Assembly: GCA_026415775.1 (NCBI GenBank)
Contig: JAOAGL010000001.1
Coordinates: forward strand, 206,233 to 270,232
Source: Patescibacteria group bacterium
GTDB lineage: Bacteria > Patescibacteriota > Minisyncoccia > UBA6257 > JAAZHW01
Reading direction: 5' to 3'
DNA: 64,000 bases
In this document: positions 1 to 64,000 of the stretch, in pieces
How positions within the stretch are numbered: the first letter of the stretch is position 1
How the letters are laid out: every line of letters starts with the position of its first letter
Notes under the pieces: model-generated
Database searches by the model: none
What the model was told of the DNA's origin: nothing
Seen by the model: the letters and a program-made list of their open reading frames with translations, nothing else
Program-made: the position numbers and the translations under genes

Positions 1-198
1 AACATTCCCGCTTCTTTTCATGTCCTTGTTAACGAGTTGAAGAGTTTGGCTTTAAATATTGAACTAATCGGCGTAAAGGAAAAATCAAAGACTGTGGAAG
101 AAAAAGAAGAGGAAGGAAAATTATTCTCTGAAGCTATGGAAGAAAACAAATATTTAGAAAATAATCAAGGTCAAAGTCAACAATCAAAAGAAGAATAA
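1..198 (+). CDS. rpoB: DNA-directed RNA polymerase beta subunit, C-terminal end (5' part lies outside the window)
   Basis: Frame 1 reads NIPASFHVLVNELKSLALNIELIGVKE...QSKEE and stops at TAA 196-198, which is a typical RpoB C-terminus. rpoC starts 5 nt downstream, the canonical rpoB-rpoC order. Confidence 0.8.
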   Translation, partial: NIPASFHVLVNELKSLALNIELIGVKEKSKTVEEKEEEGKLFSEAMEENKYLENNQGQSQQSKEE

Positions 199-202
199 AA
201 TT

Positions 203-3200
203 ATGTTGCCAGAAGATTTTTTAGCCATTAAATTAAAATTAGCCTCCCCAGAAGAAATTCTTTCTTGGAGTTATGGGGAAGTAACAAAACCTGAAACAAT
301 TAATTATCGCACTCAACGACCAGAAAAAGATGGTTTATTTTCTGAAAGAATTTTTGGCCCAACAAAAGATTGGGAGTGTTATTGTGGAAAATATAAGAGA
401 ATTCGTTATAAGGGCATTATTTGCGATAAGTGTGGTGTGGAAGTAACTCGCGCCAGCGTTCGTCGTGAAAGGATGGGCCATATTAAATTAGCTTGTCCAG
501 TGGCCCATATCTGGTATTTAAGAAACATTCCATCTCAAATAGCCCTTTTCTTGGGGGTTAACCAACAGCAATTAGAGAGGGTCATTTATTATACAGCCTA
601 CATTATTACTAAAGTTAATAACGAGGAACGCAAAAAAGCTTTAGAAGATTTAAAATCAGAATACGAAAGCAAAAAGAAAAATACTTCGAAGGATAAATTA
701 AACGTTTTAGAAACTCTTTATAAGCATCATGTGGAAGAGTTAAATGGCCTTTATCCGCTAAAAATCATTTCTGAAATTGAATATTTCAATTTAAGTAAAA
801 AATTTGGACATGTCTTTGAAGCTGGAATTGGTAGTGAACCGATAGTTGAATTGTTGAAATCTATAGATTTAAAGAAAAAAGAAAAACAATTAATCAAAGA
901 ATTTAAAGAGAAAAAAAGTGATAAAAAGAAAATTCTTCTTCAATTAAAACTAATCAAATCTTTTGTCAAAAATAATTTAAGACCGGAATGGATGTTTTTG
1001 ACGGTTTTACCAGTTTTGCCACCAGATTTAAGACCAATGGTGGCTTTAGATGGCGGTCGCTATGCCACTTCAGATTTAAATGATTTATATCGACGCGTTA
1101 TTAATCGTAATAATCGACTGAAAAAACTTTTAGAATTAAATGCGCCAGAAGTAATTATTAGAAATGAAAAAAGGATGTTGCAGGAAGCGGTTGATGCTTT
1201 AATTGATAATAGCGCTAGAAAAACTCAAATTCAATCAAGCGCTCAGAAGCGACCATTAAAATCGCTTTCTGATATTTTGCAAGGTAAACAGGGTCGTTTT
1301 AGACAGAATTTATTAGGAAAGCGCGTTGATTATTCTGGTCGTTCGGTTATTGTAGTTGGTCCAGAATTGCGACATTTTGAATGCGGATTGCCTAAAGTAA
1401 TGGCCTTGGAATTATTTAGACCATTTGTGGTTAATAAATTGTTAGAAAGAGGAATTGTTTTTAATATTCGCAGCGCTAATCGATTGATTGATCAAGGACC
1501 AGCAGAGGTTTGGGCTATTTTAGAAGAAGTGATAAGAGATAAATACGTATTATTAAATCGCGCGCCAACACTGCATCGTTTAGGCATTCAAGCTTTCAAA
1601 CCCGTTTTAATCGAGGATTTAGCTTTACGCATTCCGCCAATGGTTTGTACAGCTTTTAATGCAGATTTTGATGGCGATCAAATGGCAGTTCATTTGCCAT
1701 TGACTCAAGAAGCTCAAAGAGAAGCTCGTGAAATTATGCTTTCTTCTTTGAATTGTTTAAAGCCAGCTAATGGTGAACCAATCATTAATCCCACAAAAGA
1801 CATCATTGTTGGATGTTATTATTTGACAAAAATATTTAACAATCTAAAAGGAGAAGGAAAAGTTTTTTCTTCGCCAGAAGAAGTTATAATGGCTTATGAT
1901 TATAAAATTATTGATTTAAAAGCCAAAATAAAAATCAAGCCTTACAAAGAGTTTTATTTCAAAAAGATAGGCGATGTTTTGGTGGCTGAAAAATACGAAA
2001 GCCCGAATACTTTAATTGAAACTTCCGCTGGCCAGATTATTTTCAATGATATTTTCCCTAAAGATTTTCCTTTTGTCGGCGAGGTTGTTGAAAAGAAGTT
2101 TTTAAGTAAATTAACGGATTACATTATTAGTCATTTTGATTCGGTTGTCGCGATTGATTTGTTGGATAAAATCAAGGCATTGGGATTCCATTATGCAACT
2201 ATTTCGGGAATTACTTGGTCCATGTCGGATTTGCTTATTCCTGCCGAAAAAGAAGAAATTATTAATGAATCCAGAAAAGAGATTCAGACAATCGAACAAC
2301 AATTTAATGAAGGATTCTTAGCTCGCGATGAAAAAAGAACTCATGCGATTAAAGCATGGGAAAAAGGATTATCAAAGATTTCTAAAAATATTACAAAGGC
2401 ATTGCCGGAAAACAATCCCGTTTTTCAAATTATTGATTCTGGCAGTCGAGGATCATGGGGACAGTTGACTCAGATGATGGGCATGAAAGGTCTGGTGCAA
2501 AATCCAAAAGGTGAAATTATTGAATTGCCAATTCTCTCTTCTTATAAAGAGGGATTAAGCGTTTTGGAATATTTCATTGCAAGTCACGGCGCTCGAAAAG
2601 GATCTAGCGATACCGCTTTGAAAACTGCCAATGCCGGTTATTTGACGCGCCGTTTAATTGATGCTACACAAGAAGTAATTGTTACTGAAGAGGATTGCGG
2701 TGCTACTAAAGGCATTACTGTTTTTCGAGCTGATGGCGCTGAGTATGGTCATCGTTTCAGCGCTCGATTAATTGGAAGAACAGTGCTAGAAGATATAAAA
2801 ATTGGCAATAAAATAATTATTAAAGCCAATGAAGTGATTACTCCTCAAATAGCGGAAATAATTGAAAAATCTGATATTGAAGCAGTCAAAATTCGTTCGC
2901 CAATTACTTGTAAAACTTTGTGGGGAGTTTGCGCTAAATGTTATGGATATGATTTGGGTTATAATAAACCTGTTGTAGCGGGCACGCCAATTGGTATTAT
3001 TGCTGCTCAATCAATTGGTGAACCAGGAACGCAATTAACATTAAGAACGTTCCATACAGGCGGTGTTGCTGGTCAGGATATTACTCATGGTTTGCCTAGG
3101 ATTGAAGAGTTATTTGAAGCGCGAACCCCAAAAAATAAAGCAGTTATTACTGAAGTTGATGGAGAAGTAACTAAAATAGAAGAACAAGAAAAAGAAATCA

Positions 3201-3853
3201 TCATTCATATTAAATCAAAAAAGGAAACAACCAAAAAAATTAAAGGGAAAACTCATAAGTTAAAAACTACAGATGCCCATCAATACTCTATTCCTAAAAC
3301 GAAGAAAATTTTGGTTAAAGAGGGCGATATTGTAAAGGCGGGAGATAAATTATGTGTGGGCGATATTGATCCTAAAGAATTATTGAGAGTTACTAACCGC
3401 GAAACAGTTGAACGATATATACTTTCTGAAGTTCAGAAAATTTATGTTTCTGAAGGTGTAAGTATTAATAATAAACATTTGGAAATTGTTATCCGACAAA
3501 TGTTTGATAAGGTTAAAATTAAAAACCCAGGCGATAGCGATTTCTTAATTGGCGAAATTGTTTCCAAATCCAGATTTTTGGAGGAAAATAAAAAATTGAA
3601 AACCAAAGGTAAAAAACCAGCTAAAGCTGTTCAATTGTTTTTGGGCATTACTCGTTCGGCTTTAGCCAGCGAAAGCTTTTTGGCTGCCGCTTCATTCCAG
3701 GAGACAACAAGAGTGTTGGTGAAGGCTGCGCTCGAGGGCAGGGTTGATTATCTCCGTGGCTTAAAAGAAAATGTTATTATTGGCCGTTTGGTGCCGGTTG
3801 GCACTGGATTCAGAAAAAACGAAGAACAGCAAATTGCGAAAAGAAAAAAATAA
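203..3853 (+). CDS. rpoC: DNA-directed RNA polymerase beta' subunit
   Basis: 1216-aa ORF. The N-terminus [17 protein letters not shown]...[23 protein letters not shown] carries the zinc-ribbon, and the [12 protein letters not shown] catalytic motif is present. Confidence 0.97.
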
Positions 3854-3861
3854 TAAACAAC

Positions 3862-3890
3862 AAAACCGCTCTTATATAAGAGCGGTTTTG
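3862..3890. terminator. Bidirectional intrinsic terminator between the convergent rpoC and pnp
   Basis: aaaaCCGCTCTT-atat-AAGAGCGGtttt: a perfect 12-bp stem with an A-run on its left and a T-run on its right. Confidence 0.75.
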
Positions 3891-3912
3891 TTAAAAAGAA
3901 AAAAATTATTTA

Positions 3913-6084
3913 CTATTTTTTGTTTTGTTTGAAAGAGTGATTATTTTGTTTTGAATTAGAACCATTTTCACTTAGAGCTTTAAGAGAAAGACCAATTCGC
4001 CCGTTTTCATCAATTTTTACGATTTTCAAAGTTAAAACTTGTCCGATCTTAACCTCGTCTTCTACTTTTTCAATTCGACGATGAGCAATTTCCGAAATAT
4101 GCAGCAATCCTTCTTTGCCAAAACCAAGATCAACAATGGCGCCGAAATCCAAAATTTTAATAACTTTACCCGTAACAATTTCTCCTTCTTTAAATTCATA
4201 AGTAATATTTTTTATAATTCCCAAAGCTTCTTTTCCAGCTTCTTCATTTGGCGCAGTTACAAAAATTGTGCCATCTTCTTCAATGTCAATTTCAACGCCA
4301 GTTTTTTTAATGATGTCATTTATTGTTTTTCCGCCCGAACCAATAACATCGCGAATTTTATCAGGATTAATTTTAAGGGTGAAAATTCTAGGTGCTAAAG
4401 GTGATAGAGTTGGGCGTGGACTTTCAAGAACTTCAGTCATTTTCTTTAATATTTCCAAACGAGCTTTTTTGGCTTGAGTCAGTGTTTCTTTAAAAATTTG
4501 GATGGTAATCCCTTTAATTTTAACATCCAGTTGAATGCCGGTGATGCCATTTTTCGTGCCTGCTACTTTAAAATCCATATCACCATAATGATCTTCGGGT
4601 CCTTGAATATCAGTTAGAATTTTGTAATTATTCTCGTCTTCCATTACTAATCCCATGGCAATACCCGCCGCCGGTGTTTTAATAGGTACTCCTGCATCCA
4701 TCAAAGCTAGAGACGAACCACATACTGAGGCCATTGAAGATGAGCCATTTGAGGATAAAATTTCTGATACAATTCTAATAGTGTAAGGGAAATCATCTTT
4801 TTTGGGTATAATAGGCAATAATGATTTTTCAGCCAGTGCGCCATGGCCGATCTCTCTTCTTCCTGGACCGCGCATTGAAGAAACTTCGCCAACTGAATAA
4901 GGTGGGAAGTTGTAGTGATGAATAAATCTTTTTGTATCGCTTTCTTCAATTGTTTCCACTGTTAATCCGTGAGAGGGCGCGGCTAAAGTAACGGTTGATA
5001 ATGCTTGGGTTGTCCCTCGGATAAATAAACCAGAACCATGAACGCGTGGCAAAATTCCTACTGCGCAATAAAGCGGTCTAATTTCATCTAGTTTTCGACC
5101 ATCCGGCCTCTTTTCTTTTTCCAAAATATTTTTGTGAACTAAAGCATCTATCTCATTTTCTAAAACAACGAACGCTTCTTTAATTTTGTTTTCATCCATG
5201 CCGTCATTACGCAATGTTTCTTCCAAGTCGTTTTTAAGTTGCTGTAATTTGGAAACTCTGTCAATTTTATCCGTTACATATATTGCTTCTTCCAATTTAT
5301 TTTTAAGAAAATCTTTGGTTTTTTGTTGAATTTCTGCATCGATTTGTTTGAATAATACTTGGGCTTTTGGTTTAGCCATTTCTTTGATGATTTCTTTTTG
5401 GAAATTTTGAATTTTACCGATTTCTTTAAGAGCTAGTTCAACAGCATCATTCATTTTTTCTTCGCTAATTTCATTAGCGCCAACTTCAATCATAGTGATA
5501 GCGCCATCGGCGCTGCTCAGAAAGAAGTCCAAATCGCTTTTTTCTCTGTCGGCAAAAGAAGGATTAATCACAAAATCATTATTAACCAAACCAATTCGAA
5601 GAGCTGAAATTGGACCATTCCAAGGAATGTCTGATGTGGATAAAGCTAAAGATGCTCCAATTAAAGCAGGGAAGTCCGGGTCATTTTCGCCGTCAATTGC
5701 CAAAACCGTAGCAACAACTTGCACCTCGCGTCTCATATCGTGATTAAAAAGAGGGCGAATAGAACGGTCAATCAAACGCGCATTTAAAATGGCGTTTTCT
5801 GACGGCTTCCCTTCTCTTCTTACAAAACGACTCCCCAAAATTTTACCCGCGGCGTAAAAACGCTCTTCATAATCTACAACCAATGGGAAAAAATCAGCTT
5901 CTAAACGATCTGTTTTCCCCATTGTGGCCGTAACCAAAACAACAGTTTCACCGTATTGAATTAAAACTGAACCATTGGATTGTTGAGCAAGCGGTGTAAA
6001 TTTTGCTGTTAATTTTTTACCCGCTATTTCTAAAGAAAAACTTTTTTCTTGCAACATACAATATAAAATTTTTCCAAGAAACAA
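3913..6084 (-). CDS. pnp: Polynucleotide phosphorylase (PNPase). The ATG at 6057 (MLQEKSF...) is the likelier true start
   Basis: 723-aa ORF with two RNase PH domains plus KH and S1, including GLSLKALSENG near the C-terminus. An N-terminus of MLQEKSFSLEIAGKKL is typical for PNPase. Confidence 0.95.
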   Translation of the reverse strand: MFLGKILYCMLQEKSFSLEIAGKKLTAKFTPLAQQSNGSVLIQYGETVVLVTATMGKTDRLEADFFPLVVDYEERFYAAGKILGSRFVRREGKPSENAILNARLIDRSIRPLFNHDMRREVQVVATVLAIDGENDPDFPALIGASLALSTSDIPWNGPISALRIGLVNNDFVINPSFADREKSDLDFFLSSADGAITMIEVGANEISEEKMNDAVELALKEIGKIQNFQKEIIKEMAKPKAQVLFKQIDAEIQQKTKDFLKNKLEEAIYVTDKIDRVSKLQQLKNDLEETLRNDGMDENKIKEAFVVLENEIDALVHKNILEKEKRPDGRKLDEIRPLYCAVGILPRVHGSGLFIRGTTQALSTVTLAAPSHGLTVETIEESDTKRFIHHYNFPPYSVGEVSSMRGPGRREIGHGALAEKSLLPIIPKKDDFPYTIRIVSEILSSNGSSSMASVCGSSLALMDAGVPIKTPAAGIAMGLVMEDENNYKILTDIQGPEDHYGDMDFKVAGTKNGITGIQLDVKIKGITIQIFKETLTQAKKARLEILKKMTEVLESPRPTLSPLAPRIFTLKINPDKIRDVIGSGGKTINDIIKKTGVEIDIEEDGTIFVTAPNEEAGKEALGIIKNITYEFKEGEIVTGKVIKILDFGAIVDLGFGKEGLLHISEIAHRRIEKVEDEVKIGQVLTLKIVKIDENGRIGLSLKALSENGSNSKQNNHSFKQNKK

Positions 6085-6147
6085 TTTAATTTAGCGCAGA
6101 GGAGAAGATTGCAATTCCTCTCCTCTGCTCTAAATTGTTTCTTGGAA
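6072..6147 (-). promoter_or_regulatory. Nested palindrome in the pnp 5' leader, which doubles as a terminator for the upstream NYN-domain gene
   Basis: Perfect 17-bp outer arms: ttccaagaaacaattta at 6072-6088 and taaattgtttcttggaa at 6131-6147. They enclose a 13-bp inner hairpin, 6096-6108 pairing 6116-6128 with loop ttgcaat. This is reminiscent of the RNase III-processed pnp leader hairpin in E. coli. Confidence 0.5.
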
Positions 6148-6150
6148 TTA

Positions 6151-6702
6151 TTAATAATTTTGTTTAAAAATTTTATTTTTCGACTTTTTTATTAAAGAAC
6201 TTTTTATTAAAAATTTTTGTGGATTTTTTTCTAAATCAATAAAATCATCAGCCACCTCTTTTAATTTTGATGAAGCGCTGCGACCAAAAGCAACAACCTC
6301 TACTATTTTACCTATTCCTTTCAGATAATCAACTAATGGCAAAAAATCGCCATCGCCCGTAACGAGAATTATACTATCAACTGAAGGGGCCATGCGAATA
6401 GCATCAACAGCTAAACCAACATCCCAATCAGCCTTTTTTAAGCCATCAGGATAAATTTGCAATTCTTTAATTCTTAATTCAATTCCGATATTTTGAAGCG
6501 CTTCAAAAAAAGATGCTTCTCCTTCAACAACATCACTTTTTACAACGTAGGCAATTGCCCTAATTAATCTACGATTGGCTACTGCCGCTCTCAAAACTTC
6601 TTTAAAATCAACACGCGCTTGATAAAGATTTTTTGCTGAATGATAAAGATTTTGGATATCAAAAAAAATTGCCACTCTTTGATCTTTATATTTAATAATC
6701 AT
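6151..6702 (-). CDS. NYN/LabA-like (PIN-like) domain protein, predicted RNase
   Basis: 183-aa ORF. VAIFFDIQNLYHS...LVTGDGDF...VVAFG is the LabA/NYN signature. It sits between rpsO and pnp. Confidence 0.75.
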   Translation of the reverse strand: MIIKYKDQRVAIFFDIQNLYHSAKNLYQARVDFKEVLRAAVANRRLIRAIAYVVKSDVVEGEASFFEALQNIGIELRIKELQIYPDGLKKADWDVGLAVDAIRMAPSVDSIILVTGDGDFLPLVDYLKGIGKIVEVVAFGRSASSKLKEVADDFIDLEKNPQKFLIKSSLIKKSKNKIFKQNY

Positions 6703-6714
6703 AACTATAAAAAA

Positions 6715-6978
6715 CTATTTTAATCCCAAAGTTTTCGTTAATTTATTGTAACGGCGAATAGATTCTTTTTGAAGAAAATTGAGAAGTTTTTTTCTTTTAG
6801 AAACCATTTTTAATAGTCCACGTCGTGAATGATTATCTTTGGGGTGTTTTTTTAGATGGGCAGTTAATTTATTGATTTGTTGGGTTAATAAAGCAATTTG
6901 AACTTCTGCCGACCCCGTGTCTTTCTCGTGTTTTCTGTATTTGCTAATTAATTTTGTTTTCTCTCCTTTCTTTAGCAT
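6715..6978 (-). CDS. rpsO: 30S ribosomal protein S15
   Basis: [56 protein letters not shown]... is S15. The track's ORF extends spuriously upstream, so the real ATG is at 6978. Confidence 0.9.
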
Positions 6979-7054
6979 ATAGATTGATAATAACATAAAG
7001 ATTAAAAGTTTGCAAGATATGGAGATAGAATGATATAATATAAAAAGGAAAAAC

Positions 7055-7996
7055 ATGAAAAACAAAAACCTGTTAGATTTAAAAAAACAATATTTGGAAT
7101 ATTTAGAAATAGAAAAAAACCGCAGTTTAAAAACGTTGGAGAACTATAATCGTTATTTAACGAAATTTTTAAATTTCTTAGCCAAAAACAATAACAAAAA
7201 AATTGAGCAGTTAAATATTGATGATGTTGACCAGGAGGCGATTAGGCGGTTTAGATTATACCTGAATCGTTTGGAAGGAAAGCAACAAAATTTAAAAAAA
7301 GCCACACAGAATTATTATATTATTGCTTTACGTGGTTTTTTGAAATATTTAACAAAAATTGGAATTGAATGTTTGGCTCCTGACCAGGTGGAATTGGCTA
7401 AGGTGTCTCGCAATGAGATTAATTTGATTAGTTTTAATGAATTGGAACGACTATTGAATGCGCCTGAGGGTAATGATGTTAAGTCTTTGCGCGATAAAGC
7501 AATTCTTGAGACATTATTTGCAACTGGGTTGCGCGTTTCTGAGTTGTGCAAATTAAATCGTGATAGTGTGAATTTGGAAAGAGGTGAATTCAGTGTGAAG
7601 GGCAAAGGGGGAAAAATTCGTCTAGTTTTTCTTTCGGAAGATGCAAAAGAAGCGATTAAAAAATATTTAAGCAAAAGAACAGATATTGAAGAGCCACTTT
7701 TTGTCACCTTTAAAAAATCGAAAAAATATGAAGTGTTGGGCAGAATGACGCCGCGCAGCGTTCAGCGGATGATAAATTTTTATAGCAAAAAAGCAGGAAT
7801 CGTAAGAAAAGTGACTCCCCATACACTTAGGCATCTATTTGCCACAGATTTATTGCAAAATGGTGCTGATTTGCGCTCGGTTCAAATGCTTCTGGGGCAT
7901 AGTAATATCAGCACAACGCAGGTGTATACACATTTAACCGATAAAGAATTAAAAGAAATTTACCAGGCTTTTCATGGCCGTCGTCGAAAACGATAA
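7055..7996 (+). CDS. xerD: Tyrosine recombinase of the XerC/XerD family
   Basis: The C-terminus [39 protein letters not shown] carries the R..H..R..Y catalytic motifs. Confidence 0.85.
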
Positions 7997-8036
7997 TATC
8001 TATTGACAAAAAGAAAATTTATTTCTAATATTTATT

Positions 8037-9119
8037 TTGTTAAAAAATATGGCCAGTAAAAATTTACTTCAAACAATTAAAGAATTTGTTGGAATTTTGC
8101 CAGAAAAACAAAAAGAGATAGTTGAGAAACGATATGGTTTAATAAACGAAAAACCTTTAACACTAGAAGCTATTGGCAAGGAAAAGGGGTTAACGCGCGA
8201 ACGTATTCGTCAAATTGAAGCGGTTGCTTTAAATAAATTAAGAAAAAATTTGAATGAATTAAACGAGGTCCTGGAACGCATTAAATATCAATTAGAAATA
8301 ATCGGAGGAATTAGACGAGAAAAAAAATTATTAGAGGAAACCCCTGTTTTATTGGTTGATAATCCAAGAGAACTTTGGGAGAACGAGAGGATTAAAAATC
8401 AATGGGAAAACCATATTAATTTTTTATTAGATTTAAGTCCAGAATTTAATTATTTTTTAGAAAAACCCCATATTTATTCTAACTGGTATTTGAAAGAGGA
8501 ATACCTCAATAAAACCCTAAACATTTATAAATTTGTTGAAAAACAAATTAAAATTTATAAACGACCATTAATGCTTGATGAATATCAATTATTATTGCGG
8601 AAAATAATGAAAGAATTCCGTATTCATAATGAAAACTTAGTCGTTTCTTATTTAGATGTCTGCAAAAAGTTTGGATTTAATCCTTTTGGTGAATTTGGTT
8701 TGGTTGATTGGGAATTAATCAAGCCCCACAACGTTAAAACCAAAGCCTATTTAATTTTAAAGAAAATGAGCCAACCGATGCATTATAGTGAAATTCTCCA
8801 AAAAATTAGAGAACTTAATTTTGATGACAAAAAAATTTCTATTAATAGTTTACATAATGAGTTAATTAAAGATGATTCTTTTGTTTTGGTGGGTAGAGGG
8901 ATTTATGCATTAAAGGAATGGGGATATCAGGCTGGAACCGTAAAGGATGTTTTGGTTAAAATTTTGGCCAAAAAACCAATGTACTTCCGTGATATTTTAA
9001 AAGAAATTGCCAAACAGCGATTGGTTAAAGATATGACAGTTTTGATTAATCTGCAAGATAAAAATCTTTTTAAAAAATTGCCTGATGGCCGCTATACTAT
9101 AGTTTCCTCAAAAAAATAA
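8037..9119 (+). CDS. Protein with an N-terminal sigma-70 region-4-like HTH and a C-terminal HARE-HTH-like (RpoE/delta-like) domain
   Basis: The N-terminus LTLEAIGKEKGLTRERIRQIEAVALNKLRK matches the sigma region 4.2 signature. The C-terminal ~90 aa (YSEILQKIREL...VLVGRGIYALKEWGY) resemble the winged HTH at the N-terminus of the RNAP delta subunit. No sigma region 2 is present. Confidence 0.5.
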   Translation: MLKNMASKNLLQTIKEFVGILPEKQKEIVEKRYGLINEKPLTLEAIGKEKGLTRERIRQIEAVALNKLRKNLNELNEVLERIKYQLEIIGGIRREKKLLEETPVLLVDNPRELWENERIKNQWENHINFLLDLSPEFNYFLEKPHIYSNWYLKEEYLNKTLNIYKFVEKQIKIYKRPLMLDEYQLLLRKIMKEFRIHNENLVVSYLDVCKKFGFNPFGEFGLVDWELIKPHNVKTKAYLILKKMSQPMHYSEILQKIRELNFDDKKISINSLHNELIKDDSFVLVGRGIYALKEWGYQAGTVKDVLVKILAKKPMYFRDILKEIAKQRLVKDMTVLINLQDKNLFKKLPDGRYTIVSSKK

Positions 9120-9140
9120 TTTTGGATTATAATTAAATTA

Positions 9141-10406
9141 ATGAGCGAAGTATTTGAAATTTTACAAGGGGTTATTTTATCCATTTGGAAAATTTTTAAA
9201 TTTGTTTGGTGGATTATTATCCCCCTTGTTTTAATAAAAGCGGTTTATGCGCTTTGGCTTGAATACGTTAAAAAGAAATTTCTTAAGAAAATCGAATATA
9301 CAATTTTTGAAATAAAAATTCCCCGCAACATCGAAAAAAGTTTTAAGTCAATGGAGGATATTTTCGCGGCGCTTCATTCTATTCAGATTTCCAAACCGAA
9401 TTGGAAGGAAAGAGTTTTTGAGGGTAAAACTCAGTTGTGGTTAAGCGCTGAGATTTTGGGTAATGGTGAAGGGGTTTCCTTTTATATTCGCACGCCAAAA
9501 GATTATAAAAATTTGGTTGAGGCCCATCTTTACGCTCAATATCCAGATTTGGAATTAAATGAGGTTGAGGATTATACCAGCATTTTTGCTGCTTCTTTGC
9601 CAAATAAATTTTGGGATTTATGGGGGTTAGATTTAATGTTAATTCAACCCTCACCATATCCTATTCTTACTTATCCCTATTTTGAATCACATAAAGATGA
9701 GAAAATAGTGGACCCTTTAGCTGGTTTATTTGAAACAGTTAGTAAATTAAACCCAGATGAGAAAATTTGGATTCAAATTTTATTTAAACCAGCTGATGAT
9801 AGTTGCAAAAAAGAAGGAGAATCAATAGTAGGGAAACTTATTGGCAAAAAAGAACCAACCCAGCGTTCTTATTTTGATTATATTCTAGAATTCTTTTATC
9901 ACTTATTTCGAGCGCCACTCACTCCACCTGAGTGGTGGGAAGAAGGCGGTTCAGGTGGTTCACCGGGTTCAGTTCAGAATTTAACACCCGGCGAGAAAGA
10001 CGTGATAGAGGCAATTCAGAGAAAAATTTCTAAGCTTCTTTTTGATGTAACAATCCGTTTTGTATATATAGATCGCCGCGACGCTTTTACACGTTTGAAT
10101 ATTACTAGCGTTATGGGATTTTTCAGACAATTTAATACCCTACATTTGAATGGATTCAAACCATATAAGCCTTCCGTTCCAAAAGCCAAATGGCCATTTA
10201 AAGAACAAAAAGAGTTTTGGAAAAAAACCGTTTTATTTAAAAATTATTTGAAACGCAAATTTAATTCCGATACAAAAATGGTTTTAAATACTGAAGAGTT
10301 GGCTACTCTCTTTCATTTCCCAGTCAATGTTGTTGAAGCGCCAATGCTTAAAAGAATTGAAGCTAAAAAAGGTGAACCACCAATTAATTTACCTATTGAG
10401 AAATAA
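9141..10406 (+). CDS. Hypothetical protein with an N-terminal transmembrane anchor and a Gly-rich GGSGGSPGS linker
   Basis: 421-aa ORF with a hydrophobic N-terminus (FKFVWWIIIPLVLIKAVYALWL) and no family I recognise. It is probably co-transcribed with the preceding gene, 21 nt upstream. Confidence 0.5.
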   Translation: MSEVFEILQGVILSIWKIFKFVWWIIIPLVLIKAVYALWLEYVKKKFLKKIEYTIFEIKIPRNIEKSFKSMEDIFAALHSIQISKPNWKERVFEGKTQLWLSAEILGNGEGVSFYIRTPKDYKNLVEAHLYAQYPDLELNEVEDYTSIFAASLPNKFWDLWGLDLMLIQPSPYPILTYPYFESHKDEKIVDPLAGLFETVSKLNPDEKIWIQILFKPADDSCKKEGESIVGKLIGKKEPTQRSYFDYILEFFYHLFRAPLTPPEWWEEGGSGGSPGSVQNLTPGEKDVIEAIQRKISKLLFDVTIRFVYIDRRDAFTRLNITSVMGFFRQFNTLHLNGFKPYKPSVPKAKWPFKEQKEFWKKTVLFKNYLKRKFNSDTKMVLNTEELATLFHFPVNVVEAPMLKRIEAKKGEPPINLPIEK

Positions 10407-10413
10407 AAAAACA

Positions 10414-10440
10414 CTAATCCTGCTTGACAGGATTTTTATA
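10414..10440 (+). terminator. Intrinsic terminator after the 9141-10406 gene
   Basis: AATCCTGcttgaCAGGATTtttta: an 8-bp stem followed by a T-run. Confidence 0.6.
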
Positions 10441-10536
10441 TTTTATTAAAATTCAGTTATAATATTAAAGGTCCGTTTTAACGGACCTTTATTGCTAGAA
10501 AGTCGCGTGTTATTTTATTAAATCCATTAATTAACC

Positions 10537-11793
10537 ATGTTTGATTTAAAAGATTTCTCTTTGGCTATTAATCAAATCGCTGAAGAAAAAGGTATTAGCA
10601 AGGATAAGATTTTAGAGGCAATTGAACAAGCCATTGCTGCCGCATATAAAAAGGAATATATGAATAAAAGCAATATCGTGCGAGCGAAAATTGACCCGGA
10701 AACTGGTGAGGTAAAATTTTGGCAGGTAAAAATTGTTGTTGAAAAAAGTATGCTAAAAGAAGAAGACGAAGAAGGGGATAAGGCGGAAAAAGACGAGGTT
10801 TCCCAATTAACGGCTGTAGAGCAACAAATTAAAAATGGTGATGTGGTGAAAAAAATAAAATTTAATCCGGAACGTCACATTCTTTTGGAAGAGGCACAAG
10901 AGATAAAACCGGAAGCGAAGCCCGGAGAGGAAATTATTTTCCCCTTGGAAGCCCATGAAGAATTTGGTCGTATTGCTGCACAAACGGCAAAACAAGTTAT
11001 TTTACAAAGGTTGCGTGAAGCAGAAAAACAAGCAGTTTTGGATGAGTTTAAAAACAAGGAAGGAGAATTGGTAAGCGGGATTATTCAAAGAGTGGAAAAT
11101 AGAAATGTTTATGTGAATTTAGGACGCGTTGATGGGGTGATGTTTTATAATGAGGCAATTCCTAATGAGCGATATCGAATCGGCGAAAGAATGAAATTTT
11201 ATTTGTTGGCAGTTCAAGAAAATACAAAGGGTCCCATGATTATTTTATCGCGTAGTCATCCAAAATTTATTTCGAAACTGTTTGAAATGGAAGTGCCGGA
11301 AATTGCTTCTGGTGTAGTGAAAATTATGGCTATTGCTCGCGAGGCCGGCTTCCGCAGTAAAGTGGCTGTTCATTCAACTGTGGCAGGTGTTGATCCGATC
11401 GGTTCCTGTGTAGGTCAAAAAGGAACAAGAATCATGGCTGTTTTAAATGAATTAGGACAAGAAAAAATCGATATTATTAAATGGTCGGAAGATGCTGAAG
11501 AATTTGTAGCTCAAGCTTTATCACCGGCTAAGGTTTCGCGGGTAGAAACACATCAAAGACGAGAAATGCGAGTTTTTGTACCTGAGGATCAGTTGTCTTT
11601 GGCTATTGGTAAAGGAGGGCAAAATGTGCGATTAGCCGCCAAATTAACAGGTTGGAAAATAGACGTACGAAGTGAAGCGGCGCCGGATCAAATTGTTGAG
11701 GATGGTGTAGCCGAAGCAATAGAGGAGGTTGTTGATAATGGAGATGTTGATGCGGAGCAAGTCGATAAAAAACAAGAGAAAGAAGATAAATAA
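10537..11793 (+). CDS. nusA: Transcription termination/antitermination factor NusA
   Basis: The N-terminus FDLKDFSLAINQIAEEKGISKDKILEAIEQAIAAAYKK, S1 and two KH domains (GSCVGQKGTRI, LAIGKGGQNVRLA) and an acidic tail are all present. Confidence 0.95.
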   Translation: MFDLKDFSLAINQIAEEKGISKDKILEAIEQAIAAAYKKEYMNKSNIVRAKIDPETGEVKFWQVKIVVEKSMLKEEDEEGDKAEKDEVSQLTAVEQQIKNGDVVKKIKFNPERHILLEEAQEIKPEAKPGEEIIFPLEAHEEFGRIAAQTAKQVILQRLREAEKQAVLDEFKNKEGELVSGIIQRVENRNVYVNLGRVDGVMFYNEAIPNERYRIGERMKFYLLAVQENTKGPMIILSRSHPKFISKLFEMEVPEIASGVVKIMAIAREAGFRSKVAVHSTVAGVDPIGSCVGQKGTRIMAVLNELGQEKIDIIKWSEDAEEFVAQALSPAKVSRVETHQRREMRVFVPEDQLSLAIGKGGQNVRLAAKLTGWKIDVRSEAAPDQIVEDGVAEAIEEVVDNGDVDAEQVDKKQEKEDK

Positions 11794-11795
11794 TC

Positions 11796-13085
11796 ATGAA
11801 TCACAAAATTTCTTATTTACCAAAATCACAGATTGAATTGGAAGTAGTTTTGTCGCCAGAAGAAATGGAGAATTTTTGGAAATTGGCAAAAGATAAGGTT
11901 CTAAAAGATGTTAATTTAAATGGTTTTCGGAAGGGGAATATTCCTGAGGAATTAATTAAAAATACTGATTTGGAGGAGAAAATTTTTGATGAAGCCGCTA
12001 ATTTAGCATTTCGAAAAAGTTTAGCCGACGTAGTGAACGAGTTAGATTTAGAATTAATTGGTCAGCCAGAAGTTAATATCAAAAAAATTGCTCCTCAAAA
12101 CGAATTTATTTATATTTTAAAAAGCGCTATTTTGCCGAAACCAAAATTAGGCGATTATAAAACAATCAGTCGAGATGTTTTTAAACAAAAAAAGGTTTTA
12201 GATGTTTCAGATAAAGAAATTGATGATGCTATTGATTGGTTGCAAAAATCTCGAGCTAAAGTTGTTGAAGTTAATCGGCCAGCCCACAAAGATGATGTTG
12301 TTGAAATAGAGGCCAAATGTTTTATTAATGGGGAGGCGATAAAAGATTTTCCAGAGAACGATCGTTTTATTTTGGGTCAAGGCAAATATCCAGCGGGCTT
12401 TGAAGAACAATTAGAGGGCTTGTCAAAAAATGATGAGAAAAAAATTTCAATTCAAACCCCAGCTGATTATTGGAAAGAAAATTTAAGAAATAAACAGTTA
12501 AATTTTGAAGTTAAAATAAAAAGTGTAAATGAAAGGCAATTACCAGAATTAAACGATGAATGGGCTAAAAGTCTAGGAAATTTCAATGGTTTAGATGAAT
12601 TAAAGAATTCCATTAAAGAAGGCATTTTAATGGAGAAAGATTTAAAAGAAAGAGAGCGATTAAGAATATTATTGCTGGAAAAATTAATTGAAAAAGCCGA
12701 GATTGAACTGCCAGATATTTTAGTTGATGGCGAAACAGAAAATCAATTTCATTCGCTAAGACATTTTATTGAGGATCAAGGAATGAGCTTTGAAGAATAT
12801 TTGCGAAAGATTAATAAAAAAGAAGAAGAATTAAAAAAAGAATTGAGAAAAGAGTCCGAGAAAACATTAAAAGGATTTATTGTTTTAAGAACAATTGCCA
12901 AACTAGAAAATTGTGAACCATCTCCAGAAGAGATAAATCAAGCTACTAATGAGATTTTAAACCAAAAAGCAATGGAGGGGGTGGATGTAAATCAAATTGA
13001 CAGGGCGGCGCTTATGGAATATACTAAAGAAAGATTAACCAATGAAAAAGTTTTTCAATTTTTAGAAAATCAAGTCAATAACTAA
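11796..13085 (+). CDS. tig: Trigger factor
   Basis: 429-aa ORF. The N-terminal ribosome-binding motif GFRKGNIP is present, and the gene sits in the classic tig-clpP arrangement. Confidence 0.93.
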   Translation: MNHKISYLPKSQIELEVVLSPEEMENFWKLAKDKVLKDVNLNGFRKGNIPEELIKNTDLEEKIFDEAANLAFRKSLADVVNELDLELIGQPEVNIKKIAPQNEFIYILKSAILPKPKLGDYKTISRDVFKQKKVLDVSDKEIDDAIDWLQKSRAKVVEVNRPAHKDDVVEIEAKCFINGEAIKDFPENDRFILGQGKYPAGFEEQLEGLSKNDEKKISIQTPADYWKENLRNKQLNFEVKIKSVNERQLPELNDEWAKSLGNFNGLDELKNSIKEGILMEKDLKERERLRILLLEKLIEKAEIELPDILVDGETENQFHSLRHFIEDQGMSFEEYLRKINKKEEELKKELRKESEKTLKGFIVLRTIAKLENCEPSPEEINQATNEILNQKAMEGVDVNQIDRAALMEYTKERLTNEKVFQFLENQVNN

Positions 13086-13098
13086 TAAAAAATAAACC

Positions 13099-13710
13099 AT
13101 GGAAGAAGAATATTTTAATTTAATACCAACCGTTATTGAAAAATCGCAATTTGGTGAACGCGCTTATGATATCTATTCGCGTTTATTGAAAGAGCGTATC
13201 ATTTTTTTAGGTGGACCAATTAATGATGCCGTAGCTAATAGTATCATTGCTCAGCTTTTATTTTTGGAACATGAAGATCCAAAAAAAGACATCCAGTTTT
13301 ATATTAATAGTCCCGGCGGAATTGTGACTTCAGCATTAGCTATTTATGATACAATGCAATATGTTAAGCCCGATGTTTCAACAATTTGTTTGGGACAGGC
13401 AGCTTCAGCGGCAGCAGTATTATTAGCGGCTGGGACGAAGGGTAAAAGATTTGCCTTGCCCAATGCTGAAATTTTATTGCATCAAGTCATGGGCGGAGCA
13501 GAGGGACAAGCGGTTGAAATAGAGATTACAGCTAAGCAGATTTTAAAGATTAAAAATAAAGTTAATGAAATTTTATCTAAACACACTGGGCAGCCATTGG
13601 AAAAAATAGAAAAAGATACGGACAGGGATTTTTATTTGAGCGCTCCTGATGCCAAAGAATATGGCTTAATTGATGGGATTGTCCAGAATACAAAAAAGAG
13701 ACCCAAGTAA
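13099..13710 (+). CDS. clpP: ATP-dependent Clp protease proteolytic subunit
   Basis: [19 protein letters not shown]...[14 protein letters not shown]...LLHQVMGG carries the Ser-His-Asp catalytic triad. Confidence 0.95.
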
Positions 13711-13730
13711 AAATATGTAAATTAAATATC

Positions 13731-13756
13731 AAAAAGCAGCCATTCGGCTGCTTTTT
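13731..13756. terminator. Bidirectional intrinsic terminator between clpP and the convergent tRNA-Leu
   Basis: aaaaaGCAGCC-attc-GGCTGCttttt. Confidence 0.7.
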
Positions 13757-13770
13757 GATATTGTTATTAG

Positions 13771-13853
13771 TGCCCAGGGCGGGATTCGAACCCGCACGGC
13801 CAAAAGGCCCACGCCCCTCAAACGTGTGTGTATACCAATTCCACCACCTGGGC
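13771..13853 (-). tRNA. tRNA-Leu(GAG), type II with a long variable arm
   Basis: Minus strand GCCCAGG...CCTGGGC-A. The D-stem is 3 bp, the anticodon stem/loop is CACGT-TTGAGGG-GCGTG (anticodon GAG), the variable arm is GGCCTTTTGGCC and the T-loop is GGTTCGAATCC. Confidence 0.85.
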
Positions 13854-13940
13854 AGATAAATAACTTTAAAAATTATAAGAAATTTTCAAAAATTTTCAAC
13901 TCGCTTATTTAAAATTTTTATTTTATAATTTAATTGAATC

Positions 13941-15263
13941 ATGTCCGAAACAAATCAAAAGCAGGCATTGGCATGGATTGTTGGTGTAAGTATGGGTTAT
14001 GGCCACCAAAGAACAGCTTATGCTTTGAAAGAATTTTCGCCTGATAAAAAATTTATCAATGCCAATGATTATTCAGATATTCCCAAAAAAGATAGAAGTA
14101 TTTGGGAAGGTTCGCGCCGTTTTTACGAGTTTATTTCTAATTTTTATAACTTACCTTTAATTGGTAAAATCGGCTTTTCCATTTTCGATTATTTTCAAAG
14201 AATCCCCCAGTTTTATCCCAAAAGGAATATTTCAAAAGCTGATTTTGTTTTAAGGCATATTTATTATTTGATTAAGAATGGATGGGGAAAGCATTTAATA
14301 GAAAAATTGAATAATGAGAACAAAAAAATTGGCAAAAAGATTCCTTTGATTTCTACTTTTTTTACGCCAGCTTTTATGGCTGAAGAACATAATTATCAAG
14401 GAGAGATTTTTTGTGTTGTTTGCGATAGCGATATTTCGCGCACTTGGGCGCCATTGATTCCTTCGCAAAGTCGTATTAAATATTTTGCGCCGACGGAGCG
14501 AGTGGTAGAAAGATTAAAATTGTATGGCGTTAAGAATGATAATATTTTTTTGACGGGATATCCTTTGCCAATTGAAAATATCGGCCACAAAAATCCAGAT
14601 GTTTTAAAAGAAGATATGAAAAATAGAATTTTTAATTTGGATCCTCAGAAAAAATATATTTCAAAATACCAGCGTCTGATAGAAACTGAATTAGGATTGA
14701 TTCCTCAACGAAGCAATCATTTATTAAGTTTGATGTTTGCCATTGGTGGAGCTGGCGCACAAAAAGAAATAGCCATAGATATTGTTAAGGGACTTAAAGC
14801 TGAAATTCTAAATAATAAAATAAAAATTTTAATTTCTGTCGGCGTAAAACCAATTGTCAAAGATTTTATTGAGAAAAAAATCAGAAAGCTTCAATTGTAT
14901 CAGAATCAAAATATTGAAATAATTAGCGGTGTTAATTTATACGATTATTTTAATAATTTTAATCAAGCTTTAAGGAAAACGGATATTTTATGGACAAAAC
15001 CAAGCGAATTATCCTTTTATACCGCCCTCGGATTGCCAATTATTCTTGCTCCTACTATTGGATCGCAAGAAGATTTTAATCGTGATTGGCTTCTAAAATT
15101 AGGCTCAGCGCTTCCTCAGGAAAATGTGAAATATATTAATCAATGGTTTTTTGATTATTTGAATGAAGGATTTTTTGCTGAGGCGGCAATGCAAGGGTTT
15201 GTTGAGGGCAATAAAATGGGCGTTATTAATATTAAAAAAATTATTGAATTATGTTGTGGTTGA
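13941..15263 (+). CDS. GT-B fold glycosyltransferase, GT28-like (MurG / MGDG synthase / UgtP-like)
   Basis: N-terminal G-loop VGVSMGYGHQRTAYAL, central FAIGGAGAQKE and C-terminal LPIILAPTIGSQEDFN follow the MGDG-synthase/UgtP pattern. The stop codon is TGA. Confidence 0.6.
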   Translation: MSETNQKQALAWIVGVSMGYGHQRTAYALKEFSPDKKFINANDYSDIPKKDRSIWEGSRRFYEFISNFYNLPLIGKIGFSIFDYFQRIPQFYPKRNISKADFVLRHIYYLIKNGWGKHLIEKLNNENKKIGKKIPLISTFFTPAFMAEEHNYQGEIFCVVCDSDISRTWAPLIPSQSRIKYFAPTERVVERLKLYGVKNDNIFLTGYPLPIENIGHKNPDVLKEDMKNRIFNLDPQKKYISKYQRLIETELGLIPQRSNHLLSLMFAIGGAGAQKEIAIDIVKGLKAEILNNKIKILISVGVKPIVKDFIEKKIRKLQLYQNQNIEIISGVNLYDYFNNFNQALRKTDILWTKPSELSFYTALGLPIILAPTIGSQEDFNRDWLLKLGSALPQENVKYINQWFFDYLNEGFFAEAAMQGFVEGNKMGVINIKKIIELCCG

Positions 15264-16168
15264 TTATTACTCTTATTTCTTATTTTCTTTTGGCAGCTGT
15301 TTATTTGGTTGATAAACATCTTTTGACTGCTACCGTTTTAAAGCCGCGTGTATACACTTTTTATGTTGGTATTTTAGCAATGATTATTGCACTTGTTATA
15401 CCATTTATCCACTTTTATATTCCGCCAATAAATCAATTGCTATTAAGTTTGTTAACCGGCTTTATTTTTTCTTATTGCTTGCTTTGGTTTTATAAAGGTT
15501 TGAGTATTTTTGAGGCTTCGCGTATAATTCCTGCAATAGGTGCTCTTGAGCCGATCCTAACATTTATTTTGATTTTTGTTATTTCTTTTGGCAAAGAGAA
15601 GATGAGCTATATTGATTTAATCGCTTTTCTTTTATTAATAATCGGCACTATTCTAATTACCCAAGAAAGAAGAACAAAAATTAATTGGCTAAGTTTAAAA
15701 TACGCCTTTATTATTGCGTTTTTGTTTTCTATTTTTTTGGTTTTTTCAAAACAGGTATATCTCAATCAGCCATTTCTTAATGGTTTAATTTGGATAAAGA
15801 TAGGAGGCTTTTTGTTTTCAGTGATTTTGTTTGTTTTATATCCTGAGGTTCGCCAAAGTATTTCTTTTAAAATACAGAGCGAAAAAGTTTCTCCGCGAAC
15901 ACTTTTTATTTTTATTGGTAATCAAATTGTAGGTGGGGGAGCGGGATTTTTACAAAATTGGGCCATTGCTTTATCGCCAATAATTTATGTCCCGATGATT
16001 ACTGCCTTGCAGGGTGTGCAGTATGTTTTTCTCCTTCTTCTTATAGTCCTTCTGTCATTAAAGTTCCCTAAAATTCTCTATGAAGAAGTTAGCCGTCAGG
16101 TTCTTTTTCAAAAGATTATCGCTACAATTATAATTGGTATAGGTATTGCGATTTTGGCTTTTAAATAA
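15251..16168 (+). CDS. Polytopic integral membrane protein with ~9-10 TM helices, possibly an EamA/DMT-like or glycan-handling permease
   Basis: Strongly hydrophobic throughout. Its start overlaps the glycosyltransferase stop (ATGttgtggTTGA). Confidence 0.55.
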   Translation: MLWLIITLISYFLLAAVYLVDKHLLTATVLKPRVYTFYVGILAMIIALVIPFIHFYIPPINQLLLSLLTGFIFSYCLLWFYKGLSIFEASRIIPAIGALEPILTFILIFVISFGKEKMSYIDLIAFLLLIIGTILITQERRTKINWLSLKYAFIIAFLFSIFLVFSKQVYLNQPFLNGLIWIKIGGFLFSVILFVLYPEVRQSISFKIQSEKVSPRTLFIFIGNQIVGGGAGFLQNWAIALSPIIYVPMITALQGVQYVFLLLLIVLLSLKFPKILYEEVSRQVLFQKIIATIIIGIGIAILAFK

Positions 16169-17198
16169 AATGAAATCAATTTTTCTTTTTTTAATTATTG
16201 TAATTCTTGTTTTGGTAATTGTTTTAATTTGGAGCAAATTTTTTATTCCCGACACCATTGTTTCTAAAATAAAATGGGGCGTTAGTTTTTCTCAAAAACA
16301 AAGCGAGGCATTAGGATTAGATTGGCGAGAGAATTATTTAGCCATCCTTAATGATCTCAAAGTAAAATTTTTACGTATCTCGGTTCATTGGGATTTAATA
16401 GAACCCATTGAAAATCAATATGATTTTTCGGATTTAGATTGGCAAATAAATAAGGCTAGAGAGGCAGGGGCGCAGATAATTTTGGCTATCGGAATGAAAA
16501 CACCTCGTTGGCCAGAATGCCATTTACCTGATTGGGCGAATAATTTATCTCCAGAAAAACAACAAGAGAGAGTAAATAATTTAATCAGAGAAATTGTTTT
16601 ACGATATAAAGATGAAGAAACAATTGTGGCCTGGCAAATTGAAAATGAACCATTTTTTCCTTTTGGCGAATGCCCAAAAAGAAAAAAGGGTTTTTTGAAC
16701 GAGGAAATAAAAATTGTTAAATCATTGGATAATCGAAAAATAATAACAACCGATAGCGGCGAATGGTCTTTTTGGATTAAAACAGCTAAAAGAGGAGATG
16801 TTTTTGGTATTAGTTTATATCGCCGAGTTTGGTCAACAACTTTTTCTTTCTTGCATAAGATATTTCCATTTATTCCAGATGGATTTTATTTAACCTATCC
16901 TTTCCCGCCAGAATTTTATAGTATACGTGTTAAAATTTTAGAAAAACTTTTGAATAAAAAAGTAATTGTTGCTGAATTGCAGGCAGAACCGTGGAACCCA
17001 GTTGCCACATCAGTTTCTTTGCAAGAAGAGCAGAAGAAAACAATGGATTTAGAAAAATTTAAAGAAATGATAAATTTTGCTCAAAAAACAGGTTTGGATG
17101 AATTTTATTTGTGGGGGGCTGAATGGTGGTATTGGTTAAAAACAAAACAAAATAACCTCCTCTTTTGGGAGGAGGCTAAAAAACTTTTTATTAATTAA
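16146..17198 (+). CDS. Membrane-anchored clan GH-A (TIM-barrel) glycoside hydrolase. An alternative ATG at 16170 is possible
   Basis: N-terminal TM helix followed by ...FLRISVHWDLIEPIE...AWQIENEP.... The NEP motif is the acid/base glutamate signature of GH-A families such as GH5, GH42 and GH113. Confidence 0.55.
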   Translation: MRFWLLNKMKSIFLFLIIVILVLVIVLIWSKFFIPDTIVSKIKWGVSFSQKQSEALGLDWRENYLAILNDLKVKFLRISVHWDLIEPIENQYDFSDLDWQINKAREAGAQIILAIGMKTPRWPECHLPDWANNLSPEKQQERVNNLIREIVLRYKDEETIVAWQIENEPFFPFGECPKRKKGFLNEEIKIVKSLDNRKIITTDSGEWSFWIKTAKRGDVFGISLYRRVWSTTFSFLHKIFPFIPDGFYLTYPFPPEFYSIRVKILEKLLNKKVIVAELQAEPWNPVATSVSLQEEQKKTMDLEKFKEMINFAQKTGLDEFYLWGAEWWYWLKTKQNNLLFWEEAKKLFIN

Positions 17199-17205
17199 TT
17201 TTGGT

Positions 17206-17652
17206 TTATTTTTCAGGCTCTTTTATATCTTGTTCGGCTTTTTCATTGTTGTTTACGATAGCATTTTCGGTGGTTAGAGTTTCTTGTTCGGTCACGACGC
17301 TTTCAAAAACAGACAATTTTTTACGAATTTTAGTAGGCGAAAGATGACGCAAAAAATATAATTTTGCCCTTCTAACGCGTGGCGTTTTAATAATTTCAAT
17401 CTTTTCAATCATTGGTGAATGTAGAGGCCAAGTTTTTTCTACTCCGATACCATCAACAACTTTTCTCACAGTAAAGGTGGCGTTGATGCCCTTTCCGTGT
17501 TTTTTTGCTAACACAATTCCTTCGAAAATCTGAATTCTTTCTCTATCTTTTTCTTTTACTTTTTCATGGACGCGAACATGCATCCCAGCTTTAATTTCTG
17601 GAATATTTTTTAATTGATCTTTGGTTACTTCTTGGATTAACAAAGCATTCAT
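17206..17652 (-). CDS. rplS: 50S ribosomal protein L19 with a C-terminal acidic extension
   Basis: ERIQIFEGIVLAKKHGKGINATFTVRKVVDGIGVEKTWPLHSPMIEKIEI is L19. Confidence 0.93.
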   Translation of the reverse strand: MNALLIQEVTKDQLKNIPEIKAGMHVRVHEKVKEKDRERIQIFEGIVLAKKHGKGINATFTVRKVVDGIGVEKTWPLHSPMIEKIEIIKTPRVRRAKLYFLRHLSPTKIRKKLSVFESVVTEQETLTTENAIVNNNEKAEQDIKEPEK

Positions 17653-17696
17653 ATGAACTTTAGTATATAAAAATATAAATTAAAATCAAGAGAGAT

Positions 17697-18794
17697 TTAA
17701 ATTTTATAATAAATTATATCTCCATCCCGAACAACATAATCGCGGCCTTCAATTTTTAGCTTACCAGCTTCGCGACACTTTGCCCATGAACCTAATTCAA
17801 CAAAGTCTTTCCAATAGACAGTTTCGGCTTTAATGAATTTTTCTTGAAAATCTTTATGTATTAATCCTGCTGCTTCCCAAGCAGTTGACCCATTTCTTAA
17901 AGGCCAAGCACGCGTTTCTTCTGGGCCAGTGGTTGTGAAAAAGGTAATAAGATTTAGAATTTGATAACCGCGCCTTATCAAATCATCCAAATTATTTAAA
18001 TAGGGAATTCTTTTTAAACCCAATTCCTCGGCCTCTTGAGTTGTGAGATTGGCTAAATCCAACTCTTTGGCTAAATCAATTGCTAATATATCTTCGGTTT
18101 TTAATTGATTATTAGTTTGTTTTAATATTTCTTCTTGAATTTTTTGAATTTCATTTTCAGAAATAGATTCATCAACATTTAATACAAGTAGAAGCGGTTT
18201 AGCTGTTAAAAAGTTAAATTCTTTTATAAGTGCTAAATCGTTTTCGGTTAACGGATAAGAGGAAATCCATTTATTATCTTGCAAGTGTTTTTCTAATTTT
18301 TTGATTAATTCAAATTTTGCCATTGCTTCTTTGTCATGGCGTTTAATATCTCCTTCTAATTTGGTAAAAATTCTTCCTAGAGTTTCTAAATCTGCCAAAA
18401 CTAATTCTGTTGAAATTATTTCTAAATCTCTTAAAGGATTAACATCTCTTTCAACATGGGGAACGTTTTCAGCGGTAAATAATCGAATAATTTCAACGAT
18501 AGCGGTAACTTCACGAATGTGGGCAAGGAATTGGTTGCCCAAGCCCAATCCTTGGGCCGCTCCTTTGACTAATCCAGCAATATCCACAAATTTAACTGTT
18601 GCTGGAATAATTTTTTCCGATTTTTGAATAGCGGCAATTTTATCTAATCTTTCATCTTTTACCGGCGCAAGGCCGATATTGGGATCAATTGTTGTAAAAG
18701 GAAAATTAGCAATACCCACTTGTTTTTTGGTGATTGCTTGAAAGAGGGTTGATTTTCCAATATTGGGTAAGCCAACAATTCCTAGAGAAAGCAT
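17697..18794 (-). CDS. ychF: Ribosome-binding ATPase YchF (Obg-like)
   Basis: MLSLGIVGLPNIGKSTLFQAIT...FPFTTIDPNIG...FVDIAGLVKGA and the C-terminal TGS domain are present. The real ATG is at 18794; the track's ORF is N-extended. Confidence 0.9.
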   Translation of the reverse strand: MLSLGIVGLPNIGKSTLFQAITKKQVGIANFPFTTIDPNIGLAPVKDERLDKIAAIQKSEKIIPATVKFVDIAGLVKGAAQGLGLGNQFLAHIREVTAIVEIIRLFTAENVPHVERDVNPLRDLEIISTELVLADLETLGRIFTKLEGDIKRHDKEAMAKFELIKKLEKHLQDNKWISSYPLTENDLALIKEFNFLTAKPLLLVLNVDESISENEIQKIQEEILKQTNNQLKTEDILAIDLAKELDLANLTTQEAEELGLKRIPYLNNLDDLIRRGYQILNLITFFTTTGPEETRAWPLRNGSTAWEAAGLIHKDFQEKFIKAETVYWKDFVELGSWAKCREAGKLKIEGRDYVVRDGDIIYYKI

Positions 18795-18837
18795 ATTTTT
18801 TGCTTTTATCGCAATTTTATTATAAACTATAATTATC

Positions 18838-20157
18838 GTGGATACAATTAAAGAAAAAATTTTACTTACATATGATATTAGAGGAATTTTTCCTAAAGAC
18901 ATTAATGCTGATGTGGCTTGGCGTTTAGGATATTTTTTGCCCCGGTTTTTAAATTCAACTAAAAAAAAATTAAAAATTATTATTGGCCGAGATTCAAAAC
19001 CGAGCGGTTTAGTTCTTGTTAAAAATTTGTCTCAAGGTTTGATTCAAAATAATGTTGAGGTAGTTGATGCTGGTATTATTACAACGCCGATGCTTTATTA
19101 TCTGATTAAAAATAAAAAGTTTGATTTGGGAATTATTATTACTGGTTCACATTTAGGGAAGAATTATACTGGTTTTAAAATTTATAATTATAACCTAGAA
19201 GCTATTACTGGGGAATCAATAAAAAAGAATCTCAATTTTTTTAATCGGCCAATAACCATTGGTTTAAATAAGGGTAGAGTTATTAGAAAAAACTTTATTA
19301 CTGATTACGTAAATTTTCTTTTGCAAAAAACTAGCATCAAAAATATTATTTTCAAAATTCAAAATAAAAAAATTTTAGTCTGTTGTCCTAAAAGCACACA
19401 GTTAATTTTGGAGAAAATAAAGAAAGAGTTGCGTTTAAACATCCAATTTATTCACCGACCCATTAGCAAAAGATTAATTCAAAATAGAAAAAATGATTTA
19501 ATGGTTCAATTCGATAACGACGGCGACCGCATCTATCTTTTTGATAAAACGGGCGAGCTTATTTTGGGTGATATTGTCGGAATATTTTTATTAGAAACAG
19601 TTAAAAACCAAAAACCAAAAAAAATTATTTTGGATTGTCGCTCTTGCGAAGTATTGGCGGAGCGTGCTAAAAAATATGGTTTTCAAGTGTATTTTTCGCC
19701 AGCTGGTCACAGTTATTTTAAATACGCTATGCGTAAATATAATGCTATATTGGGCATTGAGAAGTCGGGTCATTATTATTGGAAGACATTTTTCTTTGCT
19801 GATTCAGGCCTTTTTTCTTTTTTAATGCTTCTAAAATTTTTTGCTCAGCAAAAAGAATCTTTGGAAAATTTAGTAAAGAAACATCACTCAAAAACTATTG
19901 TTTTGCCAGAGATTAATTTTCGTTTAAAAAAATCTGAACACAGGGAATTAATTTTTAAAACAATAGAGAAATATTTTGAAAAAAGGGGTAAAATTTCAAA
20001 AATTGATGGATTAACGGTTTGGGGTAAAGACTTTCATTTTAATTTGCGCTTTTCTCAGACCGAACCAATGATTTTGCGTTTGAATATAGAAGCTAGAGAT
20101 GAAAAAATTTTAAATGAGATTTTAGATTTAATAAAGAAAACAATTAAACAATCATGA
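18838..20157 (+). CDS. Phosphoglucomutase/phosphomannomutase-family protein with a divergent active-site loop
   Basis: LTYDIRGIF matches the GIRG motif. The loop reads ITGSHLGKNYTGFKI, where SHLG replaces the canonical (T/S)ASHNP. The start codon is GTG and the stop is TGA, which overlaps the rbfA ATG. Confidence 0.6.
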   Translation: MDTIKEKILLTYDIRGIFPKDINADVAWRLGYFLPRFLNSTKKKLKIIIGRDSKPSGLVLVKNLSQGLIQNNVEVVDAGIITTPMLYYLIKNKKFDLGIIITGSHLGKNYTGFKIYNYNLEAITGESIKKNLNFFNRPITIGLNKGRVIRKNFITDYVNFLLQKTSIKNIIFKIQNKKILVCCPKSTQLILEKIKKELRLNIQFIHRPISKRLIQNRKNDLMVQFDNDGDRIYLFDKTGELILGDIVGIFLLETVKNQKPKKIILDCRSCEVLAERAKKYGFQVYFSPAGHSYFKYAMRKYNAILGIEKSGHYYWKTFFFADSGLFSFLMLLKFFAQQKESLENLVKKHHSKTIVLPEINFRLKKSEHRELIFKTIEKYFEKRGKISKIDGLTVWGKDFHFNLRFSQTEPMILRLNIEARDEKILNEILDLIKKTIKQS

Positions 20158-20504
20158 GTTCTTATCGTTTGGCCCAAGTTAATAATTTAATCAAAGAGGT
20201 TTTTTCGGAGATTCTTAAAAAAGAGTTAAATTTAACGCCCGGATTTTTAGTTACAATTACTAAAGTTAATGTTTCAAAAGATTTGTCGCAGGCCCAAATT
20301 TTTATAAGTGTTTATCCGAGCGCCACAAAAGAGATAAAAAATTTTTTTGAAAAAAATATTTATCAGCTTCAACAGATGTTGAATAAAAAATTAAAAATGC
20401 ACCCCGTGCCCAAATTAATCATTCACTATGATTTATCAGAAGAAAAAGCGGCAGAAATAGAGGAAGTATTAAATAAAATTAAAAACGAAGAAAAGAATTC
20501 TTGA
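20154..20504 (+). CDS. rbfA: Ribosome-binding factor A
   Basis: RLAQVNNLIKEVFSEIL...VTITKVNVSKDLSQAQIF is the RbfA KH-like fold signature. Confidence 0.85.
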   Translation: MSSYRLAQVNNLIKEVFSEILKKELNLTPGFLVTITKVNVSKDLSQAQIFISVYPSATKEIKNFFEKNIYQLQQMLNKKLKMHPVPKLIIHYDLSEEKAAEIEEVLNKIKNEEKNS

Positions 20505-20550
20505 TTTTTTGAAAATTATTTTATATTTTTATAAAAGATGTTTTAAAGAG

Positions 20551-20622
20551 GGCCTGGTAGCCAAGTGGTAAGGCAACGGTCTGCAAAACCGTTACACGTG
20601 GGTTCGATTCCCACCCAGGCCT
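20551..20622 (+). tRNA. tRNA-Cys(GCA)
   Basis: GGCCTGG...CCAGGCC-T. Anticodon arm ACGGT-CTGCAAA-ACCGT. T-arm GTGGGTTCGATTCCCAC. Confidence 0.85.
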
Positions 20623-20640
20623 CTTAACAATTTGGAATGC

Positions 20641-20729
20641 GCCCGGGTGGCGGAATTGGCAGACGCGTTGGACTCAAAATCCAATGACCCTCACCGGTCG
20701 TGAGAGTTCGAGTCTCTCCCCGGGCACCA
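20641..20729 (+). tRNA. tRNA-Leu(CAA), type II, with the CCA end encoded
   Basis: GCCCGGG...CCCGGGC-A-CCA. Anticodon arm TTGGA-CTCAAAA-TCCAA. It has a long variable arm and T-arm GAGAGTTCGAGTCTCTC. Confidence 0.85.
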
Positions 20730-20755
20730 AAAATTTTTCTGTTATAATTTATTTA

Positions 20756-21736
20756 ATGAATAAAAATTCAATGACTAAAAAAAGACGGGTTGTCGTAATT
20801 GGTGGGGGTACCGGCGTTTTTGTTGTTTTAAGTGCTTTAAAAAATTTACCCATTCATCTTTCAGCTATTATAACTATGGCTGATTCCGGTGGTTCTACTG
20901 GAATTCTGCGAGAAGAATTCGGTATTTTGCCACCAGGGGATGTAAGACGTGCCTTAATAGCTCTTTCTCATTCTGATAATAAAATTTTGGCAAAATTATT
21001 TAATTATCGTTTTAACGAAAGTTATTTTTTGGATGGCCATAGTTTTGGTAATTTATTTTTAACGGCCCTCGAGCGGATTACCGGTGATTTTCAAAAGGCA
21101 ATTTTAGAAGCGGGGAAAATTTTAAATATTTCCGGCGAAGTTATTCCAGTAACACTTCAGCATTGTCATTTGCTAGCCAAATTAAAAAATGGCCAAATTA
21201 TTTACGGTGAAGCTGCCATTGATCGTCGTAAAGAAAAAAATCCTTCACCCATCAAAACAATTTGGCTTCAGCCAGCGGTAAAGATTAATCCATTGGCTAG
21301 AGATGCTATTTCAAAAGCTGATATAATTATTATTGGCCCCGGTGATTTGTATACAAGTATTTTGCCCAATTTTCTTGTTAAGGGCGTAAAAGAGGCAGTT
21401 AAAAAAAGCCGAGCACAAAAAATTTTTATTACTAATATTATGACTAAAAAAGGCGAGACTGATAATTTCACAACTGCCGATTTTATTAGAGTGTTTGAGA
21501 AATTTGTAGGCAGAGATATCTTAGATTATGTTTTGATTAATACTCGCAAACCAGATAGAAAAAGGATTAAAAAATATCAGGAAGAAGGTTCTCGGTTTGT
21601 TAAAATTGTTTTAGATAAAAACCTTTTATTAAAATATAAAATTATTAAAACCGACCTTTTACGCAATAAAGGATTATTGCGTCACGATCCAATTAAATTA
21701 AAAGATGCTTTAGAAAAAATTATTTATAGTGGATAG
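20756..21736 (+). CDS. YvcK/CofD-like (UPF0052) gluconeogenesis-factor family protein
   Basis: RRVVVIGGGTG...ITMADSGGSTGILREE...PPGDVRRAL is the YvcK signature. The track's ORF start at 20684 lies inside tRNA-Leu, so the real start is ATG 20756 or 20771. Confidence 0.75.
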   Translation: MNKNSMTKKRRVVVIGGGTGVFVVLSALKNLPIHLSAIITMADSGGSTGILREEFGILPPGDVRRALIALSHSDNKILAKLFNYRFNESYFLDGHSFGNLFLTALERITGDFQKAILEAGKILNISGEVIPVTLQHCHLLAKLKNGQIIYGEAAIDRRKEKNPSPIKTIWLQPAVKINPLARDAISKADIIIIGPGDLYTSILPNFLVKGVKEAVKKSRAQKIFITNIMTKKGETDNFTTADFIRVFEKFVGRDILDYVLINTRKPDRKRIKKYQEEGSRFVKIVLDKNLLLKYKIIKTDLLRNKGLLRHDPIKLKDALEKIIYSG

Positions 21737-21738
21737 TT

Positions 21739-23244
21739 ATGCTAAAAAATTGGTTGATGAATCTTTCTAAAAAAGATTTGCCCTCCAAATTTCTTTTATT
21801 AATCCTATTTTTTATTAGCGGGGTTTTTATTTCCTCATTTTTTAACACTACTAATTTAATAGGCGGTTTGACTCTTTTGTTAATTGGTTTAATTTTTTGC
21901 TTCGAAGAATATTTATTTAAAAATAAAATAAATTTTGCTGTTTATTTATTAGTTTTTGCTTGCGGATTTTTTTATTTTCAAGCATATGAAAAATATCAAC
22001 AAAACCACTCAAGTTTATTGTTAAATGGCCAAGAAATTCAAAATGTAAAAGCTATTATTTCGAATCTGCCTATTTGCCAATATAATAGCACTTCTTTTGA
22101 GGCCAAATTATTGTTGCCTTTCCAAGAAAAAGTTCTAATTAGAACAAAAGGCAGTTGTGAAGAATTTCATTATGGTGATAAAATTATTTTTACAGGAAAA
22201 TTTGAAGAACCAATTTCTTACTTGGATTTTGATTACAAGGCCTATTTAGCCAAAAGCAATATTTATTCAGTGATTAATTATCCGCAAATTAAAATTATTG
22301 ATAAACATCAGGGATTTTGGTTAAAAGATTTTTTGTATCAAATCAGAATTTCTTTTCAAAAACAAATTGATAAGATTTTTCCAGAACCAGAAAGAAGTTT
22401 TTTGAATGGTTTGCTTTTAGGCGAAAAGAGAACGTTGGATAAAGATTTGGAAGTTGCGCTGCAAAAAACTGGTACGATGCATTTAATTGCCTTGTCGGGA
22501 TTTAATATTACTATTATTACTAATGCCGTTTATGCTTTTTTAATTGTTTTGGGTATAGTGCGTCCAAAAGCTTTTTGGTTGGTTATAATTTTTATTTTGT
22601 TTTTTGTTGTTTTAACTGGCACCTCGCCTTCTATTGTGCGAGCGGGAATTATGGGAGGAATTTTAGTTTTAAGCTATAGATTAGGCAAACCTTATCAAAT
22701 TAAAAATGCATTGTTTTTTGCGGCTTTTTTAATGATTTTAATAAACCCTAAAATTTTACGTTTTGATATTGGTTTTCAATTATCTTTTGCGGCAACATTA
22801 GGATTAATTTATTTTTCTCCATTTTTTAATCGTGTTTTTCAAACCGAAAAACCATCTTTTTTAAATTGGCGTCAAGTAGTTGCAACAACTTTTTCTGCTC
22901 AATTAGCTGTTTTGCCGCTGTTAATTTTTCGTTTTGGTTATATTTCGTTAATTTCCCCTCTTGTTAATGTTTTAATAATATCTTTAATTCCTTATACAAT
23001 GCTTTTGGGATTTATAGCCGTAATTTTATCGTATTTGCATACATGGTTAGGGATTATTGTCGGAGTTTTTCCTTATCTATTTTTATATTTTGAGATTTTA
23101 ATAATAAAAATTTTTAGCCGTTTTTCTTTGGCTACCATTAATTTTGGAGGATTTTCCGAAATAGTATTTTGGGTGGTTGTGATATTTTTTCTTTTGATAT
23201 TAATAAATAAAAAATATGTTCGAGGAAAAACAAAAAGTATTTGA
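21739..23244 (+). CDS. comEC: ComEC/Rec2 competence channel, N-terminal part (DUF4131 plus competence domain)
   Basis: Polytopic membrane protein with the motif TGTMHLIALSGFNITII (ComEC hLlaiSGlH). It ends inside an A-run. Confidence 0.8.
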   Translation: MLKNWLMNLSKKDLPSKFLLLILFFISGVFISSFFNTTNLIGGLTLLLIGLIFCFEEYLFKNKINFAVYLLVFACGFFYFQAYEKYQQNHSSLLLNGQEIQNVKAIISNLPICQYNSTSFEAKLLLPFQEKVLIRTKGSCEEFHYGDKIIFTGKFEEPISYLDFDYKAYLAKSNIYSVINYPQIKIIDKHQGFWLKDFLYQIRISFQKQIDKIFPEPERSFLNGLLLGEKRTLDKDLEVALQKTGTMHLIALSGFNITIITNAVYAFLIVLGIVRPKAFWLVIIFILFFVVLTGTSPSIVRAGIMGGILVLSYRLGKPYQIKNALFFAAFLMILINPKILRFDIGFQLSFAATLGLIYFSPFFNRVFQTEKPSFLNWRQVVATTFSAQLAVLPLLIFRFGYISLISPLVNVLIISLIPYTMLLGFIAVILSYLHTWLGIIVGVFPYLFLYFEILIIKIFSRFSLATINFGGFSEIVFWVVVIFFLLILINKKYVRGKTKSI

Positions 23245-24085
23245 GAAAAATTTAATAATCGCTATTCTTTTCTTAATAATTTTAGATGCTATTTTATGGT
23301 ATTTTATTTTAGCTGATTCGCGAGCGGTGGAATTTTATTTTTTAGATGTAGGCCAAGGAGATGCTACATTGCTTAATTTTCCTTTTTCTGGGCGGATACT
23401 AATTGATTCAGGCGATGGAAAAATAATAGAACATTCCCTTGCTAAAATCGGCGGCTATTTTAAACGTTCGGTTGATATTTGGATTTTAAGTCATGCGAAC
23501 CTGGATCATTATGGTGGTTTTTTAAAATTAATTAATAATACTGAACCCCAAATTTTTATTTACAATGGTTTTAATTCGGATGCCCAATCATTTCAAGAAT
23601 TAATTAATAAGTTAAAACAAAAAAAAGTTCCTATTATAATTCTGGCTAGGGGAGATAAAATAAAAATAGGTGATAATCGATTTGATATTTTGTGGCCACC
23701 ACCAAATTCAAATATAAAAGATTTAAATGATAATTCTTTAATTTTATATTTTAAAAACTTTTTTGGTACAGCTTTATTTTTAGGAGATGTTTCTCAAAAA
23801 ATTCTTGGACAAATCCAAAATTATTTTAATAATGGATTGGTTGTTGATGTTTTAAAAGTGGCTCATCATGGTTCAAAAACTAGTTTAAATAAAGAATTTT
23901 TAGATTCAGTGAAACCAAAAATTTCTTTAATCGGTGTTGGTTTAAATAATCGTTTTAATCATCCTCATTCTGAAGTTATCGATTTTTTAACAAAAATCGG
24001 CTCTCAAATTTTGAGAACCGATATTAACCATAATATCAAGATTATTTTTAATAAAGGTATGGAAATTCAAACCTTTTCTTTTTAA
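23216..24085 (+). CDS. comEC: ComEC C-terminal part, a metallo-beta-lactamase domain preceded by one TM helix, encoded as a separate ORF
   Basis: FYFLDVGQGDATLL...ILSHANLDHYGG...VLKVAHHGSKTS is the ComEC MBL domain. It overlaps the upstream ORF by 29 nt, and the frames meet at an A6 run at 23209-23214. Confidence 0.8.
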   Translation: MFEEKQKVFEKNLIIAILFLIILDAILWYFILADSRAVEFYFLDVGQGDATLLNFPFSGRILIDSGDGKIIEHSLAKIGGYFKRSVDIWILSHANLDHYGGFLKLINNTEPQIFIYNGFNSDAQSFQELINKLKQKKVPIIILARGDKIKIGDNRFDILWPPPNSNIKDLNDNSLILYFKNFFGTALFLGDVSQKILGQIQNYFNNGLVVDVLKVAHHGSKTSLNKEFLDSVKPKISLIGVGLNNRFNHPHSEVIDFLTKIGSQILRTDINHNIKIIFNKGMEIQTFSF

Positions 24086-24987
24086 AGCCACTTTTTCTTT
24101 TTAAAAATAACCAAAAATAGCGTTGCAAATAAAAACATTAAACCAACAATATACCAAAAACCATAAGGGGAAGAAACTAAGGGGGTGTTTTCGGTATTCA
24201 TGCTAAAAATACTCGAAAAAAGAGTTAAAGGAAAAGTGATGAAGGCCATAATGGTTAAAATTTTCATAATTTCATTTGTGCGGCTTTCGAAAAAGGTGTT
24301 ATTGGTGTTTTCTAGCGATTCAATTGTTTCTTTCAAATTATCAATGCTCATCCACAATTTTTCATAATCACCCAAAAGGTCATTAAAATAAATTTCCAAG
24401 TTTTTTCCAAAGAAGTTTAAACCCTTAAGCTTTAAAGATTCCAAAATCGGGTGCTGGAGACGAGCGATAATCCGTTGATCCAAAATATCTCTTTTTACAA
24501 TGGCAATTTTTTCAATTAATGACTTATGTTCTCCTCTAAACAATTCGCATTCTATTTGTTTAATCTTTTCCTGAATATGTGTTAATTGGCGAAGAGAAAA
24601 AATTAAACCATTTTCTAAAATATAATAAAGCAAGTGAGCGGGGGTTTGATTAAGATATTGATTTGATAACTCCTTTTTTAATTCGGCGAAGATTTCATCG
24701 ATCGGTTCGTAGTTCTTATAGCGTACTGTTATTAAATAGTCGCGGGTTATTAGAAAATCAACTTCAACAGCTTCTGAGGTTTTTTCGTTTTCGTTGTAAT
24801 TTGAAAAATAATAAACGATAAACATTAAATTATCATAAATTTCAATTTTAGAACGCGTGGAGGGTTGTTTTAATTCTTCAAGCAAAATAGGATGAAGTTT
24901 AAATTTATCTTTTAAAAATTTTAGATCTTCTTGTGATGGAGACAGAATATCAATCCAATTGATTTTAGAATTAATTTCTTGTTTCAT
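24082..24987 (-). CDS. corA: CorA-family divalent cation transporter with SMN in place of the GMN motif
   Basis: 301-aa ORF with two C-terminal TM helices. ...[20 protein letters not shown] aligns to the CorA loop ...GIYGMNFENMP. Confidence 0.8.
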
Positions 24988-25035
24988 AGTTTTATATTTT
25001 TATTATATAAAAAACAAAAAACACAAGCAAATTGC

Positions 25036-25064
25036 TTGACATCAAGCTTTTTATTTGTTAAAGT
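25036..25064 (+). promoter_or_regulatory. Candidate sigma70-type promoter for rpsL-rpsG-fusA with a near-leaderless transcript
   Basis: -35 TTGACA at 25036-25041, a 17-nt spacer, then -10 TAAAGT at 25059-25064. The rpsL ATG lies ~14 nt downstream and has no SD. Confidence 0.35.
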
Positions 25065-25077
25065 ATTTTACATATTT

Positions 25078-25488
25078 ATGCCAACAATCAATCAATTAAT
25101 TAAAAAAGGACGAAAAAGAATTGTTTATAAAAGTAAAGCACCAGCATTAATCTGGGGTTTTAATTATAAAAAGAATAGGCCTGTGAAATATCCCTCGCCA
25201 TTCAAACGCGGGGTTTGTTTGAAGGTTTTTACAACCACTCCCAAAAAACCAAATTCCGCCTTGCGTAAAGTAGCGCGTGTTAGATTAACTAATGGTATTG
25301 AAGTAACGGCTTATATTCCAGGTATTGGTCATAATTTACAAGAGCATTCGGTTGTATTGGTGCGAGGCGGCCGCGTCAAAGATTTACCAGGCGTTCGTTA
25401 TCATATTGTTCGTGGTGTTTTGGATGCTACGGGAGTAGAAGGTCGTCGTCAGCAACGTTCTAAATACGGCGCAAAGAAGCCACAATAA
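25078..25488 (+). CDS. rpsL: 30S ribosomal protein S12
   Basis: [13 protein letters not shown]...[28 protein letters not shown]. The real ATG is at 25078. Confidence 0.95.
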
Positions 25489-25494
25489 TAAATT

Positions 25495-25962
25495 ATGCGT
25501 AAGAAAAATCCAAAAAAGAGAACATATGAACCAGATTTAGTTTTTAATCGAGTTGAGTGCACCCGATTTATTAATTATTTGATGCAGCGCGGGCAGAAAG
25601 CAACGGCTGAAAAAAATTTTTATAAAGCAATGGAATTAATAAAACAGAAGACAGGCAAGGATCCATTGGAAGTTTTTGATCTTGCTTTAAAAAACGCTTC
25701 GCCTTTAGTAGAGGTAAAATCCAAACGAATTGGTGGTGCTAATTATCAAGTACCCCAACTGGTTAAACCGGAGCGACAATTTACTTTAGCGTGTCGCTGG
25801 ATAATTCAGGCAGTGCGTTCACGGCGTGGTAAATCTGCTTATGAAAAATTAGCCGAAGAAATTATTGCTGCCAGCAATAATGAGGGGGCAGCTGTAAAGA
25901 AAAAAATGGATACTCATCGTATTGCCGAAGCCAATCGCGCCTTTGCTCATTTTTCATGGTAA
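25495..25962 (+). CDS. rpsG: 30S ribosomal protein S7
   Basis: 155-aa ORF. RGQKATAEKNFYKAMELI...KRIGGANYQVP is S7. Confidence 0.95.
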   Translation: MRKKNPKKRTYEPDLVFNRVECTRFINYLMQRGQKATAEKNFYKAMELIKQKTGKDPLEVFDLALKNASPLVEVKSKRIGGANYQVPQLVKPERQFTLACRWIIQAVRSRRGKSAYEKLAEEIIAASNNEGAAVKKKMDTHRIAEANRAFAHFSW

Positions 25963-26031
25963 ATTTCTTATTATAAAATCAATGAGTCGGATTTTTTAAT
26001 CCATTTAAATTAAAGACACTTTTGATAATAT

Positions 26032-28137
26032 ATGCGAGAATATTCATTAGAAAAAACTAGAGATATCGGAATTATTGCTCATATTGACGCTGGGAAAACA
26101 ACGGTTTCCGAGCGTATTTTATATTACACTGGTATTTCTCATAAAATTGGCGAAGTTCATGAAGGAGAAGCGATTATGGATTGGATGGAGCAAGAAAGAG
26201 AGAGGGGTATTACTATTACCGCTGCGGCAACAACTTGTTTTTGGACTCAGACTTATAAAACTCCAGAAGAGCGAGCAAAGAAAGAATTTCGCATTAATCT
26301 TATTGATACGCCTGGTCACATTGATTTTACAGTTGAAGTTCAGCGATCTCTTCGCGTTTTGGATGGGGCGGTTGTTGTTTTTGATGGAGTAGCTGGTGTC
26401 GAACCGCAATCAGAAACCGTTTGGCATCAAGCAGATAAATTTCACGTGCCTCGCATTTGTTTTGTTAATAAATTAGATAGAATGGGTGCTAGTTTTACGC
26501 GTTCTCTCCAATCTATTCGTGAACGATTGAATCCTAATGCAATGCCAGTTCAATTAAATATTGGATTGGAATCTGAATTTGAAGGAATTATTGATCTTTT
26601 AACAATGAAAGCTTTTAATTTCACCGGTGAAAAAGGCGAATTTATTAATGAGATGGAAATCCCCAAAAATTTAATAGATGAAGCTAAAAAATTAAGGGAA
26701 GAATTAGTGGAAAAAATTGTTGAAACCGATGAAGAATTGATGAATCGTTATTTAGAAGGCAAAGAAATTTCAATTGAAGAATTAAGAAAGGCGTTAAGAA
26801 AAGCGACAATTGAAAGTAAAATTGTGCCAGTTTTTTGTGGTTCGGCTTTGAGAAATAAAGGCGTTCAATTTTTACTTGATGGCGTTGTTGATTATTTGCC
26901 GTCACCTTTGGATTTGCCGCCGACGAAAGGCTTTGATCCAAAAAGCGGACAAGAAATTATTAGACAGGTTAGCGATAACGAACCTTTTACTGCTTTAGCT
27001 TTTAAAATCGCTACTGATCCATTTGTGGGAAATTTAACTTATTTTCGTGTTTATTCAGGAACTCTTAAGAGGGGCAGTTATATTTTAAATGCTACCAAAG
27101 GGCAAAAAGAACGAGCGGGAAGAATTGTTAGAATGCACGCCAATCATCGCGAGGAGGTAGAAGAAGTTTTTGCTGGAGATATTGCCGCACTCGTTGGTTT
27201 AAAATCAACCACAACTGGTGATACTTTATGCGACGAAGAACATCCTATTATATTAGAAAAAATTGAATTTCCAGAACCAGTTATTTCAATGCGTATTGAA
27301 CCAAAAACTAAAGCTGATCAGGAAAAAATGAGTATTGCTTTAAGAAAATTAGCCGAAGAAGATCCTACTTTTCAGGTGGCGAGCGATCAAGAAACAGGCG
27401 AGACAATTATCAAAGGAATGGGCGAATTACACTTGGATGTTTTGGTTGATCGCATGCGTCGAGAATTTAAAGTTGAAGCTAATACCGGTCGGCCGCAAGT
27501 TGCTTATAAAGAAACTATAAAAGCGATGTCTGAGGCGGAAGGAAAATATATTCGTCAGAGTGGTGGTCGTGGTCAATATGGTCATGTTTGGTTGAGAGTG
27601 GAACCTTTAGAACGCGGAAAGAACTTTGAATTTGTAGATGAAATTAAAAGTGGTGCTATTCCGCAAGAATTTATTCCTGCTGTTGAGAAGGGCGTGAAAG
27701 AAGCAGCTCAGAAGGGTGTTTTGGCGGGTTATCCATTACAAGACATTCGTGTAACTTTATACGATGGTTCATTCCATGAGGTTGATTCTTCGGAGTTTGC
27801 CTTCAAAATTGCCGCTTCCATTGCTTTACAAGATGCTGTAAAAAAAGCAAATCCTGTTTTATTGGAGCCAATCATGAAAATTCAAGTGATTGTTCCTGCT
27901 AAATTCTTAGGTGAGGTAACAGGCGATTTGAATTCTCGTCGGGCGCGCATTGAACAAATTTCGGATCGTTTGGATAGTAAGGTAATTGACGCAAAGGTGC
28001 CTTTGGCTGAAATGTTTGGTTATGTAACAAACTTGCGTTCTTTAACTGAAGGCCGAGGATTTATTACAATGGAATTTGACCATTACGAAGAAGTGCCGAA
28101 AAACATTGCTGAACAAATTATTGCGGGCCGCAAGTAG
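26032..28137 (+). CDS. fusA: Elongation factor G
   Basis: [13 protein letters not shown]...[13 protein letters not shown]...[10 protein letters not shown], 701 aa. Confidence 0.97.
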
Positions 28138-28163
28138 TTCTCTCCAAGAAGGAGATGAAATTT

Positions 28164-28197
28164 GGGCCGCTTGGAGAGAACTCCAAGCGGCCCTTTT
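28164..28197 (+). terminator. Strong intrinsic terminator after fusA
   Basis: GGGCCGCTTGGAG-agaa-CTCCAAGCGGCCC-tttt, a 13-bp stem. Confidence 0.8.
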
Positions 28198-28206
28198 AAA
28201 AATTTA

Positions 28207-28235
28207 TTTACAAAATCAGTCGAAAAAATTATAAT
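28207..28235 (+). promoter_or_regulatory. Candidate sigma70 promoter for ileS
   Basis: -35 TTTACA at 28207-28212, a 17-nt spacer, then -10 TATAAT at 28230-28235, about 16 nt ahead of the ileS ATG. Confidence 0.5.
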
Positions 28236-28251
28236 AAGAATATTAAAAATT

Positions 28252-31122
28252 ATGCAGTTATTTCCCGAAATAGAAAAACAAATTATTAAATTTTGGAAAG
28301 AAAATAAAATTTTTGAAAAATCTGTTGCTAAAGATGCGCCAAAAGGCGATTATATTTTTTATGATGGACCGCCTTTTGCCACAGGAACACCTCATTACGG
28401 ACATTTAGTAGCTAGTTTAATGAAAGATATAGTGCCACGTTACTTTACTATGAAAGGATATCGTGTTGAAAGACGTTGGGGTTGGGATTGTCATGGCATG
28501 CCAATTGAGAATATTGTTGAAGAAGCTTTAGATTTAAAAACTAAAAAAGATATTGAAAAAATAGGTATTGATAAATTTAATGAAACGTGTCGTCAAAGCG
28601 TTTTAACATATGCCGAAGAATGGAAGAAGGTAATTGAAAGATTTGGACGCTGGGTTGATATGGAAAATCCGTATAGAACGATGGACCTTGATTATATGGA
28701 AAGTATTTGGTGGGTTTTTAAGGAATTGTGGGATAAGGGATTAATTTACGAAGATTACAAAGCAATGCATATTTGTCCTCGGTGCGAGACCACTTTATCT
28801 CAATATGAAGTTTCAGAAGGATATCTTGATGTTGAGGATTTAGCAGTAACAGTAAAATTTGAATTAAAAAACGAACCAAAAACTTATATTTTGGCATGGA
28901 CGACAACGCCATGGACTTTGATTGGTAATGTAGCTTTGGCTATTGGTGAAAATATTGAATATGTTAAATTTGAGATTAAAAACCACCCTTCTTTAAATGG
29001 TATTTATATTGCCTCCAGAAACTTTTTTGAAAAATTAAAAAATAAATTTGAACAGGAAAATTCAACAATTGATTTGGAATTTATTGAAGTAGTTCCTTCT
29101 GAAAAATTAATTAATCAAAATTATATCCCCTTATTTGATTACTATCTTAATAAGCCATTAAATAATAAAGAACGTCTTTATACGATTCAATCGGCCAATT
29201 TTGTTACAGTAGAAGATGGTACTGGGGTTGTCCACATTGCGCCAGCTTTTGGTGAAGAAGATATGATGTTAGGGAAAGAAAAGCAACTGCCTTTTATTCA
29301 GCATGTTGGTTTGGATGGAAGATTTAAAGAGGAGGTAGTTGATTTTAAAGGGTTGCCAGTTAAACCAAAGGAAGCGCCAACTTCTACTGATCAGAAAGTA
29401 ATTGAATTTTTACAAAAGAAAAATTTAGTTTTTGAAGTAGAAAAATACACTCATAGTTATCCTCATTGTTGGCGTTGTGATTCGCCGTTGTTGAATTATG
29501 CAACCACTTCTTTATTTGTGAAGGTAACAGAAATAAAACCACAACTTTTAAAAAATGCTGAAATTATCAATTGGGTGCCAGCACATTTGAAAGAAGGCAG
29601 GTTTGGTAAATGGTTGGAAGGCGCTAGAGATTGGGCAATTTCTCGACAAAGATATTGGGGGTCGGTCATTCCTTTGTGGGTATGTCAAAATTGCGGTGAG
29701 AAAAAAGTTGTTGGTTCAATTAAAGAATTAGAAGAGCTTTCTGGTGAAAAAGTAGAAGATCTTCATAAGCATTTCATTGATAAAATTACTTTAAAATGCG
29801 AAAAGTGTGGCGGTATTATGAAGCGCATACCTGATGTTTTAGATTGTTGGTTTGAATCTGGTTCAATGCCTTATGCTCAAATGCATTATCCATTTGAGAA
29901 TAAGGAAAAATTGGAGAAGAACTTTCCTGCTGAGTTTATTGCTGAAGGCGTCGATCAAACACGCGCCTGGTTTTATTATCTTCATGTTATAGCCACCGCC
30001 TTAAAGAATAGTGCTGCTTTTAAAAACGTAATTGCTAATGGCATTGTTTTGGCTGAAGACGGAAGAAAAATGTCTAAACATCTTAAAAATTATACTGATC
30101 CTTTAGAGGTTTTAGAAAAATACAGCGCTGATGCTGTTCGGTATTATTTAACTACTTCGCAAGTAATGAAAGCTGAGGATTTATGTTTTTCAGAGAAAGA
30201 AGTTGATGAGGTTTATAAAAAGGTAATTTTGATTTTGTTGAATGTTTTGAGTTTTTATAAGCTTTATGCTGGCAAAGAAATAAATAAATTAATTCTGCCA
30301 CTTGAGAATGTGTTGGATATTTGGATTGTAACGCGATTAGAGTTGCTAAAGAAAGAAATGACTGAAGCATATGATACTTATGATTTGCCAAAAGCTAATC
30401 GACCAATTGCGGAGTTTATTGATGATTTGTCAACATGGTATGTAAGGCGTTCTCGCGAGCGCTTTAAAAATGGCGATGAAAAAGCTATTGCTACCTTGCG
30501 TTATGTATTGATGGAATTGTCAAAATTAATTGCTCCAGTTATGCCATTTTTGGCCGAGCATCTTTATCAAGAATTAAAAGGTGAAAAAGAATCGGTGCAT
30601 TTGGAGGATTGGCCAATAGTAAACGAACAGCTTATTGATAAAGAAGTGATTGAACGAATGAAAAAGACACGTGAGGCAGTTGAAATAGGATTAGCTTTAA
30701 GGTCTGAAGCTCAAATTAAAATTCGCCAACCATTAAAACAAATTCAGTTTGCTGATGAGGAGTTGTTTAATCAATTATACGAAGATTTAGTTAAAGATGA
30801 GCTGAATGTAAAGGAAATTGCGTTGGGTCCCAAAAATTGGTTAGACACAGAAATTCCAGCCGACTTAGAAGAAGAAGGTATATTGCGAGAGTTAATACGT
30901 CGCATTAATCAATTAAGAAAAGAAAAAGGTTTAAGTGTTGATGATAAAGATGTGGTTTTGGAGTTTAAAATAGACAATGAAAAATTGAGGAGCGTTGTTG
31001 AAAAATTTAGCGAGGAAATTAAGAAAAAATGTTTGAGTTCAGAGATAAAATTCGGCGAAGCATTAGATGGCAAGGAATTTGAAATTAATGACGAAAAAAT
31101 CAAAATTGCTTTATTGAAATAA
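28252..31122 (+). CDS. ileS: Isoleucyl-tRNA synthetase
   Basis: PPFATGTPHYGHLV contains the HIGH motif and KMSKH is the KMSKS motif. The track's ORF is N-extended from a TTG that lies inside the fusA terminator, so the real start is ATG 28252. Confidence 0.95.
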   Translation: MQLFPEIEKQIIKFWKENKIFEKSVAKDAPKGDYIFYDGPPFATGTPHYGHLVASLMKDIVPRYFTMKGYRVERRWGWDCHGMPIENIVEEALDLKTKKDIEKIGIDKFNETCRQSVLTYAEEWKKVIERFGRWVDMENPYRTMDLDYMESIWWVFKELWDKGLIYEDYKAMHICPRCETTLSQYEVSEGYLDVEDLAVTVKFELKNEPKTYILAWTTTPWTLIGNVALAIGENIEYVKFEIKNHPSLNGIYIASRNFFEKLKNKFEQENSTIDLEFIEVVPSEKLINQNYIPLFDYYLNKPLNNKERLYTIQSANFVTVEDGTGVVHIAPAFGEEDMMLGKEKQLPFIQHVGLDGRFKEEVVDFKGLPVKPKEAPTSTDQKVIEFLQKKNLVFEVEKYTHSYPHCWRCDSPLLNYATTSLFVKVTEIKPQLLKNAEIINWVPAHLKEGRFGKWLEGARDWAISRQRYWGSVIPLWVCQNCGEKKVVGSIKELEELSGEKVEDLHKHFIDKITLKCEKCGGIMKRIPDVLDCWFESGSMPYAQMHYPFENKEKLEKNFPAEFIAEGVDQTRAWFYYLHVIATALKNSAAFKNVIANGIVLAEDGRKMSKHLKNYTDPLEVLEKYSADAVRYYLTTSQVMKAEDLCFSEKEVDEVYKKVILILLNVLSFYKLYAGKEINKLILPLENVLDIWIVTRLELLKKEMTEAYDTYDLPKANRPIAEFIDDLSTWYVRRSRERFKNGDEKAIATLRYVLMELSKLIAPVMPFLAEHLYQELKGEKESVHLEDWPIVNEQLIDKEVIERMKKTREAVEIGLALRSEAQIKIRQPLKQIQFADEELFNQLYEDLVKDELNVKEIALGPKNWLDTEIPADLEEEGILRELIRRINQLRKEKGLSVDDKDVVLEFKIDNEKLRSVVEKFSEEIKKKCLSSEIKFGEALDGKEFEINDEKIKIALLK

Positions 31123-31778
31123 TGTTTGAAGATTTAAAAGGAAAAATTTTTGCGGTATATAAACCAAAAGGCATTACTTCCGCAGCTGTTGTTGAAATTA
31201 TTAAAAGAAAAACAAAAGAGAAGGTAGGACATGCTGGCACTTTAGATCCTTTAGCAAAAGGCGTTTTAGTTGTTGGAGTTGGTCGTTCTGCTACTAAAAA
31301 TTTAAATGAAGAATTAAAAAAAGAAAAAGAGTATTTGGCTTTAATTAAATTAGGCGAATTTAGTTCAACTGATGATGATGAGGGTGAAAAAATTAAAATA
31401 GAGATTAGTAAAAAACCGAGCAAAGGAGAAATTTTAGATATACTTAAAAAATTTACTGGTAAATTTTGGCAAAAACCCCCTCTTTTTAGTGCTATTAAAG
31501 TTAAAGGCAAAGAAGCTTATAAATATGCACGAATGGGTAAAAAAATTTCTTTACCAGAGCGATTGGTTGAGGTAAAAAAAATTGATTTAATTTATTACCG
31601 CTGGCCTTATTTGAAAATTAAAATTGTTTGCGGGCCTGGTTTTTATGTGCGTTCTTTGGCGCGAGATATTGGAGAAACACTTAGAACTGGCGCTTATCTT
31701 AAAGATTTGGAACGTATTCGGGTAGGTGATTTTAAGAAAGAAAATTGTTTAACTTTAGGATTTTTCTTCCAGAAATAA
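31122..31778 (+). CDS. truB: tRNA pseudouridine-55 synthase
   Basis: IFAVYKPKGITSAAVVEIIKRKTKEKVGHAGTLDPLAKGVLVVGVG is the TruB catalytic-Asp motif. Confidence 0.9.
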   Translation: MFEDLKGKIFAVYKPKGITSAAVVEIIKRKTKEKVGHAGTLDPLAKGVLVVGVGRSATKNLNEELKKEKEYLALIKLGEFSSTDDDEGEKIKIEISKKPSKGEILDILKKFTGKFWQKPPLFSAIKVKGKEAYKYARMGKKISLPERLVEVKKIDLIYYRWPYLKIKIVCGPGFYVRSLARDIGETLRTGAYLKDLERIRVGDFKKENCLTLGFFFQK

Positions 31779-31823
31779 ATTTGGAAAGAATGTATTTTTT
31801 TGATAAAATAACAGTAATATTTT

Positions 31824-33236
31824 ATGCTGAAATTTTTTAATAATCTGACGCACAAACTGCAAATATTTAAACCTTTAAAAGATAAAAAGGTTGGTTTGTA
31901 TACTTGCGGTCCAACAGTTTATTCTTATGCCCATATTGGTAATTTACGCACTTATATTTTCGAGGATGTATTAAAACGCGTTTTGAGATATAACAATTAT
32001 AAAGTTAAACACGTGATGAATATTACTGATGTTGGACATTTAACTTCGCAGGCTGATAGCGGCGAGGATAAAATCGAATTAGCAGCAAAAAAAGAAGGAC
32101 AAAATGCTTGGCAGATAGCCAAATTTTATACCGAAGCTTTTAAAAAAGATATTCAAGCGCTTAACATTTTAGAACCAGATATTTGGGTGAAAGCAACTGA
32201 TACCATCAAAGATCAAATAAAATTAATTCAGATTTTGGAGAAGAAAGGTTATATTTATCGCATTACCGATGGAATTTATTTTGATACTTCAAAACTAAAA
32301 AATTATGGCCGTTTATGGCCGAAAAAACTAAAAAAGAAAATCAAAGAAATTGATTTAGAAAAATATGCACGCATTGAAAAAATTGAAGGAAAGAAAAATT
32401 TAACTGATTTTGCTTTATGGAAATTTACGCCACTTGGCGTTAAAAGACAAATGGAGTGGGATTCGCCATGGGGCAGGGGTTTTCCTGGTTGGCATACGGA
32501 GTGTGTGGTGATGGCTTCGAAATTTTTGGGCATTCCTTTTGATATTCATTGCGGCGGGATAGACCATATTCTAATTCATCATACAAATGAAATTGCTCAA
32601 GCCGAGGCGGCTTATGGTAAAATTTTGGCTAATTATTGGCTGCATGGCGAGTTTTTAATTTTAGATAAAGGAAAAATGTCAAAATCCGAAGGCAATTTTA
32701 TTACTTTGAATGATTTAATAGCTAAAAATTTTAATCCTTTGGCTTATCGATATTTTTGTTTTACAACTCATTATCGGCAAAAATTAACTTTTTCATGGGA
32801 AGGATTAGCTGCTGCCCAAGCTGCTCTTAATCGGTTGTATGAAAAAGTTAAAGAGTTTAAAAAACAAGTGTCAAAGACTCAATTAAATTTGGGACAAAAA
32901 GCTAAAAAGTATCAGAAAAAATTTAATTATTTTATTAGTGAGGATTTAAAAATTCCTCAAGCATTGGCTTTGATGTGGCAGATGATAAAAGATAAAAATA
33001 TCAGTGCTTCTGAAAAATATTATTTACTTTTGGATTTTGATAAAGTTTTGGGTTTAAAATTAGCAGAATTAAAAGAAGAAAAAATTCCTTCTAAAATTTT
33101 GAAATTGGTTAATGAACGAGAGATGTACCGCCAGCAAAAAAATTATCAAAAAGCTGATGAATTAAGAGAAAAAATTAAAAACCTCGGCTATTTAATTGAG
33201 GATACCCCTTCGGGCCCGGTGGTGCGGAAAAGATAG
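31824..33236 (+). CDS. cysS: Cysteinyl-tRNA synthetase
   Basis: [17 protein letters not shown] carries the HIGH-class motif. ...WHTECV...KMSKSEGN is also present. Confidence 0.95.
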
Positions 33237-33299
33237 GAGTTGTTGACAAAATAGAAATTTTAATTTATTTTAAATTTAGTCGATTAATTTTTTGCAAAC

Positions 33300-33470
33300 A
33301 TGCAAAAAGTTATACTACCGAAAGTAATTACTAAAAATAAAAGCAAAATTATTAGAGAAAGTGGTTGTTGTTTTCGAAGTTGTGGTGGGGTACCTTGTGT
33401 TTCAATTTATAATAATTCGGAAAATTTTAAAAAGTTAAAATTAACAAAAAGAATAAAGAAAATTAAATAA
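33300..33470 (+). CDS. Unannotated 56-aa Cys-rich small ORF and candidate RiPP precursor peptide: MQKVILPKVITKNKSKIIRESGCCFRSCGGVPCVSIYNNSENFKKLKLTKRIKKIK
   Basis: I translated this by hand from the 270-nt cysS/ABC-F intergenic gap; at 56 aa it falls below the 60-aa floor of the ORF track. It is the first ATG after an in-frame TAA. A 56-codon open frame is improbable by chance in AT-rich DNA. Four Cys fall within 13 residues, and the C-tail is Lys-rich. The ABC-F RBS and ATG sit 35 nt downstream. Like most genes in this window it has no SD. Confidence 0.5.
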   Translation: MQKVILPKVITKNKSKIIRESGCCFRSCGGVPCVSIYNNSENFKKLKLTKRIKKIK

Positions 33471-33505
33471 AGGTTCTTTAAAAAATAAAAAAATGGAGGT
33501 GAAAT

Positions 33506-35203
33506 ATGCATATCAATATAAAAGATATTTGGAAAAGTTACGGGAATAAAAATGTTCTTAGGGGTATATCTTTTTCTCTAGCGCCCGGCGAAAAGGTAGC
33601 GTTAGTCGGGCATAATGGCGTTGGCAAAAGCACGCTTCTTAAAATTATTGCCGGTTTAGAGGCATTTGATAAAGGAGAGGTGTTTTTGCCGCGTAATGCG
33701 TGTATTGGATATTTGCCGCAGGAATTTGTTTTTCGAGAAGATGAAACTGTGAAGAATTGTTTTTGGCGTATAGTCGGAATTGCCGAATTAAAATTTCATA
33801 TGGAAGAATTATTAAATAATCTAGATGACGAGGAAAAAATAAAAACGTTTACTGAGCTTCAAGAAAAATATCAAAAGTTGGGGGGAGAAAATTTTGATTA
33901 TAAGATTAAAATTATTCTGGCTGGATTGGGATTGGCAAAAATAGAATTACATCAAAAATTAAAAGAATTGAGCGCTGGTGAAAAAACAAAAATTATTTTG
34001 GGAGCTATTTTGCTTAAAGGAGCAGATCTTTTATTATTGGATGAGCCAACTAATAATTTAGATATTCCAGCTTTAATTTGGTTAGAAGAATTTTTAAAAG
34101 CGACATCAGCTACTTGTTTGGTAGTTTCTCATGATAAAAAATTTTTAGATAATATTACTTCGCGAGTTTTAGAAATTGATTGGGAAACTAGAAAAGTAAA
34201 CATATTTCGAGGGAAATATTCTGAATATTTGGATTTTAAGATAAAACAACTAAATCGATTAAAAGAAGAGTTCCGCCGTCAACAAGAAAAAATCAATAGT
34301 TTAAAAAAAGTTGCTGAAAAAAATAAAGATTGGGCTCGAAAAGGTAATTATCAATTGCCACCGGACAATGATAAATATTGTCGAGGAATGCGAAGAGATA
34401 GATCTGCTAAATTAGGAAGAAAAGCTGCGGTAATACAAAAGAAATTAGAAAGAATAAAAAAAATTGATTTACCAATTGAACGAGAACCACTAACTATTGA
34501 TTTAAATGCGCAGTTAATTGCTTCAAAACCAAAAATTATTTTAAAAGAGGTAATGGTTGGCTACAAAGATAGTTTTCAATTGAGACCGATTAATTTAGAA
34601 ATTGCATATGGAGATAGGATAGGAATTCTTGGTTTAAATGGGGTAGGTAAATCCACTTTATTAAAAGTGCTTAGTGGAAGAATGTTGCCTTTAAAAGGAG
34701 AAATAAAAATAGGGGAATCATTGATTATTGGAGATTTAATTCAAGAGGAAAATAATTTACCGCTTGATAAGACCTGTTTGGATTTTATTGAAGAAAAGAC
34801 TGGTTGGCAAAAAGAAAAGGCTATCAATTTAATTCATAAATTTAATTTTTCTTTTGATGAAGCAACCCAAACGATTAAAACTTTAAGTTCTGGTCAGCGT
34901 ACTCGCTTATTGTTGGCATATTTTTCTGCAATCTCTGCGAACGTATTAATTTTGGACGAACCAACTAATCATTTAGACCTTGAAGCTATAGAAGCATTAA
35001 AAGAAGTTTTAAAAACGTACAAAGGAACACTCATTGTAGTTTCGCATGATAGGGATTTTATAGAACAAATTAAATTGACAAACTTCTATGTTATAGAAGA
35101 CGGAAAGTTAAAACAATTGTCGAGTTACAGCGATTATCTTGCTAAAAGTGTTTTAATTGCTAAAAGAATTATTCGCCAATTAAATTTAGAGCGTCGTTAT
35201 TAA
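33506..35203 (+). CDS. ABC-F family ATPase with two tandem nucleotide-binding domains and no TM domain (EttA/Uup/ARE-like ribosome-associated factor)
   Basis: NBD1 has GHNGVGKST / LSAGEKTKI / LLLLDEPTNNLD. NBD2 has GLNGVGKST / LSSGQRTRL / ILILDEPTNHLD. A ~100-aa basic inter-domain linker lies between them. The RBS is GGAGGTG. Confidence 0.85.
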   Translation: MHINIKDIWKSYGNKNVLRGISFSLAPGEKVALVGHNGVGKSTLLKIIAGLEAFDKGEVFLPRNACIGYLPQEFVFREDETVKNCFWRIVGIAELKFHMEELLNNLDDEEKIKTFTELQEKYQKLGGENFDYKIKIILAGLGLAKIELHQKLKELSAGEKTKIILGAILLKGADLLLLDEPTNNLDIPALIWLEEFLKATSATCLVVSHDKKFLDNITSRVLEIDWETRKVNIFRGKYSEYLDFKIKQLNRLKEEFRRQQEKINSLKKVAEKNKDWARKGNYQLPPDNDKYCRGMRRDRSAKLGRKAAVIQKKLERIKKIDLPIEREPLTIDLNAQLIASKPKIILKEVMVGYKDSFQLRPINLEIAYGDRIGILGLNGVGKSTLLKVLSGRMLPLKGEIKIGESLIIGDLIQEENNLPLDKTCLDFIEEKTGWQKEKAINLIHKFNFSFDEATQTIKTLSSGQRTRLLLAYFSAISANVLILDEPTNHLDLEAIEALKEVLKTYKGTLIVVSHDRDFIEQIKLTNFYVIEDGKLKQLSSYSDYLAKSVLIAKRIIRQLNLERRY

Positions 35204-35228
35204 AAAGAAAAAACGACGCTCTATTTTT
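35188..35228 (+). terminator. Hairpin plus T-run overlapping the ABC-F stop; a possible attenuator or partial terminator ahead of the rSAM gene
   Basis: AGAGCGTCGTT-(13-nt loop)-AACGACGCTCT-atttttaa. Confidence 0.4.
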
Positions 35229-35243
35229 AATTGTAGTTTTATT

Positions 35244-36494
35244 ATGAAACAGAAAATACAACAATTAGTAAAAATTAGAAGAGAAAAGCGCTATTTTCTT
35301 GCTTATTTTATAGAATATAGAAAAATTTTATTGGTTAATGAAATTGGAGCAAGGATATTGGAATTATTTTTTAATGAAAATAAATCTATTTTAGAAATTG
35401 CTGAATTTTTTATGAGGGGAGGAAAAAAATATAAAAAATCAGATATAAAAAATAATATTAGAAAATTTTTAAAAAAAGTTGCAAAAGAATTAGATAAAAG
35501 AGATTCGGGTGAATGGCCAATAATAGAAGGAGATTTTTTAGAAACCCCCATAGGAGTAGAACTTCAAATAAATACAACTTGTAATTTAAGATGTAAACAT
35601 TGTTTTCAAAGTAATTATAGTCGCATAATGCCATTTTCTCGCATAAAAAATATTCTATCGCTTTTATATAAAAATAATATATTTGAAATTAATTTAGTAG
35701 GCGGCGAACCATTTTTACATCCTAATATTTTCGAGATAATAGAAATGTGTTGTAAAAAATACAATTTTGCTGTAAATGTGATCACCAATGGTACATTATT
35801 AACAAGCAAAATTATTAATTTACTTTCTAAACATAGAGACAAAATAGCATTATTAATAAGCCTCGAAGGAGTGAAGGATACAAACGATTTAATTAGAGGA
35901 AGAGGAACATTTAAAAAAGTTGAGAGGACAATAAAAAAATTAAAGAAAAAAAGGATATATTTTGAATTCTCTTTTACTTTGAACGCATTGAATATTAAAT
36001 ACTGGAAACAATTTTTGTTATACGCTCATAAATTAAAAGCCCCTTGCAATTTTAATTTATTCAAACCATTTTCCAATAAGCAGAAATATTTAGTTATTCA
36101 CCCATTTGATTATTTCGAATTTATTAATGAGTTATTTATTTTTAAAAAAATAAAAAAAATAGAAACCGGTATTACAGATGCTGCTATATGGTCGTATGTG
36201 AATAAATTAATGCCACGCAATCAATGCAAAGCAACTTTAACAGGTTTAAATATTAATGCAAAAGGAGAAATGGTTCCTTGTGCTTTTTTTGATGAAGTTG
36301 GTTATTATAAAAACTTGCCAACGATAGATAAAAATTTTTTAAAAAATTGGAAATATAATTATTGGTTTAAGGATTTCAGAAAATATAATTTAAGAGAATG
36401 TCAATTTTGTTCTTATATTTTTAATAAATCTCGCGCTGCTTTTAATCCGTATGGTTTAAGCGCTTTTAAAAAATGGCAAAGAATTCGTCAATAA
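35244..36494 (+). CDS. Radical SAM enzyme with an N-terminal PqqD-like RiPP recognition element and a C-terminal Cys-containing SPASM/twitch-like extension; a candidate peptide-modifying maturase
   Basis: Residues ~20-90 (ILLVNEIGARILELFFNENKSILEIAEFF...) fit the PqqD/RRE winged-helix pattern. The cluster motif is CNLRCKHC (CxxxCxxC) and GGEPFLH is the SAM-binding motif. The C-terminal region carries about 5 Cys (APC, NQC, VPC, RECQFC). Confidence 0.85.
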   Translation: MKQKIQQLVKIRREKRYFLAYFIEYRKILLVNEIGARILELFFNENKSILEIAEFFMRGGKKYKKSDIKNNIRKFLKKVAKELDKRDSGEWPIIEGDFLETPIGVELQINTTCNLRCKHCFQSNYSRIMPFSRIKNILSLLYKNNIFEINLVGGEPFLHPNIFEIIEMCCKKYNFAVNVITNGTLLTSKIINLLSKHRDKIALLISLEGVKDTNDLIRGRGTFKKVERTIKKLKKKRIYFEFSFTLNALNIKYWKQFLLYAHKLKAPCNFNLFKPFSNKQKYLVIHPFDYFEFINELFIFKKIKKIETGITDAAIWSYVNKLMPRNQCKATLTGLNINAKGEMVPCAFFDEVGYYKNLPTIDKNFLKNWKYNYWFKDFRKYNLRECQFCSYIFNKSRAAFNPYGLSAFKKWQRIRQ

Positions 36495-36883
36495 AAAAGA
36501 AATTTTTTTGATATTTAGCCATTTTAATTTAATAGATAAATATTACAAATTTTTACTTTGTTTTCACTATAATTTTTATCGATTGATTTTTTGTTTCTTA
36601 ATGTAAACAGTGTACATTGGAAAAATTGCCGAACTAGATATTTAATAAATAAAATGACGCACATTATTAATTCATGATTTTTTGAAAAATGCTCCACTGA
36701 TTCATAAATGCTTTCCAAATTATTAATTAAGCGGTGCATTAATTGAAAATCAGAAACTTTTTGCATTAAATAATCGTATGACACTCGGTTTTCAATAATG
36801 GTTTCATTAATAATGTTTGCAGTTGAAAAAGGGTTTTGAGGAATGCGGGTCGGTAGTTTATATTTTTTAGCGCTTTCTTATAT

Positions 36884-37441
36884 ATGTTTTTTATTATTTT
36901 ATTAATTATTATCTTTATTTTGTTCACGCATATTTATGCGGGTATTATTGCTGCTCCATTTGTATCCACACCTAAAAATTATATAAGAAAAGCATTAGAA
37001 ATATGCCAACTTAAAGAGGGAGAAAAGATTTATGATTTGGGTTCAGGTGATGGTCGTGTTTTAATTATAGCAGCCAAGGAATTTAATGCCGAGGCTTTGG
37101 GTTTTGAGCTTTCTTATTTTTTATATCTTATTTCAAAAATTAATATTTTTTTGCGTGGTCTTTCAAAAAAAGCCAAGGTGAAATGGTCTAATTTTTATGA
37201 AGAAGATTTAAGTCTGGCAGATGTGATATTTTGCTGGTTAACACCAAAAGCTTTCCCCAAATTGGTCAATAAATTTAATCAAGAATTAAAGATTGGAACC
37301 CGCGTTATTACTTATTCTTCGCCTCTTGGTTTTTGGCAGCCAGAAAGAGAGGTTGAACTTCAGAGCGAAGGAATAAAATTTTTTGGAAAAACTTTAATCA
37401 AGCCAGCCAAAGTCAAAATATTTTTTTATTGTAAAAAATAG
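36884..37441 (+). CDS. Small class I SAM-dependent methyltransferase with an N-terminal hydrophobic anchor
   Basis: IYDLGSGDGRVLI is motif I and DVIFCWL follows it. Confidence 0.6.
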   Translation: MFFIILLIIIFILFTHIYAGIIAAPFVSTPKNYIRKALEICQLKEGEKIYDLGSGDGRVLIIAAKEFNAEALGFELSYFLYLISKINIFLRGLSKKAKVKWSNFYEEDLSLADVIFCWLTPKAFPKLVNKFNQELKIGTRVITYSSPLGFWQPEREVELQSEGIKFFGKTLIKPAKVKIFFYCKK

Positions 37442-37667
37442 ACAGCATTTTATTTAAAAAATCTACATTTTTACAGATTTACTTCTTCAAAATTCAAAGA
37501 ACCTTTATTTTTGAGAATTTTTTAATTAAAAACTCATTTATTAGGAAATCTTGACACAATTCAAAAAATATCCTAAATTAAAATCAGAACTTTAAAAATA
37601 TATGTCTTGGATTCTGCGGGAAATCCGCGGAAAATCTCAACCAAGACAGAAAAAGGGGAGGTGTGAG

Positions 37668-38543
37668 GTGAAAAAGATTTTATTTTTTATTTTTGTTTTA
37701 ATTTTTCTGGTAATGGTGGTTGTTCCCACTGAAGCCCAGCAGCAGAAAAAAAGGGATAGGTGGGAGTTAGAACTGAGCTACGGGCAGTTTTGGGTAGTGA
37801 AACACGATCTGCCATCTAATCTTATATTTGTGAGAGAAAAAAATCCAGATTTTCAGCTGGCCCTGAGGTTGAGGATTTGGCGAGGGTGGTATGTAGGGAT
37901 ACTTGCGGGAATGAAAAAAGAAACTCAAAATGAATACTTTACAGATGAGATTTATACCAACTATTGGTGGCTAGAAGATAGGTTCGGAAACTTTCTGGCT
38001 AAGAATTATATAGAAAGAGACATCAGTGTTTTTAAAACAGCTCCTTATATTGGGGCAGAAACAAAATTAAATCTACTCACAATTAAATTTTCAAAATCCA
38101 TAGGGTTAACTCCCTATGGGAGGGCAGGGATAAAGAGGTGGTTTGCACAAACTGAAGGATTTTTTCACACAAAGGACTACATTCTTTACGATCTAGATAA
38201 AAGTACAAGTACTCCTTACATGATTTATAATTATACTGCTACTCCTGTAGGAGTAGGAAGATACCATGGAAAGGTAACAATTTGGTTGGCCAACCCCGAC
38301 GGTACGAAAGGCCCTGTAGTATATGAGGATGAGTGGCAGAATTATATGTCAAATATGAGGGCGGGTGGTATCTTTTTTTATGGTGGAGGAATGTCTTTGC
38401 GGATAGGAAAAGTTGGGTTAAATGCAGAATGGATTTTTGAAAGGCGGAAGGATAATATTTTTGATGGAGAGAATAAAAAGTTTATTGGAAGTAGAAAATT
38501 CCAACACGCCATGTGGCGGGTTGGGCTGGGATATAGATTTTAA
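37668..38543 (+). CDS. Secreted protein with a signal peptide and an outer-membrane beta-barrel-like C-terminus ending in Phe; start is GTG 37668
   Basis: The RBS AAGGGGAGG lies 6-7 nt before GTG. The signal peptide is KKILFFIFVLIFLVMVVVPTEAQQ. The C-terminal half shows alternating-hydrophobic beta-strand patterns and ends ...AMWRVGLGYRF. The N-terminal 22 codons in the track are probably not translated. Confidence 0.5.
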   Translation: MKKILFFIFVLIFLVMVVVPTEAQQQKKRDRWELELSYGQFWVVKHDLPSNLIFVREKNPDFQLALRLRIWRGWYVGILAGMKKETQNEYFTDEIYTNYWWLEDRFGNFLAKNYIERDISVFKTAPYIGAETKLNLLTIKFSKSIGLTPYGRAGIKRWFAQTEGFFHTKDYILYDLDKSTSTPYMIYNYTATPVGVGRYHGKVTIWLANPDGTKGPVVYEDEWQNYMSNMRAGGIFFYGGGMSLRIGKVGLNAEWIFERRKDNIFDGENKKFIGSRKFQHAMWRVGLGYRF

Positions 38544-38552
38544 AATATATAT

Positions 38553-38579
38553 AGAGAGGCTTTTATGCCTCTCTTTTTT
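38553..38579 (+). terminator. Intrinsic terminator
   Basis: AGAGAGGC-ttttat-GCCTCTCT-ttttt. Confidence 0.7.
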
Positions 38580-38662
38580 ATCCACAAAAAAGGTTGATTG
38601 TATTTAAATTTGGAGTGAGTTATAATTATAGTGAAAGGGGCGTTTATTTAAAATAAACTTTT

Positions 38663-41600
38663 ATGAATCACATATTATCAAAATACAAGCTTTTCTTATT
38701 AATCGGTCTATCTATTTTTCTTCAATTATTAGTCACCTATAACTTTACAAACATTAGCCAAGCAGCAATATCAAGGGGTTGCGCAACCTATGATGAATGT
38801 ACGACAAGGCAGGATTGTGAAGCAATCGGTGGAGTGTGGATTGTTACTGGGCCAGGTGGTATGGTTCAACCTGGTGTAATTATTGAAGAAGAGGGTTATT
38901 GTGTGCCACCAGGCGGAACTTCTCCCACACCAACATCAACAAAAACTCCAACACCAACAGCAACTCCTACTTCCACTTTAACGCCAACCCCAACTTCAAC
39001 TACAACTCAGACTCCGACGCCAACTTCCACTCCCACCCCCACTCCAACTCCAACAGGATGCGGAAGTTATACGACCATGGGGGATTGTGAGGCGGATGAA
39101 AATTGCGAATGGGTATTTTTATATGCAGATCCAAACGGATTAGAAGGTTATTGTAAAGATGCGGAACCGCCTCCGCCGGGATGTCTGCCAAGTTCTTTAA
39201 CTTATTCTAATTATAATGCCAATTTTACTTATCGCAGTGAATGTTACAATGTTATTAATCAAATTGGGAGCTCCAATATAATTAAAAGTTTTACTACCTC
39301 TCCAGAGTTTTTGAATTTTTATTCTTCTGGCTTGCCTGCTTTTAAAACAGGTGATTGTCCAGGTTCAAGCTTAAAAACTCAAGTTTGTTTTTATCCTGAC
39401 CCAGATAATTCTGCTTTTCGGCCAGCTTGGTTTTTTAAAAAAGCTTCTTCTTATACTTTTCAGAATAGTTGTGTGAATTGTACGATGGGAGGTGTAATGT
39501 CTGATAAAAATATAAGCGTGTATAATACTTCTTTATACAATGTACCTTGTGGCCCTTCTTATTCTACAGCCCCAGCCATTTCTTTAACTGCGACTGAAAA
39601 TACTGCTTCGGCACAATACAGACATTCGGTAAGCATCAATAAAGGCAAATGGGAAGGATATTCTATTAATGATGCGAAAAAGACTTTGATTTATGATTTT
39701 TCAATAGATAAAACCAAAATTTCTCTTGGCGATTCAGTGACTTTACATTGGAAAATAATAAATGGACCGGGTTATAGTTCAACTGGTGGTGGTTCAACTG
39801 GTGGAGGTGGATCCTTTCCTCCTGGCGAACCTCGTACACGACAAGAAGACCCTAATGCGCCGCCACCGGGTTGGGATGGAGGCGGAGGATTCCTTTATCC
39901 ATTGAAACAATTCAGTTTGGAGACGGTTAAAAATACTATTGCTCAATTATTTGGTATTTCTAAAAAAGCCGAAGCTTTAGAAAATTATCCTACCGAAGCA
40001 GAATGTTTGGCTCATGGTTGTGATTGGGTTTATGGCGCTTATAATCCGTGGGATCCTAATGCCCCAGCAGGTTGTATTTGTCCTTTAAATACTCAAATTG
40101 TGGTTCCGTCGCCTTCTACTCCTCCTTTGATTGCTTTGTTTATCGGCAATGCCACTTGTCAAAAAACTCCCCAGGAATCAGTTAATTGTCCTTTTCAGCC
40201 AAATCAAATTTATCCCTTAGTTACTTCTGTAAGCAATATTGAACCGACTAATTCTTTTTCGGTTAAAAATATCTTTCAAAAACTTTTTGGTTTAATTTCT
40301 CCAACTCAAGCGCAAACTGTTAGCGTCTTTGAAAAAACTTATGAAGGAACCCTAACTCTTTATCCTCAATCGCCAACCAATTTTTATTTGATTACTTATG
40401 GAATTATTGGGGAGGGTCCGGGATATATTTTATCCGAGCCAGTTCAAGTTGATATTGCCACTTATAATCCTTGGGTTGATTTGAAAGTTCAGAAATCACC
40501 AGGTCATGAATTTGTTGATGGTCCGGTCTGGATTAATAGTGGCGATGATGTTGTTCTCAAATGGAGTTCTAACGATGTTGATAGTTGTACAGCCAGCGCT
40601 AGCCCAACCAACAATCAATGGAAAGGAAACGTTTTATTACAAAACGAGGGATTGACTATCTCTGATATTGTTACCTCAACTACCTTTATGATTTCATGCC
40701 ATGGTTTGAATGGTTCAACAGTAAATGATTCAATAACGGTGACAATTGGGAAAACCGCATGGGTTAATTTAAGCGCTGATATAAATGGTTCTTTGAATGA
40801 TGGACCCGTGACTATTACTCAAGGGAAAAATTTAACTTTAACTTGGACTTCTGCTAACGTCACGAGTTGTTCTGCGAGCAGCGCACCTTTAAATTCTAGT
40901 TGGAATGGAAATGTGGCTACATCTGGTACTAAATTAATTACAAATCTTCAAGAATCAACAGATTTTATAATCACTTGCGACAAAGGAGCTTCGGACCATG
41001 TGATGGTCAATGTGGTTCCACAGACAGCAACGGTTAACATAGTGGTGAGATTAAATGGAGAGGCGCTTAATAATGCTGCTGTAAATTATGTATTAACCGG
41101 TCCAACAACCATTCAAGGAAGTAAATCAGGAGCTTTCAACATTGCTATTTCTTCTGCTTTGGGCGATTCCTATACCTTAACTTATCTTTCTGGTGGTCCA
41201 GAAGGTGCTAGTTTTGTTGGTTCAGAATCTCAATCTAGAATCATAAAACCGGGCGATGAGGTAACGTTCTATTTTGATTTTTCAACGCAAGATTTGTGTC
41301 ATATTGATGTTTCGGCCTTGTATAACGGACAGCCATGGAGTGGTAAATTATCCTACCTCTTAATAGGCCCGACTATTTTGACAGGTAATACAGTGCCTTA
41401 TACATTCCCTGCTGTACCGCCGGGTGTTTACTATATCTCTTATATTAGTGGTGGACCCGATAATTTTTTGGGTGTGGAATTAAAAAATGCTTTAACTTGC
41501 CCAGCGAAAGGTTCAATTACTTTTGGTTTGAAATTCGGAACTTCGCCGACGCCAACGCCGATTATACCGCCAGCTGAAATAGGCGATAACCCACCAACGG

Positions 41601-42181
41601 CCAAAATCGGCTGCGTGGCTGATGATATGATTAATTGTAGCGGTACCATTGATGGTGATTCTAATACTCCAACTATTACTTTGTACAATGCTTCCATTGA
41701 TCCAGACGGAGATATAAAAACTTGTCAATGGGCAGTAGCAGAAAATCCGTCCTTAAACAAAACCAGTTGTTCGCCGTTAATAATTGGTGATACGATTGGC
41801 AATTATAGTGTAACGTTGACGGTTATTGATTCCAAAGGACATTCTAGTCAGACATCAATTGTTGCCAAAGTGAAAGATGTGACGGAGTTAACGCCAAAAT
41901 TTGTTTGGGATCCTTATGTTCCGATTGTTAACAAGGAAACAAGATTTTTTGACAGGTCATTAACGCCGAAGGGCACATCATTGAAGACATGGAATTGGAG
42001 TTTTGAAGGGGCAAATATTGCTACTTCAACAGAGCCCAATCCAACCGTTATCTTTACAAGCATTGGTCCGAAAAAGGTTACTTTAACTGTTAAAAATTCA
42101 GCTAACGAAACAAAAACAATTACTCAAACAATCGATGTCCGAGCGGCAGCGCCAGAGTGGAAAGAGGTAATTCCTAGATAA
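38663..42181 (+). CDS. Large secreted cell-surface protein (1172 aa) with Cys-rich modules, a Thr/Pro linker, tandem Ig-like repeats and C-terminal PKD-like domains
   Basis: There is an N-terminal signal peptide. Two 4-Cys modules (CATYDECTTRQDCEAIGG...YC and CGSYTTMGDCEADENCEW...YC) flank a TPTPTS linker. A Gly-rich GGGSTGGGGS linker follows. Two ~95-aa tandem repeats each carry a conserved Cys pair, and PKD-like segments (KFVWDPYVPIVNKETRFFD...) lie near the C-terminus. Confidence 0.7.
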   Translation: MNHILSKYKLFLLIGLSIFLQLLVTYNFTNISQAAISRGCATYDECTTRQDCEAIGGVWIVTGPGGMVQPGVIIEEEGYCVPPGGTSPTPTSTKTPTPTATPTSTLTPTPTSTTTQTPTPTSTPTPTPTPTGCGSYTTMGDCEADENCEWVFLYADPNGLEGYCKDAEPPPPGCLPSSLTYSNYNANFTYRSECYNVINQIGSSNIIKSFTTSPEFLNFYSSGLPAFKTGDCPGSSLKTQVCFYPDPDNSAFRPAWFFKKASSYTFQNSCVNCTMGGVMSDKNISVYNTSLYNVPCGPSYSTAPAISLTATENTASAQYRHSVSINKGKWEGYSINDAKKTLIYDFSIDKTKISLGDSVTLHWKIINGPGYSSTGGGSTGGGGSFPPGEPRTRQEDPNAPPPGWDGGGGFLYPLKQFSLETVKNTIAQLFGISKKAEALENYPTEAECLAHGCDWVYGAYNPWDPNAPAGCICPLNTQIVVPSPSTPPLIALFIGNATCQKTPQESVNCPFQPNQIYPLVTSVSNIEPTNSFSVKNIFQKLFGLISPTQAQTVSVFEKTYEGTLTLYPQSPTNFYLITYGIIGEGPGYILSEPVQVDIATYNPWVDLKVQKSPGHEFVDGPVWINSGDDVVLKWSSNDVDSCTASASPTNNQWKGNVLLQNEGLTISDIVTSTTFMISCHGLNGSTVNDSITVTIGKTAWVNLSADINGSLNDGPVTITQGKNLTLTWTSANVTSCSASSAPLNSSWNGNVATSGTKLITNLQESTDFIITCDKGASDHVMVNVVPQTATVNIVVRLNGEALNNAAVNYVLTGPTTIQGSKSGAFNIAISSALGDSYTLTYLSGGPEGASFVGSESQSRIIKPGDEVTFYFDFSTQDLCHIDVSALYNGQPWSGKLSYLLIGPTILTGNTVPYTFPAVPPGVYYISYISGGPDNFLGVELKNALTCPAKGSITFGLKFGTSPTPTPIIPPAEIGDNPPTAKIGCVADDMINCSGTIDGDSNTPTITLYNASIDPDGDIKTCQWAVAENPSLNKTSCSPLIIGDTIGNYSVTLTVIDSKGHSSQTSIVAKVKDVTELTPKFVWDPYVPIVNKETRFFDRSLTPKGTSLKTWNWSFEGANIATSTEPNPTVIFTSIGPKKVTLTVKNSANETKTITQTIDVRAAAPEWKEVIPR
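38920..39060 (+). repeat. Low-complexity Thr/Pro-rich linker inside the surface-protein gene: (ACN CCN)n, encoding TSPTPTSTKTPTPTATPTSTLTPTPTSTTTQTPTPTSTPTPTPTPT
   Basis: The nucleotide periodicity is visible directly. It accounts for the spurious antisense ORFs at 38899-39191. Confidence 0.7.
40475..41035 (+). repeat. Two tandem ~95-aa Ig-like intragenic repeats, with approximate boundaries at 40475-40762 and 40763-41035
   Basis: VDLKVQKSPGHEFVDGPVWINSGDDVVLKWSSNDVDSCTASASPTNNQWKGNVLL... aligns with VNLSADINGSLNDGPVTITQGKNLTLTWTSANVTSCSASSAPLNSSWNGNVAT.... Confidence 0.5.
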
Positions 42182-42196
42182 AAAATTCATTAAATT

Positions 42197-43444
42197 ATGT
42201 CTAATTATCAGGAAGAAATTGCTAAAATTCTTCGTTGTTCTCCTAATGTCATTTTTGATTTGGAGGGTAGAATGAATGATTGTGCAGGTAAAAGTGGTAT
42301 TTTGGAAGAGCTATGGAGAGAAAATAATCAAATAATAGAGAATAGGATTAAACGATTAGGCATCAATAATTTAAGCGCGGAAAAGATTTTTACATCGTTG
42401 ATTAACAAAATTTCTAAAGCTGATAAAATTTTTGTTCAGCGATTGGGAAATATATCATTAACACAGGTTGCTGATTGTCAGCGAGTTTTAGATTTTCTTT
42501 ATACGCATCTCCCGCCGCTGAAGGGATTTTTTATTAAAAAAGAAAAAGCGAAGGAGTTACTAATAAAAGAACCACCCCAAAAAATTTTATCCTATTTGGG
42601 CTATAACGATGTTAAAGAGATGATAGACAAAGAGGATTTAGATGAAATTTTTGCTGCATTGCGTTTTGTTGAGGACAACCAGTGGCTTAATCAAGTGTTT
42701 TTTAAACAATATGAGGATTTAAAATCCGAGGATTTTGAGAGTAGAGAAGTAAAATTAAAAGCTTTGTCTATTAAATGGAAGGGAGCGGCAGAAAAATTTG
42801 TAATTAAAAAATATCATAATATCAGTCATCTTAAAGAATTTGGTGTAGTTTTTGTTATCCCAGTGGTCTTGAATATTCCAGGCGAAGTTTTGCGAATGAT
42901 TTCTTTGATTTTACACTATTATTACGAAGTAAAATTTTATTCTGATATTTTTCGTCAATATAGTAAAGATAATGATTTTGCGCAAAAGTTAATAACAATT
43001 TTGAAGGGGGATTTGGGCGGGCAACTGGATAGAAGGGCAAAATGTCAGTGGTTAATTATTCAGCAATATTTGGCAAAAGACAATGAAAATGACCCACGAC
43101 TTTTTGTTCCGCATGTTAATCCTGAAGCCGTTCATTGGTATAAAGCCGAAAATGATATGGCAAAATTTGGACAATGGCTTGAGGGCATTGAGGAGGATTT
43201 TAGTTTTTGGGAAGGGATTAGTTGGGTTGGGAAATATTTTTTAAATCAGGAAGGAAAAGAAGAATTGGTAAGTTTTGATTTGATTGATAACACCATGTCG
43301 TTAGTTAAAGAAAAAGAAAGAATAAAGTATTTGTATCATCAGCAGGAGGCATTGTGGAACGAAATTTTTGCCCGTTATTTTAGTCACGAAGAATTAGAGA
43401 AAAAAATTAAAGAAAATTTAATTAAAGGCACCATTGATTTATGA
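42197..43444 (+). CDS. Hypothetical protein of 415 aa with no recognisable family, starting 15 nt after the surface-protein gene
   Basis: Long ORF with coding-like composition and no TM helix. Its stop overlaps the next gene's start (ATGA). Confidence 0.5.
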   Translation: MSNYQEEIAKILRCSPNVIFDLEGRMNDCAGKSGILEELWRENNQIIENRIKRLGINNLSAEKIFTSLINKISKADKIFVQRLGNISLTQVADCQRVLDFLYTHLPPLKGFFIKKEKAKELLIKEPPQKILSYLGYNDVKEMIDKEDLDEIFAALRFVEDNQWLNQVFFKQYEDLKSEDFESREVKLKALSIKWKGAAEKFVIKKYHNISHLKEFGVVFVIPVVLNIPGEVLRMISLILHYYYEVKFYSDIFRQYSKDNDFAQKLITILKGDLGGQLDRRAKCQWLIIQQYLAKDNENDPRLFVPHVNPEAVHWYKAENDMAKFGQWLEGIEEDFSFWEGISWVGKYFLNQEGKEELVSFDLIDNTMSLVKEKERIKYLYHQQEALWNEIFARYFSHEELEKKIKENLIKGTIDL

Positions 43445-43698
43445 ATAATATTTTTAAAAATTTTTATCAGCCGATGACGTGCAAACAAGCACTAAAAACA
43501 TTTTTGGCTTATATTGCGCTTTTATTAGCCCAGTTTTTGATTGAATATTGTTTTATGATTTTGGCTATTTTTTATTCGCCGAGGTTAAGTTATTGGTTTG
43601 CGAGTAAATTTAATCTAAAAATATTTTTATTTTTTAGCGGCATAATTAGTTTGCTATTAGTTTTTGAAGCATTAAAAGAGGGAAGAAGAGAAAGATAA
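43441..43698 (+). CDS. Small 85-aa membrane protein with 2 TM helices
   Basis: Two hydrophobic helices. Its start overlaps the previous gene's stop. Confidence 0.4.
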   Translation: MNNIFKNFYQPMTCKQALKTFLAYIALLLAQFLIEYCFMILAIFYSPRLSYWFASKFNLKIFLFFSGIISLLLVFEALKEGRRER

Positions 43699-43746
43699 AA
43701 TTATTTTATTGACGAAAACGATTTTTTTTGTTAAAATGCTACCACT

Positions 43747-44403
43747 ATGCAATTAAAAGCAATACTTCGAAACGTCAAAAAAAGCCCAAAATATTATTTA
43801 AAAAACGGTTTTGTGCCGGCTGTTTTATATGGTAAGGGAATTGAAAATGTTCACTTGGCCGTTCCCAAGGGAGAATTTGAAGATGTATTTAATGAAGCTG
43901 GGGAAACAGATATTGTTGATTTAATTATTGAAGATGACAAGAAAAAGCATCCAGTCTTAATTTATGATGTTCAATATCATTATATTAATCATCAGCCCAT
44001 TCATATAGATTTTTATCAGATTCGTCGCGATCAAAAAATTAAGACGCATATCCCAGTTGAATATATTGGTGAGTCGCCAGCCGTAAAGAATTTTGGCGGT
44101 ATTTTGGTTAAAAATGTAAATGAAATTGAAGTAGAGGCATTGCCCCAAGATTTACCGCATAATATTCCAGTGGATGTTTCTAAGTTAGAAACTATTGATT
44201 CCAAAATTTTAATAAAAGACTTGATGGTTTCGGAAAAGGTAAAAATATTAGCTGCGCCAGATACAGTAGTGGCGGCAGTGGTGGCGCCAAAAGAAGAAGA
44301 AGTTGTGGCCGCGCCTTCAATAACAGAAATTAAGATTGAAACCGAAGAGAAAAAAGCAGAACGTGTTCAAGCAGAAAAGCAATCTGATGAAAAATCAGAA
44401 TAA
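43747..44403 (+). CDS. rplY: 50S ribosomal protein L25, general stress protein Ctc form
   Basis: MQLKAILR...YYLKNGFVPAVLYGKG...IHIDFYQI. Confidence 0.85.
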   Translation: MQLKAILRNVKKSPKYYLKNGFVPAVLYGKGIENVHLAVPKGEFEDVFNEAGETDIVDLIIEDDKKKHPVLIYDVQYHYINHQPIHIDFYQIRRDQKIKTHIPVEYIGESPAVKNFGGILVKNVNEIEVEALPQDLPHNIPVDVSKLETIDSKILIKDLMVSEKVKILAAPDTVVAAVVAPKEEEVVAAPSITEIKIETEEKKAERVQAEKQSDEKSE

Positions 44404-44408
44404 ATTTA

Positions 44409-45875
44409 ATGAGTAAAAACCTAGACAAACCAAAAATCGTAGTCGATGTTTTGACCAAGGGGAAAAATTCTGTTTTTGATAAATTACCTGATCCCTTAGG
44501 AAGATCATTTTCTCGGCTTTACCGTTTACCCAAAATTATTCGGCATTTTTTTATTGCTGGATTAATTATTTTAGTTTTTTCCATTAATACCATTCCAACT
44601 CTAATAGCTCCAATCGCTTTATCTTACGAGGATATTAGTGAAAGACAAGCATTAGAAAAACAACTTCAGGAGCTTGAAGCGCAAATTGATGAATATCAAG
44701 GAAACATTGCTGTTCTTCAAAAACAAGCAAATAGTTTAAGTCAAACAATTAAACTATTGGACGCTCAAATTAATAAATTAAACCTTCAAATTAAAGCCAC
44801 TAATTTGCAGTTGCAAAAATTAGATAGTGAAATCGGCACCATCAAAGTTAATGTTACAAAAACACAGAAAGATATTGATGAGACTCAAGATATGCTCGTA
44901 TATGCTTTAAAAAGAATTTATGAAGAAGGCCAGAAAACTTTATTGGTAGTTTTTTTGAGTGAAAACACTTTATCCGATGCCTTCACGGCTGTCAATGATT
45001 TAACCAGTTTACAAACTCAGATTAAAAACAATCTGGAACAACTGGTAAATTTAAAAACGGCGCTAGTGGAACAAAAAGAGAATTTAACTAATGAAAGAGA
45101 GGAGGTTTTAAGATTAAAATCATTACAAGAAGTGCAAAAAAGACAATTAGAAGCAACTAAAAAAGAGAAAGATGATTTGATGAGGATAACCAAAGGCCAA
45201 GAAAGCAGATATCAGGAATTGTTGAAAAAAACTCAACAAACCGCTTCACAAATCAGAAGCAGGATTTTTAGTTTGTTAGGCGGAGGTGAATTAAGTTTTG
45301 AAGATGCTTATAAATTAGCAAAATTTGCTGGCGATCAAACGAGGGTGCGACCAGCTCTGCTTTTAGCCGTTTTGGATAGAGAATCAGCTTTTGGTAGAAA
45401 TGTTGGACGTTGCAATTGGAAAACAGCAATGCACCCAACAAGAGATCAACCAATTTTTCTTCAAATTGTTCAGGAATTGGGCATTAGTCCTGATAGTGTT
45501 TATGTTTCGTGCGCTAATTCTGATGGTGCTTATGGAGGAGCAATGGGACCAGCGCAATTCATTCCTTCCACTTGGTGGCAATACAAAAATAGAATAGCAG
45601 CGATAACAGGAAATAATCCACCGTCTCCATGGAGAAATGTAGACGCATTTGTGGCGATGGCCTTGCTTCTTAAAGATTTAGGAGCAGACAAACAAACTTA
45701 TGCTGCGGAACGAGAAGCCGCTGCTCGTTATTATGCTGGTAGTCGTTGGAGAAGTTTTCTTTACAGTTATGGTCAATGGGTAGTGGAAAAAGCCCAAAAA
45801 TATGAGGCAGATATTCGTAATTCTAATTTGGGAATTTTTAAACTAGATAAAGAATTAGCAATGATAAGAAATTAA
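44409..45875 (+). CDS. Membrane-anchored lytic transglycosylase (MltB-like) with a long coiled-coil region
   Basis: There is an N-terminal TM helix and a ~200-aa heptad-rich coiled coil. The C-terminus LLLAVLDRESAFGRN...GAMGPAQFIPSTW matches the MltB family signature GAMGQ.QFMPS. Confidence 0.65.
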   Translation: MSKNLDKPKIVVDVLTKGKNSVFDKLPDPLGRSFSRLYRLPKIIRHFFIAGLIILVFSINTIPTLIAPIALSYEDISERQALEKQLQELEAQIDEYQGNIAVLQKQANSLSQTIKLLDAQINKLNLQIKATNLQLQKLDSEIGTIKVNVTKTQKDIDETQDMLVYALKRIYEEGQKTLLVVFLSENTLSDAFTAVNDLTSLQTQIKNNLEQLVNLKTALVEQKENLTNEREEVLRLKSLQEVQKRQLEATKKEKDDLMRITKGQESRYQELLKKTQQTASQIRSRIFSLLGGGELSFEDAYKLAKFAGDQTRVRPALLLAVLDRESAFGRNVGRCNWKTAMHPTRDQPIFLQIVQELGISPDSVYVSCANSDGAYGGAMGPAQFIPSTWWQYKNRIAAITGNNPPSPWRNVDAFVAMALLLKDLGADKQTYAAEREAAARYYAGSRWRSFLYSYGQWVVEKAQKYEADIRNSNLGIFKLDKELAMIRN

Positions 45876-45898
45876 AAAAGCTCGTTGAAGAGCTTTTT
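45875..45898. terminator. Bidirectional terminator between the MltB-like gene and the convergent RF1-like gene
   Basis: aaaaaGCTC-gttgaa-GAGCttttt. Confidence 0.65.
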
Positions 45899-46631
45899 AA
45901 TTATTTTTTTCCTGATAAATTTTGAAAATATTATCTAATTCACCATCCATAATTTTTTCCAAATTATGGAAATTTTTCTTATAGCGATGATCTGTCAAAC
46001 GATCTTGCGGGAAATTATAAGTTTTGATTTTTTCAGAACGATCAGCACGGCCAATTTGTTGGCGTCTTTCTTCGGAAAGTTTTCCTTGGTCAGCCGTCCA
46101 TTTAGCCTCATATAATTTTGTTTTCAACATCTCAATAGCTTTTTCTCTATTTTTGAATTGAGACCTTTCGCTTTGACAGGAAACAATTACTCCGCTTGGT
46201 TTATGTAGAATACGGACAGCGGTTTCAACTTTATTAACATTTTGTCCGCCTGGCCCTGATGATCGGAAAAAACTAATTTCTAAATCTTCTGGTTTAATAT
46301 CAACTTTTACATCTTTTGGTTTATATAAAACTGCTACAGAGGCGGTAGAAGTATGAACGCGGCCGGATTTTTCTGTTTCGGGAATGCGTTGAACGCGATG
46401 AACACCAGCTTCGTTTTTAAATATTTCCACTCCTTCACCAGTAATTTCCAAAACCGCCTCCTTAATTCCTTTTAACGAACTATAACTGATATCCAAAAGA
46501 GTTGTTTGCCAGTTTTTTTTCTGGGCATATTTTTGATACATTCTTAATAATTCAGCAGCAAAAAGAGCGGCTTCTTCGCCGCCAACACCAGCTCTTATTT
46601 CTAAAATTATAGAATTAACCTCTTGAGACAT
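45897..46631 (-). CDS. prfA: Peptide chain release factor 1-like protein lacking the N-terminal domain 1
   Basis: 244 aa. GVHRVQRIPETE has PET in the PxT position. RSSGPGGQNVNKVETAVRILHKPSGVIVSCQSERSQFKNREKA is the GGQ motif. Its N-terminus, IILEIRAGVGGEEAALFAAEL, aligns to roughly residue 110 of E. coli RF1. Only 6 nt separate it from rpmE, so there is no room for a domain-1 exon. Confidence 0.85.
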   Translation of the reverse strand: MSQEVNSIILEIRAGVGGEEAALFAAELLRMYQKYAQKKNWQTTLLDISYSSLKGIKEAVLEITGEGVEIFKNEAGVHRVQRIPETEKSGRVHTSTASVAVLYKPKDVKVDIKPEDLEISFFRSSGPGGQNVNKVETAVRILHKPSGVIVSCQSERSQFKNREKAIEMLKTKLYEAKWTADQGKLSEERRQQIGRADRSEKIKTYNFPQDRLTDHRYKKNFHNLEKIMDGELDNIFKIYQEKNN

Positions 46632-46637
46632 AAAAAA

Positions 46638-46925
46638 TTATTTTTCGGATTTTTCTTTTCGTTTGCTCTCTTTTTTTACTCTTTTGGTTTTTTTAACGCC
46701 TTTCCCTTCTTTTTCTAATATGGTTTTCTTTTCCAAGCGTTTCTTAAATTTATCAACGCGGCCGGCTGTATCAATAATTTTTTCTTTGCCAGTGTAAAAG
46801 GGGTGGCATTTTGAACAGATTTCTACTTCGATTTCTGGAACTGTGGCGCCGATTTCAAATGTATTTCCGCAAACACATTTGACTTTAGCATTAGGATAAT
46901 ATTTTGGATGAATTTCTTTTTTCAT
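46638..46925 (-). CDS. rpmE: 50S ribosomal protein L31 (Zn-ribbon form) with a Lys-rich C-terminal extension
   Basis: [10 protein letters not shown]...[10 protein letters not shown]...[10 protein letters not shown]. Confidence 0.9.
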
Positions 46926-47019
46926 ATATAGCTATTTTATAAGAAAAAAACAAAAAAGCAAGTGTTTTAATAATTCTAAAACTTGCATTTTCTAAAAATT
47001 TCAATAGAATGTTATTATT

Positions 47020-47724
47020 ATGATTACGACCGTTCAAAATCATTTAAACCAACAAGATTTGGAAAAAGAAAGAATTTTGAAAGAAATGGCTGAGGCAAAA
47101 GTTTGTTTTGGGCACAGCGCTTCGCGTTTGCATCCGCGAATGAAACCATTTGTTGCGGGTGTAAAGAATACCCAAACAATTATTAATTTAGAAAAGACTT
47201 ACGACTATTTGATTAAAGCCAGAGAACTTTTCAGTTCTTTAAAAAAAGAAGGAAAAACAATTTTATTTGTTAATACCAACCCAGCTACTAATGATATCAC
47301 TGAGGCAGCGGCCACAAAGACTAGCAACCCGTTTATTACTAATCGTTGGATAGGAGGATTTTTAACAAATTTTCCTGTTATTTCCAAACGCATCGCTTAT
47401 TTCAATGAATTGAAAAAAAAGAAAGAATCGGGAGAGTTGGAAAAGTACACTAAAAAGGAGCAGTTGAAATTTGAGGAAGAACTGGAAGAACTAGAAGAAT
47501 TATTTGCGGGTGTAAAAAATTGTCAGAAATTGCCAGATGCGATTTTTGTTATTGACGCCAAAATTCATCAATACGCTGTTAAAGAGGCTCAACGCATTGG
47601 AATTCCAATTATTGCTTTGGTGAATACCGATAATGACCCAACGGGAATCGTTTGTCCGATTCCAGCTAGTGACCTTCATCGAAGCAGTGTGGAATATATC
47701 ACAAATTTCATTATTAACGATTAA
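47020..47724 (+). CDS. rpsB: 30S ribosomal protein S2
   Basis: GHSASRLHPRMKPFVAGVKNTQTIINLEKT...FVNTNP...NRWIGGFLTN. Confidence 0.93.
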   Translation: MITTVQNHLNQQDLEKERILKEMAEAKVCFGHSASRLHPRMKPFVAGVKNTQTIINLEKTYDYLIKARELFSSLKKEGKTILFVNTNPATNDITEAAATKTSNPFITNRWIGGFLTNFPVISKRIAYFNELKKKKESGELEKYTKKEQLKFEEELEELEELFAGVKNCQKLPDAIFVIDAKIHQYAVKEAQRIGIPIIALVNTDNDPTGIVCPIPASDLHRSSVEYITNFIIND

Positions 47725-47781
47725 AATTTTATTGTTTATAATATAGAATAAAGTCGTTTTTTTGATAATAAAATTTCAATT

Positions 47782-48363
47782 ATGGATTTAAAACAAGTAA
47801 AAGAATTACGTGATTTAACTGGCGCATCCATTATGGATTGTCGCAATGCTTTAGAAGAGGCGAAGGGGGATTTTAATAAAGCGCAGGAGATTTTAAAGAA
47901 AAAAGGTTTAGCTATTGCGGCAAAAAAAGAAAGTCGCGAAACAAAAGCCGGTTTAATTGAAGCCTACATCCACGCTAATGGTAAAATTGGTGTTTTAATT
48001 GATTTGCGTTGTGAAACTGATTTTGTGGCTAAAAATCCTTTATTTAAGGAATTAGCTCATGATTTAGCTTTACAAATTGCTGCTATGTCTCCGTTGTACG
48101 TTAGCGAGAGTGATATTCCGGAGGAATTATTAAACAAAGAGAAAGAATCCTATTTAGCAGAATTTAAAAACAGCAACAAACCAGAGAAAGTTATTAATCA
48201 AATTATTGAGGGAAAATTACAAAAGTGGTATCAGGAAATTTGTTTAATTCACCAGCCATTCATTAAAAATCAGGATCAAAAAGTAGAAGATGTGGTGAAG
48301 GAATATATCGCTAAAATAGGGGAAAACATTAAGATACATCGATTTGTCAGATTTGAAATCTAA
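47782..48363 (+). CDS. tsf: Elongation factor Ts, short form
   Basis: LRDLTGASIMDCRNALEEAKGDFNKAQEILKKKG...CETDFVAKN. It is part of the rpsB-tsf pair. Confidence 0.9.
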   Translation: MDLKQVKELRDLTGASIMDCRNALEEAKGDFNKAQEILKKKGLAIAAKKESRETKAGLIEAYIHANGKIGVLIDLRCETDFVAKNPLFKELAHDLALQIAAMSPLYVSESDIPEELLNKEKESYLAEFKNSNKPEKVINQIIEGKLQKWYQEICLIHQPFIKNQDQKVEDVVKEYIAKIGENIKIHRFVRFEI

Positions 48364-48366
48364 TAT

Positions 48367-48903
48367 ATGTTTGCCATTCTTTCACAATTATTATTTTTTT
48401 TAGGATTAGCAATAATCATTTTTTTGGTGGCGAGAAAAATACCAAAAATTACAGCGGGTTTGGATTCCGAAGAGGAGCAGCCATTAGAAGTCCAAATCGA
48501 AAATCATATTGGCAAAAGTTTTTTTAGAATTCCTTGGGATAAATTAGATGCTACTTTTGAGAAGCTGGTGGAAAAATTAATGAGACGCATTCATATTTTA
48601 ATTTTGAAACTAGAAACATTGTTGCAGAAAAAATTAGAATCATTTAAAAATAAAAAGAAAGAAAAATCCTCGTTCATTCAACAAGTAAATGGGGAGGACT
48701 TAAAAAAAGAAGAATCGGAAGTTATTGATTTAAGCAATGTTGATTTAGACAATTTAGAAAATTTAACTAATAGCGAGAATAACGTTGTAAATTATAATGA
48801 ATCGGAAAGCTTTGAAGTAGAGGAAGCAATAAATGAAGAAAAGATAGTTGAAGAAAATAATAAAAAAGTGTTAAATAGTAAAAGACGCAAAAAACAAAAT
48901 TAG
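48367..48903 (+). CDS. Hypothetical membrane-anchored acidic protein
   Basis: N-terminal TM helix followed by a low-complexity acidic/Asn-rich tail. It starts 4 nt after tsf. Confidence 0.4.
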   Translation: MFAILSQLLFFLGLAIIIFLVARKIPKITAGLDSEEEQPLEVQIENHIGKSFFRIPWDKLDATFEKLVEKLMRRIHILILKLETLLQKKLESFKNKKKEKSSFIQQVNGEDLKKEESEVIDLSNVDLDNLENLTNSENNVVNYNESESFEVEEAINEEKIVEENNKKVLNSKRRKKQN

Positions 48904-48928
48904 TTTTTTAAAAAACAAATCGAGTTGC

Positions 48929-49000
48929 GCCGATGTAGCTCAGCGGTAGAGCAACTGTTTTGTAAACAGTAGGTCGTCGGTTCGAATCCGACCATCGGCT
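48929..49000 (+). tRNA. tRNA-Thr(TGT)
   Basis: GCCGATG...CATCGGC-T. Anticodon arm ACTGT-TTTGTAA-ACAGT. T-arm GTCGGTTCGAATCCGAC. Confidence 0.85.
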
Positions 49001-49014
49001 CCGACGATCTAGAT

Positions 49015-49098
49015 GGGCGGGTGGCAGAGTGGTCAATTGCAACGGTCTGTAAAACCGTCGCCCTAGTGGCTACGCAGGTTCGAATCCTGCCCCGCCCA
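49015..49098 (+). tRNA. tRNA-Tyr(GTA), type II
   Basis: GGGCGGG...CCCGCCC-A. Anticodon arm ACGGT-CTGTAAA-ACCGT. It has a long variable arm and T-arm GCAGGTTCGAATCCTGC. Confidence 0.85.
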
Positions 49099-49149
49099 CT
49101 TAAAATACTTGCTCTTTGAATTGTTTCAATTAAAATAAGAGAAATTATT

Positions 49150-49221
49150 GCCAGAGTAGTTCAGTGGTAGAACGCATTCTTGGTAAGAATGAGGTCGAGG
49201 GTTCGATTCCCTCCTCTGGCT
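49150..49221 (+). tRNA. tRNA-Thr(GGT)
   Basis: GCCAGAG...CTCTGGC-T. Anticodon arm CATTC-TTGGTAA-GAATG. T-arm GAGGGTTCGATTCCCTC. Confidence 0.85.
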
Positions 49222-49253
49222 CTGGAAATTAAAAGTCGTCTAATATCTAGAAT

Positions 49254-49412
49254 ATGCCACAGGAAAATTTAATTAAACTTCAATGCTCGGTGTGTAAAAG
49301 GATTAATTATTACACCCGAAAAAATAAAAAAACTATTCAGAAAAAATTAGAAATAAAAAAATATTGTCCTTTTTGCGATAAAAGAACAGTACATAAAGAA
49401 GTGAAAAGATAA
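49254..49412 (+). CDS. rpmG: 50S ribosomal protein L33 (52 aa, CxxC...CxxC zinc-ribbon form), unannotated in the ORF track
   Basis: My hand translation gives [52 protein letters not shown]. It lies between tRNA-Thr and tRNA-Trp, as in the conserved rpmG/tRNA-Trp/secE neighbourhood. Confidence 0.8.
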
Positions 49413-49434
49413 AAGACCTTGAAAAAGGTTTTTT

Positions 49435-49506
49435 GGGTCCGTCGGTTAATTGGCAAACCACTGGTCTCCAAAACCAGCACTGCAGGTTCGAGTCCTGCCG
49501 GACCCG
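49435..49506 (+). tRNA. tRNA-Trp(CCA)
   Basis: GGGTCCG...CGGACCC-G. Anticodon arm CTGGT-CTCCAAA-ACCAG. T-arm GCAGGTTCGAGTCCTGC. Confidence 0.85.
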
Positions 49507-49526
49507 CGGCGCTAAGAAAAAAACAT

Positions 49527-50123
49527 ATGCGTAAAAAAGATTTAATTTTGGGATTTTTGATAGGATTAATTATTTCTTTTTTAATTTGGCCAGTTTGGTT
49601 AAATTTACATATCTTGTTGAATTTCTGGTCTTATCGGTGGTTATTGATTATTATCTTGCCGATTTTAACTTTGGCAGTTGTTGTAGTCGCACATCTACTT
49701 AAAAAAATCACCAATCTTTTTTGGCAATTGGCGAAATATGGGTTGGTTGGCATTCTTAATACTTTGATTGACTTTGGCATTCTTAATTTTTTGAGTTATT
49801 TAACAAAAATTTATCAGGGCGGCTGGTTGGTGGTATTTAATTTCTTTGCTTTTTTTACTGCTAATATTAATAGTTATTTCTGGAATAAATATTGGACATT
49901 TGAATCTTCTGAAAAAGCAAAAACTCAAGAGTTTATCAAATTTTTCACTGTTAGTGTTGTCGGTTTTTTGCTTAATTCAGCCGTGCTTTTCGGGATAACT
50001 TCTATTCATCCACAGTTTAATTTAAGCGCAAGTCAGTGGGAAAATGTAGCTAAAGTTATCGGCACTTTTATTTATTTAGTTTGGAATTTTGTTGGTTATA
50101 AATTCTTTGTTTTTAAGAAATAA
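49527..50123 (+). CDS. GtrA-family polytopic membrane protein with N-terminal extra TM helices
   Basis: AKYGLVGILNTLIDFGILNFL...FWNKYWTF is the GtrA signature. The real ATG is at 49527; the track's ORF start overlaps tRNA-Trp. Confidence 0.6.
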   Translation: MRKKDLILGFLIGLIISFLIWPVWLNLHILLNFWSYRWLLIIILPILTLAVVVVAHLLKKITNLFWQLAKYGLVGILNTLIDFGILNFLSYLTKIYQGGWLVVFNFFAFFTANINSYFWNKYWTFESSEKAKTQEFIKFFTVSVVGFLLNSAVLFGITSIHPQFNLSASQWENVAKVIGTFIYLVWNFVGYKFFVFKK

Positions 50124-50163
50124 TTTGATTTTTTGCTATTTTTGTTTAATATTGTAAATAATT

Positions 50164-50517
50164 ATGAAATTTCTCTCGCGTTTAAGTTTGCAGATTTTAT
50201 TGAATCTTTTAGGGTTGTGGCTGATTATCAAGATTGTGCCAGAAGTTTCATATACAGCGGATTTTAAAATTTTATTTTTAACCGCTATTGTTTTGGGGAT
50301 TTTGAATTTTGTGTTAAGACCCATTTTAAAATTAATTCTTGCGCCGATTATTGCGTTAACTCTAGGACTTTTTACTTTGGTAATTAATGCCTTTCTTTTG
50401 TGGCTTGCCACTCAGTTGGTTGAGGGATTGGTTATACCAATTGGCTGGCCATTAATTTGGGGAACTATTATAATGTCGATAATTAATACAATTTTTCATC
50501 TTTTTGCTAAAAAATAA
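50164..50517 (+). CDS. Small 4-TM integral membrane protein, possibly holin-family-4-like
   Basis: Four hydrophobic helices. Its stop overlaps the secG start (TAATGA). I prefer it to the overlapping minus-strand ORF at 50136-50411. Confidence 0.45.
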   Translation: MKFLSRLSLQILLNLLGLWLIIKIVPEVSYTADFKILFLTAIVLGILNFVLRPILKLILAPIIALTLGLFTLVINAFLLWLATQLVEGLVIPIGWPLIWGTIIMSIINTIFHLFAKK

Positions 50518-50741
50518 TGAGTACAACTATTATAACCATTGCTCAAATTATTGTTTCCATTTTATTAATTGGCATCATTATTATCCAACAGCGTGGCACG
50601 GGATTGGGTGGTATTTTTGGTGGCGGTAGCACAGAATTTTATCAGCAACGCCGAGGGTTGGAAAAGAAAATTTTTTATTTTACTATTTTTTTGGCAGCGC
50701 TTTTCTTTGTGTTAAATTTGATGGCTTTGTTACGAGCTTAA
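50517..50741 (+). CDS. secG: Preprotein translocase subunit SecG
   Basis: IIQQRGTGLGGIFGGGSTEFYQQRRGLEK flanked by two TM helices. Confidence 0.8.
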   Translation: MSTTIITIAQIIVSILLIGIIIIQQRGTGLGGIFGGGSTEFYQQRRGLEKKIFYFTIFLAALFFVLNLMALLRA

Positions 50742-50744
50742 TTT

Positions 50745-52472
50745 ATGAAATTTAAATATTTCTTCAAAAAAGAATTTTGGCAAAATTTTTGGCATTTGCT
50801 TTCAAAGACCGAACGCTTAATTTTTTGGGCAGCAGTATCAATAATCGGAATTTCTATTATTAGTTATAGCGTTTATTGGTATTTTACTTCAACCACGATT
50901 ATTCCTAAAGAAGGAGGCACTTTAAGAGAAGGTTATGTTGGTCAGCCGACGAGTTTAAATCCGATTTTTGCCGCCAACGAAATTGATCAAAGTTTATGTG
51001 CATTGGTTTATAGTGGTTTGCTAAAAAGCGATGGAAAGGGTGGGGTAATGCCTGATTTGGCTGATTCATATGAAAAAAGCGAAGATGGTCGTCATTGGGT
51101 AGTGAGATTGCGCAAAGATATTTTTTGGCATGATGGCGTGCCATTTACGGCTGATGATGTTGTTTTTACAATTTCGGCTATTCAAAATTCAGAAACTAAT
51201 AGCCCTTATCGTCTAGCTTGGCAAGGAGTGACCGTTACTAAAATCAGCGACTATACCTTAACTTTTGACTTAAAAAATTCTTATGCTTTTTTTGAAGAGA
51301 ATTTGAAGCAAAAGATTATACCTAAACATATTTTTGGAGACATCCCATTGGCTAATATTAAAAGTTTATCCCAATACAATTTTGAACCCATTGGCACCGG
51401 TCCTTTTGTGTACCAAAAATTTGATGCTGATAAAAAGGGTTATATTAATTATTATGTTTTTGTTGCCAACTCGCGATATTATAATGGACGGCCTTATATC
51501 AATAACTATATCGTTAAATTCTATAAAAGTGAAAGCGAATTATTAAAAGCTTTTGAATATCATCAAATTGATTTAGTCAATAATATTTCCCCTAATAATT
51601 TAAGAAATATCAATCGTTCATACACTCTTTATACTTATACCCTTCCTCAATATTTTGCAGTTTTTTTTAATGGCAATATATCAAAAGTTTTAGCTGATAA
51701 AAATGTTCGTTATGCCCTAAATTATGCCACCAATCGTTCTGAAATTATCGAAAAAGTTTTTAATCAATTAGCTGATTCAACAGAAGGACCGCTTTTGGGA
51801 TGGATGAAGGGGTATGAAGCTAATTTAAACTACGATTATTCAATAGACAGAGCCAAAGAAATTCTAATGTCTGGTGGTTGGAGTGATAATGATGGCGATG
51901 GTGTTTTGGAAAAAACTTTAAATAAAGGTGAAAACCCGACACCATTAAAATTTATTTTGACAGTTCCCTCGGCAAATTTTTTGATAGAAACAGCATCGTT
52001 GCTTAAAAAACAATGGCAACAAATTGGCGTTGAAGTTGAAATCCAAATTATTGATTCAAAAGAATTACAAGAGAATTATTTAATGACTCGTTTGTATGAT
52101 GCGTTAATTTATGGAAATATCATTAATCAAGATCCCGATTTATTTCCATTTTGGCATTCATCTCAGAAGTTTTATCCAGGTTTGAACCTTGCTCTGTACG
52201 AAAATCAGGCGGTTGATAAAATTTTGGAAGAAATTAGAATGGGCAATAACCAAGAAGTTAAAAGTAAAAATTTAGCCAAAGTATACTCATTGATTTTGTC
52301 TGATGCTCCAGCGGTGTTTCTTTATAACCCAAAAATTTTATTAGTTACAACTCCCGCATTAAAAATAGAAAATTTAAAACGAGTTAATATTTCGGCTGAG
52401 CGCTATTTTAATGTTTATCAGTGGCATTTAAAAACGAAAAGAGTTTTAATCAAATCCCTTAATCAAAATTAA
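50745..52472 (+). CDS. ABC transporter substrate-binding protein, family 5 (oligopeptide/dipeptide-type), membrane-anchored
   Basis: N-terminal TM helix. ...GTLREGYVGQPTSLNPIFA...WHDGVPFTADDVVFT follows the SBP_bac_5 pattern. Confidence 0.8.
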   Translation: MKFKYFFKKEFWQNFWHLLSKTERLIFWAAVSIIGISIISYSVYWYFTSTTIIPKEGGTLREGYVGQPTSLNPIFAANEIDQSLCALVYSGLLKSDGKGGVMPDLADSYEKSEDGRHWVVRLRKDIFWHDGVPFTADDVVFTISAIQNSETNSPYRLAWQGVTVTKISDYTLTFDLKNSYAFFEENLKQKIIPKHIFGDIPLANIKSLSQYNFEPIGTGPFVYQKFDADKKGYINYYVFVANSRYYNGRPYINNYIVKFYKSESELLKAFEYHQIDLVNNISPNNLRNINRSYTLYTYTLPQYFAVFFNGNISKVLADKNVRYALNYATNRSEIIEKVFNQLADSTEGPLLGWMKGYEANLNYDYSIDRAKEILMSGGWSDNDGDGVLEKTLNKGENPTPLKFILTVPSANFLIETASLLKKQWQQIGVEVEIQIIDSKELQENYLMTRLYDALIYGNIINQDPDLFPFWHSSQKFYPGLNLALYENQAVDKILEEIRMGNNQEVKSKNLAKVYSLILSDAPAVFLYNPKILLVTTPALKIENLKRVNISAERYFNVYQWHLKTKRVLIKSLNQN

Positions 52473-52474
52473 AT

Positions 52475-53107
52475 ATGAATCATAAAACAACCCAAGATTT
52501 AAAAGAAGTTTTATTTAGAAAGGATTTAAAAAGCAAAAAACAGATAGTTTATAGAGTAATAAGAAATAAAAAAAGAAAAGGTAATTTGCGGTATGATATA
52601 ACCATTCTTTATCCAACAATGCTGGGTGAAGAATTTCCGAAAACCTATGGTCATTACCATAAATTTAATGAGCCTGAATTATACGAGATTTTAAACGGAG
52701 AAGCCATTTTTCTTTTTCAAAAACCCGAGGGGAATTCTTTAAAAATTAAAGAGGTCTATGCGGTTTTAGCTCAAAAGGGAGATAAGGTAGTTGCTCTACC
52801 TGGTTTTGGAATGGTAATGATTAATCCTTTGAATAAAAAACTGGAAGTGGGGAATTGGATAAAAGACGGAGTGGAAAATATTTATGATGATTACCGAAAA
52901 GCAAGGGGTGCGGTTTATTATTGTTTAAAAGGTGAAAAAAATTGTTTGCGTTTTATTCCTAACAAAAATTATAAAAAAGCACCAATATTAGAATTTTTAT
53001 TGCCAAAAACATTGCCTCAAAAGCTGAAAAATTTAAAATTTCTCACTGATTATAAAAAATATAAAAAAGACCTAACGGTTAAAAATCTATATTTAAAAAT
53101 TGAATAA
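52475..53107 (+). CDS. Cupin-type (archaeal-like) glucose-6-phosphate isomerase candidate
   Basis: TYGHYHKFNEPELYEIL matches the cupin-PGI metal motif TxGHxHx(6-7)ExY, and there is a downstream His (...VVALPGFGMVMINP...). Confidence 0.6.
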   Translation: MNHKTTQDLKEVLFRKDLKSKKQIVYRVIRNKKRKGNLRYDITILYPTMLGEEFPKTYGHYHKFNEPELYEILNGEAIFLFQKPEGNSLKIKEVYAVLAQKGDKVVALPGFGMVMINPLNKKLEVGNWIKDGVENIYDDYRKARGAVYYCLKGEKNCLRFIPNKNYKKAPILEFLLPKTLPQKLKNLKFLTDYKKYKKDLTVKNLYLKIE

Positions 53108-53112
53108 AAATC

Positions 53113-53198
53113 GCCGCGGTGGCGGAATTTGGCAGACGCGCACGGTTCAGGGCCGTGTCCCATTTTGTGGGGTGTGGGTTCAAATCCCACCCGCGGCA
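53113..53198 (+). tRNA. tRNA-Leu(CAG), type II
   Basis: GCCGCGG...CCGCGGC-A. Anticodon arm CACGG-TTCAGGG-CCGTG. It has a long variable arm and T-arm GTGGGTTCAAATCCCAC. Confidence 0.85.
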
Positions 53199-53284
53199 CC
53201 CGGTCGTTCTTAAATAAATTAACCTTTTTTATTAAATTTTTAGTCGATTTAAATTTTTATCGTTTTTAAATAAAACGAAAAAAT

Positions 53285-54997
53285 ATGATGCAGCATAGAA
53301 AAGCAAAAAAAGAAATAAAGGATTCTCATGAAAAGATAAAAATTTGTATTTTGGGTGGCGTTGGTGAAGTCGGACGCAACCTTTCATTTATTGAATACAA
53401 AAATCAAATATTGGTTTTTGATTGCGGATTGAGATTTCCAGAAGAGGATATGCCGGGCGTTGATTTTATTATTCCCAATGTCGATTATTTAGAGAAAAAT
53501 CGTAAAAAAATATTAGGAATTTTTATTACACACGCTCATTATGATCACATTGGCGCTATTCCTTATATCGCTGAAAAATTGGGTTCTCCAACTATTTATA
53601 CAGCTCCTTTAACCAAGGCGATTATTCTTAAAAGACAAGCAGACTTTCCGTATCAAAAAGAACTGGATGTTGAGGCGATTGATATTGAAAAATTAGAGCC
53701 AATCTCTCTGGGTGTTTTTAAAATTCATCCTTATCTTGTTAATCACAATGTACCTGATACGTTAGGATTTGCCACAGAAACTCCCTTAGGAACAATTTTT
53801 TATATGCCAGATTTTAAAATTGATTTTAGTCCAATTATTGATAAGCCGATTGATTTGGGTCGAATTAGTCGTTTAGCCTCAAAAACACCGCTGGTTTTAA
53901 TGGCGGATTCAACTGGTGCCGAAGAACCTGGTCATTCAATTTCCGAAAAAGCAATTTATGATGATTTAGAAAGAATTTTTGAAAAGGCATCTGGAAGAAT
54001 TATTGCTGCAACTTTTGCCTCTCTTATTAGTCGTTTACAACAATTGATTTGGTTGTCAGAAAAATTTAATCGTCGTGTAGTAATTGATGGTTATAGTATG
54101 AAAAGCAATGTAGAAATTGCACGAATGATGGGTTATTTAAAAATTAATAAAAATACTTTAATTTCTCCTCAGGAGGCGCAGGGATTGCTTTCGCGACAAT
54201 TGACAATTTTATGCACGGGTTCTCAAGGCGAGGACAAGGCGGTTTTAATGAGAATTGCCAACCGCGAACATAAATTTTTCAAAGTGGAAAAAGGAGATAC
54301 AGTCATTTTTTCTTCATCGGTTGTTCCTGGCAATGAAAGAACAGTTCAAAATCTAAAAGATAGTTTTTATCGTCAAGGCGCTAGAGTGTTTCATTATAAA
54401 ATGATGGATATTCATGCTGGTGGTCATGCCCAGCAAGAGGAACTAAAACTGATGATTAATCTAATTCGTCCGAAATTTTTAATTCCAATTCATGGTCAGT
54501 ATTCAATGCTTCAGGCTCATGCTGATTTGGCTGAGCAATTAGGGATGCCAAAACAAAATATTGTAATTGCTAATAATGGTCAGATTATTGAAGTTGGTAA
54601 AGAACAGATTATGCCAACCCAATATGAAGTGCCGGCTAATTATGTGATGGTTGATGGATTGGGCGTTGGAGATGTTGGAGAGATTGTTTTAAGAGATCGC
54701 AATCAATTAGCTCAAGATGGAATGCTGGTTATTGTGGCAGTTATTGATGGTGAAAAGGGAGAATTAAGAGGCGAACCGGAAATTTCTTCTCGTGGATTTG
54801 TTTATCTTAAAAATTCTCAAGAATTAATGGAAAAAACGAAGTATATTATTAAAGATGTTATCGAAAAAACAATTTCAAAAGACCATACAACTAATTGGGC
54901 TTATGTAAAAGATAATTTGCGTGATAAAGTAGGCGAGTTTCTTTTTAAAGAAACGCAGCGCCGCCCGATGGTTTTACCGTTTATTGTTGAAGTTTAA
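53285..54997 (+). CDS. rnj: Ribonuclease J (metallo-beta-lactamase / beta-CASP)
   Basis: ICILGGVGEVGRNLSFIEYKNQILVFDCG...ILGIFITHAHYDHIGAIPY. Confidence 0.9.
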   Translation: MMQHRKAKKEIKDSHEKIKICILGGVGEVGRNLSFIEYKNQILVFDCGLRFPEEDMPGVDFIIPNVDYLEKNRKKILGIFITHAHYDHIGAIPYIAEKLGSPTIYTAPLTKAIILKRQADFPYQKELDVEAIDIEKLEPISLGVFKIHPYLVNHNVPDTLGFATETPLGTIFYMPDFKIDFSPIIDKPIDLGRISRLASKTPLVLMADSTGAEEPGHSISEKAIYDDLERIFEKASGRIIAATFASLISRLQQLIWLSEKFNRRVVIDGYSMKSNVEIARMMGYLKINKNTLISPQEAQGLLSRQLTILCTGSQGEDKAVLMRIANREHKFFKVEKGDTVIFSSSVVPGNERTVQNLKDSFYRQGARVFHYKMMDIHAGGHAQQEELKLMINLIRPKFLIPIHGQYSMLQAHADLAEQLGMPKQNIVIANNGQIIEVGKEQIMPTQYEVPANYVMVDGLGVGDVGEIVLRDRNQLAQDGMLVIVAVIDGEKGELRGEPEISSRGFVYLKNSQELMEKTKYIIKDVIEKTISKDHTTNWAYVKDNLRDKVGEFLFKETQRRPMVLPFIVEV

Positions 54998-55718
54998 TTT
55001 TTTCGGCTACTATATACAAATCTTTTTCCTTTGTATCAGAACGCAAGATATTGCCCGCTTCAATAATTTTAAAACCATTTTGGAAAAATAATTTTTTTAA
55101 TTCTCTGAGAGAAAAGCGATGAATAAAACGATTACATAGATTAGACCACGGAATAAAAACATCCCCGCGTTCTAACGGTAAATTTTTGAACCATCGTTGA
55201 AACGCTGATTTAAAAATATATTTAATTCTTTCGAATTTACCCGAAAAAAGAAGGTGTATCAGATTAAGATTCCACACGGTTAAAATAATTATGCCGTTTT
55301 CTTTTAAGGTTCGGTGAGCTTCTTTGATAAATTTTTGGTGGTAATTTTTTGAGGGAATGTGATGCAGTGTATCTAAACAAACAATATAATCAAAAAAATT
55401 ATTTTCAAAGGGGAGAGATAAAAAAGATTGATTGGCAATAAACTTCGCGTGCGGATACTTATTTTTAGCAATTTTGATTAATTCTTCAGAGATATCAATG
55501 CCATAATAATCAGATTGTTCGAATAGAGAATAATAACGGCCATGACCGCATCCCCAGTCTAAAATTTTTGTTTGTGGTTGAAGATGGCAATATTTCAAAA
55601 TCAAATTTTTCACTACGGCAGGAGGGGTAAAAGAGCGTTTATTTGCAAAATCAGAAGCGATTAAGTTATAATTTTCTTTGGTCTTTTGGAGTAAAAAATT
55701 AGCAAAATCTTCATTCAT
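54981..55718 (-). CDS. Class I SAM-dependent methyltransferase (Methyltransf_11), Trm9/AlkB8-like
   Basis: ILDWGCGHGRY is motif I. CLDTLHHIPSKNYHQKFIKEAHRTLKENGIIILTVWN parallels the Trm9 block containing the conserved HH. Confidence 0.7.
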   Translation of the reverse strand: MNEDFANFLLQKTKENYNLIASDFANKRSFTPPAVVKNLILKYCHLQPQTKILDWGCGHGRYYSLFEQSDYYGIDISEELIKIAKNKYPHAKFIANQSFLSLPFENNFFDYIVCLDTLHHIPSKNYHQKFIKEAHRTLKENGIIILTVWNLNLIHLLFSGKFERIKYIFKSAFQRWFKNLPLERGDVFIPWSNLCNRFIHRFSLRELKKLFFQNGFKIIEAGNILRSDTKEKDLYIVAEKIKLQQ

Positions 55719-57303
55719 GGAAATAGCAAAACAAATTATTATTGAGGCGACAAAAAATAAAATAAAAACAAAAAAAGAGTTAGAAGATTTAAAAAGATTA
55801 ATGGCGGAAAAATTTAAAAAACCGCTGATTTCTCAAGTTGAGCTATTAAAAGATTATCATAAATTATTAAAAAATAAAAGAATAAAAAAACAGCCAGCAT
55901 TAGAAAAAATTTTAATGACTCGGCCGATGCGTTCTTTGTCTGGTATTGTTAATATTACTGTTTTAACGAAACCATTTGGTTGTCCAGGGCAATGTATTTT
56001 TTGTCCTTTTGAAAAAGGATTTCCAAAGAGTTATTTAAAGGGCGAACCAGCCGCTGACCGCGCTTATGACTTAAAATTTGACCCTTATTGGCAGGTGACT
56101 AAAAGGTTAGAAATGCTTACAGAACAAGGACATCCTGTTGATAAAATTGAATTGCGAATTGTAGGCGGTAGCTGGTCTTTTTATCCTAAATATTATCAGC
56201 AATGGTTTATTAAAAGATGTTTTGAGGCGGCTAATAATTTTAATACAAAGCAAAAAAGAAAAAATTTAAAACTAGAGGAGATATTTAAAATTAATGAAAA
56301 ATCAAAAGCGCGAATAGTTGGAGTTTCAATTGAGACGCGTCCAGATTTGATTAATGAAAAAGAAATTCAGCGATTAAGAAAATTGGGTATAACAATGGTA
56401 GAATTGGGCGTACAAACTGTTTTTGATGATATTCATAAATTAAATAAAACCGGGCTTGATGTAAAAATTATTGAAAAAGCAACCTTTTTATTAAAAGAAG
56501 GTGGATTTAAAGTGCTTTATCATTTAATGCCAAATTTATATGGCTCTGATTTTCAGAAAGATTTAAAAATGTTTGAAACTGTTTTTAATGATGAACGTTT
56601 TAAGCCGGATTGGTTAAAAATTTATCCGACAGTTGTTTTAGAAAATACACATCTTTATAATTTGTGGCGTCAAAATAAATATCAGCCATATTCTGATAAA
56701 AAATTAAAAGATTTATTAATCAAAGCTAAAACAGAAATGCCCTATTGGGTAAGAATTGCTCGAATTATTCGAGATATTCCAGCGCAGAAAATTGTTGCAG
56801 GAACAAAATTGTCAAATTTAAGAGAGATTATTCAAAAAGAAATGAAGATGAAAGGTTTAGAATGCCATTGTATTCGTTGTCGGGAGGTCAAAGAAAATTA
56901 TGACCCAAAGGAAAGAATTTATTTATTCAGAGAAGATTATGATGCATCGGGAGGCAAAGAGGTTTTTTTGAGCTTCGAAAACAAATCAAGAACTAAAATT
57001 TTTAGTTTATTACGTTTAAGAAAACCAGTTTTTTCAACTCCCCCTATTTTTCCTGCGCTAAAAGATGCAGCTTTGTTACGTGAAATAAAAACCTATGGAG
57101 AATTGGTGCCGCTTTCTGAAAAGAAATTGGCTCCACAGCATCGGGGGTTGGGGAAAAAACTTATACAGGAGGCAGAGTGCATTGTTAAAAAAGAATTTAA
57201 ATTAAAAAAATTAGCCGTTATTGCAGGCGTTGGAGTTCGTGGATATTTTAAAAAATTAGGATATCGCTTAGAAGACACTTACATGGTAAAAAAATTAAAT
57301 TAG
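55717..57303 (+). CDS. elp3: Elp3-like radical SAM / GNAT tRNA wobble-uridine carboxymethyl (cm5U) synthase
   Basis: The rSAM cluster is FGCPGQCIFCP, with IVGGSW and ELGVQTVFDDI. The C-terminal GNAT domain contains QHRGLGKKLIQEAE. ATG 55717 overlaps, in the divergent orientation, the start codon of the methyltransferase; the TTG at 55678 is a less likely start. Confidence 0.85.
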   Translation: MEIAKQIIIEATKNKIKTKKELEDLKRLMAEKFKKPLISQVELLKDYHKLLKNKRIKKQPALEKILMTRPMRSLSGIVNITVLTKPFGCPGQCIFCPFEKGFPKSYLKGEPAADRAYDLKFDPYWQVTKRLEMLTEQGHPVDKIELRIVGGSWSFYPKYYQQWFIKRCFEAANNFNTKQKRKNLKLEEIFKINEKSKARIVGVSIETRPDLINEKEIQRLRKLGITMVELGVQTVFDDIHKLNKTGLDVKIIEKATFLLKEGGFKVLYHLMPNLYGSDFQKDLKMFETVFNDERFKPDWLKIYPTVVLENTHLYNLWRQNKYQPYSDKKLKDLLIKAKTEMPYWVRIARIIRDIPAQKIVAGTKLSNLREIIQKEMKMKGLECHCIRCREVKENYDPKERIYLFREDYDASGGKEVFLSFENKSRTKIFSLLRLRKPVFSTPPIFPALKDAALLREIKTYGELVPLSEKKLAPQHRGLGKKLIQEAECIVKKEFKLKKLAVIAGVGVRGYFKKLGYRLEDTYMVKKLN

Positions 57304-57361
57304 GAGACAATTTAAAAATAAGCTATAATTGTTAAAGGTCGATTAAGTGTATTAAATATTT

Positions 57362-57760
57362 ATGAAGGGATTTTACATAAATATAGAGAAAGAAACTTTG
57401 GAAAATAATAATTTTCGTAAAGTTCTTTATACAGGAAGAAATAGTCAGTTGGTTTTGATGAGTTTAAAGCCAAAAGAAGAAATTGGAATGGAAATTCATA
57501 CAGACAATGATCAATTTTTCCGTTTTGAAAAAGGAGAAGGGAGGGTAATTATTGATGGTAATGAGTATTTAGTAAAAGATGGTGATGCTATTGTTGTTCC
57601 AGCAGGTGCTGAGCATAATGTCATTAATATTTCAGAAACAGAAGAACTGAAGCTTTATACAATTTATTCACCACCTCATCATAAAGATGGAATTGTGAGA
57701 ATTACTAAAGAAGAAGCTGAGGCTAATGAAGCGCCATTTGATGGGAAAACAACTGAGTAA
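57362..57760 (+). CDS. Cupin-2 domain protein
   Basis: GDAIVVPAGAEHNVINISETEELKLYTIY. Confidence 0.6.
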   Translation: MKGFYINIEKETLENNNFRKVLYTGRNSQLVLMSLKPKEEIGMEIHTDNDQFFRFEKGEGRVIIDGNEYLVKDGDAIVVPAGAEHNVINISETEELKLYTIYSPPHHKDGIVRITKEEAEANEAPFDGKTTE

Positions 57761-57764
57761 AATC

Positions 57765-57790
57765 AAAAAGCCACCATTAGGTGGCTTTTT
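57765..57790. terminator. Bidirectional terminator between the cupin gene and uvrC
   Basis: aaaaaGCCACC-atta-GGTGGCttttt. Confidence 0.7.
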
Positions 57791-58940
57791 TGATTTTCAT
57801 TAAAGCTTTGCGATATTGATTAGCAAAACGATGGGCTTCATCGCGGATTTGTTTTAAGATATCAAATGATAATTGTAGCAATTCTTTTATAGATTTTTTT
57901 ATATTTTTTCCAAATATTAATTTATCATTTTGAAATTTGGCAATGCCGATAACGGGTATTTTTAACTCTCTTTTTTCTAAAATTTTTTCGATTGTGTTAA
58001 TTTGAGTTTTTCCACCATCAACCAAGATTAAATCAGGATATGGCCATTCAGAATGATTAAATCGTCGTTCAATCAATTCTTTTAATGCAGATAAGTCATC
58101 ATGAGGGAGGGCAGTTCGAATTTTAAATTTGCGATACGCTTTTTTGTTAAATTCACCATTTTCAAAAACCACCAAACTACCAACGGTATTTTTTCCGCTA
58201 AAATGAGAAATATCGTAACCTTCAATTTTCTGAGTAATTTTTATATCGTTAACTTCTTTTTTAATTAATATTGAATCATCAATTTGAGAAATTAAATTTA
58301 ACTTTTGAGGATAATATTTTTGAAGAAATTTTTTAGCTTTGGAAATTTGACCGCTTAAAAAATCAATCAATGATTCAATAATTTTTTGGTAATCGTTTTC
58401 GGTAATAACGCCAATGCATTTGCCAGCACATAATCCAATTTGATAATGGAAACAAGGACGTGCTTGATTAATTCGACAGGTGCTATAAGGAAAAACTTTT
58501 CTTAATAACAATAATAAATTTTTAGCTAATGAGTAGCTTTGGAGAGGGCCAAAAATAAAAGCATTAGAAAGTAAATATTTTTGTAATTCTCGGCCACGCA
58601 CAATACGTGGATAACTCCATTTAATTTTTGGTATAACAATATAAACAAAAGATCGATTGTCTTTTTCTTTGATATTATAAAATGGTTGATGCTTTTTTAT
58701 GAGATTTGCTTCAAGAATAATTGCTTCAAGAAGATTGGAGGTTTTTTTGATTGTTAAATTATCTGCCTCTTTTATCATTTCTTGAGTTTTTAAATCGTTT
58801 GGTCGCAGATAATTACTTAAGCGGTTTTTTAAATTAACAGCGCGGCCAACATAGATAATTTCTCCCTTTTTATTTTTAAAAATATACACACCAGGCTGAC
58901 GGGGCGCTTTTTTGATTTTTTGAGCAATTTTATTGGTCAT
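57777..58940 (-). CDS. uvrC: Excinuclease ABC subunit C, compact form lacking the C-terminal (HhH)2 domain
   Basis: The GIY-YIG domain is PGVYIFKNKKGEIIYVGRAVNLKNRLSNY. A Cys region follows, and the RNase-H-like endonuclease domain carries DLILVDGGKTQ...RDEAHRFA. At 387 aa it is shorter than the typical ~600. Confidence 0.85.
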   Translation of the reverse strand: MTNKIAQKIKKAPRQPGVYIFKNKKGEIIYVGRAVNLKNRLSNYLRPNDLKTQEMIKEADNLTIKKTSNLLEAIILEANLIKKHQPFYNIKEKDNRSFVYIVIPKIKWSYPRIVRGRELQKYLLSNAFIFGPLQSYSLAKNLLLLLRKVFPYSTCRINQARPCFHYQIGLCAGKCIGVITENDYQKIIESLIDFLSGQISKAKKFLQKYYPQKLNLISQIDDSILIKKEVNDIKITQKIEGYDISHFSGKNTVGSLVVFENGEFNKKAYRKFKIRTALPHDDLSALKELIERRFNHSEWPYPDLILVDGGKTQINTIEKILEKRELKIPVIGIAKFQNDKLIFGKNIKKSIKELLQLSFDILKQIRDEAHRFANQYRKALMKIKKAT

Positions 58941-58945
58941 ATTAT

Positions 58946-61444
58946 TTATTTAATACTTTGTTGTAATTTTTTAAGATAAAAACCAGTATAAGAATTTTTA
59001 TTTTTGGCTACTTCTTCGGGGGTGCCAGTTGCGATAATTCTTCCTCCTTTTTCGCCGCCTTCAGGTCCTAAATCAATAATATAATCGCAGGCATTGATAA
59101 AATAGAGATTATGTTCCACAACAATAATTGTGTTTCCTCTTTCAACAAGCTTTTGTAAAATTTTTAGAAGCAATTCAATATCATAATAATGAAGACCAAC
59201 GGTTGGTTCGTCTAAAAGATAAATAGTTTTAGTGGCATTTTGAGATAGCTCTTTTGCTAATTTAATTCTTTGTGCTTCGCCACCTGATAATGTTGTAGCG
59301 TTTTGTCCTAATTTAATATAACCCAACCCCATTTCTTTTAAAATTTTTAATTTAGAAGCAATATCATAGATGTCAGCGAAAAATTCCAACGCTTCATCAA
59401 CAGTTAAATCTAATACATCTGCAATACTTTTTCCTTGATATTTAACTTCCAACGTTTCGCGATTAAAACGGCGCCCTTTGCAAATTTCGCATTGAACTAA
59501 AATAGGCGGTAGAAAATGCATTTCAACTAATTTATACCCAGCACCTTCGCAAGCTTCACAGCGCCCGCCTTTTACATTAAATGAAAAACGACTTTTAGTA
59601 TAACCACGCGCTCGCGCATCTTCTAATGAAGCAAAGAAGTCGCGAATAGGAGTAAAGACGCCGGTGTAAGTAGCAGGATTTGAGCGGGGTGTTCGTCCAA
59701 TTGGACTTTGGTCAATACGAACTATTCTTCTAATATATTCGGTGCCGAATATTTTTGATGCGTATTCCATTGGCTCGGTAAAACGTCCCAGTTGGTGATT
59801 AATGCTTTTGTAAATAACTTCCATTAATGACGATTTACCACTGCCTGAGACTCCAGTAATAGCAATCTGTTTTCTTAATGGAATTTCAACATTAATATTT
59901 TTTAAATTATTTAGTTTGGCGCCGATTATTTTAATTGTTTCAGTTAATTTGGTGCGACGCGGTGGCACGGGAATTTTTCTTTCTCGTCGTAAATATTCCA
60001 ATGTTAAAGAGTGGATTTTTTTATCATTGAGTAGTTTTTTTGTTTCACCTGCAGCCACTATTTTTCCACCATTAACACCAGCGCCAGGTCCTAAATCAAC
60101 TAGATAATCTGATTCAGCAATTGTTTTTTCATCATGTTCCACAACAATAATAGTATTATTTAAAGCTTTAATTTTTTTGAGTGTGTTTAATAATTTATCT
60201 GTATCGCGTTCATGTAAACCTATAGTGGGTTCATCCAAGACATATAAAGTGTTAGACAATTTAGAACCTAATTGTGAGGCTAAGCGAATACGTTGAGCCT
60301 CACCACCAGATAGCGTTTCTGCTTCACGATGTAAAGTAATATAATCCAAACCAACTTCTAACAAAAATCCTAATCGGTTTAAAATTTCGTTTATTAGTCC
60401 TTCGGCGATGATTTTTTGTTTTTGGGAAAGTTTATCAATTAAATTGATAAAAAATTCATAGCAATCTTCAATGGTTAGACTAACTATATCCCAAATATTT
60501 TTTCCATTAATTTTTACTGCTAATGCCTCAGGTTTTAATCTTTTGCCATGGCAATCAGGACAAATAGTTTCAAGAAAAACATCTTCTTTGCCTAATCCAT
60601 GACAAGTGGGGCAAGCACCATAAGGACTATTAAAAGAAAAAAGACGAGGTTCTATTTCGGGGAATGAAAATCCATCATTGGGACAACTAAAACGCGAAGA
60701 ATACAAAATTGTTTGTTCGGGTTGAGAGGGGAAGAGAATATCTATAAGTCCATTGCTGTATTCCAAAGCTAATTCAATGGCTTCAAATAATCTGGAGGAA
60801 TCATTAATAGGCACTCGGTCAATAACAATTTCAATAGTGTGGATTTTATAACGAGATAAAACAATTTGGTCATGAAGTGAATGAAGTTTTCCATCAATGA
60901 TAGCTTCGGAAAACCCTTTATTTAAGAAATCATAAAGCAATTGATAATATTCTCCTTTGCGACCATAAACAACGGGTGATAAAACGGTTACATAATTGAT
61001 TTTTAACTCCTTAGCTTTACTAATAATTAAATCAAAAATTTCTTCGGTGGATAATTTTTCAATTGGTGTGCCGCAAATAGGGCAGTGGGGTTTTCCAATG
61101 CGAGCAAAAAGAACGCGCAAGTAATCATAAATTTCAGTAAGAGTGCCAACAATAGAACGTGGATTGTGAGAAAGAGCTTTTTGATTTATGGCGATTGCTG
61201 GTGAAAGTCCTTCAATATCATCAACATCAGGTTTTTCCATTTGGCCCAAAAATTGTCTTGCATATGGGGAGAGTGATTCAATATATCTTCTTTGGCCTTC
61301 AGCAAAAAGCGTATCGAAAGCTAGTGAAGACTTTCCAGAGCCAGAGAGGCCAGTAAAAACAATTATTTTATTTTTAGGCAATTCCAGATTAATATTTTTT
61401 AAATTGTGAGTGCGAGCATCTTTAATTTTTATTTTTTCTTCCAT
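58946..61444 (-). CDS. uvrA: Excinuclease ABC subunit A, compact form of 832 aa
   Basis: It has two ABC ATPase modules: GLSGSGKSSLAFDT, and ITGVSGSGKSSL...LSGGEAQRI...LLDEPT. Zinc-finger Cys pairs are present. Confidence 0.95.
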   Translation of the reverse strand: MEEKIKIKDARTHNLKNINLELPKNKIIVFTGLSGSGKSSLAFDTLFAEGQRRYIESLSPYARQFLGQMEKPDVDDIEGLSPAIAINQKALSHNPRSIVGTLTEIYDYLRVLFARIGKPHCPICGTPIEKLSTEEIFDLIISKAKELKINYVTVLSPVVYGRKGEYYQLLYDFLNKGFSEAIIDGKLHSLHDQIVLSRYKIHTIEIVIDRVPINDSSRLFEAIELALEYSNGLIDILFPSQPEQTILYSSRFSCPNDGFSFPEIEPRLFSFNSPYGACPTCHGLGKEDVFLETICPDCHGKRLKPEALAVKINGKNIWDIVSLTIEDCYEFFINLIDKLSQKQKIIAEGLINEILNRLGFLLEVGLDYITLHREAETLSGGEAQRIRLASQLGSKLSNTLYVLDEPTIGLHERDTDKLLNTLKKIKALNNTIIVVEHDEKTIAESDYLVDLGPGAGVNGGKIVAAGETKKLLNDKKIHSLTLEYLRRERKIPVPPRRTKLTETIKIIGAKLNNLKNINVEIPLRKQIAITGVSGSGKSSLMEVIYKSINHQLGRFTEPMEYASKIFGTEYIRRIVRIDQSPIGRTPRSNPATYTGVFTPIRDFFASLEDARARGYTKSRFSFNVKGGRCEACEGAGYKLVEMHFLPPILVQCEICKGRRFNRETLEVKYQGKSIADVLDLTVDEALEFFADIYDIASKLKILKEMGLGYIKLGQNATTLSGGEAQRIKLAKELSQNATKTIYLLDEPTVGLHYYDIELLLKILQKLVERGNTIIVVEHNLYFINACDYIIDLGPEGGEKGGRIIATGTPEEVAKNKNSYTGFYLKKLQQSIK

Positions 61445-61445
61445 A

Positions 61446-63275
61446 CTATTTCAAATCTTCTTTATCAATTAATTCGACAATAGCTTTTTGAATGCTTTGG
61501 GGAGTAATATGATGTTTTTTGTTATATTCAAGCTGAATTTTTCTTCGACGTATAGCTTCGGTAAGTGCTTTTTTAATAGAACCAGTAATTGTGTCGGCAT
61601 AAAGTATAATTTTCCCTTTAACATTTCTAGCAGCTCGCCCCATTAATTGAATTAAAGAAACCTCGCTTCGCAAAAATCCTTCACGATCAGCATCTAAAAT
61701 TGCTACAATTTCTACTTCGGGCAAATCCAATCCTTCGCGCAAAAGATTAACCCCGATTAAAACATCAAAATCACCGCGTCTAAATGCTGTCAAAATCTCT
61801 GCTCGTTCAATGGTTTTTGTGTCAGAATGCATATAATTTGCTTTTATGTTCAAATTGTTTAAATAATCCGTTAATTCTTCCGCTGTTTTTTTAGTTAATG
61901 TGTTAATAAGAATTCTTCCGCCAGTCTGAACTACTTTTTTAATTTCAGTAATAATATCGTCAATCTGACTTAGATTTTTCTTTTTGTCAAAAACTGGACG
62001 AATTTCAATAGGCGGATCGACAAGAAAAGTTGGACGAATAATTTGTTCAACAATTTGTTGCGAATTTTTTATTTCAAATGGACCAGGTGTTGCTGAAGTG
62101 AAAATGATATGATTAGTGCGCTCAAGAAATTCTTTAAATTTTAATGGGCGATTATCTAAGGCCGAAGGCAGACGAAAGCCATATTCCACAAGTGTTTCTT
62201 TGCGCGAACGGTCACCTTCATACATTCCGCGAAGTTGTGGTACAGCAATATGTGATTCATCAATAATTGTCAAAAAGTCAGGTTGGCCATTTTTATAAGG
62301 AAAATAAGACAAAAGAGTTTCTGGTGGTTCGCCAGGTAATTTATTAAGTAAATGACGGGAATAATTTTCAATTCCGTGACAATAACCTAAATTTTTTATC
62401 ATCATCAAATCATTAAGTGTTCGTCTTTCTAGTCGTTCAGCTTCTAAAAATTTTTTTTGTTTTTTAAAGAAATTTACTCGTTCTTTTAATTCTTCTTTTA
62501 TATTTTGGATAGCTTGTTCACGTTGGGGAAGAGTAGAGATGAAATGTTTAATGGGGAAAATAATCAGCTCATTTAATTCTTGTTGAATTTTTCTGGTTAT
62601 GGGGTCAATAATAGATAATTGAGAAATTTTTTGGTTTTTTAATTCAATGCGTTGAATTACTTCGCCAGAGGCTGGTATTAATTCAAAAACATCACCCCGC
62701 ACCCGAAAAACACCACGTTTTAAATCTCCATTTGTTCTCTCAAAATGAATTTTTATTAATTGTTTGATTAAGTCGTTGCGGGTTATCGGTTGATTGAGTT
62801 CCAAATGAATAGCCGCACTGAAATAATTGGATGGGAGACCAAGATTATAGATGCACGAGACAGAAGCGACAATAATAACATCTTTTCTTTTTAATAAAGC
62901 CGATGTGGCCTTGTGACGCAGACGATCAATTTCTTCATTAATTACTGCTTCTTTGGCAATATAAGTGTCAGTTAGGGGAATATAAGCTTCTGGTTGATAA
63001 TAATCGTAGTAAGAAACAAAATAACAAACTTCATTTTCAGGAAAGAAATTTTTGTATTCACGATAAAGTTGGGCAGCCAGGGTTTTATTGGGAGCAATAA
63101 CTAAGACAGGTTTGTTAAATTCGCGGATAACATTAGCTATCGTAAAAGTTTTGCCACTTCCTGTAACGCCTAAAAGTGTTTGAAAGGGATAATTTTTCTT
63201 TAAGCCATTAATAAGTTGTTTGATGGCTTTTGGTTGGTCGCCTGCTGGTTTGTATGGTGATTTAAGTTTAAACAT
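61446..63275 (-). CDS. uvrB: Excinuclease ABC subunit B. ATG is at 63275; the track's GTG at 63293 would add 6 aa
   Basis: FKLKSPYKPAGDQPKAIKQL...GVTGSGKTFTIANV with the helicase motifs. uvrB, uvrA and uvrC are contiguous and same-strand with 1-5 nt gaps, so they form an operon. Confidence 0.95.
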   Translation of the reverse strand: MFKLKSPYKPAGDQPKAIKQLINGLKKNYPFQTLLGVTGSGKTFTIANVIREFNKPVLVIAPNKTLAAQLYREYKNFFPENEVCYFVSYYDYYQPEAYIPLTDTYIAKEAVINEEIDRLRHKATSALLKRKDVIIVASVSCIYNLGLPSNYFSAAIHLELNQPITRNDLIKQLIKIHFERTNGDLKRGVFRVRGDVFELIPASGEVIQRIELKNQKISQLSIIDPITRKIQQELNELIIFPIKHFISTLPQREQAIQNIKEELKERVNFFKKQKKFLEAERLERRTLNDLMMIKNLGYCHGIENYSRHLLNKLPGEPPETLLSYFPYKNGQPDFLTIIDESHIAVPQLRGMYEGDRSRKETLVEYGFRLPSALDNRPLKFKEFLERTNHIIFTSATPGPFEIKNSQQIVEQIIRPTFLVDPPIEIRPVFDKKKNLSQIDDIITEIKKVVQTGGRILINTLTKKTAEELTDYLNNLNIKANYMHSDTKTIERAEILTAFRRGDFDVLIGVNLLREGLDLPEVEIVAILDADREGFLRSEVSLIQLMGRAARNVKGKIILYADTITGSIKKALTEAIRRRKIQLEYNKKHHITPQSIQKAIVELIDKEDLK

Positions 63276-63436
63276 AATAGGGAATTGACCCACCTTCGAT
63301 TTCTCTAGGGGGTACGGTATCAGTATAATTATTTTTCTAAAATAAACAAGAAAAACTTGATTTTTGCAGAAAAATTATTAAAAATAATTTTAATACTTTT
63401 TTGTTTCTAATTTTGACAAAGGTCGTTTGAAAGATA

Positions 63437-63625
63437 ATGACTATGGCCAAAATAGGGAAACAAAGAAGAAAATTACAGATTCGCTTAAGGCAAAAGCGAC
63501 GCGAGACAATTAAAAAATTAAAGGAAGCTTATAAAAAGGCAGCTACTAAAGAGGAAAAAGAAAAAATTATTGAAAAATTTAGAAGAAAACTTCCACATTT
63601 AAACCCAGCTGATTATTTAAAATAA
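63437..63625 (+). CDS. Small basic 62-aa hypothetical protein
   Basis: Lys/Arg-rich and likely helical, followed by a terminator. I recognise no family. Confidence 0.35.
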   Translation: MTMAKIGKQRRKLQIRLRQKRRETIKKLKEAYKKAATKEEKEKIIEKFRRKLPHLNPADYLK

Positions 63626-63628
63626 AAA

Positions 63629-63652
63629 AATTCCGGTTATTCGACCGGAATT
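63629..63652. terminator. Bidirectional terminator
   Basis: AATTCCGGT-tattcg-ACCGGAATT-tttt. It overlaps the stop of the minus-strand L,D-transpeptidase gene. Confidence 0.6.
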
Positions 63653-63990
63653 TTTTCATAAAAAATAAAAACTTTCGTTCTTTTGTTTATAATTTTTTGA
63701 GCTAATTTTTCCACATCTTTGTTGTACATTCTAATACAACCGCTGCTGGCATATGTTCCGATTGATTTTGGGTCATTGGTGCCGTGAATTCGATAAATCG
63801 ATTCTTGACCGTCGAAGGCCAGATAAATTGCTGCTACCCCTAAAGCATTTTGAGGATGACCTGGTGGAACAACATCAGGGAGAATGATATTATATTTTCT
63901 CTGGTAGTTTAATTTGATATTCTCCGTGGGTCGCCACGTGGGATGAAAGACAACTCGAGAAACTTCGCCAATTCTGGGCAATGGTCTCAA
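63637..63990 (-). CDS. L,D-transpeptidase (YkuD) catalytic domain protein; its N-terminus probably continues beyond the window end
   Basis: [29 protein letters not shown] carries the His/Cys active-site motif of YkuD. Confidence 0.7.
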
Positions 63991-64000
63991 GTAATTAATA

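What the first reader, a model, noticed from the sequence alone, without database searches (positions are those of the whole stretch)
33237..36494. Candidate RiPP-type biosynthetic locus: hidden Cys-rich small ORF, ABC-F ATPase and RRE-radical SAM-SPASM/twitch enzyme
The cysS/ABC-F intergenic gap is unusually long at 270 nt. It contains an unannotated 56-codon ORF with 4 Cys in 13 residues. An ABC-F ATPase follows 35 nt downstream. After it comes a radical SAM enzyme whose N-terminal ~90 aa look like a PqqD-type RiPP recognition element and whose C-terminus carries a Cys-containing SPASM/twitch-like extension. RRE + rSAM + SPASM next to a small Cys-rich peptide is the canonical architecture of sactipeptide, ranthipeptide and related thioether-peptide maturation systems. 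Such a locus would be unexpected in a reduced, housekeeping-dominated genome. The ABC-F partner is also atypical, since RiPP loci usually carry an ABC exporter, not an ABC-F.
Basis: partly seen in the sequence, partly recalled or inferred. Interest (0 to 1): 0.8.

Follow-up and report, generated by a model that had tools for sequence, protein, structure and literature searches.

The report
Cys-peptide, radical SAM, ABC-F cassette
A real, widely conserved but undescribed three-gene cassette: a small cysteine-rich peptide, the radical SAM enzyme that most likely modifies it, and a ribosome-protection ATPase, which together suggest a new modified peptide that targets the ribosome.

Summary
The 56-codon ORF (33300-33470) is a real gene. 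An invariant core, E-x-G-C-C-[L/F]-x-S-C-G-G-x-P, recurs in at least 60 different peptides, and the invariant residues are written with varied synonymous codons. These small ORFs almost always lie just upstream of a homologue of the window's radical SAM protein.

That enzyme has an N-terminal RRE fold, a CX3CX2C core and a twitch-like C-terminus with three invariant Cys. It is not a full SPASM domain. Its closest solved relatives are the peptide maturases SuiB and SkfB.

The ABC-F is not incidental. It sits next to the peptide/rSAM pair in 44 of 68 distinct loci, and in 11 of 12 with long flanks. It occurs in every gene order and on either strand, and it scores as a ribosomal-protection-like ABC-F.

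Eight loci carry an adjacent Erm-type 23S rRNA methyltransferase. Eight carry a DUF2268 zinc protease.

Best explanation: an uncharacterised RiPP family, enriched in Patescibacteria, whose product acts on the large ribosomal subunit, with ABC-F or Erm as self-protection. The chemistry (thioether?) and the target are inferred, not shown. No family model or paper describes it.

The parts
33243..33271 (+). Sigma-70-like promoter candidate (TTGACA-17-TATTTT) just upstream of the peptide gene
   Evidence: One search gives a 10/12 match. The -35 hexamer is conserved in the close relative L169. On its own this is not significant: 24 such sites were found in the region against 25 expected.
33300..33470 (+). 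Precursor peptide gene (56 aa plus stop)
   Evidence: One search lists the ORF. Homologous small ORFs with the same core lie beside rSAM homologues in every family locus examined. There are 146 peptide clusters in the protein database, all 'hypothetical'. In L169 the ORF is kept by an in-frame 3-nt indel, and the core carries only synonymous changes.
33318..33326 (+). Leader motif P7-K-V9 (P-x-[VILMA]), the candidate RRE-recognition element
   Evidence: The motif lies exactly 13 residues before the invariant Glu in 43 of 60 unique peptides. It was not part of the search pattern. Its role in RRE binding is inferred.
33357..33395 (+). Invariant core E20-S-G-C-C-F-R-S-C-G-G-V-P32, the presumed site of modification
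   Evidence: The alignment is. Every invariant residue is written with varied synonymous codons across loci. C24 is the only Cys kept in the degenerate L008 variant.
33396..33467 (+). Variable C-terminal follower region (24 aa, Lys-rich here)
   Evidence: The length is conserved (median 24 aa) but the sequence and charge are not.
33495..33501 (+). Shine-Dalgarno sequence GGAGGTG of the ABC-F gene
   Evidence: Read directly from the sequence.
33506..35203 (+). ABC-F ATPase (565 aa): two nucleotide-binding domains plus an interdomain linker, with no membrane domain. Ribosomal-protection-like type.
   Evidence: Pfam gives ABC_tran twice plus ABC_tran_Xtn. NF000355 scores 409.6 bits against a cut-off of 380, while EttA, Uup and the other housekeeping ABC-F models (PRK15064.1, PRK10636.1, PRK11147.1) fall far below their cut-offs. 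It is adjacent to the peptide/rSAM pair in 44 of 68 loci.
34364..34402 (+). Tip of the ABC-F interdomain linker, D287-NDKYCRGMRRD-R299
   Evidence: The motif D[ND]DKYxRG[FYM]xRDR is conserved in about 32 of 40 cassette-linked ABC-Fs. The linker is about 18 residues longer than in E. coli YbiT.
35244..36494 (+). Radical SAM peptide maturase (416 aa)
35244..35513 (+). N-terminal RRE (PqqD-like winged helix, about residues 1-90)
   Evidence: The AF2 model has strands at 9-14, 17-22 and 27-31 and helices at 33-44, 49-57 and 65-84. PF05402 hits 16 of 28 family members, best E 7e-11. The window protein itself does not reach a Pfam hit.
35580..35603 (+). C113-x3-C117-x2-C120 radical SAM cluster motif
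   Evidence: Invariant in alignment A1.
36225..36410 (+). Twitch-like auxiliary Fe-S region: C328-x12-G341-x4-C346 ... C386-x2-C389
   Evidence: C328, C346 and C386 are invariant. C389 is present mainly in the Patescibacteria-type members. PF13186 scores 16.4 bits against a gathering score of 21.5 in the window protein, and hits 19 of 28 homologues.

Best explanation
This is a minimal biosynthetic cassette for a ribosomally made, post-translationally modified peptide (RiPP).

1. The 56-aa precursor is bound through its leader (P-x-V motif, 13 residues before the core) by the N-terminal RRE of the radical SAM enzyme.
2. The enzyme uses its radical SAM cluster and one twitch-type auxiliary cluster to modify the invariant core E-x-G-C-C-[L/F]-x-S-C-G-G-x-P. 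In most family members the auxiliary cluster has only three Cys ligands, which leaves an open iron site. The most likely chemistry is one or more intramolecular thioether cross-links from the Cys residues, possibly onto the invariant Glu.
3. In some loci a DUF2268 zinc protease probably trims the product.
4. The mature peptide is proposed to bind the large ribosomal subunit near the peptidyl-transferase centre or exit tunnel.
5. The adjacent antibiotic-resistance-like ABC-F protects the producer's own ribosomes. In some loci an Erm-type 23S rRNA methyltransferase does this instead, or as well.

Shown here: the peptide and enzyme are a conserved pair, the enzyme has the architecture of a peptide maturase, and the ABC-F is genetically linked to the pair.

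Inferred: the thioether chemistry, the ribosomal target and the immunity role.
For: **The peptide is a real gene.**
- The core is invariant across rSAM partners that are only 34-55% identical.
- Synonymous codons vary at the invariant residues, and the leader motif sits at a fixed distance although it was not part of the search pattern.
- In the close relative L169 an in-frame indel preserves the ORF and the core carries only synonymous changes.

**The enzyme is a peptide maturase.**
- AF2 shows the RRE topology. PqqD hits 16 of 28 relatives and SPASM hits 19 of 28.

**The ABC-F is linked to the pair.**
- It is present in 44 of 68 unique loci, and in 11 of 12 with at least 4 kb of flank on both sides.
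- It occurs in the orders P-A-R, A-P-R and P-R-A, and on the opposite strand in 13 loci.
- All six tested ABC-Fs (the window's and five from other loci) pass the NF000355 'ribosomal protection-like' cut-off.
- They share a linker-tip motif.

**A second, mechanistically unrelated ribosome-resistance gene recurs.**
- An Erm-type methyltransferase lies directly beside the cassette in 8 loci. Of the three tested against NF000499 (cut-off 212 bits), two pass at 247.6 and 242.6 bits and the third scores 208, just below. Four of the eight have no ABC-F in view.

**Nothing else recurs** in the flanks except a DUF2268 protease in 8 loci.
Against: - No chemistry, expression or activity data exist.
- The window protein itself misses the Pfam thresholds for PqqD and SPASM.
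- No exporter is conserved (it was seen only in L003), and a protease is present in only about 12% of loci. That is odd for a secreted antibiotic.
- An invariant core is unusual for antibiotic RiPPs and more typical of cofactor-like or signalling peptides such as PQQ, mycofactocin and SCIFF.
- NF000355 is a broad model. Passing it does not show resistance activity, and the closest solved ABC-Fs include the housekeeping proteins YbiT, YheS and EttA as well as VmlR.
- Some loci lack an ABC-F despite long flanks (L121, and L008 between pheS and pheT).
- Co-divergence of ABC-F and rSAM is only moderate (Spearman 0.45).
Confidence: 0.55

Rival explanations
1. The cassette is an intracellular ribosome-control module and not an antibiotic with its immunity gene. 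The modified peptide stays in the cell and binds the cell's own ribosomes, for example to slow translation. The ABC-F evicts it, or Erm methylation desensitises the ribosome. In a variant of this idea, the ABC-F is a dedicated helper needed to translate the precursor.
For: - There is no conserved exporter, and a protease is found in only 8 of 67 loci.
- The core is invariant across phyla, as expected for a conserved internal target.
- Housekeeping ABC-Fs are known to resolve stalls on hard-to-translate nascent peptides (Chadani 2024 and Takada 2024, as cited in PMC12992588).
- The closest solved ABC-Fs include YbiT, YheS and EttA.
Against: - The ABC-Fs pass the resistance-like model and fall far below the EttA, Uup and PRK15064.1/PRK10636.1/PRK11147.1 housekeeping cut-offs.
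- An Erm-type methyltransferase is more simply explained as protection from a tunnel or PTC binder than as a translation helper.
- A dedicated translation factor for one 56-aa peptide has no precedent that I know of.
- The cassette sits in unrelated genomic contexts, like a mobile accessory trait.
Confidence: 0.17
2. The peptide/rSAM pair makes a cofactor-like, metal-binding or signalling peptide, comparable to SCIFF, mycofactocin or PQQ. The ribosome is not its target. The ABC-F and Erm genes are neighbours for reasons unrelated to the peptide's function.
For: - The invariant core and the minimal two-gene logic resemble SCIFF, mycofactocin and PQQ systems.
- The best NCBIfam hit is the mycofactocin maturase, although far below its cut-off (86.5 bits against 265).
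- Some loci have no ABC-F (L008, L121).
Against: - The ABC-F is adjacent in 11 of 12 fully flanked loci, in several orders and on both strands.
- Two different ribosome-resistance gene classes are the only recurrent neighbours apart from a protease.
- No redox partner genes recur.
- The peptide does not match SCIFF or any other NCBIfam or Pfam precursor model.
Confidence: 0.15
3. The small ORF is a regulatory leader peptide of the ermCL or ARE-leader type. Ribosome stalling on it would induce the downstream ABC-F, and the rSAM would be unrelated.
For: In the window the ORF lies 35 nt upstream of the ABC-F on the same strand. Resistance ABC-F and erm genes are classically controlled by upstream leader ORFs (established knowledge).
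Against: - In most loci the peptide abuts the rSAM and not the ABC-F. The ABC-F may be upstream, downstream of the rSAM, or on the opposite strand.
- The peptide occurs with the rSAM and no ABC-F (L008, L121).
- The gap does not fold better than shuffled sequence (z = -0.57), there is no Rfam hit, and no terminator lies between the ORF and the ABC-F.
- At 47-70 aa with a fixed-distance leader motif, the peptide fits an RRE substrate and not a stalling leader.
Confidence: 0.03
4. The radical SAM enzyme acts on something other than the small peptide: rRNA as Cfr or RlmN do, a protein as anSME does, or a small molecule.
Against: - An N-terminal RRE is present. anSME and Cfr do not have one.
- The strictly adjacent co-conserved peptide has an RRE-type leader motif.
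Confidence: 0.03

Closest known systems
SkfB / sporulation killing factor system (Bacillus subtilis; sactipeptide, PDB 6efn)
   Different: Identity is only about 20%. The TIGR04403 score is 51 bits against a cut-off of 300. The precursor is unrelated. The skf operon has an exporter and immunity membrane proteins, not an ABC-F. The product chemistry here is unknown.
SuiB/StrB-type and CteB/PapB-type RRE-rSAM-SPASM maturases (streptide, sactipeptides, ranthipeptides, SCIFF)
   Different: Those enzymes have a full SPASM domain with seven Cys and two auxiliary clusters. This family has only three invariant C-terminal Cys. The PapB model scores 72 bits against 340 and the AlbA model 82 against 850. 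The peptide matches no SCIFF or other known precursor model.
Producer-type and resistance-type ABC-F proteins (TlrC/CarA/OleB/SrmB, LmrC, VmlR, Vga, Msr, Lsa)
   Same: Both are soluble proteins with two ABC domains and an extended interdomain linker. This one passes the NCBIfam 'ribosomal protection-like ABC-F' model. It is encoded inside a biosynthetic locus, as producer ABC-Fs are.
   Different: It falls below the cut-off of every named resistance subfamily (for example the producer model at 317 bits against 800). It has its own linker-tip motif. Known producer ABC-Fs accompany polyketide, aminoglycoside-like or non-ribosomal antibiotics. I know of none in a RiPP cluster, and none was found in the paper library.
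Thiopeptide clusters with rRNA-methyltransferase self-resistance (thiostrepton tsr, nosiheptide nshR)
   Same: Both are RiPP clusters in which self-protection is achieved by modifying 23S rRNA. Eight loci of this family carry an adjacent Erm-type methyltransferase.
   Different: Thiopeptide immunity uses SpoU-type 2'-O-methylation of A1067 at the GTPase-associated centre. Here the enzyme is of the Erm (A2058 N6) type, which points to the exit tunnel or PTC. The biosynthetic chemistry is unrelated (established knowledge).

Membership tests
Radical SAM superfamily | CX3CX2C motif binding the SAM-cleaving [4Fe-4S] cluster within a partial TIM barrel | tested here: met
   C113, C117 and C120 are invariant. 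PF04055 scores 77.8 bits against 29.5. The AF2 fold matches radical SAM structures.
RRE (PqqD-like RiPP recognition element) | N-terminal winged helix-turn-helix of three beta-strands and three helices | tested here: met
   The AF2 topology is b9-14, b17-22, b27-31, H33-44, H49-57, H65-84 at high pLDDT. PF05402 hits 16 of 28 full-length homologues. The window protein itself gives no PF05402 hit at E<=1.
RRE (PqqD-like RiPP recognition element) | Binds the leader of the cognate precursor peptide | not testable with these tools
   The only evidence is indirect: a leader P-x-[VILMA] motif at a fixed distance of 13 residues from the core in 43 of 60 peptides.
SPASM domain | Seven-Cys motif CX9-15GX4C ... 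CX2CX5CX3C ... C binding two auxiliary [4Fe-4S] clusters | tested here: not met
   Only C328, C346 and C386 are invariant, with C389 in a subset. PF13186 scores 16.4 bits, below the gathering score of 21.5.
Twitch domain (truncated SPASM) | CX9-15GX4C hairpin plus downstream Cys, enough for one auxiliary cluster | tested here: met
   The sequence reads C328-x12-G341-x4-C346, then C386-x2-C389. SkfB, a twitch enzyme, is the top sequence match. Cluster binding itself was not tested.
Sactipeptide system | Cys sulfur to alpha-carbon thioether in the product | not testable with these tools
   This needs MS and NMR. The AlbA, SkfB and StsB family models all fall far below their cut-offs.
Ranthipeptide / SCIFF system | Cys sulfur to beta- or gamma-carbon thioether, with a precursor matching SCIFF or related models | tested here: not met
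   The peptide hits no NCBIfam or Pfam model at E<=1. The PapB maturase model scores 71.9 bits against 340. The chemistry itself is not testable here.
Mycofactocin system | MftC equivalog score, and a precursor ending in ...GVY | tested here: not met
   TIGR03962 scores 86.5 bits against 265. The peptide has no C-terminal Val-Tyr.
ABC-F ATPase | Two ABC domains joined by a helical linker, with no transmembrane domain | tested here: met
   ABC_tran occurs twice with ABC_tran_Xtn. Both Walker A motifs, both signature motifs and both Walker B-Glu motifs are readable in the sequence.
Ribosomal-protection (ARE-like) ABC-F | Score above the NF000355 cut-off, and below the housekeeping EttA and Uup cut-offs | tested here: met
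   The window protein scores 409.6 bits against 380. Five ABC-Fs from other cassette loci score 408-444 bits.
Ribosomal-protection (ARE-like) ABC-F | Confers resistance by displacing a ribosome-bound inhibitor | not testable with these tools
   This needs susceptibility assays and structural work.
Named ARE subfamilies (Vga, Msr, Lsa, Sal, OptrA, CplR, TlrC/CarA/OleB/SrmB) | Score above the subfamily cut-off | tested here: not met
   All are far below their cut-offs, for example the producer model at 317 bits against 800 and Vga at 275 against 725.
Leader-peptide attenuator of a resistance gene | A short ORF immediately upstream of the regulated gene on the same strand, with alternative RNA hairpins | tested here: not met
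   The gene order and strand vary between loci. The gap shows no significant fold, no terminator and no Rfam family.

The most novel reading that the evidence does not exclude
The mature product may not be an exported antibiotic. It could be a cross-linked peptide that stays inside the cell and binds the cell's own ribosome at the tunnel or PTC as a translational brake. The ABC-F, or Erm methylation, would act as its antagonist. That would make this a three-gene ribosome-control module carried by ultra-small Patescibacteria and some Clostridia. The reading fits three observations: the invariant core, the absence of any conserved exporter, and the rarity of a protease in these loci.
Probability: 0.15. 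Interest if true: 0.9.

Novelty: new variant of a known kind. Interest (0 to 1): 0.75.

Why it matters
**A new lead for ribosome-targeting peptides.** If the inference holds, this is an undescribed RiPP family whose self-resistance genes (an ARE-like ABC-F and an Erm-type methyltransferase) point to the peptidyl-transferase centre or exit tunnel as its target. It would be a lead to a new ribosome-targeting peptide scaffold. To my knowledge it would also be the first RiPP cluster that uses an ABC-F for immunity.

**Specialised metabolism in reduced genomes.** The cassette is recurrent in Patescibacteria, whose reduced genomes are generally thought to have very little specialised metabolism. It may therefore bear on how these episymbionts compete with or manipulate their neighbours.

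**Easy to test.** The cassette has only three genes. Testing it requires co-expression, mass spectrometry and in vitro translation assays.

**A natural substrate for an orphan ABC-F group.** The cassette would also provide one for a subfamily of ABC-F proteins whose function is otherwise unknown.

Tried and rejected
- **RNA element in the gap.** Rfam on 33000-37700 found no credible RNA family. The 269-nt gap folds no better than shuffled sequence (z = -0.57). No terminator lies between the peptide ORF and the ABC-F. A riboswitch or attenuator reading was dropped.
- **Defence system.** PADLOC gave only generic ATPase and viperin-like radical SAM hits, so there is no known defence system here.
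- **Peptide family models.** Pfam and NCBIfam give no hit for the peptide.
- **Species-representative genomes.** The genome-contig scan with the rSAM alignment returned mostly unrelated SPASM enzymes. Only four loci were true family members.
- **Mobile elements.** Plasmid and phage collections hold no homologue of the rSAM.
- **Exporter.** The ABC exporter next to the cassette in L003 is not recurrent.
- **Window methyltransferase.** The 185-aa methyltransferase downstream in the window is syntenic only in the closest relative L169 and is not part of the conserved set.
- **Histidine kinases.** They recur in 6 loci, but this was not pursued. They are common in these genomes and are not consistently adjacent to the cassette.
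- **Literature.** Eight full-text searches found no paper describing the peptide, the enzyme family or an ABC-F inside a RiPP cluster. The 2023 rSAM-RiPP compendium and the review of translation-targeting RiPPs do not mention ABC-F or Erm.
- **Co-divergence.** The correlation between ABC-F and rSAM identities is only moderate (Spearman 0.45), so it was not used as strong evidence.

Full report
**1. Observation.**

The stated features are all present.
- cysS ends at 33236 and the ABC-F starts at 33506, which leaves a 269-nt gap.
- The gap holds an ATG-initiated 56-codon ORF at 33300-33470: MQKVILPKVITKNKSKIIRESGCCFRSCGGVPCVSIYNNSENFKKLKLTKRIKKIK.
- The ORF has four Cys within 11 residues.
- The ABC-F start follows 35 nt later, behind a GGAGGTG Shine-Dalgarno sequence.
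- A 416-aa radical SAM ORF (35244-36494) starts 40 nt after the ABC-F.

The window is AT-rich (about 33% GC) and dominated by housekeeping genes such as ileS, truB, cysS and tRNAs. The identical rSAM protein is on record as 'radical SAM protein [Patescibacteria group bacterium]' on a 492-kb contig.

**2. The small ORF is a real, conserved gene.**

Homologues of the rSAM at 34-55% identity were looked up in their own contigs, which have unrelated flanking genes. Every one has a small ORF with the same core. Examples:
- ...KESGCCFTSCGGTPF... (L002)
- ...KESGCCFRSCGGMPL... (L003)
- ...SETGCCFRSCGGKPC... (L004, Saccharibacteria)
- ...IEAGCCLTSCGGSPA... (L006, Falkowbacteria)
- ...VETGCCLRSCGGSPA... 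(L085, a Clostridium sp. MAG)

I then made an independent test that did not use the enzyme. A degenerate DNA pattern for E-x-G-C-C-[L/F]-x-[S]-C-G-G-x-P was scanned against the metagenome collection and gave 79 loci. All 79 are small ORFs of this type. Where the contig reaches far enough, the family rSAM is adjacent; the one exception is L096, where a different radical SAM gene takes its place.

Three findings show protein-level selection.
- Across 60 unique peptides, the invariant residues use all four Gly codons, both Cys codons and both Ser codon families.
- A leader motif P-x-[VILMA] was not part of the pattern, yet it lies exactly 13 residues before the invariant Glu in 43 of 60 peptides (alignment).
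- In the closest relative (L169, rSAM 86% identical) the ORF is preserved by an in-frame 3-nt indel, and the core carries only synonymous changes.

A profile search found 146 such peptide clusters of 47-88 aa. All are 'hypothetical' and none has a Pfam domain. The window's own peptide is among them, as called by JGI (P0217). The peptide matches no Pfam or NCBIfam precursor model.

**3. The radical SAM enzyme.**

*Family.* The family is compact. About 94 full-length homologues are followed by a drop from E 1e-52 to 1e-25. Only about 15 full-length clusters exist at 50% identity among 1.84 billion representatives. No curated NCBIfam model reaches its cut-off. The best are the mycofactocin maturase at 86.5 bits against 265, N_Twi_rSAM at 86.3 against 170, AlbA at 81.8 against 850, and PapB at 71.9 against 340.

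*Structure.* An AlphaFold2 model built on 28 family members has pLDDT 92.3 and pTM 0.90. It shows an N-terminal beta3-alpha3 winged helix at residues 9-84, which is the RRE topology. The window protein gives no PqqD hit by itself. PF05402 does hit 16 of 28 full-length relatives, with a best E of 7e-11, and SPASM hits 19 of 28.

*Solved relatives.* All the closest solved structures are peptide or protein-modifying rSAM enzymes.
- Profile search: SkfB 1.6e-29, then SuiB and CteB.
- Foldseek: SuiB 1.4e-20, CteB, SkfB, TigE, anSME.

*Cysteines.* The invariant Cys are C113, C117 and C120 (the radical SAM cluster) and C328, C346 and C386. C389 is present mainly in the Patescibacteria-type members and is replaced by Arg in most others. 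The pattern C328-x12-G341-x4-C346 ... C386-x2-C389 is the hairpin motif of SPASM and twitch domains, but it lacks the second Cys block. The domain is therefore twitch-like with one auxiliary cluster, not a full SPASM domain.

Three invariant ligands would leave an open iron site. The sactisynthase CteB uses such a site to bind a substrate Cys (established knowledge). That is compatible with thioether chemistry but does not prove it.

**4. The ABC-F belongs to the cassette.**

Among 68 loci with distinct peptides, 60 show the rSAM and 44 show an ABC-F. Most of the rest are short contigs. Of the 12 loci with at least 4 kb on both sides, 11 have all three genes.

The gene order varies:
- peptide-rSAM-ABCF (18 loci on the same strand, 7 convergent)
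- ABCF-peptide-rSAM (7 on the same strand, 5 divergent)
- peptide-ABCF-rSAM (3 loci, including the window)

The ABC-F is on the opposite strand in 13 loci. This rules out a simple leader-peptide or attenuator relationship and argues for functional linkage.

The window ABC-F passes NCBIfam NF000355, 'ribosomal protection-like ABC-F', at 409.6 bits against a cut-off of 380. It falls far below the EttA and Uup cut-offs, those of the other housekeeping ABC-F models listed (PRK15064.1, PRK10636.1, PRK11147.1), and those of every named resistance subfamily. Five ABC-Fs from diverse cassette loci behave the same way, at 408-444 bits.

The ABC-Fs share a linker-tip motif, D[ND]DKYxRG[FYM]xRDR, in about 32 of 40 proteins. 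In the window it is D287-R299. The linker is about 18 residues longer than in E. coli YbiT. Both ATP sites look intact in the sequence.

**5. Other recurrent neighbours.**

Clustering all flanking ORFs from 67 loci found only two further recurrent genes.

- **An Erm-type 23S rRNA adenine methyltransferase, directly adjacent in 8 loci** (L094, L113, L118, L124, L126, L131, L142, L160). NF000499 scores 247.6 and 242.6 bits against a cut-off of 212 for the two best, and 208 for a third. Four of these loci (L113, L131, L142, L160) show no ABC-F in the DNA available.
- **A DUF2268 predicted zinc protease with an HExxH motif, in 8 loci** (L006, L106, L118, L121, L123, L129, L143, L167). PF10026 scores 1e-27 to 1e-29. 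This is a candidate leader or follower peptidase.

An exporter was seen only in L003. The window itself has neither an Erm gene nor a DUF2268 gene.

**6. Mechanism.**

The best-supported reading is a minimal RiPP cassette.
1. The RRE binds the leader.
2. The radical SAM and twitch enzyme modifies the invariant Cys-rich core.
3. The product acts on the large ribosomal subunit.
4. The ABC-F, or Erm, protects the producer.

The ribosomal target is an inference from resistance-gene logic. Two mechanistically unrelated determinants both protect the PTC and exit-tunnel region, and they are the only recurrent neighbours besides a protease.

Thioether cross-linking is an inference from the enzyme's relatives and its three-Cys auxiliary site. 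The invariant E-x-G-C spacing recalls the NxxC and Cys-Asp/Glu cross-links made by NxxcB, PapB and QhpD (established knowledge). In the degenerate L008 variant (EFGFCFRGHGG) only the second Cys survives, which hints that C24 is the key residue.

Points against the antibiotic version of this model:
- the lack of a conserved exporter
- the rarity of a protease
- the invariance of the core

These keep two alternatives alive: an intracellular ribosome-control role, and a cofactor or signal role.

**7. Comparison and novelty.**

The system works like the SkfB, CteB or PapB systems, but it fails the membership tests of each curated family. Its precursor is unrelated to any known precursor family.

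rRNA-methyltransferase immunity is known for thiopeptides, with a different enzyme and a different ribosomal site. ABC-F immunity is known for macrolide, lincosamide and streptogramin producers. I know of no RiPP cluster with an ABC-F, and eight full-text searches found none.

Named sources place the family in many Patescibacteria lineages: Saccharibacteria, Falkowbacteria, Portnoybacteria, Paceibacterota, Kuenenbacteria and Parcubacteria. It also occurs in Clostridia. It is therefore not an oddity of this genome but a recurrent trait of reduced genomes.

I rate it a new variant of a known kind: a new RiPP family with an unprecedented self-protection partner.

**8. Limits.**

- There are no expression, chemistry or activity data.
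- RRE-Finder, antiSMASH and a full ABC-F phylogeny were not available.
- The taxonomy of many metagenome loci is unknown.
- The peptide-pattern scan finds only peptides with the strict core, so divergent members such as L008, L146 and L096 are under-sampled.

Noticed in passing
window 36884-37441 (+): This is a 185-aa protein with an N-terminal hydrophobic helix and a SAM-methyltransferase domain. It gives weak hits to archaeal protein-lysine methyltransferase (73.7 bits against a cut-off of 200) and to PrmA/L11 methyltransferase. It is syntenic downstream of the rSAM only in the closest relative L169 and is not recurrent elsewhere.
   Followed up: partly
L008 5815-5967 (Portnoybacteria, between pheS and pheT): A family rSAM is paired with a degenerate peptide...EFGFCFRGHGG..., that keeps only one of the three core Cys. 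No ABC-F is nearby. It may be a decaying or functionally shifted cassette.
   Followed up: partly
L096 92-2494 (-): A canonical core peptide (VESGCCLRSCGGSP) is followed by an HExxH protein and a different, shorter radical SAM protein that lacks the RRE, instead of the family rSAM. This suggests the peptide family can pair with another maturase type.
   Followed up: no
L170 1070-4167: A complete ABCF-peptide-rSAM cassette lies on a contig of a MAG labelled 'Candidatus Woesearchaeota archaeon'. An ABC-F in an archaeon would be unusual. Mis-binning of a Patescibacteria contig is the simpler explanation, but this was not checked.
   Followed up: no
L085 7238-8916 (Clostridium sp. MAG): The ABC-F downstream of the rSAM is split into three called ORFs of 51, 348 and 184 aa. 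This is either a frameshifted or decaying gene or an assembly error.
   Followed up: no
L003 2909-4714: A 601-aa ABC exporter (membrane domain plus ATPase) lies immediately upstream of the peptide gene. It is the only locus of about 67 with such an exporter.
   Followed up: yes
Peptide start sites across loci (e.g. window 33278-33299; L006, L086, L088): Peptides of the 'CCL' type have strong GGAGG Shine-Dalgarno sequences. Most Patescibacteria 'CCF'-type peptides, including the window's, have AT-rich upstream sequence with no Shine-Dalgarno at all, although the adjacent ABC-F has one.
   Followed up: partly
window 34001-36000: The cassette region has the lowest GC content in the window, 0.279 against a mean of about 0.33. 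The cassette sits in unrelated genomic contexts in different lineages, which is compatible with horizontal mobility.
   Followed up: no
window 37602-38543 and 38663-42181 (+): A 313-aa protein gives a weak outer-membrane beta-barrel hit (PF13505, E 0.0014, below threshold). It is followed by a 1172-aa secreted-looking protein with Pro/Thr-rich linkers and Cys-rich N-terminal modules. A beta-barrel outer-membrane protein would be unexpected in a Patescibacteria genome.
   Followed up: no
L092, L099, L134, L138, L164, L086 flanks: Large membrane-anchored sensor histidine kinases recur near the cassette in 6 loci, twice per locus in L092 and L099. This could be coincidence, since the family is abundant, or it could reflect regulation of the cassette.
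   Followed up: no

Follow-up and report, generated by a model that had tools for sequence, protein, structure and literature searches.

A family of putative radical SAM-matured peptides encoded with ABC-F or Erm-type genes in Patescibacteria

Results

A small cysteine-rich ORF precedes an ABC-F gene and a radical SAM gene

We analysed a 64,000-nucleotide stretch of Patescibacteria DNA (the window), which has a GC content of 33%. On its + strand, fusA, ileS, truB and cysS are followed by a small ORF, a gene for an ABC-F ATPase, a gene for a radical SAM enzyme (rSAM) and a methyltransferase gene, in that order. The small ORF lies downstream of the end of cysS (33236) and occupies positions 33300-33470 of the + strand, running from ATG to TAA. 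It encodes 56 aa (MQKVILPKVITKNKSKIIRESGCCFRSCGGVPCVSIYNNSENFKKLKLTKRIKKIK), matching exactly the sequence and coordinates given in a preliminary description of this DNA, and represents an undescribed small-protein family. The CC-x3-C-x4-C spacing reported there was also right, with the cysteines at C23, C24, C28 and C33. Four Cys among only 56 residues stand out here, since the long ORFs of the window contain 9.9% Lys and only 0.9% Cys. The scarcity of Cys that had been pointed out was thus borne out, at 0.9% in window ORFs of at least 200 aa compared to 7% in the peptide.

The peptide had further been placed next to an rSAM gene. That gene is indeed nearby, 1.77 kb downstream, but the two are not directly adjacent, as the 565-aa ABC-F gene (33506-35203, + strand) lies between them. 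Downstream of the rSAM gene, a membrane-anchored methyltransferase is encoded at 36884-37441 (+ strand). It was considered as a further member of the cassette, was seen elsewhere only in a single relative with 86% rSAM identity (L006) and was not counted.

A consensus scan found a promoter-like site, TTGACA-17-TATTTT, at 33243-33271 on the + strand. With 10 of 12 consensus matches it was the best + strand site between 32900 and 37000, and it implies a 5' UTR of approximately 20-25 nt for the peptide ORF. The TTGACA element is conserved in L006. The peptide and ABC-F genes are probably co-transcribed from this promoter in the window, although this rests on a consensus match and promoter function has not been shown. 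A Shine-Dalgarno scan identified GGAGGTG (33495-33501, + strand) ahead of the ABC-F gene, which begins 35 nt past the peptide stop codon. The same scan found no Shine-Dalgarno sequence upstream of the small ORF. Its absence does not speak against translation, given that no such sequence precedes fusA, truB, cysS or the rSAM gene of the window either. A strong GGAGG is present ahead of GC-richer members of the family.

We also considered whether the region might encode a structured RNA instead of a gene. No Rfam family reached its gathering threshold anywhere near the ORF, and the predicted fold of 33278-33530 was no better than that of shuffled sequences (z = -0.73), with no terminator or attenuator between the peptide and ABC-F genes. 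A structured RNA was rejected on these grounds.

The small ORF encodes a member of a conserved peptide family

A single-sequence word-index search of 5.8 billion proteins returned the window ORF alone, which would misleadingly imply an orphan. Homologues surfaced via synteny and then with a profile seeded with seven peptides. A word search with this profile gave 150 clusters of 'hypothetical proteins' of 45-88 aa, whilst a HMMER scan of 1.84 billion representative proteins gave 40 matches, 25 of them at E <= 1e-10. Three of these 40 (P0248, P0257 and P0260) were long matches that were considered as multi-core precursors and rejected as repeat or junk proteins.

In total, at least 137 homologous small proteins of 45-88 aa, all annotated as 'hypothetical', share a core with the consensus E-x-G-C-C-[FL]-[RT]-S-C-G-G-x-P. 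The core G, C, C, C and G are invariant in 137/137 members. The remaining positions are nearly so, with S and the second G each present in 135/137, P in 133/137 and the E at -2 in 132/137. In the window, the core is E20-S-G-C-C-F-R-S-C-G-G-V-P32 (33357-33395, + strand), the presumed site of modification. The four-Cys core originally described therefore stands for three of its cysteines, which are conserved throughout the family, but not for the fourth; C33 has a counterpart in just 10/137 members.

The core is preceded by a leader (residues 1-19; 33300-33356, + strand) in which P7 and V9 lie at -15 and -13 from the core Gly. Across the family, Pro was found at -15 in 106/137 members and Ile or Val at -13 in 113/137. 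We infer that this P/V motif is the site bound by the RiPP recognition element (RRE) of the rSAM. The core is followed by a variable C-terminal tail (residues 33-56; 33396-33467, + strand), a probable follower segment. In the 137 members this tail measures 0-51 aa, with a median of 24, and its sequence is unconserved. Its Lys-rich character, remarked on previously, applies to the window and to one subfamily but is not family-wide. The median net charge of the tail is +4 in the F-subfamily and +1 in the L-subfamily, and the tail is otherwise variable.

The peptide matched no known family. Neither Pfam nor NCBIfam had a match to the window peptide, no RiPP precursor model in NCBIfam was matched by it or by 78 family members, and the sactipeptide, ranthipeptide and SCIFF models gave no match to the peptide.

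Conservation of the family is at the protein level. Across 50 distinct DNA versions, the invariant Gly is encoded by all 4 of its codons, Pro by 4, Cys by 2 and Ser by both AGY and TCN. The use of all synonymous codons at invariant residues indicates selection on the protein and not on the DNA or RNA. The nearest relative, L006, carries a 57-aa ORF at the equivalent position. Relative to the window, its small ORF carries an in-frame 3-nt insertion, and its core contains the synonymous changes GGG>GGA, GTA>GTG and CCT>CCA. The preliminary description had named conservation at homologous loci as a way of checking the ORF. This came out in its favour, as the small ORF and three of its Cys are conserved in the family. 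A chance ORF is excluded by this family-wide conservation of the protein. Judged by comparative sequence evidence, the ORF at 33300-33470 is a real, translated gene.

The radical SAM enzyme resembles RRE-containing peptide maturases

The rSAM gene (35244-36494, + strand) encodes a putative radical SAM peptide maturase with an RRE, a radical SAM core and a twitch-like domain. The radical SAM core was recognised by PF04055 (E = 1.4e-21), and its CxxxCxxC motif (C113/C117/C120; 35580-35603, + strand) has Cys that are invariant in 27 family sequences. A second set of conserved Cys lies towards the C-terminus (C328, C346, C386 and C389; 36225-36410, + strand). The first three of these are invariant; C389 occurs in the window enzyme. 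Since a complete SPASM motif of seven Cys is lacking, we describe the predicted auxiliary Fe-S domain as twitch-like.

An N-terminal RRE was assigned to residues ~9-84, where the AlphaFold2 model (pLDDT 90.7) contains a beta3-alpha3 unit of the kind usual for an RRE. The PqqD/RRE family (PF05402) matched 10/27 rSAM family members, with a best E of 7e-11, and SPASM (PF13186) matched 15/27. In the window's own enzyme, both the RRE and SPASM matches were under the Pfam thresholds. A Foldseek search with the model found SuiB as the best match (E = 2e-20, TM 0.68), and CteB, SkfB, anSME and TigE were also found. When the rSAM profile was compared to PDB sequences, SkfB was the best match (E = 2e-28). 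All of these solved relatives are enzymes that mature peptides.

No curated NCBIfam cutoff was reached by the enzyme. Its best NCBIfam score was for the mycofactocin maturase (86.5 bits against a cutoff of 265), and the scores for AlbA (81.8/850), PapB (71.9/340) and SkfB (51.1/300) were likewise far too low. Because it falls short of all curated cutoffs, the enzyme is, in terms of its profile scores, a new subfamily. Its identification as an RRE-containing peptide maturase is well supported by homology and by the structural model, whilst modification of the peptide has not been shown.

The peptide and radical SAM genes are linked in variable gene orders

The preliminary description had stated that related genomes carrying the ABC-F/rSAM pair without a conserved small ORF would refute its reading of the peptide. 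The opposite was found. Every rSAM relative examined (L006-L014, 40-86% identity) carries a small ORF homologue. These include L008 and L010, at 54% and 53% identity, and four more distant relatives at 40-44%, from Saccharibacteria (L011), Falkowbacteria (L012), Patescibacteria (L013) and Portnoybacteria (L014). The last four were the only true family members among 80 loci returned by an rSAM-profile scan of genome contigs, in which chance matches to the generic CNLRCKHC pattern predominated.

A scan of metagenome contigs using the peptide motif alone gave 58 loci. These and the earlier loci were scored by tblastn and ORF clustering. An rSAM was visible in 44 of the 52 non-redundant loci. With a single exception, the loci without a visible rSAM were truncated at the end of a contig or, in L096, rearranged. 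At the excepted locus, L126, another rSAM is encoded together with an HExxH protein. Elsewhere, the rSAM homologue lay beside the peptide whenever the contig extended far enough.

The absence of any demonstrated modification leaves room for an unmodified small Cys protein, metal-binding or ribosome-associated, that merely neighbours the rSAM, or for a chance ORF. Some members did match the NuoE Fe-S motif weakly. These matches were few and not significant (best E = 0.007), and RiPP precursors are defined by just this kind of context, close linkage to an RRE-containing rSAM whatever the gene order. We consider an unmodified bystander very improbable. The conserved small ORF, its linkage, the RRE and the SuiB/CteB/SkfB-like fold instead support what had been proposed at the outset, that the peptide is a RiPP precursor with leader, core and tail that serves the nearby rSAM.

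The ABC-F gene had been regarded as a bystander, a view that did not survive comparison across loci. Of the 15 non-redundant loci that extend 2 kb or more to each side, 13 have it next to the peptide/rSAM pair, and it is thus a conserved member of the cassette. Its position varies. The window has the order pep-ABCF-rSAM, and ABCF-rSAM-pep, pep-rSAM-ABCF and ABCF-pep-rSAM were found elsewhere; at some loci the ABC-F gene is on the opposite strand, convergent or divergent. Pairwise ABC-F and rSAM distances were correlated (Mantel r = 0.62, reached in 0/2000 permutations), whilst clusterings of the two proteins were only partly congruent. Taken together, the correlated distances and incomplete congruence suggest co-inheritance with some replacement.

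These arrangements bear on whether the ORF is simply a regulatory uORF of the ABC-F gene, a ribosome-stalling leader peptide of the kind that precedes vmlR, msr, vga and lmrC. Genes for antibiotic resistance (ARE) ABC-F proteins are commonly under leader-peptide attenuation, and the window ORF does lie 35 nt ahead of the ABC-F gene on the same strand. At most loci, however, the peptide is directly upstream of the rSAM gene, and the ABC-F gene follows the rSAM gene, precedes the peptide or is encoded on the other strand. The peptide also persists at four loci that have no ABC-F gene (L014, L113, L122 and L140). A length of 45-88 aa and an invariant Cys core are unlike known leader peptides, and the lack of a terminator or antiterminator fold (z = -0.73) gives no support to attenuation in the window. 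The orders pep>rSAM>ABCF< and ABCF>rSAM>pep>, together with the ABC-F-less architectures, largely refute the attenuator model, which we find scarcely credible.

One of the ABC-F-less loci, L014, differs in the peptide itself. Its core is degenerate (EFGFCFRGHGGKS) and retains one Cys. Its surroundings include pheS/pheT, and neither an ABC-F nor an Erm gene was found within 5 kb on either side. This coincidence of a degenerate core with the absence of both genes was counted toward a link to the ribosome. At L140, neighbour annotation was uninformative apart from a DUF2268 protein.

The associated ABC-F and Erm-type proteins are of ribosome-protecting classes

The window ABC-F protein contains two PF00005 domains and PF12848 on the linker, has no transmembrane domain and can be aligned with ABC-F proteins over its whole length. 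It scored 409.6 bits against NF000355 (ribosomal protection-like ABC-F), above the cutoff of 380, and failed the models for EttA (304/599), Uup (296/900) and YbiT. Sampling of other cassettes gave the same picture, as 10/10 further ABC-F proteins had NF000355 as their best match and 9/10 were above cutoff.

The region between the two ATPase domains pointed the same way. Searched alone, it matched VmlR, VgaA-LC and LsaA best, over its full length. An extended linker is a hallmark of ARE ABC-F proteins. In the window protein the linker spans 178 aa compared to 177 in VmlR, 150 in EttA (7msc) and 152 in Uup, and is thus ~26-28 aa longer than that of EttA or Uup. By model scores and linker length, the window ABC-F is of the ARE type, and a function in resistance or drug displacement is inferred. 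We propose it as the immunity or sensing factor of the cassette.

At about seven loci, a gene for an Erm-type 23S rRNA methyltransferase adjoins the rSAM gene (L096, L107/L108, L111, L113, L122, L123 and L147). No ABC-F gene is visible on the contig at four of these (L096, L113, L122 and L123). The Erm-like proteins also pass or nearly reach the KsgA cutoff. Those from L113, L122 and L147 scored 240-247 bits with the Erm model NF000499 (cutoff 212), above their ksgA scores of 159-175. A fourth, from L108, scored 208 with NF000499, slightly below the cutoff. A genuine KsgA encoded at L135 scored the opposite way, higher with the ksgA model than with the Erm model. The Erm-type assignment at related loci is thus a prediction that three of the four scanned proteins meet, and the site of methylation is inferred. 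No Erm homologue was found in the window.

A predicted Zn-protease of the DUF2268 family (PF10026), with an HExxH motif, is encoded in 6 of the 52 non-redundant loci. The window cassette has no protease. No dedicated exporter recurs across the loci, and most of them, the window included, have neither exporter nor protease. ORF clustering of the loci likewise revealed no recurring cofactor-pathway partner genes.

Discussion

We favour a reading in which the small ORF encodes the precursor of a RiPP, whose Cys-cross-linked product targets the large ribosomal subunit and is countered or sensed by an ABC-F or Erm protein. Considered as a whole, we judge this somewhat better than an even proposition. 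Support for the individual steps falls into three tiers. In the first and well-supported tier, a K-P-x-V/I motif that the leader carries at a constant spacing from the core would be bound by the RRE of the rSAM, which would then modify the invariant core GCC[F/L][R/T]SCGGxP. In the second, the three conserved Cys would most likely form one or more intramolecular cross-links, as thioethers of the sactionine or ranthionine type; this chemistry is inferred because SkfB, CteB and SuiB are the nearest structures. The leader and variable tail would subsequently be removed, in some lineages by the co-located DUF2268 Zn-protease. In the third tier, which derives from gene association, the mature peptide would bind the large subunit near the peptidyl-transferase centre or the exit tunnel. 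There the ARE-type ABC-F, or Erm in other lineages, may protect the ribosomes of the producer, sense the product, or both.

The argument for a ribosomal target comes from the neighbouring genes. ABC-F and Erm proteins both act at the peptidyl-transferase centre or the A2058 region of the exit tunnel. Recruitment of these two mechanistically unrelated ribosome-protection classes to the same peptide/rSAM pair suggests that the product most likely binds there. The chemistry, target and export of the peptide are nevertheless inferred from homology and gene association and have not been shown, which applies to the second and third tiers of the proposal.

Several points count against the proposal. 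The absence of an exporter and a protease at most loci is unusual for a secreted antibiotic. In addition, a core that is almost invariant across deep lineages of the Candidate Phyla Radiation (CPR) looks more like that of a cofactor or housekeeping molecule than that of a fast-evolving bacteriocin. The ABC-F proteins may also be regulators and not immunity proteins, as illustrated by LmrC (PMC8546547). Also weighing against it are the sub-threshold RRE and SPASM matches of the window enzyme, the partial congruence of the ABC-F and rSAM clusterings, the KsgA scores of the Erm-like proteins and, with the reservation given above, the missing Shine-Dalgarno sequence of the window ORF.

The same observations could be accommodated if the modified peptide acts inside its producer, on the producer's own ribosomes, as a translation brake, a dormancy factor or an addiction-type toxin that ABC-F and Erm antagonise. 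An intracellular circuit would explain both the missing exporter and protease at most loci and the nearly invariant core in deeply divergent Patescibacteria. It also fits the surroundings of translation genes (fusA, ileS, truB and cysS in the window; pheS/pheT in L014) and the ability of ABC-F proteins from biosynthetic clusters to be signal transducers. There is, however, no direct evidence for such a role, and antibiotic producers classically protect themselves with just such a pairing of ARE-type ABC-F and Erm. Housekeeping neighbours carry little information in compact CPR genomes, and general systems could serve for export. We regard an intracellular function as unlikely on present evidence, though it stays in contention and would be the more novel outcome. 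If it were true, the peptide would bind the tunnel or peptidyl-transferase centre of its producer's ribosomes, and the cassette would be a translation brake, dormancy switch or addiction module built on a RiPP and shared throughout the Candidate Phyla Radiation.

A further alternative is that the product is a RiPP or a peptide-derived cofactor, similar to PQQ or mycofactocin, with a non-ribosomal role in redox chemistry, metal binding or signalling. The association with ABC-F would then reflect shared regulation or assistance in translation and would not identify the target. The high conservation of the core suits this idea, and three clustered Cys could bind metal. The K-P-x-V motif of the leader, which we take to resemble PqqA, was counted in its favour. 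So was the identity of the best NCBIfam match of the rSAM, the mycofactocin maturase, though at 86.5 against a cutoff of 265. Against this, the rSAM is far below the cutoff of every cofactor maturase, and no cofactor-pathway partners recur. Moreover, ABC-F and Erm, which belong to unrelated classes, join the pair independently and in permuted positions. We cannot rule out a peptide of the cofactor type or a target other than the ribosome, but this reading leaves the recruitment of Erm and ABC-F unexplained and strikes us as distinctly unlikely.

Should the inference of a ribosome-targeting RiPP hold, the cassette would define a new RiPP class. To our knowledge, it would be the first radical SAM-matured peptide predicted to act against the peptidyl-transferase/exit-tunnel region. 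In the Patescibacteria (CPR), whose genomes are tiny, little secondary metabolism has been recognised. ARE ABC-F and Erm are also the gene classes behind clinical resistance of the MLS type, and the cassette hints at a natural selective pressure that may maintain these genes in the environment. The system comes from uncultured bacteria, is small (~3.2 kb, three genes) and is directly testable. More generally, it demonstrates that an entire cassette can be organised around an ORF too short to pass a 60-aa annotation floor.

Comparison with known systems

The closest parallels in organisation are SkfA/SkfB, which produces the sporulation killing factor (a sactipeptide), CteA/CteB and the SCIFF-type ranthipeptides. 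In these, as in the window, a short precursor is encoded beside a maturase with an RRE, a radical SAM core and a C-terminal Fe-S domain, and the core is Cys-rich. Unlike in those systems, the core here is central within the peptide, with a variable tail of 20-30 aa after it, and the cassette has ribosome-protection genes in place of an ABC exporter and a protease. The SuiA/SuiB system, which forms the Lys-Trp cross-link of streptide, has the same RRE-rSAM-SPASM layout and provided the best structural match. The window core, by contrast, has no Lys/Trp pair, the rSAM enzymes share only 15-16% identity, and the four conserved C-terminal Cys of the window enzyme are twitch-like and not a full SPASM.

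With respect to self-protection, the cassette resembles the producers of lincosamides, macrolides and streptogramins, which also have an ARE ABC-F and/or an Erm-type methyltransferase beside their biosynthetic genes. The products of those actinomycetes are polyketides, non-ribosomal peptides or amino-sugar compounds, and the producers have dedicated exporters, whereas the product in Patescibacteria would be a RiPP from a cassette without an exporter. The lincomycin cluster, for example, encodes both the ABCF LmrC and the 23S rRNA methyltransferase LmrB (PMC8546547).

With respect to the proposed target, the nearest comparison would be to klebsazolicin and phazolicin. Both are RiPPs that bind in the ribosome exit tunnel. 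If the third tier of our proposal is right, the window peptide would likewise be a ribosomally made blocker of the tunnel or peptidyl-transferase centre. Klebsazolicin and phazolicin are, however, azole-containing LAPs made by YcaO and dehydrogenase enzymes and accompanied by exporters, whereas no YcaO gene was found in the cassette. We know of no ABC-F or Erm immunity to either compound.

The peptide family, its core motif and a cassette of an rSAM-RiPP with ABC-F or Erm in Patescibacteria were absent from Pfam, NCBIfam, Rfam and a full-text literature search that included the core motif strings. The components are of known kinds, namely an RRE-rSAM RiPP system, an ARE ABC-F and Erm. The novelty lies in how they are combined, in the core motif and in the host clade.

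Genes flanking the cassette in the window

Downstream of the radical SAM maturase (rSAM) gene, beyond an unusually long gap of 390 nt (36495-36883), lies a gene for a SAM-dependent methyltransferase (36884-37441, +) that carries a hydrophobic helix at its N-terminus. Its best match, an archaeal protein-lysine N-methyltransferase, was weak (73.7 bits; cutoff 200). The gene was kept only in L006, the relative at 86% identity, and it probably lies outside the cassette because of this restricted conservation. Further downstream (37602-38543, +), a protein of 313 aa that has a signal or transmembrane segment matches the outer-membrane beta-barrel family PF13505, but below threshold (E = 0.0014; 19.3 bits, cutoff 28.7). 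Patescibacteria are generally thought to have no outer membrane, making this match curious in such a host. Beyond it lies a gene for a 1172-aa secreted protein (38663-42181, +) with Thr/Pro-rich linkers, many paired Cys residues and faint PKD-domain matches, probably a surface or adhesion protein.

Shine-Dalgarno sequences were present in only 17 of the 40 window ORFs of at least 200 aa, and many essential genes between 26032 and 33236 (fusA, truB, cysS) had none. Judged from sequence, initiation of translation in this genome is largely Shine-Dalgarno independent. The ABC-F gene carries a perfect GGAGGTG. Rfam found eight tRNA genes in the window (13771-13853, -; 20551-20726; 48929-49506; 53113-53198), four of them clustered at 48.9-49.5 kb; these bear no relation to the peptide cassette.

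Divergent and possibly disrupted cassettes in other genomes

In the Portnoybacteria locus L014 the peptide variant (4815-4967) has a degenerate core, EFGFCFRGHGGKS, with a single Cys, and the rSAM has lost one C-terminal Cys, reading CRARSY where CQFCSY is otherwise found. Neither ABC-F nor Erm is present at this locus, which may represent a cassette in decay or one repurposed. At L126 (5650-8185) the family member ends in an extended, Cys-rich C-terminus of 87 aa. An HExxH protein is encoded downstream of it (6557-7246), and the usual rSAM is replaced by a different radical SAM protein (7303-8094; motif CNNRCEGC).

In L149 (8453-10131) the cassette ABC-F is spread over three ORFs (51, 348 and 184 aa), and in L129 (6695-8379) over two; frameshifts, decay to a pseudogene or faulty assembly may account for this. 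L149 derives from a 103-kb contig of a MAG labelled 'Clostridium sp.', which may be a mis-binned CPR contig, as may L151, labelled 'Woesearchaeota'.

Accessory enzymes at related loci

A predicted Zn-dependent protease (DUF2268; HExxH; PF10026) immediately follows the rSAM gene at six loci (L012:6271-6921, -; L121:1703-2359; L131:2-727; L140:7515-8216; L141:7573-8217, -; L142:2633-3286, -) and is a candidate leader or follower peptidase. It is absent from the window.

An Erm-type gene is likewise absent from the window. At about seven related loci, such a 23S rRNA methyltransferase gene immediately adjoins the peptide/rSAM pair (L113:7441-8436; L122:2780-3721, -; L147:3514-4410, -; L108:6785-7654, -; L096:490-1365, -; L111:2859-3569; L123:2202-2915, -), and several of these loci have no visible ABC-F. 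Against the curated Erm model NF000499 (cutoff 212), three of the four proteins scanned scored 240-247 bits and that of L108 scored 208.

Follow-up and report, generated by a model that had tools for sequence, protein, structure and literature searches.

A divergent Elp3/Trm9-like gene pair in Patescibacteria as a candidate bacterial mcm5U34 tRNA modification module

We analyzed a 64-kb stretch of DNA from a CPR (Patescibacteria) bacterium, referred to here as the window; all coordinates are window positions. An Elp3 gene and a gene for a Trm9-like class I SAM methyltransferase lie back to back in the window, and from their sequences we propose, with a probability of about 0.7, that they form a two-gene tRNA wobble-uridine module of the eukaryotic/archaeal type, in which cm5U34 would be made and then converted to mcm5U34. 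Reviews describe bacterial Elp3 as a rarity restricted to Dehalococcoides (PMC7663514, PMC6367351), and bacterial homologues of the Trm112-dependent methyltransferases have been described as not detectable (PMC5372719). No description of a bacterial Trm9, or of Elp3 in CPR bacteria, was found in the literature searched. The presence of an Elp3 and Trm9-like pair in 65 of 80 Patescibacteria representatives, with a methyltransferase family of ~1,800 clusters, runs counter to the reviews, and the only bacterial Elp3 with a crystal structure has a methyltransferase of the same family beside it.

Arrangement and conservation of the gene pair

The Elp3 gene occupies 55717..57303 on the + strand (528 aa; radical SAM domain and KAT/GNAT domain; predicted tRNA U34 cm5U synthase), and the methyltransferase gene occupies 54981..55718 on the - strand (245 aa; predicted to form the methyl ester that turns cm5U34 into mcm5U34). 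Both ORFs were found where the initial annotation had placed them, with the Elp3 ORF ending at 57303. The overlapping divergent starts that it described were confirmed as well: in the sequence CATG at 55716..55719, 2 nt are common to the oppositely directed ATG codons. The automatic ORF listing opens Elp3 at an upstream TTG, 55678; we place the start at the ATG at 55717 because homologues align from residue 1, and because JGI annotated a gene of the same 528 aa on the source contig, with a 2-nt overlap with the methyltransferase start. Since the genes are divergent, they do not form an operon. Further, because the start codons abut, a shared intergenic region is absent, and each promoter must therefore sit within the partner's coding sequence. 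Promoters embedded in this way would lock the two genes together physically.

To describe the linkage, we used 80 species-representative CPR genomes carrying a methyltransferase homologue. Elp3 was directly upstream and divergent in 65 of them; of the remainder, the genes were in tandem in one, and in three Elp3 lay 1-3 kb away. Start-to-start spacing was scored at 74 divergent loci, comprising 68 from the 80 genomes plus six others, and was 10 nt or less at 44 loci, with the exact CATG overlap at 16. The genes flanking the pair varied from locus to locus, and no third conserved neighbour gene was found beside it across the loci compared. The same divergent pairing is present in Dehalococcoidia: in Dehalococcoides mccartyi (CP019867.1), the gene for the crystallised enzyme, DmcElp3, adjoins a divergent methyltransferase gene 43 nt away. 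The pairing is far beyond chance, because Elp3 is adjacent and divergent in so many species-level genomes. It holds in both Patescibacteria and Dehalococcoidia, an outcome that favours the initial annotation. By this conserved adjacency, in the 65 genomes and in D. mccartyi, the methyltransferase is functionally linked to Elp3. Co-regulation of the pair, also claimed in the initial annotation, is a possibility that the conserved geometry suggests. For the archaeon Sulfolobus solfataricus, clustering of Elp3 with a Trm9 orthologue has been reported (PMC6144793).

Identity of the two enzymes

Judged by its sequence, the gene at 55717-57303 encodes a genuine full-length Elp3 in which all of the catalytic residues are present, and the initial assignment of this gene stands. 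The protein scored 557.3 bits on TIGR01211, for which the cut-off is 350, over profile positions 4-522 of 522, and its PDB matches included archaeal Elp3 (6iaz, 2.8e-123) and DmcElp3 (5l7j, 5.9e-113), with which it is 45% identical in pairwise alignment. DmcElp3 residues K77, K193, E386 and Y441 are all kept, as K143, K265, E456 and Y510. The following features are all on the + strand. The radical SAM [4Fe-4S] cysteine triad, CPGQCIFC, is at 55981..56004 (C89, C93, C96); in the alignment, C93 and C96 fall opposite Dmc C27 and C30, and C89 was matched to Dmc C23 by comparing the motifs by eye. The zinc-binding cysteines, CHCIRC, at 56863..56880 (C383, C385, C388) correspond to Dmc C310, C312 and C315, a motif conserved in bacterial and archaeal Elp3 (PMC6367351). 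The GNAT acetyl-CoA binding motif QHRGLGKK, residues 474-481, is at 57136..57159, where the aligned DmcElp3 motif reads QHRGLGRK. A basic N-terminal extension, residues 1-66 (55717..55914), has no counterpart in DmcElp3 when the two proteins are aligned; the first 72 residues contain 21 K/R. A basic N-terminus has been described for archaeal and eukaryotic Elp3 and is reported to matter for recognition of the tRNA substrate (PMC6367351). Given the complete conservation of catalytic residues, we predict that the window Elp3 forms cm5U34.

The methyltransferase, in sequence comparisons run in both search directions, resembles Trm9 more than it does the other methyltransferases compared, and on this basis it is placed with Trm9. 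A family profile built from 39 homologues found Yarrowia lipolytica Trm9 as its top PDB sequence (5cm2_Z, 5.2e-29, profile positions 26-216), by the modest margin of 104 bits for Trm9 to 93 bits for the uncharacterised protein PH0226; when the window protein was used as a single-sequence query of the PDB, Trm9 ranked fourth. The AF2 model (pLDDT 95.5) has a Rossmann-type fold, and in a Foldseek search of solved structures Trm9 was joint first, at TM 0.85 normalised to target, with an uncharacterised Methanosarcina mazei methyltransferase, 3sm3. Alignment with yeast Trm9 by hhalign gave a probability of 99.96 and an E of 7e-39 over 203 columns. In the reverse direction, the yeast Trm9 HMM gave a family median of 79 bits and 53 bits for the window protein, one of the lower family scores, versus 21-32 bits for generic methyltransferases, and it did not match the other methyltransferase encoded in the window. 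With the family HMM, ScTrm9 reached 114 bits and an approximate sequence of E. coli CmoM reached 35. At E <= 1e-30, the family comprises ~1,800 clusters at 50% identity.

Residue conservation was counted over 86 bacterial family members. Alanine mutants have identified R29, D72, H116, W145, W168, R241, Y243 and N271 as essential in ScTrm9, R29A losing ~95% of activity and H116A being inactive (PMC4678810). The window protein is identical at six of these eight sites (R28, D75, H120, W149, W191, R197) and deviates at two, with I199 for Y243 and D233 for N271; it also lacks an equivalent of W33. At seven of the eight sites, 74 or more of the 86 members share the ScTrm9 residue: R29, D72 and W145 in all 86, H116 and N271 in 82, R241 in 75 and W168 in 74. 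The Y243 site is Y or F in 59. The segments bearing these residues are all on the - strand. The N-terminal helix motif YNLIASDFANKR at 55635..55670 includes Y17 and R28, equivalent to ScTrm9 Y18 and R29. SAM-binding motif I, LDWGCGHGR, is at 55536..55562, with G56 and C57 invariant and G58 nearly so in the family alignment. GIDIS, at 55488-55502, carries the invariant D75, equivalent to ScTrm9 D72, and LHHIPS, at 55350..55367, carries H119 and H120, equivalent to H115 and H116, which are H in 77/86 and 82/86 members. The active-site strands TVWNL, DVFIPW and NRFIHRF span 55113..55280; TVWNL contributes W149 (Sc W145), DVFIPW contributes W191 (Sc W168), and NRFIHRF contributes R197 (Sc R241) and has I199 at the Sc Y243 site. 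This span includes a CPR-specific helical insertion of ~35 aa (residues 150-185) between the TVWNL and DVFIPW strands, where the AF2 model has helices spanning 153-158 and 162-177. In the C-terminal strand, EKDLYIV (55008..55028), D233 is at the N271 position, where two other sequences also have D.

Could the methyltransferase be a generic small-molecule or UbiE/COQ5-type enzyme that adjoins Elp3 incidentally? Many family members are auto-annotated as 'UbiE' or 'class I SAM-dependent methyltransferase', and the window protein's Pfam and NCBIfam matches, which include Methyltransf_11 and Methyltransf_23, are generic and beneath family cut-offs. We nevertheless consider this reading highly improbable, given the pairing with Elp3 in two phyla amid varied flanks, the conservation of Trm9-specific residues beyond the Rossmann core, and a low Ubie_methyltran score of 22 bits. 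Quinone biosynthesis is generally reported to be missing from CPR bacteria, which also counts against a UbiE/COQ5-type enzyme. The initial description of the protein as Trm9-like, not UbiE/COQ5-like, is thus upheld. A second possibility is that the enzyme is coupled to Elp3 but modifies another target, such as a different atom of the U34 nucleoside, a tRNA position other than U34, or an RNA that is not a tRNA. In the window clade, D replaces the uridine-reading N271 and Y243 is missing; the CPR enzymes bear the additional helical insertion; and no Trm112 was detected in the window or near the pair. Against this, R29, H115/H116, W145 and R241, for which roles in holding the cm5 carboxylate and stacking on U34 have been proposed, are retained, and the D. 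mccartyi orthologue has all eight ScTrm9-essential residues, so that we regard a different target as unlikely.

Predicted pathway and partners

In the first step of the proposed pathway, Elp3 alone would act: its radical SAM domain would split SAM to yield a 5'-deoxyadenosyl radical, which would activate the acetyl group of GNAT-bound acetyl-CoA for attachment to C5 of U34, giving cm5U34. This chemistry has been demonstrated for archaeal Elp3. In the second step, the Trm9-family methyltransferase would transfer a methyl group from SAM to the cm5 carboxylate and so yield mcm5U34, as its family, its retained active-site residues and its conserved linkage to Elp3 suggest. Bacterial xcm5U has, according to one review, yet to be demonstrated directly, and the in vitro activity of DmcElp3 was very weak (PMC7663514). 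The initial annotation took the pair to be a complete pathway; this holds, as a prediction, for mcm5U but not for 2-thiolation, as no 2-thiolation gene, and no Trm112 gene, adjoins the pair.

Eukaryotic and H. volcanii Trm9 require Trm112. An approximate Trm112 query retrieved no similar ORF from the 64-kb window or, at ~90 loci, from the sequence lying up to 4 kb from the pair, and the methyltransferase probably works without Trm112. The CPR-specific helical insertion is basic and, speculatively, may partly substitute for Trm112 or aid tRNA binding.

The initial annotation further argued that the module replaces MnmE/MnmG. It is quite conceivable, at somewhat less than even odds, that the module is real yet supplements MnmE/MnmG, either by serving a separate subset of tRNAs or as an accessory acquisition; that ~15% of methyltransferase homologues lack an adjacent Elp3 indicates that the system is somewhat flexible. 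On the other side, neither the 64-kb window, where Pfam detected no GIDA or MnmE domains, nor ~750 kb of related loci of ~8 kb each yielded mnmE, mnmG or mnmA, a check of very low power for which the related loci were searched with approximate queries. CPR genomes are also strongly reduced and would not be expected to keep two C5-U34 systems side by side. The full extension of the mcm5U34 reading, which we put forward tentatively and with more doubt than belief, is that much of the Patescibacteria radiation and the Dehalococcoidia make mcm5U34 with a stand-alone Elp3 and a Trm112-independent Trm9 in place of MnmE/MnmG, and that the abutting or overlapping divergent starts are a selected architecture keeping the genes inseparable and co-expressed.

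The predicted end product of the bacterial Elp3 pathway is mcm5U, and many bacteria probably carry mcm5-type modification of tRNA. The documented occurrence of mcm5U34 has so far been confined to eukaryotes and some archaea; if the prediction is true, Patescibacteria and Dehalococcoidia join them, and another archaeal/eukaryotic-type translation feature is added to CPR bacteria. The family offers biochemistry a small, possibly Trm112-independent Trm9, and since D. mccartyi is culturable, the question of bacterial xcm5U is within reach of LC-MS.

Comparison with known systems

Both enzyme families of the pair are those of eukaryotic Elongator and Trm9-Trm112/ALKBH8-TRMT112. The Elp3 catalytic residues and the Trm9 signature (R29, D72, H115/H116, W145, W168, R241) are kept, and the same two-step chemistry, cm5U then mcm5U, is predicted. 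Unlike the eukaryotic system, the window pair is without Elp1, Elp2 and Elp4-6, had no Trm112 detected nearby, and is physically paired. Compared with yeast Trm9, the window enzyme is without the lysine-rich insertion and has the helical insertion after the W145 strand. Like archaeal Elp3 (M. infernus, 6IA6/6IAZ), the window Elp3 is stand-alone and has a basic N-terminal extension, and it scores 415 bits versus MinElp3; the difference from the archaeal Elp3/Trm9 system (H. volcanii HVO_1032-Trm112) is that the host here is a bacterium. The family profile matched the Trm112-bound H. volcanii methyltransferase Hvo_0019 (6f5z), which is not Trm9 and was the sole such enzyme among the matches, only weakly (6.6e-11). 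No solved H. volcanii Trm9 chain was among the structure matches, so the structural comparison covers non-archaeal Trm9.

DmcElp3 (PDB 5L7J), the sole bacterial Elp3 studied, has a divergent partner from the same methyltransferase family, a neighbour of which no mention was found in the literature searched. DmcElp3 differs in being 459 aa, versus 528 aa, and in being without the basic N-terminus; its methyltransferase is without the CPR helical insertion. E. coli CmoM (SmtA) is likewise a bacterial class I methyltransferase acting on the wobble uridine, where it turns the carboxyl of a C5 modification into its methyl ester (cmo5U34 to mcmo5U34), but it is far more distant than Trm9 and its substrate comes from CmoA/CmoB, not Elp3. 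Finally, MnmE-MnmG(-MnmC), which makes (c)mnm5U34, modifies the same atom, C5 of U34, with a similar decoding role, but with enzymes and chemistry unrelated to those of Elp3/Trm9.

Elp3 and its divergent junction

The initial annotation described an Elp3 homologue and a Trm9-like methyltransferase encoded back-to-back with overlapping divergent starts. The ORF listing and the junction sequence confirmed this arrangement exactly, the methyltransferase ORF lying at 54981-55718 (-; 245 aa) and the Elp3 ORF, with an ATG start, at 55717-57303 (+; 528 aa). Because bases 55716-55719 read CATG, the two divergent ATG codons have two bases in common. The ORF listing starts Elp3 at the TTG at 55678; that start was rejected in favor of ATG 55717, at which both the homologue alignments and the JGI gene call begin. 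The JGI call gives an identical 528-aa Elp3 product and a 2-nt overlap with the methyltransferase gene.

The Elp3 protein scored 557 bits against TIGR01211, for which the cut-off is 350, and matched solved Elp3 structures, including those of M. infernus (2.8e-123) and D. mccartyi (5.9e-113) and also eukaryotic ones. In pairwise alignment it was 45% identical to DmcElp3, the crystallised D. mccartyi protein. The alignment showed that the radical SAM cysteines (C89, C93 and C96) and the zinc cysteines (C383, C385 and C388) are kept, as are DmcElp3 residues K77, K193, E386 and Y441, which correspond to K143, K265, E456 and Y510 of the window protein. The acetyl-CoA motif, QHRGLGKK, is also kept. 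A basic N-terminal extension of some 66 residues, missing from DmcElp3, is present in the window protein, where 21 of the first 72 residues are K or R. Such a basic N-terminus characterizes the Elp3 proteins of archaea and eukaryotes and matters for substrate recognition (PMC6367351).

The exact CATG head-to-head overlap was found in 16 of the 74 divergent loci examined (L004, L007, L010-L012, L016, L018, L025, L027, L029, L031, L033, L035, L037, L041 and L046), and a CATATG junction in 6 of the 74. Start-to-start spacing was 10 nt or less in 44/74, so that intergenic space is absent in most lineages. Given abutting starts, either promoter must be placed within the partner's coding sequence. 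A promoter scan gave 8 sites versus 11.4 expected from shuffled sequence, i.e., no enrichment, and co-regulation of the two genes, as proposed in the initial annotation, is therefore plausible at most. The best promoter-like site, TTGCAA-18-TATAAT (10/12 matches; 55643-55672), falls within the methyltransferase gene, its last base 45 nt before the Elp3 ATG, and offers no more than a hint. Related junctions share a conserved aATTATT, located roughly 12-20 nt before the methyltransferase ATG, which read on the opposite strand gives a conserved Ile-Ile pair in Elp3 and might also serve as a -10 element. At its 3' end the methyltransferase gene shares 17 nt (54981-54997) with the 3' end of the convergent RNase J gene (53285-54997), and RNase J also adjoins the methyltransferase downstream in the closest relatives, L004-L006.

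Assignment of the methyltransferase to Trm9

Pfam and NCBIfam gave only generic class I matches for the methyltransferase, and a single-sequence search of the PDB, in which Trm9 ranked fourth, was not decisive. When a profile of 39 homologues (A1) was used against 177,635 PDB sequences, Y. lipolytica Trm9 (5cm2_Z) ranked first at 5.2e-29, the match spanning the Rossmann core, the N-terminal helix and the C-terminal strands. A Foldseek search of the PDB with the AF2 model (pLDDT 95.5) placed Trm9 joint first, with a TM of 0.85 normalised to target. The S. cerevisiae Trm9 (ScTrm9) sequence used is 100% identical to database entry P0100. Aligning A1 with a yeast Trm9 alignment by hhalign gave a probability of 99.96 and an E of 7e-39 over 203 columns. 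In the reciprocal test, the yeast Trm9 HMM scored a median of 79 bits on the bacterial family (maximum 110) and 53 on the window protein; generic methyltransferases in the tail of the first search scored 21-32 bits, and the window's other methyltransferase gave no match with this HMM. The family HMM scored 114 bits on ScTrm9 versus 35 on an unverified E. coli CmoM sequence, and a CmoM-like identity was rejected on this score. A UbiE-like identity was likewise rejected on score. The profile, structure and HMM tests agree on Trm9.

In a study by Létoquart et al. (PMC4678810), alanine substitution at any of eight residues abolished or strongly lowered ScTrm9 function, both in vivo and in vitro. 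We counted conservation of these residues over 86 bacterial family sequences. R29, D72 and W145 are kept in 86/86, H116 and N271 in 82/86, R241 in 75/86 and W168 in 74/86; the Y243 position is Y in 45/86 and F in 14/86. The window methyltransferase has six of the eight essential residues, the exceptions being I199 in place of Y243 and D233 in place of N271. The methyltransferases of the candidate phyla radiation (CPR; Patescibacteria) also contain a CPR-specific insertion, helical, basic and about 35 aa long (residues 150-185 of the window protein; 55164-55271, -), which yeast Trm9 and the Dehalococcoidia proteins lack. As speculation, the insertion may help bind tRNA or stand in for Trm112.

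Conservation of the pair and its genomic setting

In the gene contexts of six homologues, Elp3 was divergent and adjoining in 6/6, with varying flanking genes. One genome per GTDB species was then scanned with a 14-sequence alignment, yielding at least 80 related loci, nearly all labelled Patescibacteria or unclassified bacterial MAGs; among the names given are Paceibacterota, Portnoy-, Magasanik-, Falkow-, Kuenen- and Kerfeldbacteria, Gracilibacteria and Peregrinibacteria. Among the matches listed, tblastn placed Elp3 adjacent and divergent in 65/80, 1-3 kb from the methyltransferase in 3/80, and not within 4 kb in 11/80, 2 of these 11 being cut by a contig end. In one of the 80 (L053, Gracilibacteria MAG JBGAUX010000018.1) both genes instead lie in tandem on one strand, separated by about 40 nt, and may be co-transcribed. 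Clustering of all locus ORFs disclosed no third conserved gene: the methyltransferase was present in 87 loci, Elp3 in 77, and the next family in 18. An exhaustive profile search for the methyltransferase family gave 1,816 clusters at 50% identity (E <= 1e-30).

The pair reaches another phylum, being found in a Dehalococcoidia MAG and in D. mccartyi CP019867.1; a 1.0-Mb contig that encodes a close DmcElp3 homologue has it too. In D. mccartyi, a 224-aa methyltransferase belonging to this family and with all eight essential Trm9 residues is encoded at L090:4283-4957 (-), divergent and 43 nt from the gene for the crystallised DmcElp3, and this type of arrangement is repeated in loci L091 and L009. 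The pair is also present in a contig labelled Candidatus Pacearchaeota archaeon (L022, DAOPTN010000030.1), whose Elp3 is 62% identical to the window's; mis-binning of a CPR contig is the probable explanation, the alternative being a transfer.

The window is bacterial DNA of about 33% GC, with the bacterial informational genes rpoC, pnp, nusA, tig, clpP, fusA, ileS, cysS, tsf, rpsB and uvrABC, and its nearest relatives are labelled Paceibacterota, Parcubacteria and Nealsonbacteria, all CPR. The release factor 1 gene (45897-46631, -), whose ORF begins 7 nt past the stop of rpmE (L31, 46638-46925), encodes just 244 aa; its match covers prfA profile positions 103-340 of 347 at 349 bits, under the cut-off of 400, so that N-terminal domain 1 is absent. 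The longest S12 ORF (24979-25488, +) has a TTG start and a 9-nt overlap with the divergent corA (24082-24987, -); since the Pfam S12 domain starts only at residue 72, the true start probably lies further downstream than the one listed. A 416-aa radical SAM protein (35244-36494, +) has SPASM/twitch-type similarities under all family cut-offs, and a small methyltransferase (36884-37441, +) best matches the archaeal protein-lysine N-methyltransferase model NF041081, at 73.7 bits with a cut-off of 200. At 38663-43444 (+), a 1,172-aa protein with a C-terminal PKD as its sole domain precedes a 415-aa protein that matches nothing in Pfam; both may be surface proteins. Cupin-type glucose-6-phosphate isomerase is best known from archaea, and the PF06560 member near the pair (52475-53107, +) would on that background be a further archaeal-flavoured gene.

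Predicted pathway and comparison with known systems

In vitro, archaeal Elp3 needs no partner to form cm5U on tRNA, while cm5U is methylated to mcm5U by Trm9-Trm112 (PMC7663514, PMC6144793, PMC4678810). As predicted here, CPR Elp3 would form cm5U34, which the Trm9-like enzyme would esterify to mcm5U34. The initial annotation further proposed that this pathway replaces MnmE/MnmG. The 64-kb window, part of a larger genome, contains no mnmE or mnmG, and no 2-thiolation enzyme was seen in it. Searches by phmmer of every ORF in the window and in 93 loci gave zero matches to MnmG, MnmE or MnmA, and no Trm112-like ORF with a YcaR query; because all of these queries were unverified, and each locus is about 1% of its genome, these negatives have almost no weight. 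A literature search on MnmG in Patescibacteria and MnmE/MnmG in D. mccartyi gave nothing relevant.

In the literature searched we found no description of Elp3 in CPR, Patescibacteria or candidate phyla, nor of a bacterial Trm9. According to one review, bacterial homologues of Trm112-dependent methyltransferases were not detectable (PMC5372719); another states that xcm5U in bacteria lacks evidence (PMC7663514). A few members of the methyltransferase family are already labelled TRM9 or ALKBH8 by JGI automatic annotation. In sum, an Elp3 and Trm9-like pair in CPR has good support from sequence and synteny. Bacterial Elp3 itself was already known from DmcElp3, is named in PGAP annotation, and is attributed to 'numerous bacteria' in a 2026 paper (PMC13315578); clustering of Elp3 and Trm9 genes is likewise known, in Sulfolobus (PMC6144793).
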